Assembly: GCA_963772235.1 (NCBI GenBank)
Contig: CAVYWI010000026.1
Coordinates: forward strand, 65,371 to 129,370
Length of the DNA: 64,000 nucleotides
DNA from: an uncultured Alphaproteobacteria bacterium
Lineage (GTDB): Bacteria > Pseudomonadota > Alphaproteobacteria > Rhizobiales > Xanthobacteraceae
Direction of reading: 5' to 3'
Shown: piece after piece, positions 1-64,000 of the stretch
Layout of the letters: each line of letters opens with the position of its first letter
Position numbering within the stretch: the first letter of the stretch is position 1
Translations under genes and position numbers: made by a program
The notes under the pieces: generated by a model
Told to the model about the DNA's origin: nothing
Databases searched by the model: none
The model's input: only the letters and a program-made list of their open reading frames with translations

Positions 1-107
1 AGCCAGTCGATATCGTCGTGGTAGCGGGCGACAAGCCGGTCGGTCTCGCCCTGCATGAACGCGTCGAGCATGCCCTCAAGCGCGGCGCGTGTCGTTTCTT
101 GCGTCAC
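1..107 (-). CDS. N-terminal part of a SnoaL/NTF2-like protein (runs off the window)
   Basis: Manual translation from GTG at 107: MTQETTRAALEGMLDAFMQGETDRLVARYHDDIDW, a typical NTF2-like N-terminus. Confidence 0.6.
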   Translation of the reverse strand, partial: MTQETTRAALEGMLDAFMQGETDRLVARYHDDIDW

Positions 108-398
108 TTGCGGTTCCCGCCCATGCTTCTGGGGCAAGCAGCCTAGCCCCCTGCCGCTCAGCCCCAGCCCAGAGTAGGCCAATACCCCTTGGCGGGGCCA
201 TTATTTTGCGTGACTTTTCAAATACATTCGTCTCGTCGCATATTTGCGCAGGGCGCCGCCACCACCCGCATGCGTCTGACGGGGGCCCGGCTCTCGCGTG
301 GCCCGAATTCTGCATGATTGTCGGCTGCCTCGCGTCATGCGCAGGCGCGCGTCATTTAAACAACGAACACCAAGACGGCGGATAGCAGAGTGGACACC

Positions 399-554
399 AT
401 GAAAGAGGGCAACGGCACCTTCGGCATCATCGTCGACGGCCTCGTCGCCTTGGCGGCGGTGATCTTTATCTTCGGCGGCGGCGAACTGGGCGGCAAAACG
501 GTGATCAACAGTGACCAGGACCTGCCGCCAATCGCGTCGGCCAATCGAAATTAA
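399..554 (+). CDS. Small single-TM hypothetical protein (51 aa)
   Basis: Manual translation MKEGNGTFGIIVDGLVALAAVIFIFGGGELGGKTVINSDQDLPPIASANRN; GC3-rich codons; below the ORF-track size cutoff. Confidence 0.6.
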   Translation: MKEGNGTFGIIVDGLVALAAVIFIFGGGELGGKTVINSDQDLPPIASANRN

Positions 555-573
555 TTCCGCATAAGTGGCGCGT

Positions 574-2051
574 TCACCACCAAGCTTGCGGCGCGAACCG
601 TCCCGCCGCCTGCTCGATCACGGCGCCGGCCGAGAACAGCGTCTCCTCGTCGAACGGCCGGCCGATCAATTGCAGGCCGAGCGGCAAGCCCTGGCTGTCC
701 AAGCCGGCCGGCACCGCGATGCCTGGTAGGCCCGCCATGTTCACTGTCACCGTGAACACGTCGTTCAGGTACATCTCGACCGGATCGGCCTGGCCCTTCT
801 CGCCCAGCCCGAACGCGGCGGACGGCGTCGCCGGCGTCAGCATGGCGTGCACGCCCGCCTTGAAGCAGTCCTCGAAGTCGCGCTTGATCAGCGTGCGCAC
901 CTTCTGCGCGCGCAGATAATAGGCATCGTAATAGCCGGCGGACAAAACATAGGTGCCGATCATTACGCGTCTGCGCACCTCGGCGCCAAAACCTTTGGCG
1001 CGGGTGCGCTCATACATGTCGGTGATGTCGCTCGCCTGCTCGCGCAGGCCGTAGCGCACGCCGTCGTAGCGAGCGAGATTGGACGAGGCTTCCGCCGGGG
1101 CGACGATGTAATAGGCGGGCAGTGCATATTTGGTGTGCGGCAGCGACACCTCGACCAACTCGGCGCCCGCGCCCTTGAGCCAGTCCATGCCCTGTTGCCA
1201 GATCTTTTCGATTTCCGCCGACATGCCGTCGAGCCGGTATTCCTTCGGAACGCCGATGCGCAGGCCCTTTATCGATTTGGCGGTAGCCGCTTCGTAGTCC
1301 GGCACCGGCAGATCGGCGCAGGTGGTGTCCTTGGCGTCGGGCCCGGCCATCGAGCGCAGCAGGATCGCGGCATCGCGCACCGTGCGTGCAAAGGGACCGG
1401 CCTGGTCGAGCGAGGACGCAAAGGCGACGATGCCCCAGCGCGAGCAGCGGCCGTAGGTCGGCTTGATGCCGACCGTGCCGGTGAAGGCCGCTGGTTGGCG
1501 GATCGAGCCGCCGGTGTCGGTGCCGGTCGCTCCCAGGCACAATTGCGCCGCCACCGCCGCGGCCGAGCCGCCGGATGAGCCGCCCGGCGTCAGCGGCGTG
1601 TTGGCGCCCTTCCGGCGCCACGGCGAGATCACCGGGCCGAAATGCGAGGTCTCGTTCGACGAGCCCATGGCGAACTCGTCGTTGTTGGTCTTGCCGAGCA
1701 GCACCGCGCCGTCGCGCCACAGATTGGCGGTCACGGTCGAACTCGTAGGTCGGCACAAAATTGTCGAGGATGTGCGAGCATGCGGTCGAGCGCACGCCTT
1801 CGGTGCAGAACATGTCCTTGATGGCGAGCGGAATGCCTTCCAGAGGCCCGGCTTTGCCCGCCGCGATGCGCGCGTCGGTCGCCTTGGCCATGGCGCTCGT
1901 GCGCTCCGGCGTCTCCAGCACATAGGCGTTGAGCGCGCGCGCCTTTTCGATGGCCGCGAGATGCGCGTCGGCCAATTCGACGCGCGGAGAAGGATTTCTT
2001 CTTCAGCCCGTCGCGCGCTTCCGCCAATGTGAGCGAATTCAAATCACTCAC
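574..2051 (-). CDS. gatA: Glu-tRNA(Gln) amidotransferase subunit A (two frameshifts, near 1980 and 1740, probably sequencing errors)
   Basis: Amidase signature [27 protein letters not shown]; N-terminus [16 protein letters not shown] lies in another frame; next to gatC. Confidence 0.95.
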
Positions 2052-2221
2052 GGCTTTTCACGACGTTGTTCGCGCTCATCCGCGGCGGGCTGCGGCGCCG
2101 TCTCGCCGTCGCCTGTATCGCAGGCAAAGCGCTTTGCCTGCTCGCGCAGAACCCGCTCTTGCTCCTCCGGCGGCAGCGCGTCGATCATGTTCCAGAAGTT
2201 GAGCTCACAGGCGATGCACAT
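2048..2221 (-). CDS. Small CxxC protein (57 aa) between gatC and gatA
   Basis: [57 protein letters not shown]; ATG directly follows the gatC stop and its TGA overlaps the gatA GTG. Confidence 0.75.
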   Translation of the reverse strand: MCIACELNFWNMIDALPPEEQERVLREQAKRFACDTGDGETAPQPAADEREQRREKP

Positions 2222-2509
2222 TTACTCGACCACCTTCGGCACCAGGAAGAAATGATCCTCGCTCGCTGGCGCATTCTTGACGATGTCCTCGGCGATGCCG
2301 CCGTCGGTGACGACGTCGGCGCGCTTTTTCATCGCCATCGGCGTCACCGAGGTCATCGGCTCGACGCCCTCGACGTTCACCTCCGGCAACTGCTCGACGA
2401 AGGCGAGCATGGCGTTGAGTTCGCCGCGCAGGTGCTCGACCTCGCTCTCGGCGACGGCGATGCGCGCCAGATGCGCGATGCGGCGGACGGTTTCGGCGTC
2501 GACGGACAT
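2222..2509 (-). CDS. gatC: Asp/Glu-tRNA amidotransferase subunit C
   Basis: [17 protein letters not shown]...FFLVPKVVE. Confidence 0.97.
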
Positions 2510-2564
2510 CGGAACCTCAAAGGATGCAGCCGCGTATAGCAGACGGCCATTTAGTGTCGCAATG

Positions 2565-3542
2565 CTACGCCGCTTTGCGCTCGTGGTCCGGGCAGCGGTG
2601 CACCTCGATGGTCATGTGCGAGAGCCCGGCGATCCCCGCGAGCCGGTGCTTGTAGGCCGACGGCGCCTGCGGGTGATCCGACACCACCGCCGCGATCAGC
2701 CCGACATGGCCAGGCCCGAGCCGCCACAGATGCAGATCGCAGACGCGGTCGCCGTCGACCTCGAGATGCTTGCGGATATGGCCGGCAAGATGCCGGTCAG
2801 GCACCATGTCGAGCAGCACCGTGCCGGCAGTGCGCATCAGCCCAAACGACCAGCTTAAGATCACGGCGACGCCGACCAACGCCATCAACGGATCCATCCA
2901 CACCCAGCCGAAGATGAGGCCGCAGCTCAGTGCGACGATCGCCAGTACCGAGGTCATCGCGTCGGCAAGCACGTGCACATAAGCCGCGCGCAGATTGCTG
3001 TCGTGGCCGTGACGGTGATGGGCGTCGTGGTCGTGGTGATCGTGATGATGGTCGTCGTCGTGCGCATGGCTGTGATGATGATGGTCGCTGTCGAACAAAA
3101 GCCATGCGCTGGCGATGTTGACCGCCAGACCCACGACCGCCAGCGCGATCGCCTCGCGGAAATGGATGGTGATCGGCGCAGTGAGCCGCATCAGCGCTTC
3201 GTAGCCGATCGCCGCGGCGATCAGCGCCAGGATCACGGCGCTGCAAAACGCAGCGAGTTCCCCCATCTTGCCAGTGCCGAAGGTGAAGCGCGGGTCATGC
3301 GCGTGGCGGCGGGCGAAGCGGTAGGCGAGCGCGGCGATCGTCAGCGCGCCGGCATGGGTCGACATGTGCCAACCGTCGGCCACCACCGCCATCGAGCCGA
3401 ACAGGGTACCGCCGATAATCTCGGCCACCATCATCGCCGCGGTGAGCGCGACCACGAACCAGGTACGCCGCTCGTGCCGGTCGTGCTTGGCGCCCAGGAA
3501 GACGTGGCTGTGCTGCCAGGGCTCGATCGAATGGGTGTGCAT
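2565..3542 (-). CDS. dmeF: CDF family Co(II)/Ni(II) efflux transporter, DmeF-like
   Basis: [10 protein letters not shown], His-rich loop, [24 protein letters not shown]; start placed at [11 protein letters not shown]. Confidence 0.88.
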
Positions 3543-3733
3543 GGGAAGCCTCTTGTTGCGGTCCGTATAGCGAGTCGCCCCACAGATAAAGCCATGCCGG
3601 CCGAGCGCAACCTCTAGGACTGCAGTCACAATGGCGCGAGGTCCTGTTGCCCACGTGCCATTCCCCCTTGTAGCGCATCCCACGGCAAATGGCGTTGGCT
3701 TGGCGCAAGCGCCAGACAAGGTACGATGGTAGG

Positions 3734-4624
3734 ATGAGCCCGGCACGCACCCATGACCGCTACCCCTATTCGCCCATCACCGCACGCCCGGCCTACGACT
3801 GGCCCGACGGCAAACGGCTGGCGGTCTATGTCGCGCCTCAATCTCGAGTGGTTCTCGTTCGGCGAAGGACTCGGCGCCGAACTTGGCGCCCGGCGGGCCG
3901 CAGCCGGACGTGCTCAATTACGCTTGGCGCGACTATGGCAACCGCGTCGGCGTGTTCCGCCTGGCCGATCTGTTCGGCGAACTGAAGCTGCCGGTGTCGC
4001 TCCTGGTCAATGCCGACATGTATACGCACGCGCCGCAGGCCGTGGCGGCCTTTCCCGGCGCCGAGATCGTCGGCCACGGTCGCACGCAATTCCGAGCGCC
4101 AGGGCACGCTGAGCGAAGACGATGAGCGCGCGTTGATCGCGGAGACCACAGCGGCGATCGAGAAACACTCAGGCGCCCGTCCGCGCGGCTGGCTCGGGCC
4201 CTGGATCTCGCAATCGCACGCTCACGCCCGATCTGCTGCAGGAGGCCGGCTACACGTACCTGCTCGACTGGTGCCATGACGACCAGCCGACCTGGATGAA
4301 GACGCGCAAGGGCCGCATCCTCTCGGTCCCCTACCCGCAGGAACTCAACGATATTCCGCAGATCGTCGCGCGCAAGCGCGAGGGCGCCGACTTCGCCGAC
4401 ATGATCGTCGATGCCTTCGATGTGCTGCACGGCGAATGCGCCAAGCGCCCGCTGGTGATGGGCATCGCGCTGCACCCCTACATCGTCGGCCAGCCGCACC
4501 GCTTCAAGCATCTGGCGCGCGCGCTCAGGCACATCTCGGGCGCGCCGACGACAAAGTCTGGTTTACCACCTCGGGCGCCATCGCCGCGCATGCCGCCGCG
4601 CTGCCCGATGGTATGGTGCCCTGA
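3734..4624 (+). CDS. Polysaccharide deacetylase family protein (PuuE/allantoinase-like), several frameshifts
   Basis: WPDGKRLAVYV, NYAWRDYGNRVG, PRGWLGPW, PYPQELND and MGIALHPYIVGQPHR motifs spread over several frames. Confidence 0.85.
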
Positions 4625-5098
4625 ATGCCGGTTATTTTGCCCCTGATCGAAGCCGCCGCGCACCTGCCCGAACGCGGGTCGCTGATCGGACTCGACCTCG
4701 GAACCAAAACTATCGGCGTGGCGTCGAGCGATCCCGATCGCAGGCTGGCAACCGGCGTCGAGACGATCGCGCGCACGACTTTCACCGCCGATGCCCGCCG
4801 ACTGCTGGCGCTCGCCGCCGAGCGCAACGCCATCGGCTTCGTGCTTGGCCTGCCCATCAACATGGACGGCTCGGAAGGCCCGCGCGCGCAATCGACCCGC
4901 GCCTTCGCGCGCAATTTCGCCAAGCTCACCGACCTGCCGATCGCGTTCTGGGACGAGCGGCTATCCACCGCCGCGGTCGAACGCGAATTGATCGGCCATG
5001 ACGTCAGCCGCAAGAAACGCGCCGCAGTGATCGATCAGCATGCCGCCATGTATATCCTGCAAGGCGCGCTCGACCGCCTCGCGCGCCTCAAAGCATAG
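4625..5098 (+). CDS. ruvX: Holliday junction resolvase-like protein RuvX/YqgF
   Basis: GLDLGTKTIGVA, GLPINMDGSEGPR, WDERLST motifs. Confidence 0.95.
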   Translation: MPVILPLIEAAAHLPERGSLIGLDLGTKTIGVASSDPDRRLATGVETIARTTFTADARRLLALAAERNAIGFVLGLPINMDGSEGPRAQSTRAFARNFAKLTDLPIAFWDERLSTAAVERELIGHDVSRKKRAAVIDQHAAMYILQGALDRLARLKA

Positions 5099-5105
5099 CG
5101 CATGC

Positions 5106-5130
5106 AAAAAGGCGGGCCACGCGGCCCGCC
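5106..5130 (-). terminator. Intrinsic terminator
   Basis: GGCGGGCC-acgc-GGCCCGCC hairpin with a T-tract on the minus strand, between convergent genes. Confidence 0.65.
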
Positions 5131-5153
5131 CGATTAGTCCCATCGCGTATTAG

Positions 5154-5501
5154 TTAGTTACACGAACCGAAGTTCGTGGAAGCCGGCGACGTTCCGCAGC
5201 TGCTGTTGCTGCCACGGTAGGACGACCCGCCGTAGTAGCGCGGCGCAGGCCCGTAATATGCCGGCCCCGGCGCGTAAGCGTAGCTGTCTTCATACCCGTA
5301 TCCAGGCCCATAATAGCCCGGGCCGTAATAGCCGTAGCCGCCATTGGCTACAGCCGCGCCAATCGCTGCGCCGGCGACGAATCCGCCGAGCGCGGCGCCA
5401 CCGCCGTGGCGCCAATGACGCGCCTGGCTCGGGGTCGCAGCGGCGAGCGCAAGCGCGCCGGTAAAGACCGCGGCTGCGGCAAATTTCGAAATCCTTGTCA
5501 T
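5154..5501 (-). CDS. Secreted Gly/Tyr-rich hypothetical protein
   Basis: Signal peptide (…ATPSQA), GAAIGAAVA segment, YYGPGY repeats; GGAG RBS upstream. Confidence 0.75.
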
Positions 5502-5744
5502 GGTTCATCTCCGTTTCTGTTCGTTCCTTCGCCCTGCATGCGGGCGTTCCTCCGGTTTTTCGTCGTTGACGGTCCCGCCGCAGCGAAATCGGTTCCGGCG
5601 ACGTCGCCGCCGGACGCACAGGCTCAACACCTCCCGTCGCCGCACGTTCCGTTAACTGTTGCCCATGCGGTAACGCTTCTGTGTGGACCGTTCCGTCTCC
5701 GGCCCTTGCCGGGAACCTTGGTTCCGCCTATAGCAATCGCTTTA

Positions 5745-6698
5745 ATGAACATGGCGCCGAAATCCTCGTTCGTCCTCAACCAACGGCATCTGTTGGGGAT
5801 CGAAGGACTTTCACACGAGGAGATTTCCGGTCTGCTCGATCTCGGCGAGGAATTCGTCGAACTCAATCGCCAGGTCGAAAAGAAACGCACCTCGCTGCGT
5901 GGCCGCACGCAGATCAACATGTTCTTCGAAGTTTCCACCCGGACCCAGTCGTCGTTCGAACTAGCCGGAAAGCGGCTCGGCGCCGACGTGATGAACATGT
6001 CGACTGCCTCCTCCTCCATGCGCAAGGGCGAGACGCTGATCGACACCGCGATCACGCTCAACGCCATGCACCCTGATATCCTGGTCGTGCGCCACCAATC
6101 CTCCGGCGCGGTCGAACTGCTGGCGAGCAAGCTCGACTGCTCGGTGATCAATGCCGGCGATGGCTCGCATGAGCACCCGACGCAAGCGCTGCTCGATGCG
6201 CTGACCATCCGCCGCAACAAAGGCCGCATCGAAGGCCTGCTGGTGGCGATCTGCGGCGACATTCTTCATTCGCGCGTTGCCCGCTCCAACATCATCCTGC
6301 TCAACGCCATGGGCGCCCGCGTGCGCGTGGTCGCGCCCTCCACGTTGCTGCCCCCCGGCATCGAGCACTTCGGCGTCGAAGTCGCGCGCGACATGCGCGA
6401 GGGCCTCAACGGCGCCGATATCGTGATGATGCTGCGGCTGCAGCGCGAACGCATGCACGGTTCCTACGTGCCGTCGATCTCGGAATATTTCCACTTTTAC
6501 GGCCTCGACGAAAAAAAACTCAGCTACGCCAAGCCCGGCGCGCTGGTCATGCATCCGGGGCCGATGAACCGCGGCGTCGAGATCGACTCCATCGTCGCCG
6601 ACGGCGCGCAGTCGCTGATCCGTGAACAGGTCGAAATGGGCGTGGCCATCCGCATGGCCGTGCTGGAAGCTTTGTCGCGTAACCTGCCGAACGCCTGA
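5745..6698 (+). CDS. pyrB: Aspartate carbamoyltransferase catalytic subunit
   Basis: [30 protein letters not shown]. Confidence 0.97.
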
Positions 6699-6712
6699 CA
6701 TGAAGTTGCAAA

Positions 6713-8014
6713 ATGTTGTCTGACCGCCGCCCGATCCTGCTCGCCAACGCCCGGATCGTCGATCCGTCGCGCGACTTCGATATCGTTGGCGACCTGCTGA
6801 TCGCCGACGGTCTTATCCGCGAAGCCAAGAAGGGCATCGGCGCCGGCGGCGTGCCAGAAGGAACCGACGTGGTCGATTGCCGCGGCAAGCTGGTCGCGCC
6901 GGGCCTCATCGATATGCGGGCCTTCGTCGGCGAGCCCGGCGCCGGCCATCGCGAGACGCTGGCCTCCGCGAGCCAAGCGGCCGCGGCCGGCGGCGTCACC
7001 ACCATCGTCTGCCAGCCGAACACGTCGCCGGTCATCGACGACCCGGCGACGGTGGATTTCGTGCTGCGCCGCGCGCGCGACACCGCGATCGTGCATGTGC
7101 ATCCGATGGCGGCGCTGACCAAAGGGCTCGAAGGCAAGGAGATGACCGAGATCGGCCTGCTCAAGGCGGCCGGCGCGGTCGCCTTCACCGACGGCGACAA
7201 GAGCGTGACGAATGCCCAGGTGATGCGCCGCGCGCTGACGTATGCCGGCGATTTCGACGCGCTGATCGTGCATCACACCGAGGATCCGGATCTCGTCGGC
7301 GACGGCGTGATGAACGAAGGCGAGTTCGGCGCGCGTCTCGGCCTGCTCGGCATTCCCAAAGCGGCGGAAACGGTGATGCTCGAGCGCGACATTCGCCTGG
7401 TCGCGTTGTCGGGCGGGCGCTATCACGCCGCTTCCGTGACTTGCGCAGAATCGCTCGAGGTGCTGCGCCGCGCCAAGGAGGCGGGCCTCGACGTTACCGC
7501 CTCCTGCTCGATCAATCACATCACGCTCAACGAAAACGACATCGGGCCCTACCGCACCTTCCTGAAACTTTCGCCGCCACTGCGCGCCGAGGACGACCGT
7601 AAGCTGTTGATCGCCGCGGTCGCGAACGGGCTCGTCGACATGGTGATGTCGGACCACAATCCGCAGGATGTCGAGACCAAACGGCTGCCCTTCGCGGAAG
7701 CAGCCCCCGGCGCGATCGGGCTTGAGACCATGCTGATCGCCGGCCTGCGTCTTGTGCATTCCGGCGAAATCGAATTGGTGACCTTGCTGCGCGCCATGTC
7801 GACGCGGCCAGCCGATCTGCTCGGCCTGCCCGGCGGCACGCTCAAGAACGGCGCACCGGCCGACGTCATTGTTGTCGATCTTGATCTGCCGTGGGTGCTC
7901 GATCCGGCCGAGCTCAAGTCGAAATGCAAGAACACGCCGTTCGATGAAGCCAAATTGACCGGCCGCGTCGTGCGCACCATCGTCGCCGGCCGCACGGTCT
8001 ACGAATACGTATGA
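6713..8014 (+). CDS. pyrC: Dihydroorotase (PyrC/PyrX-type)
   Basis: PGLIDM, KLSPPLR, SDHNP, KNTPF; follows pyrB. Confidence 0.93.
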
Positions 8015-8613
8015 TCCCGGCCCTCGCCTTCGCGGTCGGCTATCTGCTCGGCTCGATCCCGTTCGGGCTGATCCTGACGCGCGCGACCGGTGGGCCCGAC
8101 GTGCGCACCATCGGCTCGGGCAATATCGGCGCCACCAATGTGCTGCGTACCGGCCGTAGGGGCCTCGCCGCGGCGACCTTGCTGTGCGATGCGCTCAAGG
8201 GCACGGCCGCGGTTTTGCTCGCGACGCATTATGCGACGCCCGATGCCGCGCTCGCCGCCGCGCTCGGCGCGTTTCTCGGGCATCTGTTTCCGGTGTGGCT
8301 GAAGTTCAAAGGCGGCAAAGGCGTCGCCGTCTATATTGGCGTGTTGATCGGGCTCTATTGGCCGGGCGCGCTGATCTTCTGCGCCATCTGGCTCGGCGTT
8401 GCCGCGCTGAGCCGTTACTCCTCGCTCGCCGCGCTGATTACCAGCGCAGTAACGCCGCTGGCGCTATGGCTATTGGGCCAACGGAATGCCGCCGCTCTAT
8501 TCCTTCTGCTCAGCGCCCTGCTCTGGGTGATGCACCGCGCCAACATCGCCCGCCTTCTGAACGGCAGCGAAGGCAAGATCGGGTCAAAATCCACGCCCGC
8601 CGCCCGACCCTAG
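8011..8613 (+). CDS. plsY: Glycerol-3-phosphate acyltransferase
   Basis: [37 protein letters not shown]. Confidence 0.96.
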
Positions 8614-8688
8614 GTTGCAGTCCGGTAAATCAGGTTGTAGTGCGCCGCGCCTTAAGCGATGCTCAGCCCGTATGACCGGGGGGCGGCA

Positions 8689-10184
8689 TTGGGCGAACGG
8701 GTTCGACTGAGCGAGGAGCAGCGACTCGATTGGTTGCGCCTCATCCGCACCGAAAATATCCGCGGCGATTGTCCTCTCTCCATGCGGCTCTTGGGCGTAC
8801 GCAGGATGAATCGTGCTAGATGATGGTGGTGGCCGATCTCGGCGCGGCGCATACGGCTGAAAAACTCTTCAGCAAATTCGTGCAAGCGCCGTCGAGGCTG
8901 TAAGCCTCTCGTGGTTGATCGCTTCATTTCAAACCGGGCATGGAGATCGTTCAGTTCGGGCTTTCGTCGGCGTTTACGATGGTGCCGGAGCTATGCGAGA
9001 GCGGATAAACGCTAACGCTTTCTTTTCGGACTTGAATACGGCGGCACTGTGTTGCCGCCACGCTCACGACTACGATGACGCCTTGCGCTTGCCTGACTGA
9101 TTTTCAGCGAAGCGACGTCGCGCGAGCGCAGTTGCCCGCCGGTCCGCGCACCTTCCGCGACCTGATCAATCACTATGGCGGCGCGCGCGCGGCGCTCACA
9201 GCCTTGCCGGCTCTCGCCCGGCGCGGCGGCGCGACGGCCCCCGCACGCATCTGCTCGCGTGAGGGCGCCGAGGCCGAATTGAAAGCCGCGCGAGCCCGCG
9301 GCATCGAATTGGTCGGGCTCGGCGAGCCGGACTATCCGCAACGATTGCAGATGATCGACGATGCGCCGCCGCTGCTGGCGGTGCGCGGCAAACTTGCCGC
9401 TCTGGCGCGGCCTCTGGTCGCCATCGTCGGCTCGCGCAATGCCTCGGCGGCCGGCGTCAAATTCGCCGAGCGCCTGGCGCGCGATCTGGGTGCAGCCGGT
9501 TTCGGCACGGTGTCGGGGCTGGCGCGCGGCATCGATGCCGCCGCCCATCGCGCCAGCCTTGCAACCGGCACTGTCGCGGTCCTGGCCGGCGGGCATGAGA
9601 AAATCTATCCGGCCGAACATGGCGATTTGCTGGAGCAGATTCTCGTCGAAGGCGCCGCCATCTCGGAAATGCCGCTCGCCTGGGAACCGCGTGCGCGCGA
9701 CTTCCCGCGCCGCAACCGGCTGATCTCGGGACTGTCCGTCGGCGTGGTGATCGTGGAGGCGGCGCGCCGCTCCGGATCGCTGATCACCGCGCGGCTTGCC
9801 GGCGAACAGGGCCGTGAGGTCTTCGCGGTGCCCGGCTCGCCGCTCGATCCGCGCGCGGAAGGGACCAACGGCCTGCTCAAGCAGGGCGCGACATTGGTCA
9901 CCGAGGCCGCCGACGTGATCGCCGTGCTGGAACCAATCTTGGGGCGCGGCTTCGACCTGCCGGCGCAGGAGCCTTCGCACGATGTTCCAGGCCCGGCCGA
10001 TGCCGAACCCGGCGACGACGAACGCGCCCGCATTGTCGACTTGCTCGGGCCGACGCCGGTTTCGATCGACGATCTGGTGCGCCTATCAAGGACTTCGCCG
10101 GCGATCGTGCGAACGGTGCTGCTGGAACTCGAAATCGCCGGCCGGCTGGAGCGCCACGGCGGCAGTCTGGTGTCGCTGCTATAA
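8689..10184 (+). CDS. dprA: DNA-processing protein DprA, interrupted after codon 24 by a 380-bp insert
   Basis: 8689-8760 encodes [24 protein letters not shown] and 9141 onward continues [14 protein letters not shown]; [29 protein letters not shown] motifs. Confidence 0.92.
8761..9140 (-). mobile_element. Degenerate internal fragment of an IS1595-family DDE transposase inserted in dprA
   Basis: Minus strand gives broken segments [79 protein letters not shown]; many single-base deletions; no TIR or TSD visible. Confidence 0.8.
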
Positions 10185-10220
10185 GATACGATTCGAATCG
10201 TAACCGATCGGATCGTACGA

Positions 10221-11402
10221 ATGCTCCGGAACTTAGTCTTCTTCTCCGTCATCTTCGCGTTGTGCTGCGTGCCGGCGCGCGCGCAGGAGCAATCCTTTGC
10301 CGCCTTCGAAGCCGCGCTGTGGCCGGACGCCCAGGCCAAGGGCATTACGCGCGCTACCTTTGATCTCGCGCTCAAAGGCGTGACCCCCGATCAGCGCGTG
10401 ATCGCGGCCACCAAGCGGCAGCCAGAATACGGCAAGCCGGTCGGCGCCTATGTCAACGATCTCGCGTCGCGCGGGCGCATTGCCAACGGCCAGCGCAAAG
10501 CCAAGGAATGGGCGAAGACTTTCGACGCGGTGGAAAAGAAATTCGGCGTCGAGCGCTGGGTCATGGTTGCGCTGTGGGGCGTCGAAACCGACTACGGCGC
10601 CGAGAAGGATCACTGGGATGTGTTCCGCTCGCTGGCGACGCTCGCTTACGTCGGCTACCGCGATCCGTACTTCCGCAACGAGTTGATCGTCGCGATGCGC
10701 ATCATGCAGGACAACCATTTTGGCCGCGACAAGATGGTCAGTTCATGGGCCGGCGCCATGGGGCAGACCCAGTTCATGCCGAGCAACGTCGTCGACTACG
10801 CCATCGATTTCTCCGGCGACGGGAAGAGCGACCTGTGGAGCAATGTGCCGGACGTACTGGCTTCCACCGCCAATTATCTCGCCAAAGAGCATTGGAAACA
10901 CGGCCTGCCTTGGGGCTTTGAGGTCACGGTGCCGAAAGGCTTCGACTACCGGAAGAGCCGCGGCAGCTTCGCGGACTGGAAGAAGCTCGGCGTCCGCCGC
11001 GCCGACGGCAAGCCGTTCCCGCCGACGGGCCCAAGCATATTGTTTTTTCCGAGCGGCGCCAGCGGCCCTGCCTTCTTGACGACAGAGAACTATCCGGCGC
11101 TCAAGGAATACAACAACTCCGATGCCTATGTGATCGCGGTCGGCCATCTCGCCGACCGCATGAATGGCGGACCGCCGATCAAGGCGGCATGGCCTGTCGA
11201 CGACCATCCGATTTCGCGCGACGCCCGCATCGCCTTGCAGAAGAAACTCGCCGCGCTCGGCTACAAGGTCAACGACTTCGAAGGACACATCGACTTCGAC
11301 CTACGCGACAATATCCGCGCCGAGCAGGTCAAGCTCGGCATGCTGCCGGATGGCAATCCGACCGCGGCGTTTATCGAACGGCTTGGTGTGAAGGTGCCGT
11401 GA
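10221..11402 (+). CDS. Lytic murein transglycosylase (MltB/SLT_2 family)
   Basis: ALWGVETDYG, SWAGAMGQTQFMPS, YNNSDAY; signal peptide; C-terminal peptidoglycan-binding domain. Confidence 0.92.
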   Translation: MLRNLVFFSVIFALCCVPARAQEQSFAAFEAALWPDAQAKGITRATFDLALKGVTPDQRVIAATKRQPEYGKPVGAYVNDLASRGRIANGQRKAKEWAKTFDAVEKKFGVERWVMVALWGVETDYGAEKDHWDVFRSLATLAYVGYRDPYFRNELIVAMRIMQDNHFGRDKMVSSWAGAMGQTQFMPSNVVDYAIDFSGDGKSDLWSNVPDVLASTANYLAKEHWKHGLPWGFEVTVPKGFDYRKSRGSFADWKKLGVRRADGKPFPPTGPSILFFPSGASGPAFLTTENYPALKEYNNSDAYVIAVGHLADRMNGGPPIKAAWPVDDHPISRDARIALQKKLAALGYKVNDFEGHIDFDLRDNIRAEQVKLGMLPDGNPTAAFIERLGVKVP

Positions 11403-11408
11403 TCGTGC

Positions 11409-11600
11409 TCAAGACGGTCCGCCGTTTTTCCGGTCGACGTGGCGGTAGACGCCTTCGGCTTCCAGGCGAACCATTTCGAGGAGGTAGCTAAGCGTGTCGA
11501 GACCGGTCCGCGGCGCCATTAGGGCGAGATCGGCCGACAGGGTCGCCACATAATTGGCAACCTCCGTTTGATTGCCGAATTCGCTTGCTTGGTTGGCCAT
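11409..11600 (-). CDS. Small hypothetical protein
   Basis: MANQASEF…LSADLALMA…GLDTLSYLLEMVRLEAE; AT-rich divergent promoter region shared with topA. Confidence 0.6.
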   Translation of the reverse strand: MANQASEFGNQTEVANYVATLSADLALMAPRTGLDTLSYLLEMVRLEAEGVYRHVDRKNGGPS

Positions 11601-11887
11601 AAAATCTGTCCCGGGCGCGGTTTTGTCGTCGCGCGAGTACCTCAATGGCGAAAATACACAGTCTGCCTCCGAATAGCAGTCTAAAATTGCTTTTTAAGTA
11701 AAATACATCTATTGGTTGTAATTGGACATGAGCCCGGTCTCTTTGATGCCCGAATTGGCTGTTCATAAAGGTTTTCCGGGCACCCTTATTTGACAGCAAG
11801 GAGTGCCTTCCCCATGTTCCGGCCAATGCAAGCGGCCAATTCCGCTCGGGACCTTGACGGTTCTAGCCGATAACCCTTTGGATTTTC

Positions 11888-14602
11888 ATGAAAGTTGTCG
11901 TTGTCGAGTCGCCATCTAAGGCGAAGACGATCAATAAGTACCTGGGGCCCGGTTACGAGGTCCTGGCGTCCTTTGGCCATATCCGTGACCTGCCGGCCAA
12001 GGACGGATCGGTCGATCCGGACAATAATTTCAAGATGCTCTGGGAGGTCGACCCCCAGTCGCAGAAGCGCGTCAACGACATCGCCCATGCCCTGAAGAAA
12101 GCCGATACCCTCATTCTGGCGACCGACCCCGACCGCGAAGGCGAAGCGATCTCCTGGCACGTCCTGGAGGCCCTCAACGAAAAGAAGGCTCTGAAGGGCC
12201 AGGCGGTCGAGCGCGTCGTCTTCAATGCGATCACCAAACAGTCGGTGACCGAGGCGATGAAGCATCCGCGCGCCATCGACAGCGCGCTGGTTGACGCCTA
12301 TCTGGCGCGGCGTGCGCTCGACTATCTGGTCGGCTTCACGCTCTCACCGGTGCTCTGGCGCAAGCTGCCGGGCGCGCGCTCGGCCGGCCGCGTGCAATCG
12401 GTGGCGCTGCGGCTCGTTTGCGACCGCGAGCTGGAAATCGAGAAGTTCGTCGCCAAGGAATATTGGTCGATCGTCGCCAAGCTGGCGACACCGCGCGGCG
12501 AGAGTTTCGAAGCCCGCCTGGTCGGCGCCGACGGACAGAAACTTCAGCGTTTGGATATCGGCACCAGCGTCCAGGCCGCTGACCTGAAGAATGCGCTTGA
12601 GAGCGCGACCTTCACCGTCGCCGCGGTGGAAGCCAAGCCCGCGCGGCGCAATCCGCCGCCGCCCTTCACCACCTCGACCATGCAGCAAGAGGCGAGCCGC
12701 AAGCTCGGCTTTGCGCCGGCCATCGCCATGCGCCTGGCGCAGCGTCTCTACGAAGGCGTCGAAATCGACGGCGAGACCACCGGCCTCATCACCTATATGC
12801 GCACCGACGGCATCGACCTCGCACCGGAGGCGATTACCGACATCCGCGCCATGATCGGCAAGAATTACGGCAAGGAATACGTGCCGGGTTCGCCGCGCAT
12901 CTACCACAACAAGTCGAAAAACGCGCAGGAGGCGCACGAAGCGGTGCGCCCGACCGACCCCCATCGCACACCCGATCAAGTCGCCAAATATGTCGACCGC
13001 GATCAGGCCCGTTTGTACGAGCTGATCTGGAATCGCGCAGTCGCCAGCCAGATGGAATCCGCGGAACTCGAACGCACTACTGTTGATATCGCCGCCAAAT
13101 CGGGCAGCCGCACCATCGACCTGCGCGCCAGCGGCCAAGTGGTGAAGTTCGACGGCTTCCTCACGCTCTATCAGGAAGGTCAGGACGAGACGCCGGACGA
13201 CGAAGAGTCGCGCCGCCTGCCGGCGATGGCGGAAAACGAGAAGCTGGCGAAAGAGGCGATCGACGCCGCGCAGCACTTCACCGAGCCGCCGCCGCGCTTT
13301 TCCGAAGCGGCGCTGGTCAAGCGCATGGAAGAACTTGGCATCGGCCGGCCCTCGACCTACGCCTCGATCCTGCAGGTGCTGCAAGACCGCGGCTACGTGC
13401 GCATCGACAAGAAGCGGCTCATCCCCGAAGACAAAGGCCGCGTCGTGGTCGGCTTCCTGGAGAGCTTTTTCCAGCGCTATGTCGAATACGATTTCACCGC
13501 CTCGCTCGAAGAGCAACTCGACCGCGTTTCCAACAACGAGATCAATTGGAAGAAGGTCCTTGAGGACTTCTGGACAGGCTTCATCGCCGCAGTCAACGAC
13601 ATCAAGGAACTGCGCATCACCCAGGTGCTCGACGCGCTCAACGATCTGCTCGAGCCGCATATCTTCCCGGCGCGCGCCGACGGCGGCCCGGTGCGGCAAT
13701 GCCCGCAATGCGGCAACGGTCAGTTGTCGCTCAAGGTGGGGCGCTTCGGCGCCTTCATCGGCTGCTCGAATTATCCGGAATGCACCTTCACCCGGCAGAT
13801 GACGCCGGGCGCCAACGGCGTTCAGACCACCAAAGTGCTCGGTGTCGACCCGGTCACCGGTCTCGACGTGACCATTCGCGGCGGACGCTTCGGCACCTAT
13901 CTGCAACTGGGCGAGCAAGCGAAGGCCGAAAAGCCCAAGAAGGGCGAAAAGGCCGAGAAGCCGCCGAAGCCGAAGCGCGCCAGCCTACCCAAAGGCGTTG
14001 CGCCCGAGGATATCGATCTCGACAAGGCGCTGGCGCTGCTGTCGCTGCCGCGCGAAGTGGGCAAGTCACCGGAAGACGGCGAGCCGATCTTGGCCGGCGT
14101 TGGCCGCTTCGGACCTTACGTCAAGCACGGCAAGGTCTATGCGAGCCTCGAGCAAGGCGATGACGTGCTCACCGTCGGCCTTAACCGCGCCATGCACCTG
14201 ATCGCCGACAAGATCGCCAATCCGAAAAAGGGCGGCCGCCGCTTCGGCGCCGATCCGGGCAAGGCGCTGGGCGACCATCCCGACAAGGGGGGCCCAATCG
14301 TCGTGAAGAATGGCCGCTTCGGGCCCTATGTCAGCCACAACGGCGTCAATGCGACGCTGACCGGCGACAAGACGCCCGATACCGTCACGCTCGACGAAGC
14401 GGTGGTTCTGCTCGATGCCCGCGCGGCCATGATGGGCAATTCGCCGAAGGGCCGCCGCGCTGCCGGCCGCAAAACCGCTTCTGGCAAAGTCGCGGCCTCG
14501 CCCGCCACCAAGCCGAAGAAGCCGGCTGCGGCTAAGCCAAAGAAGGCGGCTTCGGTTGCTGCCCGCGCCAAGCCGGCGCGCCGCGTCAAGGCTGCCGAAT
14601 AG
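11888..14602 (+). CDS. topA: DNA topoisomerase I
   Basis: VVVESPSKAKTI, LATDPDREGEAI, SAGRVQS, ITYMRTD, zinc ribbon, Lys-rich tail. Confidence 0.98.
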   Translation: MKVVVVESPSKAKTINKYLGPGYEVLASFGHIRDLPAKDGSVDPDNNFKMLWEVDPQSQKRVNDIAHALKKADTLILATDPDREGEAISWHVLEALNEKKALKGQAVERVVFNAITKQSVTEAMKHPRAIDSALVDAYLARRALDYLVGFTLSPVLWRKLPGARSAGRVQSVALRLVCDRELEIEKFVAKEYWSIVAKLATPRGESFEARLVGADGQKLQRLDIGTSVQAADLKNALESATFTVAAVEAKPARRNPPPPFTTSTMQQEASRKLGFAPAIAMRLAQRLYEGVEIDGETTGLITYMRTDGIDLAPEAITDIRAMIGKNYGKEYVPGSPRIYHNKSKNAQEAHEAVRPTDPHRTPDQVAKYVDRDQARLYELIWNRAVASQMESAELERTTVDIAAKSGSRTIDLRASGQVVKFDGFLTLYQEGQDETPDDEESRRLPAMAENEKLAKEAIDAAQHFTEPPPRFSEAALVKRMEELGIGRPSTYASILQVLQDRGYVRIDKKRLIPEDKGRVVVGFLESFFQRYVEYDFTASLEEQLDRVSNNEINWKKVLEDFWTGFIAAVNDIKELRITQVLDALNDLLEPHIFPARADGGPVRQCPQCGNGQLSLKVGRFGAFIGCSNYPECTFTRQMTPGANGVQTTKVLGVDPVTGLDVTIRGGRFGTYLQLGEQAKAEKPKKGEKAEKPPKPKRASLPKGVAPEDIDLDKALALLSLPREVGKSPEDGEPILAGVGRFGPYVKHGKVYASLEQGDDVLTVGLNRAMHLIADKIANPKKGGRRFGADPGKALGDHPDKGGPIVVKNGRFGPYVSHNGVNATLTGDKTPDTVTLDEAVVLLDARAAMMGNSPKGRRAAGRKTASGKVAASPATKPKKPAAAKPKKAASVAARAKPARRVKAAE

Positions 14603-14669
14603 CTAGCGAAGCCCGCTTTCGATCATTACATTCACTTGTCAGCGCCTTTTTGGCGCAGGAAATTCTATT

Positions 14670-16934
14670 TTGAACAAACAGACCAAACGAACACCTTCCC
14701 TTCCCTCCAAGGCTGAAATCCTCGCCTTCATTGCCGATCACAAGGGCAAAGTCGGCACCCGCGAAATCGCCCGCGCCTTCGGACTCAAGAACGCCATGCG
14801 CGCCGAACTCAAGCGCATGCTGCGCGATCTGGCCGATGACGGCACGGTCGAGAAGCGCCGCAAGAAGCTGCATCACGCCGGCACCCTGCCCTCGACCGTG
14901 CTTGCCGACGTCGCCGCCCGCGACAGCGACGGCGACCTCATCGCCACGCCCGACGAATGGGACGAAGAGGCGCATGGCGCCGCGCCGAAGATCCGCATCC
15001 ACACCCCGCGCAAGGCGCGCCCCGGCGAAGCCGCCGGCATCGGCGACCGCGTGCTGCTGCACATCGAGGAAACCGAGGAAGACAACGGCATCCGCCACCG
15101 CGGCCGCGTCATCAAGATTATCGATCACCCCAAGCACAGGGTGCTGGGGATTTTCCGCAAAACCGCCCATGGCGGCGGCAGGCTCGAGCCGGTCGACAAG
15201 AAGATGCTCGGCAAGGAACTCAGCATTCCGGCGAGCGGCACCGCCGACGCGCAGGACGGCGACCTGGTCGCGGTTGAGACCAGCCGCGCGCCGCGCCTGG
15301 GGCTGCCGACCGGACGCGTGGTGGAGCGGCTCGGATCGCTGGCGAGCGAGCGCGCGGTCAGCCTGATCGCCATCCATGCCCATTCGATCCCGCATGTGTT
15401 CCGTAACGACACTCACGCCGAGGCGGAAGCCGCCCGACCGGCGACGCTCGCGCATCGAGAGGATTGGCGGCACGTACCGTTGATCACCATCGATCCGCCC
15501 GACGCCAAGGATCACGACGATGCCGTGCATGCCGAGCATGACACCGCGGCCAACAATCACGGCGGCTTCATCGTCAGCGTCGCCATCGCCGACGTCGCCC
15601 ATTACGTGACGCCTGGCTCTGCGCTCGATCGCGAAGCGCTGGTGCGCGGTAACTCGGTCTATTTCCCCGACCGCGTGGTGCCGATGCTGCCGGAGCGCAT
15701 CTCCAACGATCTGTGCTCGCTGCGCCCGCGCGAGGACCGCGCCGCGATCGCCGTGCGCATGGTAATCGGCGCTGACGGCCGCAAGCGCTCGCACACGTTC
15801 CACCGCATTATGATGCGCTCGGCCGCCAAGCTCTCCTACCAGCAGGCGCAATTCGCCATCAGCGGACGCACCGACGAAGACACCGAGGCGCTGGTTCAGC
15901 CGGTGCTCGCCCCGCTCTACGCGGCTTACGAAACGCTGACGCGCGCGCGCATCGAACGCGGGCCGCTCGATCTGGATTTGCCGGAACGCAAAATCCTGCT
16001 CAAGGGCGACGGCACCGTCGACCGCGTGACGACGCCGGAGCGGCTGGAGGCGCACCGGCTGATCGAGGAATTCATGATCCTCGCCAACGTCGCCGCCGCC
16101 GAGACGCTGGAAAAGGCACGCGTGCCGCTGATCTATCGTGTGCATGACGAGCCCGGCATGGAAAAGGTCAACGCGCTGCGCGAGTTCCTTGCTACCCTCG
16201 ACATCCCGTTCGCCAAAGGCGGCGTACTGCGGGCGGACAGCTTCAACCGGGTACTCGTCCAGGCCAAGGGCCGCGACGCCGAGCAGCTCATCAACGACGT
16301 GGTCTTGCGCACGCAGGCGCAGGCCGAATACGCGGCGGAAAATTACGGCCATTTCGGCCTGAACCTGCGCCGCTACGCGCACTTCACCTCGCCGATCCGC
16401 CGCTATGCCGATCTGATCGTGCATCGCGGCCTGATCCGCGCGCTCAAACTCGGCGGCGATGGCCTGCCCGAGGCGACGGACAACAAGGCGCTGGCCGAAA
16501 TCGCCGCGCAGATTTCCGCGACCGAGCGGCGCGCCATGCTGGCCGAACGCGAAACCAACGACCGGCTGATCGCGCATTTCCTGTCCGACCGCGTCGGCGC
16601 CACCTTCGACGGCCGCGTCTCCGGCGTGCACCGCGCCGGCCTGTTCGTGAAGCTGAGCGAGACCGGCGCCGACGGCTTCGTGCCGGCGCGCACCATCGGC
16701 AACGAATATTTCCGCCACGACGAGGCCGGCCATGCCATGGTCGGCTCGCGTTCCGGCGAGACCTATCGCCTCGGCGACCGCGTCACCGTCAAGCTGGTGG
16801 AAGCTGCCCCCGTTGCCGGCGCGCTGCGCTTTGAGCTTCTATCGGAAGGGCGGTCCGGACGGCCGAGCCGTCCCCCGCGCCATGAATGGCGCCAGCACTA
16901 CCGCCCGCGCGGCAAGCAACGGAAGGCACGATGA
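14670..16934 (+). CDS. rnr: Ribonuclease R
   Basis: TIDPPDAKDHDDAV, HFTSPIRRYADL, S1 domain. Confidence 0.96.
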   Translation: MNKQTKRTPSLPSKAEILAFIADHKGKVGTREIARAFGLKNAMRAELKRMLRDLADDGTVEKRRKKLHHAGTLPSTVLADVAARDSDGDLIATPDEWDEEAHGAAPKIRIHTPRKARPGEAAGIGDRVLLHIEETEEDNGIRHRGRVIKIIDHPKHRVLGIFRKTAHGGGRLEPVDKKMLGKELSIPASGTADAQDGDLVAVETSRAPRLGLPTGRVVERLGSLASERAVSLIAIHAHSIPHVFRNDTHAEAEAARPATLAHREDWRHVPLITIDPPDAKDHDDAVHAEHDTAANNHGGFIVSVAIADVAHYVTPGSALDREALVRGNSVYFPDRVVPMLPERISNDLCSLRPREDRAAIAVRMVIGADGRKRSHTFHRIMMRSAAKLSYQQAQFAISGRTDEDTEALVQPVLAPLYAAYETLTRARIERGPLDLDLPERKILLKGDGTVDRVTTPERLEAHRLIEEFMILANVAAAETLEKARVPLIYRVHDEPGMEKVNALREFLATLDIPFAKGGVLRADSFNRVLVQAKGRDAEQLINDVVLRTQAQAEYAAENYGHFGLNLRRYAHFTSPIRRYADLIVHRGLIRALKLGGDGLPEATDNKALAEIAAQISATERRAMLAERETNDRLIAHFLSDRVGATFDGRVSGVHRAGLFVKLSETGADGFVPARTIGNEYFRHDEAGHAMVGSRSGETYRLGDRVTVKLVEAAPVAGALRFELLSEGRSGRPSRPPRHEWRQHYRPRGKQRKAR

Positions 16935-17677
16935 CGCGAGATCTCGGAAAAGTCTGGGCCGAACGCATGACCAAGGCGGAGCGCGATCAGACGTTCCCCG
17001 ACAGCGAGCCACGCGACGCAGCGACAGTGATGCTGATCGACCGTTCCGGGCTAAAGCCGAAGGTGCTGCTCGGCCGCCGCCACGCAGACCACAAATTCAT
17101 GCCGGGCAAGTTCGTCTTCCCGGGTGGGCGAATCGAGCCGCTCGACGCCAAGATGTCGGCGGTCAGCGAACTCGATCCCGCCATGGAAAAGAAGCTCAAC
17201 GCGCGCGTCGCCAATCCGAGCCGCGAATTTGCCCGCGCGCTGGCGCTCACCGCGGTGCGCGAAACGGCGGAGGAAACCGGCCTGCTGCTCGGCGTCAAAC
17301 GCGATGAGCCGCCGGCGACGCCGGGCGAGATCTGGGCGGAGTTCGCCAAGGCACGCGTGCATCCGGACCTCGGCAATGTCCACCTCATTGCCCGCGCCAT
17401 CACGCCGCCGCGGCGGCCGCGCCGCTTCGACGCGCGTTTCTTCACCGCCGACGCTTCCAATATCGCGCACAAGATCGACGGCGTGGTGGGACCGGGTTCC
17501 GAGTTGGTCGAACTCATCTGGGTGCCGATCGAGGAAGCCACCCATTTCGATATGCCGACCATCACCGGAGTGGTGCTGGAAGAGCTGGCGAACCGGGTCG
17601 CGGCCGGCATGGGGCACGACCTGCCGGTGCCATTTTATTTCATGATCGAGAAGCAATTCTTCCGGGAACTGTTATAA
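16931..17677 (+). CDS. NUDIX hydrolase
   Basis: FVFPGG…AVRETAEETGL Nudix box, RRFDARFF; ATGA overlap with rnr. Confidence 0.88.
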   Translation: MTRDLGKVWAERMTKAERDQTFPDSEPRDAATVMLIDRSGLKPKVLLGRRHADHKFMPGKFVFPGGRIEPLDAKMSAVSELDPAMEKKLNARVANPSREFARALALTAVRETAEETGLLLGVKRDEPPATPGEIWAEFAKARVHPDLGNVHLIARAITPPRRPRRFDARFFTADASNIAHKIDGVVGPGSELVELIWVPIEEATHFDMPTITGVVLEELANRVAAGMGHDLPVPFYFMIEKQFFRELL

Positions 17678-17699
17678 ATCCTGCAAAATCGTGGCTTTC

Positions 17700-17727
17700 T
17701 TGACATTTGCCGAACCGACGCTAGGGT
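17700..17727 (+). promoter_or_regulatory. Sigma70-type promoter of rpmG
   Basis: TTGACA-N16-TAGGGT, ending 53 nt upstream of the rpmG ATG. Confidence 0.55.
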
Positions 17728-17780
17728 CCGCCGCCAAAGGCTAACACCGCCGCCGCCATTCAAGTTTCGAGGATAGTCCC

Positions 17781-17948
17781 ATGGCCAAAGCCATCAGTCT
17801 CAAGATCAAGCTCGTCTCCAGCGCCGGGACCGGCCACTATTACGTGACCCGCAAGAATTCGCGCACACAGACCGACAAGCTGGCGAAGAAGAAATACGAC
17901 CCGATCGCCAAGAAGCACGTCGAGTACAAGGAATCCAAGATCAAGTAG
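17781..17948 (+). CDS. rpmG: 50S ribosomal protein L33
   Basis: Manual translation [55 protein letters not shown]. Confidence 0.97.
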
Positions 17949-17975
17949 TCTTGGGCTATTCGCCGAATTCCGCCG

Positions 17976-17998
17976 GGGCGCGCGCTTGCGCGCCCTTT
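17976..17998 (+). terminator. Putative terminator after rpmG
   Basis: GGGCGCGC-gctt-GCGCGCCC-TTT. Confidence 0.55.
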
Positions 17999-18073
17999 GC
18001 ATTTGGCGCTGGAATATTCGGCCGCTCGCGGACCTGATACAGTCGAGACCGACTTGCCCGGAGAGACTCAATC

Positions 18074-18514
18074 ATGACCGTGTTTCGCGCCCTGTTCGCC
18101 GCCTTCCTGCTGCTGCCCCTCGCCTTCGCCCCAGCGAATGCGATGGAAAAGCACAGGCTCGCGCTGCAGATCAGCGATGCCAGCCCCGAGAAGATGAACG
18201 CCGTGCTCAACGTCGCCGCCAATGTGTCGAAGTATTATTCCGACAAGGGCGACGAGGTGGAGATCGAGATCGTCGCCTTCAATGCCGGCCTCAACATGCT
18301 GCGCGCGGACAAGTCGCCGGTGCTCGAGCGGCTGAAATCCTTCAAGCAGGGTATGCCCAACGTGGCCTTCATGGCTTGTCAGGTCACGATCGACTCTGTG
18401 ACGCGCCATGAGGGCAAGGAACCGCCGCTCGTCGACAATGCCGGCCGCGTGCCGTCCGGCGTCGTCACCCTGATTGAGTTGGCCGAGAAAGGTTGGACGA
18501 TCGTGCGGCCGTAG
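18074..18514 (+). CDS. Periplasmic DsrE/DsrF-like protein
   Basis: Signal peptide; EIEIVAFNAGLNML, FMAC, VPSGVVTLIELAEKGW. Confidence 0.8.
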   Translation: MTVFRALFAAFLLLPLAFAPANAMEKHRLALQISDASPEKMNAVLNVAANVSKYYSDKGDEVEIEIVAFNAGLNMLRADKSPVLERLKSFKQGMPNVAFMACQVTIDSVTRHEGKEPPLVDNAGRVPSGVVTLIELAEKGWTIVRP

Positions 18515-18518
18515 CCGC

Positions 18519-19892
18519 TCAGGCGGCGTCCGGCACAACCCGGTTACGGCCGTCGCGCTTGGCGCGATAGAGCGCCGTATCGGCGCGCTTGAGGATCGCC
18601 GCCGCATTGTCGCCCGCGCCGGCGAGCGCAGCGATACCGATCGAAATCGTCACGTCGAGATTGCGCGCGCCCTGCTGGATCGCGAACGGCTCGGTGGCGA
18701 TGCGCCGGCGCAACCGCTCCGCCACCATGGTCGCGACCGCCATGTCGGTTTCCGGCATGACGATGACGAATTCCTCGCCGCCGTAGCGGCAGGCAAGATC
18801 GATGTTGCGAATCGATTTGCGGATGCGCAGCGCGAACTCGCGCAGCACGTCGTCGCCGGCGTCGTGGCCGTGCGTGTCGTTGACCGCCTTGAAATAATCG
18901 ATATCGACCACCAGCACCGCGATCGGCTTGCCGCGCGAGGCCGCCTGCTCGACCAGCGCCCCCAGGTGCAATTCCATGTAGCGGCGATTGAACAGCCCGG
19001 TGAGCGCGTCGGTGATCGCCAATTCGATCGACATCTGCACGTTGTCGCGCAGCCGCTCGGTGTAGCGCTTCTTCTTGATCTGCGTGCGCACGCGCGCCAG
19101 CATCTCGTTCTTGTCGATCGGGCGCAGCAGATAGTCGTTGACGCCGATCTCAAGCCCGCGCACCAGGCGCGTATTGTTGTCGGGCTCGGCGACGGCCAGG
19201 ATCGGCACGCTGCGCGTACGTTCGAGCGAGCGCACCTGGCTGCACAGCCGCAGCCCGTCGAAATCCTTGAGACCAAGCGAGACGATCAGCAGGTCGTAAT
19301 TGCCTTCGGCGGCGTGAAACAGCGCCTCGCTCGGATTGCTTTCGACGTCCACCGTGTGTTCGGCCGACAGCGTCGCGACAATGCGCTCATAGGAGTTCTT
19401 GCGGTCGTCGACGATCAAAATGCGGCCGTTGCGGCCGGTTTCGGCCACCGCCTCCCGTTCCGGGCTTTCAATGCCGATTTCCTTTGTGGTGAGCGCGCGG
19501 AGGCGCAGCTCGTCGGTCACCATCTTCAGGCGCGCCAATGAGCGCACGCGCGAGATCAGCGCCACGTCGCTGACCGGCTTGGTGAGGAAATCGTCGGCGC
19601 CGGCTTCCAGACCGCGCACGCGGTCGGACGGCTGATCGAGCGCCGTCACCATGACCACCGGGATATGATGGGTCAGCGGATTGGATTTGAGGTTGCGGCA
19701 GACCTCGAAGCCGTCCATGTCCGGCATCATCACGTCGAGCAGGACGATGTCGCATTCGGCGCGTTCGCACAGCGCCAACGCCTCCGGCCCGCTTTGCGCG
19801 GTCATCACGTCGAAATACTCGGCCGACAGCCGCGCTTCCAGGAGCTTTACATTGGCCGGGACGTCGTCGACGACGAGAACGCGGGCAGTCAT
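18519..19892 (-). CDS. pleD: PleD family response regulator / diguanylate cyclase
   Basis: Two REC domains and a GGEEF domain; downstream of divK. Confidence 0.96.
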   Translation of the reverse strand: MTARVLVVDDVPANVKLLEARLSAEYFDVMTAQSGPEALALCERAECDIVLLDVMMPDMDGFEVCRNLKSNPLTHHIPVVMVTALDQPSDRVRGLEAGADDFLTKPVSDVALISRVRSLARLKMVTDELRLRALTTKEIGIESPEREAVAETGRNGRILIVDDRKNSYERIVATLSAEHTVDVESNPSEALFHAAEGNYDLLIVSLGLKDFDGLRLCSQVRSLERTRSVPILAVAEPDNNTRLVRGLEIGVNDYLLRPIDKNEMLARVRTQIKKKRYTERLRDNVQMSIELAITDALTGLFNRRYMELHLGALVEQAASRGKPIAVLVVDIDYFKAVNDTHGHDAGDDVLREFALRIRKSIRNIDLACRYGGEEFVIVMPETDMAVATMVAERLRRRIATEPFAIQQGARNLDVTISIGIAALAGAGDNAAAILKRADTALYRAKRDGRNRVVPDAA

Positions 19893-19902
19893 CGCGGTAT
19901 CC

Positions 19903-20274
19903 TCACGCCGGCCCGAGGAAATGACGAATAGTCTCGATGAATTTGCCGACCGAGATCGGTTTCGACAAATAGGCCTCGCAGCCGCCCTCGCGAATGCGCT
20001 CCTCGTCGCCCTTCATAGCGAAGGCGGTAACCGCCACCACGGGAATCGCCTTGAGATCGGGATCGTCCTTGAGCCATTTGGTCACTTCGAGGCCGGACAC
20101 TTCCGGCAGCTGGATGTCCATCAGAATCAGGTCGGGCCGGTACTTGCGCGCCAGATCGAGCGCCTCGATGCCGTTGCGGGTGCCGACGGTCTGGTAGCCA
20201 TGCGCTTCCAGTAGGTCATGGAAGAGCTTCATATTCAGCTCGTTGTCCTCCACGATCAGGACGGTCTTCGGCAT
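19903..20274 (-). CDS. divK: Single-domain response regulator DivK
   Basis: [22 protein letters not shown]…[22 protein letters not shown]. Confidence 0.96.
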
Positions 20275-20401
20275 CTTCCCCGCCCCATTTGTCCCCAATG
20301 CATCCCCATTTCGGGCCTGCCCGGCGTCGCCAGATCGCGCGCGCTCGGGCATTATCATGTCACGGTAGTGCCGATATATTACGGAAAGGCAAATTTGCGC
20401 G

Positions 20402-20698
20402 ATGAAACCGGGTTCTTCGTTAACCGAAGAAGCGGCGGAAGGGCTGGCAATTCAGGCGCTTACCTTCATTGCCGGGGACGGCGAGCGGCTCGGCCGCTTT
20501 CTCGCCACGACCGGCATCGGCCCTGCCCAGATTCGCGCCGCTGCTCAGGAGCCGGGCTTCCTGGTCGGCGTCCTGGACTATCTGGCCGGCGATGAGGGCC
20601 TGCTGGCGGCATTTGCCGCCGAGACCGGGAACGACCCCGCCCACGTCGGCAAGGCGCTGGCGGCGCTGGGCGGACACTGGGAGCGCGAAATCCCGTGA
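20402..20698 (+). CDS. DUF3572 family protein
   Basis: [23 protein letters not shown]; usual position between divK and dinB. Confidence 0.85.
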
Positions 20699-21956
20699 GC
20701 TTCTGTCGCGATTGCTTGGCCGATGCGCCGAACAAGTCCCCGAATTTGGCGACGCGCTGTCCGGCCTGCGGGTCGCCGCGGCTTGCGCGCCATGCCGAGC
20801 TCGAACACCTGACCATCGGTCATGTCGACTGCGACGCGTTCTACGCCACGATCGAAAAGCGCGACGATCCCTCGCTCGCCGACAAGCCGGTGATCGTCGG
20901 CGGGGGAAAACGCGGCGTGGTCGCGGCCGCCTGCTACGTCGCGCGCACCTACGGCATCCGTTCGGCCATGCCGATGTTCGAGGCGCTGGCGCCGCTGCCC
21001 CGACGCCGTCGTGATCAAGCCGAACATGTCGAAATACGTCGCAGGCCGGCCGCGCCGTGCGCAAGGCCATGTTCGCGCTGACGCCGCTGGTCGAGCCGCT
21101 GTCGATCGACGAGGCCTTCCTCGATCTCACCGGCACCGAGCGGCTGCACGGCATGAGCGCCGCCAAGGTGCTGGCGCGCTTCGCGCGCGACGTCGAACGC
21201 GACCTCGGCATTACGGTATCGATCGGCCTGTCGGCCAACAAATTCCTCGCCAAGATCGCCTCCGACATGGACAAGCCGCGCGGCTTCGCCGTGCTCGGCC
21301 AGGCGGACGCGGCCGCGTTCCTCGCGGCAAAGCCGGTCGGCTTCATCTACGGCGTCGGCCACGTGAGCGCGGCCAAGCTCGCCGCCGACGGCTATCGCCT
21401 GATCGCCGATCTGCAACGCGCCGACCAGCACGACCTCATGCGCCGCTACGGCGAAGAAGGTTCACGGCTCTGGCATCTGGCGCGCGGGCTCGACACGCGC
21501 AGCGTCGATCCGGAGCGCGAGACCAAGAGCGTTTCGGCGGAGACGACGTTCAATCACGACATCGGCGAATTCCGCCCGCTTGAGCAGACGCTCTGGGAGT
21601 TGACGGAGAAAGTCTCAGGCCGACTGAAAGCGCAGCAGCTCGCCGGCTCGACCGTGACGCTCAAGCTCAAGAGCGCCGACTTCAAGATCCGCACGCGGGC
21701 GCGCTCGCTCGGCGCGGCGACGCAGTTGGCCGCGCGCATCTTTGCCGCTGGGCGCGATTTGCTCGAGAATGAAGTGGGCACGACGCGGTACCGCCTGATC
21801 GGCATCGGCGTCAGTCATCTGCAGGAGGCCGCGGGCGACGATCTCGCCGATCTCCTCGACCGGCGCACGGCCGAGGCCGAGCACGCGGTGGACCGCCTGC
21901 GCGCGAAATTCGGCAAGGACGCGGTGGTGCGTGGTTTAGCGTTGGAGGACGACTAG
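20695..21956 (+). CDS. dinB: DNA polymerase IV (frameshifts near 21000-21050)
   Basis: N-terminal CxxC/Cxx[37 protein letters not shown]. Confidence 0.93.
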
Positions 21957-22828
21957 GACGCGGACTCATATAAGCAGCGAGGTAAATGCCGCCTTGGATA
22001 CGCTTTCCGATGTCTGCTCTTGGGGAAAAGCGGATAAAGGCCGATTTTGGTCTCTGATGGTTCGGTCGCGAATGACCCGGAACGGCCGTTAGGGTCCCGA
22101 GAGTAATACCAATCCATATATGCGCCGTTACCCCGGATCGCGCCACTAGCTGCCTCAACAGCGTCGATGGCGGAGTTGCGACCGTGAAGGCGCACATGAT
22201 CCTCGTAGGCTGCGATTAGTCGTCGGTCCGGCAAACGCGTATTCAAATGAAATAAAAGGACGCGGCCTGTCGGAAGATTTCATTTTCGGCATTCGCACAC
22301 AAGTTCACCGTTTGGCGCATGGATAGCGTGCACGCCAGCCGTCTGCGATTGCAATATCTGCATCCTTGCCGTCCGGGTGTTCCCTCAACCATTTCAGAAT
22401 CGCGGCCCAATTAGCAATAACGGCATTGTTGGAAATCTTGCTGAGATCGGGCGGACAGAAATTCTTATCGTTCCTGACGAATTGCAACACGTCAGAAACG
22501 CCGTCGATGTCTCCCTCGCATATGTCTGTCAGCGTCTTGCAACGTTTAAGAAATTCAGCGACGCTTTCAGCTCTGACTTTCGTTGGCCCCGAAAATACAA
22601 AAACAAATGCGGTCAATACGATCATCACAAACGGAGTCTGACGCACGGGGCCTCCATTAATATTTCCAAATCAATACCGTCGTACTTTGCATTGCCCCGG
22701 CAGGCCGAGCAAGATTGATTTGCGCAGTATGTCCATCTTTTGGCACTTAGCGGACACACCAACCACGCCCGCGGTTGTCTGCTATTGGGCGACAGCGGAC
22801 ATGCGGCCTATTTTATGAGTACACGGCC
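21956..22828. mobile_element. Non-autonomous cargo cassette 1 with imperfect terminal inverted repeats, flanked by TA (CTAG)
   Basis: Left cTA-GGACGCGGACTCATATAA, right TTTTATGAGTACACGGCC-TAg; internal GTCYGCT..AGCGGA hairpins at 22010-22036, 22729-22756 and 22776-22802; lower-GC cargo; no transposase. Confidence 0.7.
22305..22646 (-). CDS. Secreted Rap1a/Tai-like immunity-family protein
   Basis: Signal peptide then C…C-EG-DI-DGV-SD…FCPP…KWLREHP…A…YPC pattern; GGAGG RBS before GTG. Confidence 0.7.
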   Translation of the reverse strand: MRQTPFVMIVLTAFVFVFSGPTKVRAESVAEFLKRCKTLTDICEGDIDGVSDVLQFVRNDKNFCPPDLSKISNNAVIANWAAILKWLREHPDGKDADIAIADGWRARYPCAKR

Positions 22829-22838
22829 TAGAGCGACC

Positions 22839-23715
22839 TTAGGGGCACGGCTTTGGCTTCTTCATCTCCAGCGACGTCATCTCGCCCTTGATGGTGAAAT
22901 CGCTGTAGTCGAGCACCAGCGCGCGCGAGATGCCGTTCTCGTAAAGCTCGAAGGAGATGGCATAGGCCGGCGTCTGCTCGCCGGTTTGCTCGGCGGCGGC
23001 GTCCCGTTGCTCGAAATAGCTGATGGTCACCGGCCAGCGGGTGAGCTTGGCAAGCTCGGGGAATTTCGCCGTCGCATCGTCCGGCGGCTTTGCGCCCGGC
23101 GCGATCGGCTGGCCGATCACGGTGAGCGTGTTGTAGAGCTTCTCGCCGCTTTCCGACCCGTCATAGACCGGGAAATCCAGGATGCTCTTGCCTTCGCGCG
23201 CGGCGGCGATGATGCGCCGCATGTGCTCGGTCGGGAACACCGCGCTCACCGGAGCGGTGAAATTCTTATCCTTTGGCTTGCTCAGATTGATCGCGACCAT
23301 CTTGGCACTGCGTTCGGCATGGCCGTCCACCCTGTCGGTCCGCTTGTCGTCGATCAGGTTTTCCGAGTTGAAGCGGAACGTCTGGGCGTTGCCGGCTTCC
23401 CAGGTGGTGGAGCGCAGATCGCTGAGCGCGGTCTTGCCCTCTCCGGAATCGAGCTCGGACACCTGGCGGAACTGCAGCTGGTAGCCGTCGCAGGCGTTGC
23501 CGGAAAAATCGTACAGGATGCGCCCGCGCACGGCTTCGAGGCCGTGGCTGCCCTTCGACCTCGCCAGCTTGAGGTCGTAGATCGCCCGATGCGGCGCCAG
23601 AAACACCTTGTCGGCGGGCGGCGCGGCCACCGTCGGCCGGGACGCCGCCATGGCGGCGAAGCCGATGGCCAGGACCGTCAAAATCAGCCGTTTGGCGAAC
23701 GTTCAGCGTTTTCAT
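22839..23715 (-). CDS. eipB: Cell envelope integrity protein EipB (DUF1849); possible frameshift in the signal peptide
   Basis: LAPHRAIYDLKL, GRILYDFSGNACDGY, FPTEH, LYENGISRALVLDY; divergent from ridA. Confidence 0.88.
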
Positions 23716-23879
23716 CGATGCGGGCCTTCCGGTGCCGGCGTTGCAGCGGCATCCAGCAATGAATCGAGCAAGATAAGGGCAAGATAGAGGCCGTTACCGC
23801 CGCCGACAACGCCATCATGCGCCGGCTTGCGCCGCCGAGCCCGATCGGCCAAGACAGGGCCACCATCAAGGAGGACGCC

Positions 23880-24353
23880 ATGGCCGGAATGATCGAACAG
23901 AAGCTCGCAAGCCTCGGTATCAGCCTGCCAACTCCGGCCAGTCCGATCGCCAATTACGTGCCGTTCGTGCGCAGCGGCAACATGCTCGTCGTCTCCGGCC
24001 AGCTCTGCTTCGGCACCGACGGCAAGCTCGCCGCCAAGGGCCAGCTCGGCGGCGGCGTGTCGATCGAGGACGGGCAGAAGGCGGCGCGCGCCTGTGCAGT
24101 CAATCTGCTGGCGCAGCTTAAGGTCGCGCTCGGCGACCTCGACAAGGTTGCCCGCGTGGTGCGGCTCGGCGGCTTCATCAATTCGGCGGTCGGCTTCACC
24201 GACGGGCCGAAAGTGATGAACGGCGCATCCGACCTGATGGTCGAGGTGTTCGGCGACAAGGGCCGCCACGCGCGCAGCACCGTCGGCGTCGCCGCGCTGC
24301 CGGCCGACGCTGCGGTCGAAGTCGAAGGCCTGTTCGAAGTGATCAGCGCATGA
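23880..24353 (+). CDS. RidA/YjgF family protein
   Basis: PIANYVP, VSGQL, NGASDL, GRHARSTVGV; AGGAGG RBS. Confidence 0.92.
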   Translation: MAGMIEQKLASLGISLPTPASPIANYVPFVRSGNMLVVSGQLCFGTDGKLAAKGQLGGGVSIEDGQKAARACAVNLLAQLKVALGDLDKVARVVRLGGFINSAVGFTDGPKVMNGASDLMVEVFGDKGRHARSTVGVAALPADAAVEVEGLFEVISA

Positions 24354-24394
24354 TCCCGAAAAGTGGGAACCGGTTTTCGGATAAGATCATGCGC
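24346..24394. repeat. 49-bp palindromic interspersed repeat, copy 1 (supplies the ridA stop codon)
   Basis: GCGCATGATCCCGAAAAGTGGGAACCGGTTTTCGGATAAGATCATGCGC; near-identical inverted copy at 49252. Confidence 0.85.
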
Positions 24395-24411
24395 AAAGCG
24401 AAATAAGCTAA

Positions 24412-25158
24412 ATGCCCAGCCTCGCCTGGCTCACCGCGCGGCCAATCGCCCATCGCGGTCTGCATGACGCCTCAGCCGGCGTGATCGAGAATACGGCGTC
24501 TGCGTTTGCCGCGGCCATCGCCGGCGGCTATGCCATCGAAACCGACCTGCAAATCAGCGCCGACGGCGAGGCTTTCGTGCACCACGACGACGCGCTCGGC
24601 CGCCTGACCGAGGGCAGCGGGCGTCTCGCTGCCATGACCGCTGGCGAGATTGAGGCAGTGCGTTTCAAGGCGACCCGCGACCGCATCATGACGCTCGGCG
24701 ACCTGTGTGATTTCGTGGCCGGGCGCGCCACCTTGGTGATCGAACTCAAGAGCCATTTCGACGGCGACCGGCGGCTGGTCCAGCGCAGCGCCCACGTGCT
24801 GGCGAACTATCGCGGGCCGGTGGCGGTGATGTCGTTCGATCCCGCCATGATCGAAGTCGTGCGCTGGATCGCGCCGCATCTGACACGCGGCATTGTCGCC
24901 GAGCGCCATTACGCGCATCATGAGTGGGATCGCTTCCCGCGCGCGGAAAAGCACAGCATGGCCATGCTCCAGCACGCCGCCCGCAGCCGCCCGCATTTCA
25001 TCGCCTATGGGCTGAAGGACCTGCCGGCCGCGGCGCCGCTGATCGCGCGCATGATCTTCCGTTTGCCGCTGCTGACCTGGACCGTGCGCAGCGACGACGA
25101 CCGCCGCCGCGCGGCGCGCTGGGCCGACCAGATGATATTCGAGGGCATCCGCCCGTGA
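24412..25158 (+). CDS. Glycerophosphodiester phosphodiesterase
   Basis: IAHRGLH, ENT, IETDLQ, HHD, IELKS, LTWTVR. Confidence 0.92.
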   Translation: MPSLAWLTARPIAHRGLHDASAGVIENTASAFAAAIAGGYAIETDLQISADGEAFVHHDDALGRLTEGSGRLAAMTAGEIEAVRFKATRDRIMTLGDLCDFVAGRATLVIELKSHFDGDRRLVQRSAHVLANYRGPVAVMSFDPAMIEVVRWIAPHLTRGIVAERHYAHHEWDRFPRAEKHSMAMLQHAARSRPHFIAYGLKDLPAAAPLIARMIFRLPLLTWTVRSDDDRRRAARWADQMIFEGIRP

Positions 25159-25224
25159 TGGCCGAATGGATGATCAACTTCGAACGATTTCCGGCATAAA
25201 GTCGGGGTAACAGACCTCGACCCG

Positions 25225-26464
25225 ATGACCGACATCGAACTCCGCATCCGCATCGCGCAATCGCTCGCCGAAGTTCCGGCCGCGGCCTGGGACGCCTGCG
25301 CCGGCGGGGCGCTGCGCGTCCACAGTTAAACCAATACATGAGGATAATTTACCCTCGGAGTTATCAACACGAGGACAAGTCGATAACCCATTTATAACTC
25401 ACGATTTCTTGTCATCGCTGGAGGATTCATTTTCGGTCGGCGGCCGGACCGGCTGGCAGCCGCGCCACCTCCTGGCGGAAGGCGCGGATGGCACTCTTCT
25501 GGGCGCGGCGCCCTGCTACGTGAAGAGCCATTCGCGCGGCGAATACGTCTTCGATCAGGGCTGGGCCGAGGCCTTCGAACATGCGGGCGGCGACTATTAC
25601 CCCAAGCTGCAGGTGGCGGTGCCCTTCACCCCGGTGACCGGTCCCCGTCTGCTCGCCCGCCCCGGTCCGCTGGCGCAAGCGGTGCGCGGCGGCCTCGCCG
25701 ATGCCTTGGTCGAGATCACCACGGCGAGCGAGTTGTCGTCGGCCCACGTCACCTTCCTGACCGAGCCGGAATGGCGCGCGCTCGGCGAGCGCGGCTTCCT
25801 GCAGCGCACCGACCAGCAATTCCACTGGGAGAATGCCGGCTACGCCAGCTTCGACGACTTCCTCGGCGCCCTCGCCTCGCGCAAGCGCAAGGCCATCCGC
25901 CGCGAGCGCAAGGAGGCGCTCGAGCCCGGCATCGAGGTGGCATGGCTCACCGGCGCCGATCTCACCGAAACGGTGTGGGACGCCTTTTTCGCCTTCTACA
26001 TGGACACCGGCTCGCGCAAATGGGGCCGGCCTTATCTCACCCGCGAATTCTTCTCCATCGTCGGGGAAAAAATGCGCAACCGCATCCTGCTGGTGATGGC
26101 CAAGCGCGCCGGGCGCTGGATCGGCGGCGCGCTCAATTTCCTAGGCAGCGACACGATCTTCGGCCGCAACTGGGGCGCCATCGAGCACCATCCGTTCCTG
26201 CATTTCGAGCTGTGCTACTATCAGGCCATCGACTACGCCATTCAGAATAAGCTCGGCCGCGTCGAGGCCGGCGCCCAAGGCGAGCACAAGCTGGCGCGCG
26301 GTTATCTGCCGAAGACCACCTATTCCGCCCATTTCATCGCCAATCCAGCGTTGCGGCGGGCCGTGGCCGACTATCTCGCGCGCGAGCGGGCCTATGTGCG
26401 GGCGGCCGGCGAAGAGCTTGCGGCGGCCGCGCCGTTCCGCAAGGATTTGGTGGAGCAGGAGTGA
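25225..26464 (+). CDS. GNAT/FemAB-like protein (DUF482), one frameshift near 25320
   Basis: AAWDACA…NPFITHDFLSSLE, KSHSRGEYVFD, LHFELCYYQAID, EAGAQGEHKLARGY. Confidence 0.9.
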
Positions 26465-26479
26465 GTTCTGGGGGACCCA

Positions 26480-26908
26480 ATGCCGAGCTACGATCCGAAC
26501 AACATCTTCGCCAAGATCCTGCGCGGCGAGTTGCCCTGCTACAAGGTCTACGAAGACGACAAGGCCTTCGCCTTCCTCGACATCATGCCGCGCGCGCCCG
26601 GGCACACGCTGGTGCTGCCGAAGGCGCCGGCGCGCAACATTCTCGACATCGGCGCCGACGATCTGGCGCATGTCATGAAGGTGGCCCAAAAGGTCGCCAA
26701 AGCCGCCATGACGGCGTTCGGGGCCGACGGCATCACCATGCAGCAGTTCAACGAGGGCGCCGGCGGACAGGTGGTGTTCCACCTGCATGTTCATATCATC
26801 CCGCGCAAAAGCGGCGTGCCCATGAAGCCGCCGGCAGCCGAAAAGGAAAAGCCGGACGCGCTGGCCGAGAACGCCAAGAAGCTCGCCGCCGCCATCGCCG
26901 CCGGATGA
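26480..26908 (+). CDS. HIT family protein
   Basis: NNIFAKILRGE, GQVVFHLHVHIIPR. Confidence 0.95.
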   Translation: MPSYDPNNIFAKILRGELPCYKVYEDDKAFAFLDIMPRAPGHTLVLPKAPARNILDIGADDLAHVMKVAQKVAKAAMTAFGADGITMQQFNEGAGGQVVFHLHVHIIPRKSGVPMKPPAAEKEKPDALAENAKKLAAAIAAG

Positions 26909-27045
26909 CGAAGACAAGGCCGTGTAACTCATAAAATACGCTATGCGCTACGTCCGCTTTTCCTCTCAAAGCAGACATTCGCCAATGCGTTTGCCATGTC
27001 CGTTAAGTGCCAATCGCGACCAAACGCACTGCGACATGATCGGCA

Positions 27046-27076
27046 CAAAAAGAAAGACCGCCAACGCGGCGGTCTC
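27046..27076 (-). terminator. Intrinsic terminator of the PEP-CTERM-like gene
   Basis: AGACCGCC-aacgc-GGCGGTCT hairpin with a T-tract on the minus strand. Confidence 0.65.
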
Positions 27077-27101
27077 TCCAAATTTCAGTTAGGTGGTTTG
27101 A

Positions 27102-27617
27102 TTAGGCGGCTACGAGTGCGGCAGCTTTCTTTTTCCTGCGCCAGCCGAGCAGACCCAACGCGCCGATGCCAGTGGCGAAGAGTGGGAGTGTGGCTGGGAG
27201 CGGTGTCGCGCTCGCGGTGTCGATGGTCAGCGAATTCACCGTGAGCGAATCCGCGCCGGTGTTACCCCCCGTCAAACCTTCGCCAATCCAAATCCCTTGC
27301 AGTTGGTCGAGCACTCAGTACGGCAAATGCGCTCAGCCACCCGATCCAAAGTCTTCGTGTTATGTTCGCGCCGTCGGGGCCCTGCAGGTACGTGCCGGTT
27401 ATACTGTCATACAGATTGAACAGCGTTGCGCTCGGATCGAGGCCCAAAGTGTTGCCGGAAAGAGCGTTGGTCTGGAACTCGATCAGCAGAATCTGGTCTG
27501 TAGCCGGCACCTTGGCCCAAGCTGTTGCTGCTGTCGACAAACGGCAGCAGGAAAAACGGCTGATCGGTGCCCTGGCTCGTGAACACGACATTTGCCGATG
27601 CCGATCCGCGTTTTATC
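27102..27617 (-). pseudogene. PEP-CTERM/VPLPA-CTERM-like exosortase-target protein, 5'-truncated and frameshifted
   Basis: C-terminus TPLPATLPLFATGIGALGLLGWRRKKK; upstream coding pieces in other frames stop at a palindromic repeat. Confidence 0.7.
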
Positions 27618-27646
27618 GCGCATGATCTTATCCGAAATCCGGTTCC
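27618..27646. repeat. Partial copy of the 49-bp palindromic repeat
   Basis: GCGCATGATCTTATCCGAAATCCGGTTCC matches 49252-49280 with one mismatch. Confidence 0.75.
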
Positions 27647-27838
27647 GCGACTCGGATAAGTGCCAATAGGCGACATCGCTGGAGCCAAAGTCCTTGACGA
27701 ATAACAAACTGCGTAAGGAGGGCGATGCCCAAGTTTGGAGTGTCAAAATGCCACTTTCGTTTCAAATCTTGGCCAAGTGCGTGCACACCGTCCAACAACT
27801 ACGACGACTCGAACTCATGAACTGCTTGCTTCGCGATT

Positions 27839-28228
27839 TTAACATCCTTTGGGGCAGACGCGCTGCAAGCGGTCTCGCTCCGTGGCGTCTTTCTTGGCTA
27901 AGTCGGCTTTGCCGAGTTTTTCATAGATCTTACTTCGTATATGGAAGGCGAATTGAAATGTTGGCCACACACGAATGGCCATATTCGCATCCTCCAATGC
28001 CTTTCGATAGTCGTCCATCTTCGCGTAGGTTATTGCACGATTGGCATAGGATAGGGCTGTGTCGTGCTGGCTTCGGCTGTGATCCGCAATCTGGCGACTG
28101 CAATCATTGAGGGATTCTTGGCCCTTGGTGTCGTAACAGTGCATTTGAGCCGATGCCGGTATTGGCGAGACAACGATCGCGATGATCGCTGAAAGCGCCG
28201 CCAATCCGCCAACTTTGATTAATGTCAT
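27839..28228 (-). CDS. Secreted TPR-repeat protein
   Basis: Signal peptide MTLIKVGG…PASA; TPR pattern SYANRAITYAKMDDYRKALEDANMAI…AFHIRSKIYEKLGKADLAKKD. Confidence 0.75.
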   Translation of the reverse strand: MTLIKVGGLAALSAIIAIVVSPIPASAQMHCYDTKGQESLNDCSRQIADHSRSQHDTALSYANRAITYAKMDDYRKALEDANMAIRVWPTFQFAFHIRSKIYEKLGKADLAKKDATERDRLQRVCPKGC

Positions 28229-28452
28229 TGGTCTTTTCCTGTTTGGTTGGCTTAACTTAGCGAGCTTAGCTGATATTACCCCTTTCATGCCATCGCCAGA
28301 ACGACCGCTCGCCCTAATGGAGGTCGCGCGCTTAACCAAAGCGTCATCGCGGCAGAAGGTCCACACCTTTGTTCGCGTGATTTCCTGAGATGTCCGCTAT
28401 GGGGACGACGCATCCACTTTGTCATTTAGCTGGCCGTTTACGCGTCCACGCC

Positions 28453-28800
28453 CTACTGCGCGAATAAAAATCCGCCCAACAACAGCGCCGCCTCGCCGGC
28501 CAGCACCCCGGCGAATACCGAGCGCTTCACCGCCAGGAAAGCGAGAAATCCGCAGACCGCGGCGCCGACGCGCACGGTGAGCGGAATGCCGGCGAGCGCG
28601 CCGGCGGAAAACAGGATCAGCTTGGCGATGACGCCGGCGAGGATCGCGGTCGCCACCCCGCGCGACCACACCACGATCTCGGAATCCTCGTTGAGCCCGC
28701 GCGCCAGCATCAGGCCGAGCACGCGCCATATCTCGTTCGGCAAATAGCCGACCAGGATCAGCAGCAGATAGGGCCACAGTTCGGTCAAAGCGGTGTTCAT
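28453..28800 (-). CDS. azlD: AzlD-domain membrane protein
   Basis: Hydrophobic; PNEIWRVLG, VATAILAGVIAKL; coupled to azlC. Confidence 0.8.
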   Translation of the reverse strand: MNTALTELWPYLLLILVGYLPNEIWRVLGLMLARGLNEDSEIVVWSRGVATAILAGVIAKLILFSAGALAGIPLTVRVGAAVCGFLAFLAVKRSVFAGVLAGEAALLLGGFLFAQ

Positions 28801-29525
28801 CGGGCGGCCTCGCGCAAGCGGTGGACGCCGTAGGCGAGCGAGCCGCCGACCAAGCCGGTCCACATCAGGTCGAGCCCGACGTGCCAATAAGCGAGCAGCG
28901 GGCCGAGCGCGAGGCCGAGCACCAACGCCAGCCGGTCCACCATCAGCCGGCTGTTGCGCGCGGTCGAGATCAGAAACGACATCGGCGTGAGAAAGAGCAA
29001 CGCGCCCGCGAACAGCGGCGGCAGCCCGGCGGCAAGGTAATAGCCGACGAAACCGAACGTCACCGCCGTGCCCATGTAGCCGACCGACAGGCCGTTGCAG
29101 AAGGCAATGCGCCGCTCGCGCGGCAGTCCCGGCAGCAGGCGCAGCGATTCCACCCACATGCTCACCGACGTGAAGTGGGTTGGCAGCAGCAGGTCGCGCA
29201 GCCGCGTGCTTGGGCCGCGCAACAGCGGCAGCAGCGCCACCACCATGGGAAACAGCCGGATCGCGCTTAACGTGACCGCGATGGCCGCCTCGACCGGCGC
29301 GCCGCCGGTGCCAAGCGAGGAAATCAAGATCACCTGCCCCGGCGCCGCCCACACCAGCACCGATGACAGCGCGAGCCACCAGGACGAGAAGCCATAATCG
29401 TGCGCGAGTGCGCCGATGCCGATATAGGTGCCGGCGAGCACCAGGAAGAACACCGAGGTCCACGCCGATCTCACGCCGCCGAAGAAGGCGGCCGCATTGG
29501 AATTGAAGGTGACGGACGCGGGCAT
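28797..29525 (-). CDS. azlC: AzlC family branched-chain amino acid exporter
   Basis: GIGALAH, VWAAPGQVIL, SAIRLFPM; multi-TM. Confidence 0.85.
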   Translation of the reverse strand: MPASVTFNSNAAAFFGGVRSAWTSVFFLVLAGTYIGIGALAHDYGFSSWWLALSSVLVWAAPGQVILISSLGTGGAPVEAAIAVTLSAIRLFPMVVALLPLLRGPSTRLRDLLLPTHFTSVSMWVESLRLLPGLPRERRIAFCNGLSVGYMGTAVTFGFVGYYLAAGLPPLFAGALLFLTPMSFLISTARNSRLMVDRLALVLGLALGPLLAYWHVGLDLMWTGLVGGSLAYGVHRLREAAR

Positions 29526-29660
29526 GGAGGCGGACCACCTGTCTCATAGGCGCAAGCCCGCCGCAACGCCCTCATCCGCAACCCCCGCATGCGGCAGCGG
29601 CGAAAAGCGAAGGCCGGGCGTGATGGCCCGGCCTGCGGCATTGTGGTTTCGAAACGCGGG

Positions 29661-32060
29661 TCAGGCTTTGATCAAGGGCACCTTCGGCACCGAGCCGCGC
29701 TTGGCCTTCGGCCGCGGCGACGAGCGGCGCTTGGCCCTGGGCGGCACGGCCGGCAGTTTCTCCGGCTTGGGCGTCACTGGCCCATCGAGGAACTCGAAGC
29801 CGAGCTTGTCGCGGCCGTCTTCGCCCTTGGTGACGACGACACGGACATGGCCGCCATTCTTCAGATGGCCGAACAGTACCTCGTCGGCGAGCGGCTTCTT
29901 GATGTGCTCCTGGATGACCCGCGCCATCGGGCGGGCGCCCATCAATTCGTCGTAGCCTGTGGCGATCAGCCAGCGCGCGGCCTCTTCCGACAGCTCGATG
30001 GTGACGTTGCGGTCGCCGAGTTGCGCCTCGAGCTGGAGCACGAACTTCTCGACCACTTGCGCAATGATCTCCTGCGACAGGTGCGCGAAGGTGATGGTGG
30101 CGTCGAGCCGGTTGCGGAACTCGGGCGTGAACATCCGGTTGATCGCCTCGTGGTCGTCGCCCTCGCGCTTGCTGCGGGTAAAGCCAAAAGCGGACTTGGC
30201 CATCTCGGAGGCGCCCGCATTGGTGGTCATGATCAGGATCACGTTGCGGAAATCGACCTGCTTGCCGTTGTGGTCGGTCAGCTTGCCGTGATCCATCACC
30301 TGCAACAGCACGTTGAACAGGTCGGGATGCGCCTTCTCGATTTCGTCAAGCAGCAGTACGCAATGCGGATGCTGATCGACGCCATCGGTCAGCAGCCCGC
30401 CCTGGTCGAAGCCGACATATCCAGGGGGAGCGCCAATAAGCCGCGACACCGTGTGCCGCTCCATGTATTCCGACATGTCGAAGCGGATCAATTCGACGCC
30501 GAGCGCTGAGGCCAATTGCTTGGCGACTTCGGTCTTGCCGACGCCGGTCGGGCCGGAGAACAAATAGCAGCCGATCGGCTTTTCCGGCTCGCGCAAACCG
30601 GCGCGCGCCAGCTTGATCGAGGCCGACAGCGACTCGATCGCCTTGTCCTGGCCGTACACGGTCGTTTTCAACGTCTGCTCGAGATGCTGCAGTACCGCGG
30701 CGTCGTCCTTGGACACGGTCTTGGGCGGAATCCGCGCCATGGTGGAAATCGTGGTCTCGATCTCCTTGAGGCCGATGGTCTTCTTGCGGCGGCTTTCCGG
30801 CAGCAGCATCTGCGCCGCGCCCAACTCGTCGATCACGTCGATCGCCTTGTCCGGCAGCTTGCGGTCGTGGATGTAGCGCGACGACAGCTCGACCGCCGCC
30901 TTGATCGCCTCGTTGGTGTATTTGAGCTTGTGATATTCCTCGAAATAGGGCTTGAGCCCCTTCAGGATCTCGATCGTGTCCGGCACCGACGGCTCGTTGA
31001 CGTCGATCTTCTGGAACCGGCGGACGAGCGCGCGGTCCTTCTCGAAATACTGCCGGTACTCTTTATACGTTGTCGAGCCGATACAGCGGATCGTGCCCGA
31101 GGCGAGCGCCGGCTTGAGCAGGTTCGACGCGTCCATGGCGCCGCCCGAGGTGGCGCCGGCGCCGATCACGGTGTGGATCTCGTCGATGAACATGATCGCG
31201 CCGGGATAGGCCTCGATCTCCTTGATCACCTGCTTGAGCCGTTCCTCGAAGTCGCCGCGATAGCGCGTGCCGGCGAGCAGCGTGCCCATGTCGAGCGCGA
31301 ATACGGTCGCGCCCTTAAGCACGTCCGGTACGTCGCCATGCACGATGCGGCGCGCCAGCCCTTCGGCGATCGCGGTCTTGCCGACGCCGGCGTCGCCGAC
31401 GAACAGCGGATTGTTCTTCTGCCGGCGGCAGAGCACCTGAATCGTCCGGTTGATCTCGGCGTCGCGGCCGATCAGCGGATCGATCTTGCCGTCTTTGGCT
31501 TTCTTGTTGAGGTTGACGCAATAGGCGTCGAGCGCGTCGCCCTTCTTCTTGGGCTCGTCGCCGGCCTTGGTATCGGTCTCCTCTTCGGCGCCGCGCACCG
31601 GGCGCGCCTCGGACAGGCCCGGCCGCTTGGCGATACCGTGGCTGATGTAATTGACCGCGTCGTAGCGCGTCATGTCCTGCTCTTGCAGGAAATAGGCGGC
31701 GTGGCTCTCGCGCTCGGCGAAGATCGCCACCAGCACATTGGCGCCGGTGACTTCCTCGCGGCCGGACGATTGCACGTGAATGACGGCGCGCTGGATGACG
31801 CGCTGGAAGCCGGCGGTCGGCTTGGAATCCTCGGCGCCGTCGGTGATCAGGTTCTCCAGTTCCGACTCGAGATAGGCCGTGAGGCTGCGGCGCAGCTTGT
31901 CGAGGTCGACGTTGCAGGCGCGCATCACCGCCGAGGCATCCTGATCGTCGATCAGGGCCAACAGCAGATGTTCCAAGGTCGCATATTCGTGATGCCGCTC
32001 ATTGGCGATGGCGAGCGCCCGGTGGAGCGACTGTTCGAGGCTGCGCGAAAACGTTGGCAT
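29661..32060 (-). CDS. clpA: ATP-dependent Clp protease ATP-binding subunit ClpA
   Basis: Two AAA+ modules ([16 protein letters not shown]); downstream of clpS. Confidence 0.97.
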
Positions 32061-32118
32061 CAGATTTCCATTCCCATTTGTATTGAACGCCCCTCCCCAA
32101 ATCTTCCTTTTACAAGAC

Positions 32119-32529
32119 TCATTTTTTTTCCATCACGCATTGCAGAGGATGCTGATGTTTTCTGGCAAAGTCCATAACCTGCGTCACTTTGGTCTCCGCC
32201 ACCTCGTACGTATAGATCCCGCATTCGCCGATGCCGTGGTGATGCACATGCAACATAATGCGTGTCGCAGCCTCGTGATCCTTGCCGAAGAAACGTTCCA
32301 GCACGTGGACGACGAATTCCATCGGCGTGTAGTCGTCGTTGAGGATCAGCACGCGGTACAGACTTGGCCGCTTGGTCTGCGGCTTGGTCTTGCTGATGAC
32401 CGCGGTGCCGGGCCCGCCCGGTTCATTGCGACGCTTGCGATCGTCGTCCGCCATGCGTGGCTGCCGGCCCCGCCCGGGAGCCGCTGCCGCCCTGACGGCG
32501 GGGAAGATTTTCCGAATGGTCGAGCTCAT
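32119..32529 (-). CDS. clpS: Clp protease adaptor ClpS (start may be 32454)
   Basis: [17 protein letters not shown]…HPLQCVME. Confidence 0.95.
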
Positions 32530-32852
32530 GACATTGCCGAGGCAAGAAGCGTTCCAGAACCGTGGCAGCGGGGTCGCATGCTGGCAGCCTTGCCGCCATC
32601 ATAAAGACCGGCAGCCAGCCAGGCCAAGCCGAGATTTGGCCCGCTACGGTACAGGTTAATCCGAATTCAGGCGATTCCGGGTGCTTCGACACAGATATCC
32701 ATTGGTTACCCGATCACAAGTCATGTCCGGACAATCCAAGGCGATTTTTCCCCAAATCCGAGTGTCGGCGCCAACGGTATTTCAAGACGGCACCGGCATC
32801 TTCGAACGGCTTTATCCACCGCCGTTTCGCGGCCTACAGGGGGGTTGCCTCA

Positions 32853-34142
32853 ATGCTGCTGACCCGTTTTTGGAAGAACCGGCAAGGGAGCATCGCGCCC
32901 CTGTTCGGACTAGCAATCATCCCGCTGATCGCCGGCGTTGGATCGGCCGTCGACTACACGCGGGCCAGCGCCGCGCGTACGGCGTTTCAATCTTCGCTCG
33001 ATTCGGCCGCGCTGATGCTCGCGAAAACCGCGGCGTTGCAAACGCCGGCCGAGATTCAGGCCGAGGCGACCACCTACGTCAACGCCCTGTTCACGGCCAA
33101 CAACGCCAAAAACGTCACGGTCAGCGCGGCCTATTCGACGACCAACGGGTCGCAACTCGTGCTTACCGGCAGTGCCACCGTCCAAACGAGTTTTATGAGC
33201 ATCTTCGGCATCGACACGATCAATATCGCCGCCAGCACGACATCAACCTGGGGCAACACCCGTCTGCGGGTCGCGCTCGTGCTCGACAATACCGGTTCGA
33301 TGGCGAGTTCCAGCAAGATGACGGCGTTGAAGACCGCGTCGCAAAATCTTCTCACGCAACTCAAGAGCGCCGCCATAAACGCCGACGACGTCTACGTCTC
33401 GATCGTCCCGTTTAACAAGGACGTCAACGTCAATACCAGCAATGTGAGTGCGCCGTGGCTGCGCTGGGATATGTGGGAAGCGGTGAATGGCAAGTGCAGC
33501 AACACGACCTACAAGATGCAATCGAGTTGCGTCGCAGCCGGCAAAACCTGGACGCCCAATAGCCACACCACGTGGAACGGCTGCGTCACCGACCGGGATC
33601 AGAATTTCGATACCACCAACGATGCGCCGGTGGCCGGCAGCACGCTGTATCCGACCGAGCAATATTCCTCCTGCCCGGTGTCGCTCGTCGGCCTGAGCAA
33701 CGACTGGACCGCGCTGTCCAACAAGATCACCGCGATGCAGCCCGTCGGCAACACCAACCAGGCGATCGGCCTGCAGATGGGCTGGCAGTCGCTGACGGCG
33801 GCGCCGTTCTCGGTGCCGGCCATGGACCCGAACTACCAGTACAAGCAGGTCATCATCCTGCTCAGCGACGGGTTGAATACCCAGGACCGCTGGTACACCA
33901 GTGCGTCGTCGATCGACACGCGGCAGCAGAAGACCTGCGACAACATCAAGGCCGCCGGGATCACGATCTACACGGTTCAGGTCAATACCGACAACGAGGC
34001 AACCTCCACGCTGCTGCAGAACTGCGCCAGCAACACCACCGGAACCACTGACCACTTCTTCCTGCTGACGTCGTCGGAGCAAATCGTCGCGACGTTCGGC
34101 CAGATCGGCACCGCGCTGTCCAACCTGCGGCTGGCGATGTAG
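32853..34142 (+). CDS. TadE/TadG-like pilus protein with vWA domain, copy 1
   Basis: Prepilin-like G-SIAPLFGL N-terminus, ALVLDNTGSM MIDAS, WNGCVTDR, IILLSDGLNT. Confidence 0.88.
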   Translation: MLLTRFWKNRQGSIAPLFGLAIIPLIAGVGSAVDYTRASAARTAFQSSLDSAALMLAKTAALQTPAEIQAEATTYVNALFTANNAKNVTVSAAYSTTNGSQLVLTGSATVQTSFMSIFGIDTINIAASTTSTWGNTRLRVALVLDNTGSMASSSKMTALKTASQNLLTQLKSAAINADDVYVSIVPFNKDVNVNTSNVSAPWLRWDMWEAVNGKCSNTTYKMQSSCVAAGKTWTPNSHTTWNGCVTDRDQNFDTTNDAPVAGSTLYPTEQYSSCPVSLVGLSNDWTALSNKITAMQPVGNTNQAIGLQMGWQSLTAAPFSVPAMDPNYQYKQVIILLSDGLNTQDRWYTSASSIDTRQQKTCDNIKAAGITIYTVQVNTDNEATSTLLQNCASNTTGTTDHFFLLTSSEQIVATFGQIGTALSNLRLAM

Positions 34143-34437
34143 CCGGCCTAGCGGCGTTTTCCCCGGCACCGCGGCGATGCCCGCCGCGGTGCCAGAATCC
34201 GCGTTTCCCGGCCGCGGAACCAACCAAACGTTAACGACACCCCATGAGAACTATCGGCATTCGCGGCATCCCGGGCAGATCGCATTAACTACCCAAATCG
34301 TTGATCGAGCCCATAAAATGGTCGACTTGCACGCTTGACAATTACCATCCGGCAACGATTTCCGGCGCATTGATATACCGGGCCTTTAACAGCGGGGCTT
34401 ATGAACGTACGCGAATTAAACCGTATTTGGTGACGCC

Positions 34438-36000
34438 ATGTCGGTCTGGACGAAATTCCGTAACGCCCTGCGCGCATTTCGCGCCGCGCGTGGAGGCAAT
34501 GTCGCCATCACCTTCGCCTTTGCCACCTTGCCGATCATCGCGACTGTCGGTTACGCCGTCGATTACAGCCGCGCCAATTCGGTGAAGGTCGCGATGCAGG
34601 CGGCGCTCGACTCCACCGCGCTGATGATTTCAAAGGAAGCGGCCAAGGACACTCCGACCCAACTGCAAGACAACGCCAAGGCGTATTTCTTGGCTTTGTT
34701 TAACCGCACGGATGTCACGAATATTACGGTCAATGCCAGCTTCGACAGCGCCAGCCCAACCCAGGTGTCCATCAGCAGCTCCGTCGACGTTCCCACCACC
34801 ATTCTCGCCGCCGTCGGATGGCACACCATGACCGTGGGCAGCTCGTCCACCTCCAAGTGGGGCGAAACGCGGATGCGCGTGGCGCTGGTGCTCGACAACA
34901 CCGGATCGATGGCAAGCTCCGGCAAGATGACCGCACTGAAGATCGGCGACCAAGAGTTTGCTGACCCAACTGCAGAATGCCGTCACCAACAATGGCGACG
35001 TCTATGTCTCGATCGTTCCGTTCGTCAAGGACGTCAATCTCGATCCCTCCGAATACAATTCGGACTGGATTTATTGGGGCACCGCTCCGGTAGACAATAA
35101 TGTTCACAATCCCTCGGATCCAGTTCAGGATTCGACGTCTTCCGACAACACGTCGTGGAATGCCCAGAACGGCACCTGCAGCGGCAGTTGGGCCATTTCA
35201 CCCGAACAGAGGCGACTGCAAGGCTTCTCCAATCTAGTTCGAAAACGCAATACAGCCGGGACGCGACGCACACCAAATGTCAGCAGCCAAGGGCGGAACC
35301 TGGTACACGGACTGGCGGGAACTTGGACTCCCTATGCCCATAATGACGGCACATCGAATAGTAGGAACTGGAACGGCTGCGTGACGGACCGCGGCATCTT
35401 CGACCACGCCGGACACGACGAACAACTACGACACCAACGTCGTACAGCCGGATGTCACCAAGAACGCTTCGCTTTACGCGGCTGAGCAATAGCTCCAGTT
35501 GCCCGCAGGCCGTGATGGGCCTGAGCTACAATTGGTCGGCAATGACCTCGCTGGTCAACGGCATGTCGCCGAACGGAAACACCAACCAGGCGATCGGCTT
35601 GCAGCTCGGCTGGCTGTCGCTGGTCGGCGGCGGGCCGTTCACGGCGCCGGCGATGGATCCGAACTACAACTACACGCAGGTCATCATCCTGCTGACCGAC
35701 GGCTTGAACACCCAGGATCGCTGGTACGGCAACGGCTCCAGTCTCGGCACGTCGACGACGCCAGATCGACGCACGCGAGCAGCTGACCTGCAATAACTTC
35801 AAGGCCGCCGGCAGCCCGCCCAAGTCACCAACATGATCTACACCATCCAGGTGAACACCGACAACGAACCGACCTCGACCCTGCTGCAGAACTGCGCGAG
35901 CAACTCGAGCAAGTTCTTCCTGCTGACGTCGGCAGACCAGATCATGAACGTATTCACCCAGATCGGCACCGAACTGAGCCAGCTGCGCATCGCGCAATAG
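34438..36000 (+). CDS. TadE/TadG-like pilus protein with vWA domain, copy 2 (multiple frameshifts)
   Basis: GGNVAITFAF, ALVLDNTGSM, WNGCVTDRG, GNTNQAIGLQ, IILLTDGLNT across frames. Confidence 0.85.
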
Positions 36001-36019
36001 CCGCGGTAGCGGAAAAAGC

Positions 36020-36049
36020 AAAAGCCCGGCCAAACCAGCCGGGCTTTTT
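36020..36049. terminator. Bidirectional intrinsic terminator
   Basis: AAAAGCCCGGC-caaacca-GCCGGGCTTTTT between convergent tadG-like and phasin genes. Confidence 0.8.
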
Positions 36050-36106
36050 CCTTGACGCTTAACTCAACGCTACGCGACGGAACTCAATGCTCTGCGCGGG
36101 AGCGGC

Positions 36107-36442
36107 TTACTTCGCCTTCGCCATCAGGGTTTCGAACGGCTTGTAGGTTTCCTTGGCGAGATCGGCATAGAGTTCGCCGATCTTGGAAGCCTTGGCCACG
36201 AAACCTTCATAGGCGGTTTTGGCGTATTCGGTCTGCACCTCGATGGCCTTCTCGAGCGACTTCACGCCGAACAGCTTCTCGAGCGCGGCGGTTCCGTCTT
36301 CGAAAGCCTTCTTCGAGTAGTCGGCGACTTCAGTCGCGATGGCCTGGGTGCCCTTCGACAGCACGCCCATCGATTTCAGCGCGAGATCGACGTTCTCTTT
36401 CCCGACTTGCTGGAAGTCCTCGAAATTCTTGACCATTGTCAT
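36107..36442 (-). CDS. Phasin family protein
   Basis: QAIATEVADYSKKAFEDG…KSLEKAIEVQTEYAKTAYEGFVA. Confidence 0.9.
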   Translation of the reverse strand: MTMVKNFEDFQQVGKENVDLALKSMGVLSKGTQAIATEVADYSKKAFEDGTAALEKLFGVKSLEKAIEVQTEYAKTAYEGFVAKASKIGELYADLAKETYKPFETLMAKAK

Positions 36443-36522
36443 CCCTTCCCGGCCGCAATGGCGGCGCCAATGTGCTGATTCCTAAGACCCGGCCTATCAC
36501 CGGGAACGAATGCGATTTATAC

Positions 36523-36564
36523 TGCACTGCACAATAAAGTCAAGATGTATTTTGCAGTGCGAAA
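36523..36564. promoter_or_regulatory. Putative PhaR operator pair upstream of the phasin gene
   Basis: TGCACTGCACAA (36523) fits the TGCRNYGCASMA PhaR motif as I recall it; second near-match TGCAGTGCGAAA (36553). Confidence 0.65.
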
Positions 36565-36590
36565 AAACCCTGAAAATCCAGAGGATTGTG

Positions 36591-36606
36591 TTAAGAAATT
36601 GTAAAC
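36591..36606 (+). promoter_or_regulatory. Putative CtrA box upstream of the DD-carboxypeptidase gene
   Basis: TTAA-GAAATTG-TAAAC versus consensus TTAA-N7-TTAAC. Confidence 0.5.
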
Positions 36607-36710
36607 CGTGATCCCTTACGGTGGCAATTTGCGGCGTCGCGGCACCGCTATAAAATGGCCTGATTTGGCGGGTCTCAGGTACATCTGAATAACGGGGTTG
36701 GGGAGAGCGG

Positions 36711-38225
36711 ATGTTGCGTGCGGGAGCTTTTGTCCGACGTCCGCTCCTTTGGAGCGCCTTCGGTCTGGTGACGCTGCTGGCCGTGGCCGCGGTTACCACC
36801 GGCGCCGACGCCCGCGGACGACGCCACCGCCACCACGCGACGGCCGCCGAAAAATACGAGCCCCCCTATTCCTCGATCGTGGTGGACGCCAATTCCGGCG
36901 CGGTCCTGCAGGCGACCAACGCCGACAGTCCGCGTCATCCGGCCTCGCTGACCAAGGTGATGACGCTCTACCTGCTGTTCGAGCGGCTGCAGGCGGGCAG
37001 GATCAAGATGTCGACCGGCATGGAGATCTCGGCCCATGCCGCGGCGCAGGCACCGTCCAAGTTGGGCCTCAAGCCAGGTCAGACCATCGACGTGGAGACC
37101 GCGATCCGCGCCATCGTCACCAAGTCGGCCAACGATGTGGCGGTCGTCGTCGCCGAGGCGCTTGGCGGCAGCGAAGAGAACTTTGCCAGGATGATGACCG
37201 CCAAGGCGCGGACGCTCGGCATGATGCACACCGTTTATCGGGATGCGTCCGGCCTGCCCAATGACGGGCAGATCACCACGGCGCGCGACATGACCATCCT
37301 CGGCCGCGCCATCCAGGATCGCTTTCCGCAGTACTACCACTATTTCGCGACCCGCACGTTCACCTACCGCGGCCAGGAGTTTCGCAACCACAATCACCTG
37401 CTTGGCCGGGTTGCCGGCGTCGACGGCATGAAGACCGGCTACATTCACGACTCCGGTTTCAACATCATCGTCTCGATGCGCCGCGGCCCGCGCCATATCG
37501 TGGCCGTGGTGTTCGGCGGACGTACCGCGTCGGCGCGCGACGCGCGCGTCGTCAGTCTGCTCGATGACACCATCGATATCGCCGCGACCAGACGTACCGT
37601 CCCGCCGATCGTCGAGGGCGTCGCCGAGGCGCGCGTCAAGACTGCCAAGGAAACAGTCGCGTCGATTTCTCCCGCGCCCCGCCGCGCCGAGCCGCCGACG
37701 GGCTCGACCGATCCGATCAAGCCCAATCCGGTGAAGACGATCGCGGTGCAGGCTAACACCATGCACACCGCGTCGCTGGCGCCGCCGCCAGCGGATGACC
37801 GCAAGCTCGTGCGGGTGGAGGGCCCCACCAAGGTCACGACCGTCATTGTGAAGCGGGAGTCTCCGCCTGCGCCCGCTGCAAAACCGGGTGTGTTGGGCGT
37901 GTTGCCGGTCAAGGTCGCCGCCGCCGGCGACAGCGTGCCGCTCGCAGATGCCAAGCCGGAGCCGGCCGCCAAGCCGCGCATCGGCGGCTGGATGATCCAG
38001 GTGGGCGCCTTCCCGGAAGAGAAGGAAGCCAAACAACGGCTGCTCGCGGCTAAAGACAAGGCGAAAATCCAGCTCGGCCAGGCGGACCCGTTCACCGAAC
38101 GGGTGGCGAAGGGCGACAAGTCGCTCTATCGCGCGCGCTTTGCCGGCCTGGACAAGGATCAGGCGGAAACGGCCTGCAAGCATCTCAAGCGCAATGAAAT
38201 TCCGTGCATGCTGCTGAAAAACTAG
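36711..38225 (+). CDS. D-alanyl-D-alanine carboxypeptidase (S11) with C-terminal SPOR domain
   Basis: PASLTKVMT, KSAND, GMKTGY; C-terminal WMIQVGAF…YRARFAG. Confidence 0.92.
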   Translation: MLRAGAFVRRPLLWSAFGLVTLLAVAAVTTGADARGRRHRHHATAAEKYEPPYSSIVVDANSGAVLQATNADSPRHPASLTKVMTLYLLFERLQAGRIKMSTGMEISAHAAAQAPSKLGLKPGQTIDVETAIRAIVTKSANDVAVVVAEALGGSEENFARMMTAKARTLGMMHTVYRDASGLPNDGQITTARDMTILGRAIQDRFPQYYHYFATRTFTYRGQEFRNHNHLLGRVAGVDGMKTGYIHDSGFNIIVSMRRGPRHIVAVVFGGRTASARDARVVSLLDDTIDIAATRRTVPPIVEGVAEARVKTAKETVASISPAPRRAEPPTGSTDPIKPNPVKTIAVQANTMHTASLAPPPADDRKLVRVEGPTKVTTVIVKRESPPAPAAKPGVLGVLPVKVAAAGDSVPLADAKPEPAAKPRIGGWMIQVGAFPEEKEAKQRLLAAKDKAKIQLGQADPFTERVAKGDKSLYRARFAGLDKDQAETACKHLKRNEIPCMLLKN

Positions 38226-38342
38226 CGTGCAATGCCTGTTAACCGTTTTCGGATAGCAGGACGGATAAGAAGAAAAGAAAATTAGACGACCCGGGACGTG
38301 TCGATACTCAGGAGCCGCTGATGGTGTTGCGTAAGGAGTACA

Positions 38343-39044
38343 TCAGCGATGACGGCGAAGAAGGATTTCCTTGGCCTCGTTGACGCGGGCGGCCAGATAC
38401 GTCGACCCGCCTTGGTCGGGATGCAGCTTCTTCATCAGCGTGCGGTGCGCGCGCGTGATGGCGTCAGCACTCGCTCCCGGCTCAACGCCAAGGATCTGAT
38501 AGGCCTCCTGTTCCGTCATTTTGCCGCTCGACCCAGCAGCCCGCCCCGCTGCCGCGTGTCCTTGCGCGTATTCACTCCAGCCGGGATCCCGGCGGTCAAG
38601 ATACGCCACCAGTAGCGCGCGGCTCTCCTCGTCGAACTCGTCCAGCATTCCGGCCAGCGTCTTGACGTCGAGCGCTTCGAGCGCGGCGCCCTGACGCCGG
38701 CCGGCAATGATGCGTCCGCGCATCGCGCCGCTGTCGTGGTCGAGTTCCATTTCGAGATAGGCCGAACGCACACGTGAGGTCTGGCCGGCGCTCTTCCGCG
38801 TGCGCTGGGTAAAACCGGGCATCCCGAACGGGATCCAGCCGAGCAGCCCCAGTCCGAATAGGCCGAGTGGCACGGCGACAAAGATTTCGCCGCGCAGGCC
38901 GAGAAACGCGGCAAAGCCGATCGCCAGGATGCCGCCCGAGGCTTTCATTACCCGCGCGGCGACCTTGGGATCGATCTTTGAGATAACGCCGAGCACCCAA
39001 AGCGCAGCCACCAATACCAAGATGCCGAATACGATCTCCGGCAT
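38343..39044 (-). CDS. Membrane-anchored DnaJ-domain protein
   Basis: N-terminal TMs; C-terminal EAYQILG…LMKKLHPDQGGSTYLAARVNEAK. Confidence 0.9.
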   Translation of the reverse strand: MPEIVFGILVLVAALWVLGVISKIDPKVAARVMKASGGILAIGFAAFLGLRGEIFVAVPLGLFGLGLLGWIPFGMPGFTQRTRKSAGQTSRVRSAYLEMELDHDSGAMRGRIIAGRRQGAALEALDVKTLAGMLDEFDEESRALLVAYLDRRDPGWSEYAQGHAAAGRAAGSSGKMTEQEAYQILGVEPGASADAITRAHRTLMKKLHPDQGGSTYLAARVNEAKEILLRRHR

Positions 39045-39046
39045 GG

Positions 39047-39766
39047 CTATTTGAGCTGTGCCAAGAGCCGGCGCGCGCCGTCCGAGCGCCGCGCCGAGAG
39101 GTCGGCGAGCGCCTTGATGCCGCCAGCGGCATAGGCCGCGACCGCGCGCAGCAGTTCGCCGAGCTGATGTGCCGCGCCGGTATCGAAGCGGCAATAGGCC
39201 CCGTGCGTGAGGCGCGCGATCTCGCGGTAGGCGTTCTCGGCGACCGGATCGTTGCCCTCTTGGAACATGAACACAGGCACGCCGAGCAGGCCGAGCTCGC
39301 CGGCCGCTTTGCACAGATCGTCGATCTTCTCCTCCATGGCGTCGCCGACGAACACCATCGTCTGCACACGCTGCTTGGCATATTCCTTGCGGGCGTGGCT
39401 CAGCACCTTGCCGATCTGGGTATGGCCGCCACGGCAATCGATACGCGACATCAACGCGGCGAGTTTCTCGGCCGCCGCGACCCAGCCGGAGGCGCGGCAT
39501 TCGCCAAGCCCGCGAAAGTAGACCAATTGAATATCGAGGCCGCCAGCACTGGCCGCTTCGCGGAACATATCGGCCTGCAACGCGCAGGCGGAATCCCAGG
39601 TCGGCTGCCGGCTCATGGTCGCGTCGAGCGCGAAAATCAGCCGCCCGTGCGTGCCGCCCGCTTTGGCCGGGCCGAGCGAGCGCACGTGCTCGATGAATTC
39701 GGCGATCTCCGGCCGCGAGGAAGCCGGCGCCGGGGTTTGCTGGGAAGGGTCCTTGCTCATGGCCAC
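39047..39766 (-). CDS. vWA-domain protein
   Basis: LIFALDATMSRQPTW, GGHTQIGKVL, FVGDAMEE. Confidence 0.85.
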   Translation of the reverse strand: MAMSKDPSQQTPAPASSRPEIAEFIEHVRSLGPAKAGGTHGRLIFALDATMSRQPTWDSACALQADMFREAASAGGLDIQLVYFRGLGECRASGWVAAAEKLAALMSRIDCRGGHTQIGKVLSHARKEYAKQRVQTMVFVGDAMEEKIDDLCKAAGELGLLGVPVFMFQEGNDPVAENAYREIARLTHGAYCRFDTGAAHQLGELLRAVAAYAAGGIKALADLSARRSDGARRLLAQLK

Positions 39767-39816
39767 AGTCTACACCGATTTAAGGGGAATCGGTGGCCGT
39801 GCAAGGCGCCTGAGCG

Positions 39817-40737
39817 CTATCCGATGATGTCGTGGACCTGCAGCGGCTGGTCCATGACGGAATACCATTCCGCACGGGCGGCGGCCCGCCGCTTGCCGTT
39901 CTCCGACAGCGGCAGACGTAGCGCGTTGAGCAGCGCGATCACCTCCTCGCGCGCCGTCAGGTGCGACAGGCTCGGCCGCGTGCCGAGCGTCGCCTCGTCG
40001 AGGTCGTCGAACGCGGTGAGGCCGCGCGGGAAGAATTCGCGGTAGACCACGCGCTCGGCGATGCCGTCCACGTAGCGGAACCCCATGCGTTTGGACAATT
40101 CGATGAGACCATCGCCGACCATCTTCTTGTTGCGCGACCCGAGCGAGGACAGCCGGTTGCGCACCACGATCCAGTCGGTCAGCCGGCCGTCGACCAGCCG
40201 CCGCTGGCGGCGCGACTCGCGCACCATCTCGGCGTAGTGGCTTTCGCCGGTGACCGAAAAATTGGTCGGGTCGAGGCTGCCGAGCACGTCGAAATCGACA
40301 AAACTATCGTTGAGCGGCGTGACCAGCGTGTCGGCCATCGAATGAGCGAGCCGCATCAGATAGGTGTCGCTGCCGGGCGTATCGATCACCACGACGTCGT
40401 AGCTGTGCTCGATCGCGCCGATCACTTGCGAGAACGCGGCGAACTCCTGCGCTTCGTTGGCTTCCAGCGAATTACCCTCGGCCCGTTCCACGCAATAATG
40501 CGTCGGCAGGTCGAGCGTGATGCGGGCGCGTTCGCTCCAGGCGCGGCGGTTCTCGATGTAATGCGTGAAGCTTTTCTGCCGGCTGTCGAGATCGATGGTC
40601 GCGACGCGCTGGCCGGCCTTGAGCAACGCAACCGCGATGTGCAGAGCGGTGGTGGATTTACCCGACCCGCCTTTCTCGTTACCGAGAATAACCACGTGAG
40701 CAGACTGACGAGCCCGCTCTATCGGCTGCACTAACAT
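39817..40737 (-). CDS. mipZ: Division plane positioning ATPase MipZ
   Basis: GNEKGGSGKSTT, IDTPG, TPLNDSFVDFD, ERVVYREFFPRGLT. Confidence 0.9.
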   Translation of the reverse strand: MLVQPIERARQSAHVVILGNEKGGSGKSTTALHIAVALLKAGQRVATIDLDSRQKSFTHYIENRRAWSERARITLDLPTHYCVERAEGNSLEANEAQEFAAFSQVIGAIEHSYDVVVIDTPGSDTYLMRLAHSMADTLVTPLNDSFVDFDVLGSLDPTNFSVTGESHYAEMVRESRRQRRLVDGRLTDWIVVRNRLSSLGSRNKKMVGDGLIELSKRMGFRYVDGIAERVVYREFFPRGLTAFDDLDEATLGTRPSLSHLTAREEVIALLNALRLPLSENGKRRAAARAEWYSVMDQPLQVHDIIG

Positions 40738-40896
40738 GACGCGCCCCCCAGGGCATTTAATTCTCGAATTATTTCAGTGACATTCGTCAAGCGCGATATG
40801 ATCGAAACGATTTTGTTGCGACACGCGTGGCCGCCTTGCCACAGTTTTGCTATGGGCTAGCCAGGTTTTGTGACAATCAGCCGACAGGCTCCGCCT

Positions 40897-41748
40897 ATGG
40901 CAACCCGTCCCTCTGTCGTTCACACGATTGCCTCGCTCCGCCGCGCGCTTGCGCCCTTCCGGGACGCCGGCCAGCGGATCGCGCTGGTGCCGACCATGGG
41001 CGCGCTGCATGCCGGCCATCTGGCGCTGGTGCGCGAGGCGCGCCGGCGCGCCCGCCGCGTGGTGGTGTCGATCTTCGTCAATCCCACGCAATTCGCGCCG
41101 CATGAGGACTTCGGCAGTTATCCGCGCGGCTTTGCCGCCGATCTTGCGGCCCTGCGCGCGGCCAAGGCCGATCTGGTATGGGCGCCGTCGGCCGAGGTGA
41201 TGTACCCCGAAGGCTTCGCCACCCGGATCGAGCCGCAGGGCGCCGCCAAAGCCGGGCTGGAGGACAAGTTCCGCCCGCATTTCTTCGGCGGCGTCGCCAC
41301 CGTGGTAGTCAAGCTGTTTACGCAAACGGCGCCCGATATCGCCCTGTTCGGCGAGAAGGACTATCAGCAGATCTGCGTCGTCACCCAGATGGCGAAGGAT
41401 CTCGATCTGCCGCTCAAGGTGATCGGCGTGCCGACCGTGCGCGAAAAGGACGGCCTCGCGCTGTCCTCGCGCAACGCCTATTTGTCGCCGGCCGAACGCG
41501 CGGTTGCGCCGACGCTCTATCGCGCGCTCAAGGCGAGCGCGGCGCGCATCAAGCAAGGTGAGCCGATTGAAATGGTGCTGGAAGAAGGCCTGGCCGAGAT
41601 CACGCACGCCGGTTTTGCGGTCGATTATCTGGAAGCGCGCCACGCCACGACACTTGCGCCCATCGCATCGCGCAAGGAGGGACCGATCCGGCTGCTGGTC
41701 GCCGCCAAGATCGGCAAGACGCGGCTGATCGACAATTTGGGGGTCTAG
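40897..41748 (+). CDS. panC: Pantoate-beta-alanine ligase
   Basis: [42 protein letters not shown]. Confidence 0.97.
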
Positions 41749-42182
41749 AGCAGCCCTAATTCGCGCAGCTCGCGGCGCATCTGCTCGGGCATCTTGGCGG
41801 CGCCGGGGGCAGCGCGCGAAAGATCGCGCGGCGCATCCTTGGCCTCGAGATAACGCCAGCCCTGGAAGGCCGAGCGCGGGCGCGGCTCGACCAGGACCAC
41901 CTTGCCGTCGAGCACCACGCGGCAACGGCCGATGCCGTCTTTGTCGGTGAATGGGCGGATGGCGAGGATGCGCTCGCGGCAACTGATCTGGCCGCGGATC
42001 ACCCAATAGAGCGAGCCGCCGTCGATGAGCTCCTCGGCGCGCTTGGGCACCATGCGAGTGGTGTGGATGTGTTCGGCCTTTTGCCCGCGCTTTTTCTTCT
42101 CTTTGAGCTTCTGTTTGATCCAGTCCTCGAGATCGGCGACCGAGTTGCAGCCGACGCAGAGCTTGATCAGATGAAGCGGCAT
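41745..42182 (-). CDS. DUF1489 family protein
   Basis: [35 protein letters not shown]. Confidence 0.9.
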
Positions 42183-42385
42183 TCCAAAGTTCCATAACGC
42201 GACAGTGGTCCAAAACCTGCATAGCGTGGGCTAGCCGACATAGAAAGCGTCCGGACCGCGTTTTGCACGGCGGCGTGCCGGAATTTGCGGCCGCTGGCGT
42301 ATTTATTTCGGCAAAACCGGGAACAGCGGCCCGATCCTGTCATTGAGTAAGGAGCAGGGCAGCAACCAATTTTTAGGGGAAATTC

Positions 42386-43807
42386 ATGCGCTCCCGTGTC
42401 ATCCACCTCATCAATCCGAAAACCGATTCACTGACGACTCGCCCGCTCTATTTCAACCGCGCGCTCTACTCGCCGCTCGCCGGACTGCTCGCCGTCGCCG
42501 CAGTCATCCCGCGCGACCAGTACGAAGTTGTCCTCACCGACGAGAATATCGAGACCGTCGATTTCGACCTCGAATGCGACATGGTCGGCATCTCGGCGAT
42601 GACGAGCTACGTCAACCGCGGCTACGAGATCGCCGACCATTTCCGCGCCAAGGGCGTGCCCGTCGTCATGGGCGGCGTGCATCCGAGCTTCATGCCGCAG
42701 GAAGCGCTCAAGCACGCCGACGCCGTCGTGATCGGCGAGGTCGAACTGGTCATCGACAAATTGCTTGACGATCTCGAACAGGGGTCGCTGCGCGGCACCT
42801 ACAAGTCGGACAAATTGCATCCGATGGTCGGCGTGCCGATGCCGCGCTACGACCTGCTGAAGAAGCACCGCTACGTCAACAAGACCTTCGTGCAGACCTC
42901 GCGCGGCTGCCACCAGGGCTGCACCTTCTGCGCCGAGCCGCTGATGAATGGGCTCAAATTCCGCTACCGGCCGGTCGACGAGGTGATCAACGAGATGGAG
43001 AATTGCGGCGCGCGCACCATCTCGATCAACGACGCCGACTTTTTCGGCACGCCGGATCGTCCCAAGGAAGTGATGCGCGCGCTCAAAGGCCGCGGCATAA
43101 AGTGGCAGGCGGGCGTCACCTCAAAGCTAGCGCAGGACGACCGCATGCTCGAGCTCGCCGCCGAAAGCGGCTGCACGTTGCTCAGCATCGGCTTCGAGTC
43201 GATCTCGCGCGACACGCTCAAGAGCGTGCATAAGCACGTCAACCGGCCGGAAACCTTCGCCGCACTGGTGGAGAAAGTGCACTCCTACGGCATCATGGTG
43301 TTCGGTCTGTTTATGTTTGGCTTCGATGGCGACGACACCTCCGTGTTCGACGACACCGTCGCGTTCAATATCGCCGCCAAATATGACGCCTGCGCCTATT
43401 CGACGCTGACGCCCTATCCCGGCACGCTGACCTGGTACGAGATGAAGAAGGAGAACCGCATCGTGTCGTTCGACTGGACGATGTACGACCAGGGCCACGT
43501 GGTGTACCGGCCGGCGCAGATGTCGGGCGACCAATTGCGACTCGGACAAAGCCGCGCCTATGGAACTTTCTATTCCGTATCCTCGATCGCCAGCCGGTTC
43601 CCGCTGCGCGGCAGCCGGCATCGCGCGCAATGGCTGATCTATAACCTGTTCATGCGGCGCGGCTCGCAGACCGAAAACATCGAGTTGATCGCGGCGCCCA
43701 CAGCCGAGCCCGACGTCGCGCCGATGCCACCGATCCTGCCGATCAAGCGCGAATGGCGCGCGGCCGTGCTCGAAGCGGCCGGCGGGCCCGGGCCACATCT
43801 GAGCTGA
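42386..43807 (+). CDS. B12-binding domain radical SAM protein
   Basis: VVMGGVHPS, VVIGE, SRGCHQGCTFC (CxxxCxxC), IGFESI, TPYPGT. Confidence 0.9.
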   Translation: MRSRVIHLINPKTDSLTTRPLYFNRALYSPLAGLLAVAAVIPRDQYEVVLTDENIETVDFDLECDMVGISAMTSYVNRGYEIADHFRAKGVPVVMGGVHPSFMPQEALKHADAVVIGEVELVIDKLLDDLEQGSLRGTYKSDKLHPMVGVPMPRYDLLKKHRYVNKTFVQTSRGCHQGCTFCAEPLMNGLKFRYRPVDEVINEMENCGARTISINDADFFGTPDRPKEVMRALKGRGIKWQAGVTSKLAQDDRMLELAAESGCTLLSIGFESISRDTLKSVHKHVNRPETFAALVEKVHSYGIMVFGLFMFGFDGDDTSVFDDTVAFNIAAKYDACAYSTLTPYPGTLTWYEMKKENRIVSFDWTMYDQGHVVYRPAQMSGDQLRLGQSRAYGTFYSVSSIASRFPLRGSRHRAQWLIYNLFMRRGSQTENIELIAAPTAEPDVAPMPPILPIKREWRAAVLEAAGGPGPHLS

Positions 43808-43947
43808 AACGGTGGCGCCTGATTGCGCCACCTCACTGCCGCCTATGCGCCAGCAAGGCGATTCTGCTAACTTGCCTCGGCAACATTTTAGCTGGTGGAC
43901 CACCACCAACATGCGCGCCTAAACGGTCGATGCGAGTATAGACGACG

Positions 43948-45387
43948 GTGCTTTTTCAATTTTCCGAATTTGGCAGCATTGAGGATGTCGGGCTTGGATT
44001 GCGCTGGAGTCCGGCGGATTTTGCGTCCGAAGTGGCGAACCGCGCCACGGCCCTGACCGCGGCCAATATCAAGTTCGGCTCCTCGATTGTCATTGCTCAT
44101 TCCGGCAGCGCGCGGTTCTTTGCCGATCTGTTTGCGGTTTGGACTATCGGCTGCACGGCGGCCTGCATCGACGCGGCGTTGACGGAGAACGAGGTCGAGA
44201 ACCTGATCGGATTCGTCGAACCGTCGGCAGTCCTCGTCGACGAGGTGATATCAAGCGCACAAGTTGATGTGCCGGTTGTGCAACTCGCACACGCACCCTC
44301 CGCGACAACCCCAATTTCCTACTCCACCAGCGACCTCGACCGGCCGGCGCTTGTCCTGTTCACCTCGGGCACGACGGGCGAGCCAAAAGGCGTGGTCTTG
44401 AGCTTTCGCGCTTTGCTGAACCGCATCGCGCTCAACAGGACCGCGATGGGATCGGCCAGCCGAACGAGAGCTTTGGTCACCCTGCCGACATCGTTTGGCC
44501 ACGGCCTCATCGGCAACGCGTTGACGCCGCTTTTGTCCGGCGGCGACATTGTGCTGCATCCGCTCGGTCTGCCGCTCGCGCAAAATCTAGGCCGCATTGT
44601 CGATCGATATCGCATCGGCTTCTTGAGCTCGGTCCCTGCGTTCTGGCGCGTGGCGCTGAAATTCAGCAACGCTCCGGCCGAGGGCACCCTCGCCCGCGTC
44701 CATGTCGGATCGGCACCGCTGTCCGCGGACTTGTGGGCGAGAATTGCCGAATGGACGCGCGCCGACGTCGTCAATTGCTATGGCGTCACCGAACTTGCGA
44801 ATTGGGTGGCTGGGGCATCTTCGCGCACCAACGGAATCGCCGACGGCCTAGTCGGCAAGCCCTGGGGTGGCGAGGCCGCGGTCTCGGACGACACGGGCGC
44901 CGTTCGAGACGCGGGCGACGGAGAATTGCTCGTGCGGTCGCCAAGCGTGATGTCGGGATACCTGCGCCGCCCCGACCTGACCGCGACCGTCCTCGTCGAT
45001 GGCTGGTACCATACCGGAGATACCGCGCATATCGACGAACGTGGCCTGATCAGACTGACGGGCCGCATCAAAGACGAGATCAACCGGGCGGGGCTCAAGA
45101 TCCAGCCTGCCGAGATCGACGCGCTGTTGGAAAGCCACCCCGCGGTGGCGGAAGCGTGCGTGTTTGGCATGGCGGACGCGGTGAGCGGCGAAATCGTTGC
45201 CGCCGCCGTGCGCGCGGCGCGGGCTGAAAATGTCAGTGCCGAGGCCCTCGCACAGTGGTGCGCCACGCGGCTGCGCCGCGAGGCGATCCCGGAACGATGG
45301 TTCATGGTTGACAAGCTGCCGCGAAATGACCGAGGCAAGATCAATCGCGATGCCGTGCGACGGTCGCTGGTCGGAGATTCGCAATGA
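43948..45387 (+). CDS. Class I adenylate-forming (AMP-binding) acyl ligase
   Basis: FTSGTTGEPKGV, CYGVTE, WYHTGD, GRIKDEINRAG, LPRNDRGK. Confidence 0.9.
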   Translation: MLFQFSEFGSIEDVGLGLRWSPADFASEVANRATALTAANIKFGSSIVIAHSGSARFFADLFAVWTIGCTAACIDAALTENEVENLIGFVEPSAVLVDEVISSAQVDVPVVQLAHAPSATTPISYSTSDLDRPALVLFTSGTTGEPKGVVLSFRALLNRIALNRTAMGSASRTRALVTLPTSFGHGLIGNALTPLLSGGDIVLHPLGLPLAQNLGRIVDRYRIGFLSSVPAFWRVALKFSNAPAEGTLARVHVGSAPLSADLWARIAEWTRADVVNCYGVTELANWVAGASSRTNGIADGLVGKPWGGEAAVSDDTGAVRDAGDGELLVRSPSVMSGYLRRPDLTATVLVDGWYHTGDTAHIDERGLIRLTGRIKDEINRAGLKIQPAEIDALLESHPAVAEACVFGMADAVSGEIVAAAVRAARAENVSAEALAQWCATRLRREAIPERWFMVDKLPRNDRGKINRDAVRRSLVGDSQ

Positions 45388-45965
45388 GCATGCCGCCGAA
45401 GGGCCGCCCGGTTTTTCTCGAGACAAAGCGATTTGCCTTGCGCAGTCTGAAACCGTCCGACGCTTCGGAACGGTGGATGAACTGGCTCAAGGACCCCGAG
45501 GTGATGGGCCCGCTCAATGCGCCGATCCGGAAATGGACCGCGCAGGAATTGATGGCACATATCGCCAGCGCGGATAACAACGGGCGCTACCTGATCGGAA
45601 TATTCGACCTGGCCAGCAAAGTGCAGATCGGTTTTTTCATGGTCGACGTCGACCTTTTTCATCGGCGGGCGACGTTCAATGTCGTCATTGGCGAGAAATC
45701 CTGGTGGGGCAAAGGCGCGGTCAACGAGGTTCGGGCCGCCCTGCTGGACGAGTTTTTCAATCACCGGGGAATTGAAAAGGCCGCCGGCATGCCATTCGCC
45801 CGCAATTTTCCTGCTGTGTTCAACTACAAGGCCCAGGGCTGGCGGCATGAAGGGACCTTGCGCAGCCATGCTCTCTCGGTCGCGGGTGACTCGCGCCTCG
45901 ATCAATTTCAGTTCGGCCTCACCAAAGACGAATGGCATGACTTGCATGCCGGGCATGCCCCATGA
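45384..45965 (+). CDS. RimJ/RimL-type GNAT N-acetyltransferase
   Basis: LETKRFALRSL, VIGEKSWWGKG, N.PA…YKAQGWRHEG; ATGA overlap with the ligase. Confidence 0.85.
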   Translation: MSMPPKGRPVFLETKRFALRSLKPSDASERWMNWLKDPEVMGPLNAPIRKWTAQELMAHIASADNNGRYLIGIFDLASKVQIGFFMVDVDLFHRRATFNVVIGEKSWWGKGAVNEVRAALLDEFFNHRGIEKAAGMPFARNFPAVFNYKAQGWRHEGTLRSHALSVAGDSRLDQFQFGLTKDEWHDLHAGHAP

Positions 45966-46190
45966 GCGCGCAAGCAAAAGAGCTATTGGCCGAGGCCGCC
46001 AATTGCGACGCGGCGGCGATTCCCGACGACGTCCGCATCGGACGGTTCGAACGCTGGGACAGCCTCGCGCATTTGCGCCTGGTGCTGGCGATCGAAGGGC
46101 GGATCGGGCGCCAACTCGACCCGGATGAGTCCGTTCGCATCGAGACTCTTGACCGACATCGCCGCCCTCCTCGCGCCTGCGGCGCGATAG
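45962..46190 (+). CDS. Acyl carrier protein (one frameshift near the 3' end)
   Basis: WDSLAHLRLVLAIE phosphopantetheine site; corrected end DIAALLAPAAR*. Confidence 0.85.
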
Positions 46191-46261
46191 CGGCTGCACC
46201 AAAAACAAAAGCGCCGCTCTCTGCGGCGCCTCGCTTTCTTTCAAAGCCTCAGTTCGTCGGT

Positions 46262-47041
46262 TCAGGGAGCAAACTTGTAGTTGATGGCGAACCTGACGAC
46301 GTTCAGATTGTGATTAAAACTGAACAGCGGAGGAAAGGGCGCCGCTGGAACAGGGAAGCTCACAGCGCCGGGCGTGGTATCCTTGAATTTTGCGTAGAGA
46401 TATTCGACCCGCGCTGTCCAGTTCGGTGCGAACATCGTTTCAAGACCGCCGCCGATGGTGCCGCCGGTGAGCGTGCTCGTCCCAGCCCAACTCACCGTCA
46501 CTCCCCCGGGACCAGAACCGTAGCAACCGTTTGACGGCGCCGTACAGGTTACGGAGTTTTTCACGTGGGTGACGGCAAGGCCGCCGGTCACATAGAGCAG
46601 CCAATTTGGCGCGACCGTGAATCCGCCCCGCACGCGAGCGGTGAATAGCCAATCGTAGCGGCTCGACCAAGTCGTGACGTTGGGCTTATTCATGAAAAAC
46701 GGACTGACTGTCGCGTCCGCCTTGGCATCCAGCCCGCTAAAGTCGACCTCGCCACCGAAGACCCACTGGCCCGTTTGCCAATTATAGCCAGCTTGGCCGC
46801 CACCGATGAACCCGCGCGGATTCAGGCTCGGAACGGGACCGGTAGCCGCAGGAAGAGAGAACGGCGCCCCGGCCACCGACCCGATCATCGTCGGATTCGC
46901 ATTGCCCCACGCATAGCCGGCGTTGGCGCCGACATAAAAGCCTGTCCACGTCATCGGGGTCGGCGAAGCCGCATGCCCCGGCATGGCGCCGACACAACTC
47001 AACGCGACCACCGAAACGGATGCCAAAAGGGTCTTATGCAT
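46262..47041 (-). CDS. Omp25/RopB-type outer membrane beta-barrel protein
   Basis: Signal peptide, WTGFYVGANAGY, GGQAGYNWQ, WTARVEYLY, terminal NYKF. Confidence 0.88.
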   Translation of the reverse strand: MHKTLLASVSVVALSCVGAMPGHAASPTPMTWTGFYVGANAGYAWGNANPTMIGSVAGAPFSLPAATGPVPSLNPRGFIGGGQAGYNWQTGQWVFGGEVDFSGLDAKADATVSPFFMNKPNVTTWSSRYDWLFTARVRGGFTVAPNWLLYVTGGLAVTHVKNSVTCTAPSNGCYGSGPGGVTVSWAGTSTLTGGTIGGGLETMFAPNWTARVEYLYAKFKDTTPGAVSFPVPAAPFPPLFSFNHNLNVVRFAINYKFAP

Positions 47042-47233
47042 CCTCACTCCCCAAATGTATGATTTCTTACGTGTGACAATATTTTCAAGTATCGCAGGTT
47101 GCGCAGGCCCCATTAGTGCAGTTCTGCAACACTAACAGCAAAATTAGGGGGATCGCTCACTGAGCTTAAGCAGAAAACACCTTTATTTACAATAGCTTCA
47201 TAATTCAAATGGCGATCAAGACCGCGGCGCGCT

Positions 47234-49217
47234 TTATGAGCGCCCCAACTCGTCCGGCGCCGCACTGGCGACCGGCGCGATCAGCATCACCTTGGCACCC
47301 TCTACCACCTGCGCGTCCTGCGTGACCGCGATTTCGGCAATCGTGCCGTCCATCGGCGCATGCAGGGTGTGCTCCATCTTCATCGCCTCGATGATAGCGA
47401 GGCGTTGGCCGCGGGTGACGCGCTCGCCCTGCTCCACCAAGATGCCGAGCACCTTGCCATGCATGGGCGCGCGCACGAGCCCGCCGGCGCTCTCATCGCC
47501 AGCCTCGTCGAGCGAAAGATCGCGCAAGCTCACCTTGGTCTGGCGGCCGTGACGCAGCACGTAGACGGCATTGCCGGCCGTGAACGCCTCCGCATCGGCC
47601 GCCGGTGCTATGCCATCGATGGTGACTTCCGGGCCGCGCGGCCCATAAACGACCTGCGCCACCGCGCCCCCGCCCTCGGCCAGGATCGGCAGAACCAGGC
47701 GGCGGGCGCCCGACAATTGAAAGGCGTCGCCGCCGTCCCACGGCGACGGCGGTTCGTCCGGCTCGCGCACGGCGTCGATGCGCGTGCGTTCACGCTCGAC
47801 CAGAGTCTGCGCGCCGAGCGCAGCGGCGGCACGGTCGAGGCCTTGCGGGACGGCGCCGAGCGCGGCGAGATGACGGTCGATGAAGCCGGTGTCGAAGTTG
47901 CCCTTGACGGAATTCCTCGGCGCGGCACAGCGCGGCGAGGAAGCCGGCATTGCTGCGCGGGCCGACGACCATGGTCTGGTCGAGCGCCCCCGCCAGCCGG
48001 TCGAGCGCTTCGTTGCGGCTTTTGCCGTGTGCGATCAGCTTGGCGATCATCGGATCGTAGAACGGCGTGACCTCGGAACCCGCTTCGACGCCGGTGTCGA
48101 TGCGCAAGCCTTCGCTTTGCGGGAATTGCAACGCGATCAGCTTGCCGGTCGATGGCAGGAAGCCGCGCTCGGGGTCTTCGGCATAAAGCCGCGCCTCGAC
48201 CGCATGGCCCTTGAGTGGAACCTGCGCCTGACCGAGCGGCAGCTTTTCGCCGGCGGCGATGCGGAATTGCCATTCCACCAGATCGAGGCCGGTGACAGCT
48301 TCGGTCACCGGATGCTCGACCTGGAGACGCGTGTTCATCTCCATGAACCAGAAGCCGCCGGCTTTCAGTCCGCCGGCGCCGTCGACGATGAACTCGACCG
48401 TACCGGCGCCCTCATAACCGGCCGCCTTGGCGGCGGCGACGGCGGCTTCGCCCATGCGCGCGCGCAACGCGACGCTCATGCCCGGCGCGGGCGCCTCCTC
48501 GATCACTTTCTGATGGCGGCGCTGCAGCGAACAGTCGCGCTCGTTGAGATGGATGGCGTTGCCGTGACGGTCGGCGAAAACCTGCATCTCGATATGGCGC
48601 GGCGCGGTGACGTATTTCTCGATCAGCACGCGCTCGTCGCCGAAGGCGGATTTCGCCTCACGCATGGCGGCGGCGAGCGCCGCCTCGAAGTCGGCATGGC
48701 GGTCGACGCGGCGCATGCCTTTGCCGCCGCCGCCGGCCACCGCCTTGATCAGCACCGGATAGCCAATCTCGTAGGCTTTCTCTTTGAGGAATTTCGGCTC
48801 CTGCCTATCGCCGTGATAGCCGGGCACCACCGGCACGCCGGCTTTTTCCATCAGCGCTTTGGCGCTGCTCTTGAGGCCCATGGCGCGCATCGCCGCCGGT
48901 GGTGGCCCGACGAAAGCAATGCCGGCATCGATGCAGGCTTGCGCGAAGTCGGCATTCTCCGACAGGAAGCCGTAGCCGGGATGGACGCAATCGGCGCGCG
49001 CGGCTTTGGCCGCATCGATCAGGCGATCGATGCGCAGATAACTGTCGGCGGCCGCAGGCGGGCCGATGCGGTGCGCCTCGTCGCATAGCCGCACATGCAG
49101 TGCGTTTGCGTCGGCGTCGGAATAGACCGCGATGGTGCGCAGGCCCAATCGCTTGGCGGTGCGGGCGATGCGGCAGGCGATCTCGCCGCGATTGGCGATC
49201 AGGACGGATTTGAACAT
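47234..49217 (-). CDS. Biotin-dependent acyl-CoA (probably methylcrotonyl-CoA) carboxylase alpha subunit, frameshift near 47910
   Basis: LIANRGEIA, HPGYGFLSEN, GGGGKGMR, MNTRLQVEHPVTE, EAMKME biotin site. Confidence 0.93.
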
Positions 49218-49251
49218 GGATGGGCCCGGCGTCAGTAGCCTAATTTACATG

Positions 49252-49300
49252 GCGCATGATCTTATCCGAAAACCGGTTCCAACTTTTCGGGATCATGCGC
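49252..49300. repeat. 49-bp palindromic interspersed repeat, copy 2
   Basis: GCGCATGATCTTATCCGAAAACCGGTTCCAACTTTTCGGGATCATGCGC; reverse complement of 24346-24394 with one mismatch. Confidence 0.85.
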
Positions 49301-49301
49301 G

Positions 49302-50258
49302 CTAGCGTGCCGCCGGTGGCGCCGTTTGTGCCTGCGGCCGTTTCGGCGGCACGCGCACGTTGACGTCAGCGGGGGGCGGCTGTTTGACCTCGGCGGGGGG
49401 CGGCTGCGGCGGCTGCGGCGGCTGCGCGGCCTGCGCATCGGCCGCCGCCGGCGGCAATTTTGGCTCGGCATTCATGATGCTCACCGGCGGGATCGAGGCC
49501 GCCGAGGGGAAATCGTATTTCTCGGGCACGGGCCCTTTGGCCGGCGCGGCCTGTTCATTGACACTGGCGACCGGCACCGCCGGCGCCTCCTTGACGGCGA
49601 CCGGCGCCGACTTGTTCCAGTCCGCCGCGTAGCGCGACACGTATTGGTCGAACACCTGCGCCTTGAGATTGGCCTTGATTACATCGGCGTCCTGCAATAG
49701 TGCAAAGGCGGCGCATTGTTCGGCGGTGCATCCGTCGCGCACCGCCAGCACGTGAGCGGCAAGGCCGAAGCGGTCGAGTTCGATTGAGCGGCGTAGGCCG
49801 GCGAGCGACGCGGCAAAATCCGGATCGCTCTTTTGGGCGAAGGCGAGCCCATCGGCGAGCAGTGTCAGCCGCGCCGCCATATAGGCGACCGCGCCGGCGG
49901 TCGTCTGCGGGCCAGAGAACACCGTCTTCTCGCAGGCATTCTCCACCGCCTCGCCGGCGGCGCCATCGAGGCAGGCAAGCGTCGAGCCGGGCGCCAGCGC
50001 CTGGACGGAAAGTTCGGCATAACGCTGCATCAGCGCACGCCGATCGGCTGCACGTTCGACCTGCGCCATGCTGTTGAGGATGACAGAAACCCCGGCGCCG
50101 ACGATTGCCAGCACGACGATTGCCAGCAGGAGCCGGCGCACCACGCCGGCCCGCATGACGGCGAGAACCACGAGCACAACCAGCAACGCCGCCAGCGCGC
50201 CCAGCACCGGCGGGTTCGACAATAGTTCCTTCAACGCGGCGCCATCGATGGTCGGCAT
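49302..50258 (-). CDS. Membrane-anchored hypothetical protein with Pro-rich tail
   Basis: Two TMs, Cys-containing periplasmic part, FPSAASIPPVSIMNAEP. Confidence 0.75.
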   Translation of the reverse strand: MPTIDGAALKELLSNPPVLGALAALLVVLVVLAVMRAGVVRRLLLAIVVLAIVGAGVSVILNSMAQVERAADRRALMQRYAELSVQALAPGSTLACLDGAAGEAVENACEKTVFSGPQTTAGAVAYMAARLTLLADGLAFAQKSDPDFAASLAGLRRSIELDRFGLAAHVLAVRDGCTAEQCAAFALLQDADVIKANLKAQVFDQYVSRYAADWNKSAPVAVKEAPAVPVASVNEQAAPAKGPVPEKYDFPSAASIPPVSIMNAEPKLPPAAADAQAAQPPQPPQPPPAEVKQPPPADVNVRVPPKRPQAQTAPPAAR

Positions 50259-50276
50259 AGGCCTCCGGCGGCCGGG

Positions 50277-51242
50277 CTACTTACCGATTTGAGCCCCCGA
50301 CACCTTTACCACATGGGCCCACTTTTCGATGTCCTGGTGCAAGAAGGCCTCGAATTCCGCCGGTGTCTTCACCATCGGAATGGCGCCCTGCTTGAGCCAG
50401 GCGGCCTTCACGTCGGGCAGTTGGATCACCTTGTTGATCGCGGTGTTGAGGAAGGTGACAACTTCCTTGGGCGTGCCCTTGGGCGCCATCAACCCGATCC
50501 AGATGGTCGCTTCATAACCGGGAACCGTTTCGCTGACGGTCGGCAGGTCGGGCGTGAGCGGGTTGCGCTTCACTCCCGTGGTGGCGAGCGCGCGCACCTT
50601 GCCGGCCTTGGCCAGCTCCGACATCACGGTGATGGCGTCAAACATCATCTGCACGTTGCCCGACAGCACGCTGTTGCGCATGTCGCCTGAGGCCTTGTGC
50701 GGCACATGCACGATGTCGGTATGGCTCATGGCTTTGAACAGCTCGCCGGCCATGTGATAGGGCGTGCCGGGGCCGGACGAGGCGTAATTGAGCTTGCCCG
50801 GGTCTTTCTTGGCCAGCGCGATGAATTCCGCCACCGTCTTGGCCGGCACCGAGGGGTGCACCACCATCAGCAGGTCGGAATAATTGATGGTCGCCACCGG
50901 CACGAAGTCGCGCATCAACGCGTAGGGCTTTTTCGGAATCAGCGATTCGTTGGTGGTGTGGGTGTTCGACATCACCAGCAGCGTGTACCCGTCGGGGGCC
51001 GACTTCGCGACCGCATCGGTGCCGATCAGCGAGCCGGCGCCCGGGCGATCCTCGACCACGAAGGATTGTTTGGTTTCCTCGGACAGGTATTTGGCGAGGA
51101 TGCGGGCATAGACGTCGGCCGGCCCGCCGGCGCCGAACGGCACGATGAGGCGGACGGTGCGGCTCGGATAAGTTTCCGCCGATGCCGGCAAGGCCAGCAT
51201 CACCGGCAATAGCAAGGCGATCAACCGCAAAACGGTGCGCAT
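50277..51242 (-). CDS. Tripartite tricarboxylate transporter substrate-binding protein (Bug/TctC)
   Basis: YPSRTVRLIVPFGAGG, RPGAG, PDGYTLL, YASSGPG, PKGTP. Confidence 0.93.
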   Translation of the reverse strand: MRTVLRLIALLLPVMLALPASAETYPSRTVRLIVPFGAGGPADVYARILAKYLSEETKQSFVVEDRPGAGSLIGTDAVAKSAPDGYTLLVMSNTHTTNESLIPKKPYALMRDFVPVATINYSDLLMVVHPSVPAKTVAEFIALAKKDPGKLNYASSGPGTPYHMAGELFKAMSHTDIVHVPHKASGDMRNSVLSGNVQMMFDAITVMSELAKAGKVRALATTGVKRNPLTPDLPTVSETVPGYEATIWIGLMAPKGTPKEVVTFLNTAINKVIQLPDVKAAWLKQGAIPMVKTPAEFEAFLHQDIEKWAHVVKVSGAQIGK

Positions 51243-51312
51243 TCAATTTCCCCCTTCGGGTTCCAGGCTGATGTTACGGCGAGATCGAGAGGAAAGCTCG
51301 GCGGTCCGTGCG

Positions 51313-51783
51313 CTAGACGCGGTCGAGCTGGCTTTCCTTGGCGACGCGCTCGAACGCCTCGCCGGAACTCTTGATGCGATACTGGTAATCGTCGCCTTCC
51401 GACGGCAACAGCTTGACCACCGTGTAGCTGCCGCTGGCGGCGGCACGGCCAAACGTCGGCGAAGTGAAGTAAACCGTCTCGCCGACCTGATACTTGTGCG
51501 CCATGATCCTGATGTCATGCGCGGCCGCCGGCTGCATCGGCGGGCTCAGCGTGCGGATTATCGTGTTCGCCGGCTTGCGCGCGGACTTGGAAGCGGACTT
51601 GGGCGCAATACTGGGCGCGCGGATCGCTGTGGCGGCGCCGGGCCGCGCGGCTTTGCCGACCGGGCGGCGGGCCGATTTCGCCGCTTTTTTGATCTCGGTG
51701 CGGGCGCTCTTGGCGCTTTTCTTGTCGGGGCGCCGCGCGGTTTTGGACGACCGACCAGCGGTTTTCGTCGAATGGCTGCTCAT
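51313..51783 (-). CDS. Hypothetical protein: Lys/Ala/Arg-rich N-terminus plus small conserved beta domain (alternative start 51504)
   Basis: C-terminal MAHKYQVGETVYF…YTVVKLLP…YQYRIKSSGEAFERVAKESQL; upstream frame open and basic. Confidence 0.7.
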   Translation of the reverse strand: MSSHSTKTAGRSSKTARRPDKKSAKSARTEIKKAAKSARRPVGKAARPGAATAIRAPSIAPKSASKSARKPANTIIRTLSPPMQPAAAHDIRIMAHKYQVGETVYFTSPTFGRAAASGSYTVVKLLPSEGDDYQYRIKSSGEAFERVAKESQLDRV

Positions 51784-51953
51784 AACGTCAATATAGCAGC
51801 TTATTTTGCTCCGGTGCGAAGATTTTGAAGTCATAACGTTAGCATTTTCAATCAGTTACAACAAAGTTTCCTATTGGTTAATGAGACGGGGCCCGCCCGC
51901 CCAATATGGCCATGCCTAGCCCGGTAGTCGCATCATGTTACCCGGCGAACGGT

Positions 51954-51978
51954 GGAACAGGCACCGCGCGGGCGCGTT
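51954..51978 (+). promoter_or_regulatory. EcfG/sigmaT-type general stress promoter
   Basis: GGAAC-N16-CGTT upstream of 52007. Confidence 0.7.
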
Positions 51979-52006
51979 CAGAAGCGGGAGACACGGGAGG
52001 AGTGTC

Positions 52007-52207
52007 ATGCGAGTCCTGATCGGGATCATTCTCGGCGGCGTTTTGACCGTCGGCGGCGCCTACGTTTACGATTCCCACAACGCGCTCGCCGCTGGCGACG
52101 CGCCGGAAAGCGCGCAAAGGCCTCTGGTCAACTGGGACGTGGTCGGCACCAAATGGAACCACATCACCGTGCGCGCCCGCGCCGAGTGGACCAGACTAGC
52201 GGGCTAG
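52007..52207 (+). CDS. Small membrane-anchored hypothetical protein
   Basis: MRVLIGIILGGVLTVGGAYVYDS…RPLVNWDVV; GGAGGAG RBS. Confidence 0.75.
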   Translation: MRVLIGIILGGVLTVGGAYVYDSHNALAAGDAPESAQRPLVNWDVVGTKWNHITVRARAEWTRLAG

Positions 52208-52215
52208 CGCTGGGT

Positions 52216-52452
52216 CTAGTGGCCTACCCGCTCGCGTTCGCCGACGCGTAACGCATCGCCGATTGCGCGGCGGTCCATGTGGGTGCCGTCGTCACCTTCG
52301 ATCAAGAGTGGAACACGTCCGCCCTGCTCGACGTGACGCGCCCATGACAGGGCGTCGTCGAGCGCGGCGAATTCCTTGAACAGCATCTGCTCCTTGGCGA
52401 TCGGAGTGATTTCACCGGAGCCCTTCGGACCGCTATAGACACGGTATTGCAT
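52216..52452 (-). CDS. Small hypothetical protein
   Basis: MQYRVYSGPKG…ALSWARH…LLIEGDDGT; GAGGG RBS. Confidence 0.7.
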   Translation of the reverse strand: MQYRVYSGPKGSGEITPIAKEQMLFKEFAALDDALSWARHVEQGGRVPLLIEGDDGTHMDRRAIGDALRVGERERVGH

Positions 52453-52584
52453 GGCCGACCCTCTTTCTTGGCTTGTTCGCCCGGATATATGGTCATGGGC
52501 GGCTAACGCTTAAACCCGGAATTCGGCTCCATTTCGGCGGTCCACCGGGTGATATTGTCGCGGGTCCAGCCGGGGAGACATTTC

Positions 52585-53560
52585 ATGCGCGCTGCCTACT
52601 ACGAGCAGAATGGTGCGGCACGCGAGGTGCTGCGCGTCGGCGAGGTTGAGACGCCGCGGGCTGGCCCCGGCGAGGTGCGGGTCAAGCTCGCCGCATCCGG
52701 CGTGAACCCCTCCGACGTCAAATCGCGCCAAGGCTCGACCCGCAAGATCGCCTGGCCGCGCCTGATCCCGCACAGCGATGGCGCTGGCGTGATCGACCAG
52801 GTCGGCGATGGCATCGCCAAATCGCGCCTGGGCGAAAGGGTCTGGGTTTGGAACGGGCAATGGAAGCGCGCCTTCGGCACCGCTGCCGAATTTATCGCCC
52901 TGCCCGCTGCGCAGGCGGTGAAGCTGCCGGACAAAGTCAGCTTCGAGGCCGGCGCGTGCCTCGGGATTCCCGCCGATGACCGCCATTCATGCCGTCGCGC
53001 TCGCCGGCGCCGACAAGGGCACGACCGTGCTGGTCGCCGGCGGCGCCGGCTCGGTCGGCCAATATGCGATCCAGTTCGCCAAGGCGGCCGGCGCCATGGT
53101 GCTCACCACCATCTCCTCGCCCGAAAAGGCCATGGCCGCGCGCGAGGCCGGCGCCGACCACACCATCGACTACAAGCGCGAGGACGTCGGCGAGCGGGTG
53201 ATGGAGATCACCGGCAAACGCGGGGTCGACGCGGTGATCGAGATGGATCTCGCCGCCAATGCCAAGCTCATACCCTTTGTGTTAGGGCCCAAAGGCAGCG
53301 TCATCGTCTACGGCACCGGCGCGGCGACGGCGAACCTGCCGGCCTATTTCTGCCTCACCCAATCCATCCGCGTGCAGTTTTTCCTGGTCTATGAGCTCGA
53401 CACCCGCGATCGCGAACACGCGGTCACCGCCATCGGCCGCGCGCTCGAGCAAGGCAAACTGATCAATCGAGTAGGCCCGACCTTCGCGCTCGCCGACGTC
53501 GCCGCCGCCCATGAGGCGGTCGAGCGCGGGACCATCGGCAACGTGATCGTGACGATGTGA
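52585..53560 (+). CDS. NADPH:quinone reductase (MDR family), frameshift near 52975
   Basis: ASGVNPSDVK, PHSDGAG, GGAGSVG, GADHTIDY. Confidence 0.92.
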
Positions 53561-54102
53561 TGCCGACGCCGGATGCGCACTACGAAATTGCGATCCGCGT
53601 GCGCACGATCATGCAGCTGTTCAATTCACTCGACCCCTCGCCGTTCCGCGAACGCGATCTCGACCCGCATACCGAGGAATTCGTCGTCGGCTGGGTGCGC
53701 GAACTGCCGCACAGCGCGCCGTTTAGCATCGTTGTGGAACTGCCGCCGGAAGAAGCGGCGAAACCGGAGGCGGCGGGGATCGGCGAGGCCTTCGCCAATT
53801 ATTTCCGCCTGCGCGCGACCGCATCCGAGCGCGATCTGCGCGAGTTGTTCCGTGTCGGCTGGCGCTCGCTGGCGATCGGCCTGGTCGTTCTTGTCGTCTG
53901 CCTGGTGGGCAGCCAGGTCGTCGCCAAGATGGCCGGCAATGCGGTGATGGCGCGGGTGCTGGAAGAGAGCCTGATCATCGTTGGCTGGGTCGCCAATTGG
54001 CGGCCGCTCGAAATCTATCTGTACGACTGGTGGCCGATCCGGCGGCGCATCCTGCTGTATCGCCGCATCGCCGCCGCGCCGGTGCAGGTGCGGTCGGTCT
54101 AG
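53557..54102 (+). CDS. Conserved hypothetical membrane protein
   Basis: QLFNSLDPSPFRERDLD…ESLIIVGWVANWRPLEIYLYDWWP. Confidence 0.8.
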   Translation: MMPTPDAHYEIAIRVRTIMQLFNSLDPSPFRERDLDPHTEEFVVGWVRELPHSAPFSIVVELPPEEAAKPEAAGIGEAFANYFRLRATASERDLRELFRVGWRSLAIGLVVLVVCLVGSQVVAKMAGNAVMARVLEESLIIVGWVANWRPLEIYLYDWWPIRRRILLYRRIAAAPVQVRSV

Positions 54103-54237
54103 GTGGTGGGCGAGAACGGCCTCGCCATCCTTGAAGCCTGCAGCATCACAGCCGCGATTGTGACGGCGGTATGAATTTATGTTGCAACGCGACATAAAAA
54201 ATGCTGCAATGCACCTACTGAAGTCGGAGGTGCCGCC

Positions 54238-54435
54238 ATGACCGTCAAGCGCTTCAGAAACCAGGCTAAGAGGTGCGCCGATTTGGCGAAGCAGACGCAC
54301 GATGAAGAAAGCCGCCAGCGATTTATGAAGTTGGAGCGGACGTATCTTCAACTTGCGGAAACGGAAGAGCAGCTTGCCGGTCAGTTGAGCGCTTTGACCG
54401 CAGCGAGCGAACCGAAGCGCCCCAATACACCGTAG
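54238..54435 (+). CDS. Small helical hypothetical protein
   Basis: MTVKRFRNQAKRCADLAKQTHDEESRQRFMKLERTYLQLAE; GGAGG RBS. Confidence 0.65.
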   Translation: MTVKRFRNQAKRCADLAKQTHDEESRQRFMKLERTYLQLAETEEQLAGQLSALTAASEPKRPNTP

Positions 54436-54463
54436 CCTATTCCGACGCGCTTACGCTTAGCGG

Positions 54464-55219
54464 TCAGCCCGCGGGCGGCGCCACTTCGGCGTCCTTGAAC
54501 CCGGCGGCATCGAGAGCGCGGCGCACCAGCCCGGATTTTTTCGCATCCTCGATGAGCCCGGTCGCCAGCTTGAGCGCGGCGGCACGCCCCTTCGGCACCG
54601 CCACCGCGATGCCGGTCTGCTGGAAGTTGCCCGGCAGCACGCGCGCGCCCGGCAGCTTGGGCAACAGGCCCGCAAACGAGTCGTGCGACAGCGCGAAGGC
54701 GTCGCCCTGCCCCTTTGCCGCCATCGCGGTCATCAGGTCGACGCTCGGCACTTCCTCGACCGAGGCATTGGGCGCCGTGCGCCGCGCGCTGCGCGCGGTC
54801 GTGGTGTTGGAGATGGCGACGATGCGCACGCCGGGTCGGTTGACCTCGTCGACGGTTTGAATCTTCGAGCCCGCCGGCACCAGATAGGTGCTGCCGATGA
54901 CATAGTAGGCCGGACCAAAATCGACCTTGCCCTCGCGCGTCGCGTCGCGCGGCATGAAAGCCAGATCGCAGACACCGCTCGCCACCGCGTCCGTCACCTG
55001 GCCGGAATTCTCATAGACCTGCAACTCGAGCGGGAGCTTCAGCGTGCCGGCGAAGGCGCGCACCAGATCGACGGTGACGCCGCGCATCTCGCCCTTGCCG
55101 TCCTTGATGGCGAAAAAGGCCGAGGCCGCCGGCGAAACCACCACGCCGCCGCGCAGTTTTCCGGTGGGCGCGAGTTGATTGAGATCGTCGGGATTTATCA
55201 TGCGCTCCGCATTTAGCAT
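54464..55219 (-). CDS. ABC transporter substrate-binding protein (family 3)
   Basis: LAPTGKLRGG, GVTVDL, DFGPAY, VPAGSKIQTVDEVNRPGVRI. Confidence 0.85.
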   Translation of the reverse strand: MLNAERMINPDDLNQLAPTGKLRGGVVVSPAASAFFAIKDGKGEMRGVTVDLVRAFAGTLKLPLELQVYENSGQVTDAVASGVCDLAFMPRDATREGKVDFGPAYYVIGSTYLVPAGSKIQTVDEVNRPGVRIVAISNTTTARSARRTAPNASVEEVPSVDLMTAMAAKGQGDAFALSHDSFAGLLPKLPGARVLPGNFQQTGIAVAVPKGRAAALKLATGLIEDAKKSGLVRRALDAAGFKDAEVAPPAG

Positions 55220-55250
55220 GCGGAAATCGGGCGTGCCAACGCGGCCGGCC

Positions 55251-55505
55251 TTACGCCAGGATGTTCAGCGACGGTTGATTGGACGGCGACGTGTCGCCGG
55301 TCGGCGTGACCGCGTTCGTAGAGCCGAGGTTTGCCAGCGAGCCGCCGAGGACGGTCGCCGGCTGGCCATCGAAACCGGAGCTTTTGTCGGACTTGCCGGA
55401 TTGCCCCGGCGGCGTGCCGGGCGGCGCGAAGGGGTCCCTGCCCGCACGGGCGGCGGCCGCCTCGCACGAGGTCGTGCAGACATAACCATTAACGTAGGCG
55501 ATCAT
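55251..55505 (-). CDS. Small hypothetical protein with CxxxC
   Basis: MIAYVNGYVCTTSCEAAAARAGRDP; GGGGAG RBS. Confidence 0.55.
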   Translation of the reverse strand: MIAYVNGYVCTTSCEAAAARAGRDPFAPPGTPPGQSGKSDKSSGFDGQPATVLGGSLANLGSTNAVTPTGDTSPSNQPSLNILA

Positions 55506-55698
55506 GGCGCAATGCTCCCCACGCCCGGAAAACTAGGGGGACCGAGTAAACCGTTTCTGAATCGACCGATCACAGGCGCGTGACGGCCGACCGGCGGCGG
55601 CAAAAGCCCGTGTCACCAGCGGGCTCGCGCTGCTGGGCCGATAACCAAGACTCTCTGCCGAATTCATCTCGTCTGCGTGTTTCTGTTCGACATCCGCC

Positions 55699-55723
55699 GG
55701 AACGATAACCGCGTTGTCACGTT
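55699..55723 (+). promoter_or_regulatory. EcfG/sigmaT-type promoter
   Basis: GGAAC-N16-CGTT upstream of 55758. Confidence 0.7.
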
Positions 55724-55757
55724 CTCAGACGTGGGAAACAAAACGAGGAGACCCCAG

Positions 55758-56009
55758 ATGAGGAACATTGCAATCGGATGCTTGGCGGCGGCGGCCATCG
55801 CCTTAGTGGCGGTGCCGGCCAGTGCGGAGGGCGTTTATGTCGGCGCCGGTCCGGTCGGCGTAGGTGTCGGTGTTGACCACCATGACGGCTGGCGTTCGCA
55901 TTACGCATACGACAAGGATGCGGTCGTTGTGCGGCGGCACCGCGATCACTGCCGGGTTACTATCATCCATCGCCACGGCGAAGTGCGTAAGATTCGCCGC
56001 TGCTGGTAA
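55758..56009 (+). CDS. Small secreted protein
   Basis: Signal peptide …VPASA, GVYVGAGPVGVGVG, CRVTII…KIRRC; GAGGAG RBS. Confidence 0.8.
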   Translation: MRNIAIGCLAAAAIALVAVPASAEGVYVGAGPVGVGVGVDHHDGWRSHYAYDKDAVVVRRHRDHCRVTIIHRHGEVRKIRRCW

Positions 56010-56042
56010 TCACGACGGCGTTTTGAGATTGTGAGTGCGAGC

Positions 56043-56072
56043 AAGCCCCGGTCCTCGAGGACCGGGGTTTTC
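56043..56072. terminator. Intrinsic terminator
   Basis: AAGCCCCGGTCCTCGAGGACCGGGGTTTT between convergent genes. Confidence 0.75.
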
Positions 56073-56096
56073 TTGTTGCACTGCTGAGCCCTTCCT

Positions 56097-56795
56097 TCAA
56101 AACTTTTCCATCCATGGCCGCAGCTCGAGTTCCTGCGTCCAGGCGCTGCGCGCTTGGCCCAGCACGTGCAGATAGCTCGCGGCGATCGCGTCGGGATCGA
56201 GCAGCGCATCGGGCTTGTCCGGGTCGGCCGGGCGGCGCGCGCTCTTGATGCCGCCATCGATGACGAAGTGCGCCACGTGAATGCCCTGCGGCGACAGTTC
56301 GCGCGCCAGGCTCTGCGCCAATCCGCGCAGCGCGAATTTGCCCATGGCGAAGGACGCCGACTGCGCATAGCCCTTCACGCTCGCCGAAGCGCCGGTGAAC
56401 AGGATCGCGCCCTGCTTGCGCGGCAACATGCGCTTGACCGCCGCCTGCGCCACCAGGAAGGCGCCGAAGGCGGTGATCTCGATCGCCTTGGCGACTTCGG
56501 CGGGATCGAGTTCGACCAGAGGCCCGCGCGTGCGGTAGCTGGCGTTGTACACGACGACGTCGGGCGTGAGCTTGGCCGCATCGAGATCGGCGAACAGTTT
56601 CTCAACCTCGTCGCGCTTGGCAGCATCGCAATTGAAGGCCTTGGCTCCGGTCGCCTTGACAAACTCGTCGAGCTTGGAGGCCGAGCGCGCGGCCAGCGCG
56701 ACCGACATGCCGGCTTTGCCGAAGGCGCGCGCGAGGGAGGCGGAGAGGCCGGAACCGGCGCCGACGATGAGAGCGGAGTGATAAGTATTTGCCAT
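56097..56795 (-). CDS. SDR family oxidoreductase
   Basis: VGAGSGLS, VVVYNA, TGASASVKG, FAMGKFALRGLAQSLAREL. Confidence 0.92.
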   Translation of the reverse strand: MANTYHSALIVGAGSGLSASLARAFGKAGMSVALAARSASKLDEFVKATGAKAFNCDAAKRDEVEKLFADLDAAKLTPDVVVYNASYRTRGPLVELDPAEVAKAIEITAFGAFLVAQAAVKRMLPRKQGAILFTGASASVKGYAQSASFAMGKFALRGLAQSLARELSPQGIHVAHFVIDGGIKSARRPADPDKPDALLDPDAIAASYLHVLGQARSAWTQELELRPWMEKF

Positions 56796-56836
56796 GCGTT
56801 GAGTCCCAATTCAGAGGTTTTGGAGTAATTCGGATT

Positions 56837-57346
56837 TCATTGGCGATAGCGGAATTGCTCCATTACTTGAATTGCTTGATTAATGGGATCCAACAAACCT
56901 TTATACATCCCAATTAGTAACGGAATATTCGTCGCCGGAATTTTGACGTGACGCTCGCTCGTATGCGTCGGGACTCCAATGAGAAAAAGCTTTGCATTGT
57001 AAGTTCTTAAAGTAAGATAAGCGTACATCACTTTTCGCACTTCACCTTCCGAGAGAAGTCCAATCCTGTGCGTGAATGCCCTATAGGCATCATCCATAGG
57101 ATCAGTTGGCACAAAAGCATCCTGCGACTTGTCAGAGCCGGCCGCATTCTCCGTGACGGATTCGCGAATAATCTTAAGTTCTTCTATTAATGCTGTACGC
57201 AGCGCTTCGCCCTCATGGTGTCGTTCGTCAATGCGCTGGTTGCGCGCTTGTCTCGCATTGAACCACAGGGTGGCAATTACTCCAGCAAATCCAATTACCC
57301 CTACAATTAGAGTTTGGAAGTGCTGAATTTCGCTCCACAACACCAT
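56837..57346 (-). CDS. Low-GC single-TM hypothetical protein (horizontally acquired)
   Basis: Intact 169-aa ORF, AGGAG RBS, AT-rich codons unlike its neighbours. Confidence 0.7.
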   Translation of the reverse strand: MVLWSEIQHFQTLIVGVIGFAGVIATLWFNARQARNQRIDERHHEGEALRTALIEELKIIRESVTENAAGSDKSQDAFVPTDPMDDAYRAFTHRIGLLSEGEVRKVMYAYLTLRTYNAKLFLIGVPTHTSERHVKIPATNIPLLIGMYKGLLDPINQAIQVMEQFRYRQ

Positions 57347-57380
57347 ATTTTACTCCTAACGGACGATCGGAAAAGCAACA

Positions 57381-58990
<1,610 letters not shown>

Positions 58991-59077
58991 CGTCCCCTCC
59001 CCGGATGCAAACTTTAAGGGTGCCTTGGCGGCATCCGGAACGCAATGGCGGGGGAACTGCGGCAGAACAAAGAATGT

Positions 59078-59102
59078 GGAACCGACGTGGCCTTGCGACG
59101 TT
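59078..59102 (+). promoter_or_regulatory. EcfG/sigmaT-type promoter
   Basis: GGAAC-N16-CGTT upstream of 59159. Confidence 0.7.
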
Positions 59103-59158
59103 CATTTTAAGCACGCCACAACGTCAAACACGTCGGGAGGTGCCCATAGGAGGATTCA

Positions 59159-59818
59159 ATGAGAAAAGCACGACTGTTATCGACCGCCGCAGCAACGCTG
59201 CTGCTGACCGTCGGCGCCGCGTCGGCGCAGACCTTGAAAAACGACGAAGCGCCCGGCCGCGTTCCAGCGGCGCAGCAAAACGCACCCGCCGAGAAGATCG
59301 CGCCGGCCAAGAAGACCGCCCCGGCGCTGAAGACCGAGCGCAAGACGCCGGAGACGACCGGACAGGCGCTCCCGAAAGAGCCGGAAGCCGGCCAGGTGAA
59401 AAAAGGCACCGATGTCAAAAAGGGCGATGAATCGAAAAAGGGCGCGGAGATGAACAAGAGCGCCGAGCCGCACGCCCAGAATTCGACCGATCTCAAGGCG
59501 AAGTCGAACGAATCTGCCGTGAAAGAGAACAAAGCAACCACTGGTCAGGGCGCGGCAGCCGGTTCGGCCAAGCTGTCGCCCGAGCAGCACACCAAGATCA
59601 CGTCGATCATCCGGCAGCACAAAGTGGCGCCGGCACATCTCAACGTGACGGTACGCGTGGGAACGCACGTTCCGGACAGCGTCCGCTTCTATCCGTTGCC
59701 GCGGGAAGTATTCGTGATCTATCCCGAATGGCGCGGCTATGACTACATTCTGGTCGGCGACGAGATCCTCGTCATCAATCCGCGCACACACGAGATCGTC
59801 GCGATCCTAGACGCATAA
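59159..59818 (+). CDS. Secreted DUF1236-type protein
   Basis: Signal peptide, low-complexity TTGQ linker, VGTHVPDSVRFYPLP…YDYILVGDEILVINPRTHEIV. Confidence 0.82.
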   Translation: MRKARLLSTAAATLLLTVGAASAQTLKNDEAPGRVPAAQQNAPAEKIAPAKKTAPALKTERKTPETTGQALPKEPEAGQVKKGTDVKKGDESKKGAEMNKSAEPHAQNSTDLKAKSNESAVKENKATTGQGAAAGSAKLSPEQHTKITSIIRQHKVAPAHLNVTVRVGTHVPDSVRFYPLPREVFVIYPEWRGYDYILVGDEILVINPRTHEIVAILDA

Positions 59819-59840
59819 TCGAAGTAAACGACCTATCGCG

Positions 59841-59869
59841 GAGCGGCCGGGATCTTTCCCGGCCGCTTT
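59841..59869 (+). terminator. Intrinsic terminator
   Basis: AGCGGCCGGGA-tctt-TCCCGGCCGCTTT. Confidence 0.7.
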
Positions 59870-59897
59870 ACCGCTCGCTATTTCTATTTCTTGCTCT

Positions 59898-59923
59898 GGA
59901 ACATTCGTAAGCATTCATTCGTT
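59898..59923 (+). promoter_or_regulatory. EcfG/sigmaT-type promoter of the CsbD gene
   Basis: GGAAC-N17-CGTT. Confidence 0.75.
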
Positions 59924-59965
59924 ATCGTTTTTGAGAGAGCCATCACGCAACGAGAGGACAAACAA

Positions 59966-60148
59966 ATGAACAAGGATCGCATCGAAGGCTCGGTCGAGCA
60001 GGCCAAAGGAAAGATCAAGGAAGTCGCCGGCAAAGCGACCGGCGACAGCAAGCTCGAGACCGAAGGCAAAGTGCAGCAGGCCACCGGCAAGATTCAGAAC
60101 GCCGTTGGCGGCTTCAAGGACGCGGTGAAGGAAGCCGTCAAAAACTGA
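59966..60148 (+). CDS. csbD: CsbD family stress protein
   Basis: MNKDRIEGSVEQAKGKIKEVAGKATGDSKLETEGK. Confidence 0.92.
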   Translation: MNKDRIEGSVEQAKGKIKEVAGKATGDSKLETEGKVQQATGKIQNAVGGFKDAVKEAVKN

Positions 60149-60177
60149 CTTCCGGCGACCGCCGCGGCCTGATCTTC

Positions 60178-60207
60178 AAAAACCCGGCGCGCGGCGCCGG
60201 GTTTTTC
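60178..60207 (+). terminator. Intrinsic terminator
   Basis: AAAAACCCGGCGC-gcg-GCGCCGGGTTTTT. Confidence 0.8.
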
Positions 60208-60259
60208 TTTGCGCCCGATTTCGTCCTAGACTGGCTTCGGCAAACCCGCAGGAGTCCCG

Positions 60260-60604
60260 ATGATCACCCGTTTCCCCGGCCTGACGCCGACGCGCAGTCG
60301 CGCCGTCGCGCATAACGGTCTTGTCTTCGCCGTCGCGGTGTCGCCGGACCCCGCCCCACCCGGCGTCTATGAGCAGACACAGCGGGCACTCAAGCGTATC
60401 GACGAAAGCCTGACGATGTCGGGTACGGGTAAAAGCCGCATCCTTTCGGCGATCGTCTACATCGCCGACATCACACGCAAGGAAGAGATGAACAGAGCCT
60501 GGGACGAATGGGTCGATCGCGCCAACCCGCCGATGCGCGCTTGCCTCGGCGTCGATCTGGAGCCGCCGCATCTGGTCGAGATCGTGGTCACCGCCGCGCA
60601 ATGA
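60260..60604 (+). CDS. RidA/YoaB-like protein
   Basis: RSRAVAHNG, QT..AL..ID, MNRAWDEWV…PPMRAC, LVEIVVTAA. Confidence 0.88.
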   Translation: MITRFPGLTPTRSRAVAHNGLVFAVAVSPDPAPPGVYEQTQRALKRIDESLTMSGTGKSRILSAIVYIADITRKEEMNRAWDEWVDRANPPMRACLGVDLEPPHLVEIVVTAAQ

Positions 60605-60691
60605 CAACCTGCGGCGGAGGTACCCGCTTGCGCTGCCGCGCCACGCTATCGCCCTATTGTGAAACTTTTTTCCAACGCCGCCCGAGTTCCC

Positions 60692-60716
60692 GGAACATGC
60701 GTCTTGCGCGCTCGTT
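60692..60716 (+). promoter_or_regulatory. EcfG/sigmaT-type promoter
   Basis: GGAAC-N16-CGTT upstream of 60765. Confidence 0.7.
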
Positions 60717-60764
60717 GTCGGAACATGCCGCACGCACGGCATGTCACCCCCAAGGAGGCGAACT

Positions 60765-61028
60765 ATGAAGACGTTGACAACTTTTGCCGCCGTTGCGGCA
60801 TTGATCGCCGGCATTTCCGTCGCCAGCGCGCAGACCTCGTCGATGGATAAGAGCGGCGCGATGGGCAGCAGCGCCACGCACGCGACCGGCAGCGGCAAGT
60901 TCTGCATCAGTGGCCCCGCCGGCGCATTGAACTGTCAATACGCCAGTCTCTCGGCATGTCAGAAGGCGGCCAAGGGAAGCGAAACCTGCTCGGCCAATCC
61001 GAACGGCGGAACCACCGGCGCGAAGTAA
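60765..61028 (+). CDS. Small secreted four-Cys protein (DUF3551-like)
   Basis: Signal peptide; FC…NCQYASLSACQKAA…C.ANP; AAGGAGG RBS. Confidence 0.75.
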   Translation: MKTLTTFAAVAALIAGISVASAQTSSMDKSGAMGSSATHATGSGKFCISGPAGALNCQYASLSACQKAAKGSETCSANPNGGTTGAK

Positions 61029-61148
61029 CGAACCGATTTCGCGCGCTGCCAACCGCGGATTGAAGCGAAACTCAAACCTCGTGCCGGCTTAGCGCCGGCG
61101 CGAGGTCGTTGCGTCCTCCCTTCATTTTAGATGAGGACGGTGCTCGGC

Positions 61149-62076
61149 TCACGCTCGCACCTCTTGCCGCTGGAACGCGACATAGCCGCCGACGAACAGC
61201 AGGATGCTCGCCGCCGCCAGGCCGACGATCTGCGGCCAGGCCACCATGAGGCTGTCCCACAGCGGCAGCGGCGCGCCCATCACCGCGCCCTCGAGCTGGC
61301 TCAAATAGACCGGCCCGAGCGTGCGGGTGGTCGGATCGAGCAGCGCCAGCACGCATTCGCCGTAGAGCGTCGACGGCGACAGCCGCGCCAGCATCTGCGC
61401 GGTGGTGACATACGTCGCCTGGTGTTCGGGCGACACGAAGGCTTCGGCGATCGCCGGCGCCAGCGCCGGCCAGATCACCGACAGAAACAGCCAGAGGCCG
61501 AGCGTCACCAGCGCCGCGGTGGCGGCCGAGCGGAAGATCACCGAGAACAGCATGGCCAATGCCAGCCACACGCCGGCATAGGCGATGGTCACAGCCAGGA
61601 AGATCAGCGCGCGCGCCATCTCCTCGCCGCCCGGCGGCACGCCCAGCATGACAATGCCGAGCCCGATCACCAGCAGCCACAGGCACACCAGGCTGATCGT
61701 GATGACGCCGAGCCCGGCGAGGAATTTCCCGAACAGCAGCGCGTCGCGGTAGATCGGCTGCGACAGGATGCGCGACAGCGTGCGCCGGTTGTGCTCGCCG
61801 TTGACCGCGTCGAAGCCGAGCCCGATCGCCATCAGCGGCACCAGAAAGCCGAGGAACGCCACGAACGAGGGCAGCGGCTCGCGCGCGGTGGTGAACAGCC
61901 GCAGGAACAGGAACGGATCTTCGGCGGTGACGGCGCGGATCTGCTGGATGGCGCCATAGACGGCCGCGAGCGCGACCAGCACCACCAGCCATTCCAACAC
62001 GCGCATGCGCGCGCTGACGAGGTGATCCGACAATTCCTTCAGCGTCACCACGCCGAGGCCCTGGAGGGCCGAGCCT

Positions 62077-62087
<11 letters not shown>
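61149..62087 (-). CDS. ABC-2 type transporter permease
   Basis: LGFDAVNGEHNRRTLSRILSQPIYRDALLFGKF; multi-TM. Confidence 0.9.
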
Positions 62088-63027
<940 letters not shown>

Positions 63028-63031
<4 letters not shown>

Positions 63032-64000
63032 CGCCGGCCAAACCGTGCGACGGCGCCCACCATGATCAGCAGCGCGGCGCCGATGATGCCGATGCCGGCG
63101 ACGCCCCAGACCGTCGAGGTGGTCACGGTGACGCGGAAGTTCGCGGTGCCGGTCTCGCCGCGCGTCGACGCGGTCAGCGTGGTGACGTAATCGCCGGCGA
63201 TCGCCTTGCCGGGCGGGCTGATCAGCGCCTGCACTTCCTTGTGCTCGTTGGGCGCGATGCGGTCGATGGTTTTCGGCTCGAACGCGATCTTCCAGCCGGT
63301 CGGCGCATTGGCCGACAATTGAATATTCTCGGCCGGCGCGGTGCCGGTATTGGTCACCTCAAGCGGCACCGAGCTCTCCTTGCCGGCGGTGGCACGGGCG
63401 CTGAGCAGACCTTCGCGGCCAGCGAGCGAAAGCTTGGGCTCGCCGGTGATGTCGAGCGCGACCTTGGCGGTTGCGCGCGCGTCGTCGGCGGCGATGTGCG
63501 CGGTCACCGGATAGTGCCCGGCATCGACGCTGTCGGGCGGCGTCACCTTCAGCTTTACGTCCTTGGTCTTGCCGGCGTCGACCGGGATCGCCGTGAGCTG
63601 CTGCGTGCCGTAGGCCTCGGTGAACGAGGTGTCGAAATTCTTGCGGCGCGTCGGCGGCGAGGCTGACCAGCAGCTTCTTGCCGCTGTCGTTCTTGATGGT
63701 CAGCGTATATTCGAAGCTCGAGCGTGAGGAGCCGCGCAGTTCGGGCAATTGCGGGGCCAGCGTCAGCTTGGCCGGCAATTCCTTGGCGAGCGTGACCGCC
63801 ACCGGCAGCGTCACATGCGACGCGCCGCCGTCGGCGGTGACCGTCAGCGTGTGCGTGCCGATCTTGGCGTCCTTCGGCACGTCGAGCCGCAGATCGAGCG
63901 ACACGCTGTCGTCGGTCGCCGGCATGGCCGCCGCGATCGGCTGGCCGCCGCCGAGCAGCGTCGCGGTCCAGCCCTGCGGCACGCCCGAAACCGACAGCGC
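63028..64000 (-). CDS. NEW3/NPCBM-associated Ig-like domain protein with C-terminal TM (5' end outside the window, frameshift near 63640)
   Basis: Repeated beta-sandwich units (P.GW, VTNTGTAPAENI, AIAGDY), C-terminal TM and RFGRR; first gene of the ABC operon. Confidence 0.8.

Follow-up and report, generated by a model that had tools for sequence, protein, structure and literature searches.

The two low-GC inserts lying at the dinB/eipB and HIT/azlD junctions are very probably non-autonomous derivatives of IS427-type elements (IS5 family, IS427 group) of the mobile insertion cassette (MIC) type, because both have IS427-type ends, carry cargo between their terminal repeats and lack a transposase. 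An MIC-type cassette is a known kind of element, not an integron-like system. Both inserts, hereafter cassettes 1 and 2, are located in the window, the whole 64,000-nt stretch analyzed here from a contig of an uncultured alphaproteobacterium of the Xanthobacteraceae (assembly G000).

An earlier note made from the DNA letters had described two lower-GC inserts bounded by imperfect inverted repeats, and all four ends are found where it had placed them (Table 1). The GC content falls from ~0.65-0.70 outside to 0.48-0.56 inside both, TA lies immediately outside three of the four ends with AA outside the fourth, and the inserts abut TAG stops without breaking any gene. The stop codons of dinB (21954-21956) and azlD (28453-28455, minus strand) both owe their final G to the first base of the repeat. 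The ~100-nt layout common to the two hairpin-rich ends is likewise real, and one end credited with a layout of its own is merely the 3' end of a lost transposase gene. This remnant in cassette 1 aligns with intact genes ending in ...WLRxYESAP followed by the target TAG. Between the repeats, ORF lists and Pfam scans reveal passenger genes but no transposase gene beyond a ~43-nt 3' remnant. No tyrosine recombinase lies in the window, for which the earlier note had listed neither transposase nor integrase.

Table 1. Features of cassettes 1 and 2, numbered from the first nucleotide of the window.
Feature	Positions	Strand	Description	Basis
Cassette 1	21956..22828		Probable IS427-type element without transposase in the dinB/eipB spacer; 873 bp, ~52% GC	Terminal repeats, GC drop, congener spacing
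Left TA	21954..21955		Left copy of the presumably duplicated TA target; supplies the first two bases of the dinB TAG stop, G21956 the third	Sequence
IRR-type terminal repeat	21956-21973	+	GGAC variant, GGACGCGGACTCATATAA	Aligns with IRR of IS427 and of transposase-bearing copies
Transposase remnant	21974..22009	-	3' end of lost transposase gene; with the repeat reads ...LYESAS then TAG	
Subterminal hairpin 1	22010..22035	.	IRR-side module	Palindrome statistics
Hairpin 2	22060..22085	.	IRR-side module, loop-truncated	Homology to other family members stops here
Cargo gene	22305..22646	-	113-aa Rap1a-like protein with signal peptide	Pfam PF18602
IRL-side subterminal module	22740..22802	-	Hairpin 2 half (22740-22757) and hairpin 1 (22775-22802)	
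IRL-type terminal repeat	22811-22828	-	GTAC variant, GGCCGTGTACTCATAAAA	
Right TA	22829..22830	.	Right copy of the presumably duplicated TA	Sequence and empty-site reconstruction
Cassette 2	26918..28453		Between HIT gene and azlD; 1536 bp, ~55% GC	Congener gene spacing
IRL-type terminal repeat	26918-26936	+	GGCCGTGTAACTCATAAAA, 1-nt insertion (extra A)	AA flank, not TA
IRL-side module	26950..27013	+	Hairpin 1 (26950-26978) and hairpin 2 half (26996-27013)	
Cargo pseudogene	27102..27591	-	PEP-CTERM protein with frameshift; two overlapping frames	Pfam PF07589 on 27102-27314
Internal junction	27618..27676	.	Fragment of the palindromic repeat at 24336-24400, joined to a hairpin-2-like remnant	
Cargo gene	27839..28231	-	130-aa TPR protein, N-terminal hydrophobic leader	Pfam TPR_1, E 1.6e-7
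IRR-side remnant	28390..28435	-	Hairpin-1 loop and 3' arm, degenerate transposase 3' remnant	Alignment of IRR-type ends
IRR-type terminal repeat	28436-28453	-	GGGCGTGGACGCGTAAAC; first base completes azlD TAG stop	
TA target copy	28454..28455	.		Sequence

The cargo is varied. The PF18602 match of the 113-aa protein (E 2.6e-5, 25.1 bits) stands under the 27.7-bit cut-off. In the window, every recognisable cargo gene does encode an exported protein, as the earlier note had it, but TetR, ArsR and enzymes are carried as well elsewhere in the genome and in relatives. The internal junction of cassette 2 is 97% complementary to 24366-24394. The palindrome at 24336-24400, which is separate from the hairpins, gives weak, sub-threshold Rfam matches to Brucella sRNA models. 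An ORF at 21953-22246, running over the end of cassette 1, is spurious and can be dismissed in annotation.

Empty sites exist in relatives, where both junctions are insert-free in congeneric genomes. The dinB and eipB stops are separated by ~7-10 nt in nine congeners, and removal of the insert with one TA from G000 regains the ~7-nt spacer of relatives; the empty site deduced in this way is GACGAC-TA-GAGCGACC, which includes CTAG. The HIT gene and azlD are 0-12 nt apart in 11 congeners, and CTAG stands at the azlD stop in G013. The dinB/eipB spacer of G002 houses a different 4.3-kb family member in opposite orientation.

In the window alone, the repeat motif is weakly above chance (three matches for 1.08 expected, three being reached in 6 of 100 shuffles). 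Genome-wide, a weight matrix built from the same ends that it then counts retrieves 22 sites scoring at least 18 versus two in the reversed genome, and 17 versus none at a score of at least 20, with a (C/T)TA flank at nearly all of them. TA flanks 20 of 26 candidate ends, mostly with a preceding C. This amounts to ~22 ends at ~16 sites, each end coinciding with a GC drop, and to elements of ~850 bp to >4 kb. The expectation that the motif would be paired throughout the genome is borne out in part: inverted pairs, each with one GTAC-type and one GGAC-type end, do enclose varied cargo, but many ends have no recognisable partner.

These unpaired ends, together with other small palindromic repeats residing in the same intergenic spacers of relatives, would suit ordinary REP/MITE-like intergenic repeats that border horizontally acquired islands by chance, in which case the low-GC DNA would have come in another way. 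Such a coincidence is extremely improbable: the insert edges match the repeats to the base with TA on each side (AA on one side of cassette 2), a transposase gene remnant sits at one end, paired ends are always inverted with low-GC DNA between them, and the empty-site geometry contradicts it, since removing the insert yields the short spacer of relatives.

The two ends within one cassette match at 12-13 of 18 positions, and those of cassette 1 and E3 are 89% identical over 64 nt. The copies are old, because their ends have diverged and cassette 2 has an AA flank and a 1-nt insertion. IS427-group elements give 2-bp duplications (PMC3281130). A 2-bp TA duplication at a (C/T)TA(G/A) site fits cassette 1 on both sides, whereas in cassette 2 AA takes the place of one of the two TAs; duplications of TA and of CTAG (2 bp vs 4 bp) are indistinguishable at symmetric sites. 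One pair (L039 of G005) fits a 4-bp duplication with TTAG on both sides, but that at C23:395411 and 400123 does not (CTAG vs TTAG).

The earlier proposal of a non-autonomous family with IS5-family ends and a (C)TA(G) target is supported by IS427-type repeats and the transposase remnant. The repeat consensus GGGCGYGKACTCATAAA (22 ends) matches the ends of the annotated IS427 on the Agrobacterium plasmid pAtCFBP5877b, a TA-flanked element of 1272 bp ending in GGCCGTGAACCCATAAAC and GGCCGTAGACTCATAAGC, as well as those of transposase-bearing copies in congeners and plasmids. A search for copies enclosing a transposase, suggested in the earlier note, uncovered an intact cognate enzyme of 264 aa, whose gene ends in a cassette-type repeat, in three congeners (G016, G058, and G052) and in Ensifer, Bosea, and Bradyrhizobium plasmids. 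It matches NCBIfam NF033580 transpos_IS5_3 (E 1e-90) and Pfam DUF4096 and DDE_Tnp_1, and the congeners' protein is 62% identical to that of IS427 and 85% to the Ensifer plasmid copy. In these intact relatives, the frame ends with ...YESAP and takes the target TAG as its stop. The cognate transposase was not found by tblastn in the present assembly, which is 77.6% complete.

Resident elements were also considered as sources. The IS5-family copies at C20:38690-40215 and C24:46322-47848 have other ends, as does the IS427-group copy at C25 (GAGGCTGACCCGAAA). A MITE derived from IS630/Tc1-mariner, with TA duplication in CTAG, was rejected as well, the IS630 copies on C23 and C11 having unrelated ends, and the DDE_Tnp_4 family gave no match.

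In every element that has a transposase, the passenger DNA occupies the stretch separating the left repeat from the transposase leader. The design left repeat-passenger-leader-transposase-right repeat recurs in Ensifer, Bosea, Bradyrhizobium, Mesorhizobium, Sinorhizobium, Sphingobium, and Novosphingobium, with a compact form in Martelella. The autonomous relatives encode a 264-aa DDE transposase, the frame of which runs into the right repeat and is closed by the target TAG, as in IS870. According to the proposed mechanism, they target the TA within (C/T)TA(G/A), of which a second copy is made on insertion. Since G is the first base of the element, a TAG stop of the host gene is re-formed there and the gene is spared. 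Passenger DNA occupies a single slot in the IS427-type clade, from the left repeat to the transposase leader, and cassettes 1 and 2 have lost the transposase gene except its last ~43 nt while keeping the repeats and the ~100-nt modules. We infer that the cassettes moved by means of a transposase supplied in trans, their insertion presumably duplicating TA. The excess of insertions at stop codons would result from the rarity of CTAG and from selection against insertions inside genes. The cassettes in this genome are probably immobile now.

It is doubtful that the cassettes arrived as autonomous, cargo-carrying IS427-type elements and lost their transposase in place, the transposase-less form never having moved. 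Congeners do contain transposase-bearing elements with cargo, G002 retains a 103-aa C-terminal transposase remnant (L037), the leader runs directly into the final 58 nt of the transposase gene in a deletion intermediate from G013 (L036), and the hairpins look like deletion hot spots. Yet cassettes 1 and 2 share with six other elements devoid of transposase a GGAC-type end that can be aligned with the IRR and the ~43 nt closing the transposase gene. These eight elements, from four species and different loci, share one junction (right repeat, ~43 nt, hairpin 1), of which a single deleted backbone spreading later is the simpler account, although recurrent deletion at the hairpin could in principle generate the same junction. 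Moreover, 15 of 21 repeat pairs sampled from public alphaproteobacterial genomes have no transposase, and several carry left-end-type repeats at both ends, which simple internal deletion cannot yield.

Besides the terminal repeats, ~100-nt subterminal modules with two palindromes each flank the cargo on both sides in inverted orientation. In the earlier note, the hairpins were seen as possible attC-like sites, i.e., sites where a site-specific recombinase would capture and shuffle single genes, the terminal repeats only moving the array. In addition to these inverted modules, homology among family members stops in hairpin loops at the four junctions examined, and one orthologous insertion shared by three species displays the same junctions, orientation and ends around three unrelated interiors (1808 bp with a Kir-type channel gene in G000, 1961 bp with other exported proteins in G046, and 434 bp in G031). 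An integron-like system is nevertheless highly unlikely. The palindrome of hairpin 1 is conserved, with pairing at 79% of positions (vs 27-44% with the partner slid), but its covariation equals the shuffled value (0.114 vs 0.112), so that no compensatory change is seen. None of the seven tyrosine recombinase genes (PF00589) in the genome adjoins an element, and two hairpin breakpoints are accounted for by an IS110-family element, which targets the hairpin loops and has inserted there. The so-called hairpin halves do not mark each gene boundary; they are subterminal modules or remnants. Hairpins lie within ~125 nt of element ends and not between all cargo genes: a 4.7-kb element with five to six genes has good hairpins at its two ends only.

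The REP/REPIN-RAYT system was rejected, RAYT (Y1 transposase, PF01797) giving no match in this incomplete genome, and no Rfam family matches the hairpins. Strict regular expressions recover few hairpin copies because the modules have diverged; the half-site ATGTCCGCT, with at most one mismatch, is mildly enriched genome-wide (878 vs 627 for the reversed word). A further reading, rather unlikely but compatible with an IS427-type origin, is that cargo is exchanged at the hairpins bounding the passenger slot of the IS427 clade while the element stays put, the hairpins acting as recombination hot spots, possibly via IS110-family elements targeting their loops.

Among known systems, IS427 of Agrobacterium tumefaciens is close to the cassettes: its 18-bp terminal repeats are near-identical and TA-flanked, its transposase belongs to the same NCBIfam family as the congeners' copy, and it carries a passenger ORF (SMI1/KNR4) in the interval from the left repeat to the transposase gene. 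The cassettes differ by the absence of a transposase, by other cargo and by the two-hairpin modules inside both ends, which IS427 lacks. IS870 of Agrobacterium vitis (Fournier, Paulus, Otten 1993) is cited as using a CTAG target that supplies the transposase stop codon (PMC13630536), which resembles the way in which the frame of the intact relatives is closed. In MICs, passenger genes are enclosed by IS repeats that hold no transposase, and their movement is presumed to occur in trans, whereas transporter ISs (tISs) have an MIC-like layout with the transposase present (PMC3281130, PMC9330008). The cassettes fall under the MIC definition like MIC231 of Bacillus cereus, derived from IS231; however, MIC231 belongs to IS4/IS231 and the cassettes to IS5/IS427, with a fixed passenger slot at the left repeat and insertion at stop codons. 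With Tn3-derived TIMEs, DNA between inverted short non-autonomous ends becomes mobilisable, giving mosaic transposons (PMC4133298); the public-genome pairs with two left-type ends are similar, with another transposase superfamily. Integron attC sites and REP/REPIN-RAYT also place palindromes beside variable genes, but the cassettes have no linked IntI or RAYT and no covariation, and their palindromes are fixed near transposon ends. No description of IS427-derived cassettes or of the passenger slot was found in the literature searched.

This family accounts for small low-GC islets at ~16 sites in the genome, where small genes of foreign composition, coding for exported, membrane and regulatory products, are placed right at the stop codons of core genes and leave these unharmed. 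IS427 and its relatives are not plain insertion sequences but a size series from ~850 bp to >4 kb with one passenger slot, whose transposase-less copies outnumber autonomous ones in the alphaproteobacterial sample (15/21 repeat pairs). In annotation, such islets can be recognised simply by the TA-flanked repeat consensus, and ORFs called across the ends can be set aside as spurious. The wider interest is whether the hairpin-bounded slot truly serves cargo exchange; if so, it would constitute a dispersed platform swapping accessory genes at the stop codons of core genes.

The two inserts are bounded where the earlier note placed them, and the sequence bears out the four repeat ends, the flanking TA (replaced by AA at one end) and the adjoining TAG stops. 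GC falls from ~0.65-0.70 outside to 0.48-0.56 inside both inserts. A ~100-nt layout is indeed common to the left end of cassette 2 (in the HIT gene/azlD spacer) and the minus-strand reading of the hairpin-rich end of cassette 1 (in the dinB/eipB spacer). The empty sites by which the same note proposed to recognise insertion exist at both junctions in relatives, as the dinB and eipB stops are ~7-10 nt apart in nine congeners and the HIT-azlD distance is 0-12 nt in 11. Removal of cassette 1 and one TA from this genome leaves GACGAC-TAG-AGCGACC-TTA, matching the congener dinB/eipB geometry. The azlD stop of the closest relative (G013) carries CTAG, and the dinB/eipB spacer of another congener (G002) is occupied by a different family member, 4.3 kb long and in the opposite orientation. 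On these comparisons, both inserts are true insertions.

Within the window alone, the repeat barely exceeds chance, with three matches against 1.08 expected. In the whole assembly (4.12 Mb, 31 contigs, 77.6% complete), a weight matrix covering the first 18 nt and derived from the very ends later counted retrieves 22 sites scoring at least 18 and 17 scoring at least 20, compared with two and none, respectively, when the genome is reversed, a clear signal. Nearly all of these sites follow a (C/T)TA, and every one borders a low-GC stretch of 0.4-5 kb. In all well-defined pairs, a left-type end that has GTAC at positions 7-10 and two palindromes behind it is combined with a right-type end that has GGAC; such pairs include a third cassette on contig C24. 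Two contigs run out ~1.3 kb into a family element, counted from its left-end-type repeat; assembly breaks may thus fall in or near such elements, making the pair census a lower bound.

The ends can be assigned through transposase-bearing relatives. In G002, an ORF reading into a GGAC end terminates in ...NLVERFYNKIKQCRRVATRYDKLA, an IS5-family transposase C-terminal motif. Two congeners, G016 and G058, have intact 264-aa transposase genes (that of G058 at L059:943-1737); the copy in a third, G052, is frameshifted. The intact proteins end in ...WLRxYESAP, with the YESAP codons lying within the repeat and the stop codon formed by the flanking TA plus G. The congener transposase matches NCBIfam NF033580 transpos_IS5_3 (E 1e-90) and Pfam DUF4096 and DDE_Tnp_1, and is 85% identical to an Ensifer adhaerens plasmid copy and 62% identical to an Agrobacterium plasmid protein annotated as IS5-like element IS427 family transposase. 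Agrobacterium IS427, flanked by TA and ending in GGCCGTGAACCCATAAAC and GGCCGTAGACTCATAAGC, has the same terminal repeat as the window cassettes, and the IS5-family link drawn in the earlier note is supported. As a rule, IS427-group elements duplicate 2 bp on insertion (PMC3281130).

The cassettes themselves keep a trace of such a gene. When cassettes 1 and 2, the third cassette and five other transposase-less elements (from this genome, G002 and G005) are aligned with the intact genes, their GGAC ends prove to retain the repeat and, from the 3' end of the transposase gene, ~43 nt, beyond which a palindrome begins. An intermediate form occurs in G013 (stretch L036), in which a 35-nt leader is fused to the final 58 nt of the transposase gene. 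The GGAC end is thus the right repeat plus a transposase gene remnant, and a spurious ORF in cassette 1 ends in ...LYESAS because this remnant lies there. An IS5-family origin and a putative mobilisation in trans are supported. The cognate transposase was not found by tblastn in the assembly of this genome (77.6% complete). Its sole IS427-group gene, on contig C25, was rejected as the cognate, being 25% identical and having unrelated ends, and other resident IS5 and IS630 copies were rejected as the source for their different ends. A resident 1.5-kb IS5-family element, present in two copies that are 95.7% identical, ends in GAGTCGTCCGTTAAG and is unrelated to the cassettes.

For IS870, the CTAG target is described as creating the transposase stop codon (Fournier 1993, as cited in PMC13630536). 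Few tetranucleotides are as rare in this genome as CTAG, whose 2139 copies amount to 0.154 of the expected number. The TA plus G stop closes a frame open for at least 88 codons at 14 of the 16 occupied sites vs 41% of all CTAG sites, a rough measure, since high-GC DNA commonly has long open frames. A target that is rare and often within TAG stops, a terminal G of the element that restores the stop, and selection that would act against insertions within genes would jointly suffice to explain the pattern.

The earlier note saw the hairpins as possible attC-like sites of an integron-like system, a reading that is not supported, on three counts. The hairpins are genuine palindromes, with hairpin 1 pairing in 79% of cells vs 27-44% with slid partners, but its covariation score of 0.114 is at the shuffled level (0.112), the changes being non-compensatory; no tyrosine recombinase gene linked to the elements was found in this assembly; and a 4.7-kb element of five to six genes has good hairpin copies at its ends only. 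The assembly likewise yielded no RAYT gene, and Rfam holds no family for the hairpins. The two-hairpin modules sit inside both ends, inverted relative to each other, and lie immediately upstream of the leader in transposase-bearing copies. The best guess is that they are putative subterminal transposase-binding or regulatory sequences, inherited with the backbone. Clearly, the hairpins are either fragile or targeted. In stretch L012, the loop of hairpin 1 of an IS427-type subterminal module holds an IS110-family element, placed between the 5' arm ATGTCCGCT and AGCAGAC; the right junction of this element, ...GATTACCCCATC followed by TTTCGGGG, is found again in G031. The element seems to target hairpin loops specifically, much as IS621 targets REP sequences. 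The hairpin arms depart from a perfect palindrome most often by a change of GTCCGCT to GTCTGCT or of AGCGGAC to AGCAGAC. Each is a transition, and the two affect one and the same CpG, read on one strand or the other, a pattern that deamination of methylated cytosine would be expected to leave.

At the third-cassette site, this genome, G046 and G031 share junctions, orientation and ends, enclosing unrelated interiors (1808, 1961 and 434 bp, respectively), with homology ending within hairpin loops; G013, G005 and G002 lack the element there. This fits a single old insertion whose interior was subsequently replaced or deleted at the hairpins; separate hits at one hot spot may account for it instead. 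The rather unlikely idea that cargo is exchanged at the hairpins of elements that stay in place is built on this case. Directly behind its broken hairpin, the third-cassette interior opens with a sequence of ~95-108 nt of which relatives have multiple copies (at least 10 in G046; present in G002, G005 and G031). Stretches L039 and L010 show a related junction (CTCAACCGGTCGACGC.ACAC) next to the hairpin 5' arm, on its downstream side.

Of the earlier note's statement that all recognisable cargo is exported, a bias towards exported proteins survives, as an impression for this genome and not as a rule. Outside the window, its cargo includes several small proteins whose N-termini, read by eye, resemble signal peptides, and further a cytochrome c, a TPR protein, an acyltransferase and a protein resembling a TetR-type regulator by eye; N-terminal sequences from relatives, judged by eye without a family-library check, include regulator-like, enzyme-like and signalling proteins. 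Sequence covering the 3' portion of the PEP-CTERM pseudogene and the stretch behind it is present in many copies throughout the genus (72-88% identity), which points to a large putative PEP-CTERM gene family with conserved 3' ends. A separate ~65-nt palindromic repeat (ATGATCCCGAAAAGTGGGAACCGGTTTTCGGATAAGATCAT...), partially copied in cassette 2, occupies the spacer between dinB and eipB in G013 and that between the HIT gene and azlD in G002; its Rfam matches are weak and sub-threshold, and confined to the Brucella sRNA models CI27 and CI408.

Locations of the features and passengers of related elements (bare coordinates, window; C, contigs of this genome; L, individual sequence stretches)
Feature	Location	Length	Passenger or content
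Cassette 1	21956-22828
Cassette 2	26918-28453
Third cassette	C24:375791-377598		both end types as in cassette 1; Kir-type channel gene
Window cargo			Rap1a-like exported protein (PF18602, under cut-off)
Window cargo			PEP-CTERM gene, frameshifted
Window cargo			small TPR protein
Spurious ORF	21953-22246
Hairpin arms (examples)	22010-22035, 22775-22802, 26950-26978
PEP-CTERM 3' part and following sequence	27040-27210
Palindromic repeat	24336-24400
Partial copy of palindromic repeat	27618-27646
Opening of third-cassette interior	L001:846-952 (C24:375845-375951)
IS110-family element	L012:1210-2692 (C19:115209-116691)		frameshifted DEDD transposase
IS110-family right junction, G031	L216:777-1101
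Elements at contig breaks	C3:220953-222319, C26:1-1310
Resident IS5-family element	C20:38690-40215, C24:46322-47848
Martelella element		~850 bp	none
Novosphingobium element		1106 bp	not annotated
Sphingobium element		1111 bp	small ORF
Mesorhizobium element		1188 bp	small ORF
Agrobacterium element (IS427)		1272 bp	SMI1/KNR4
Sinorhizobium element		~1390 bp	hypothetical protein
Bosea element		1834 bp	VOC protein
G052 element		2084 bp	small membrane and dodecin-like proteins (read by eye)
Ensifer element		2150 bp	DUF1254
Bradyrhizobium japonicum element		3654 bp	Crp/Fnr and others
G058 element		4072 bp	bacterioferritin and iron-permease-like genes (read by eye)

Elements across the IS427 clade have a passenger slot. 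In transposase-bearing copies, homology between elements begins just 35 nt 5' of the start codon, at GTGATTCAAGCTCC, and the left repeat lies another 0.07-3.3 kb upstream, separated from it by unrelated genes. Public alphaproteobacterial genomes contain the TA-flanked repeat in at least 119 stretches; 21 repeat pairs, spanning 155 bp to 5.6 kb, were found in 80 of these. On the earlier note's question whether any pair encloses a transposase, three of the 21 hold a full one, three a partial one and 15 none. The window cassettes are thus the transposase-less form, or mobile insertion cassette (MIC), of a cargo-carrying transporter IS (tIS), and belong to an already known kind, the MIC/tIS of the IS427 group.
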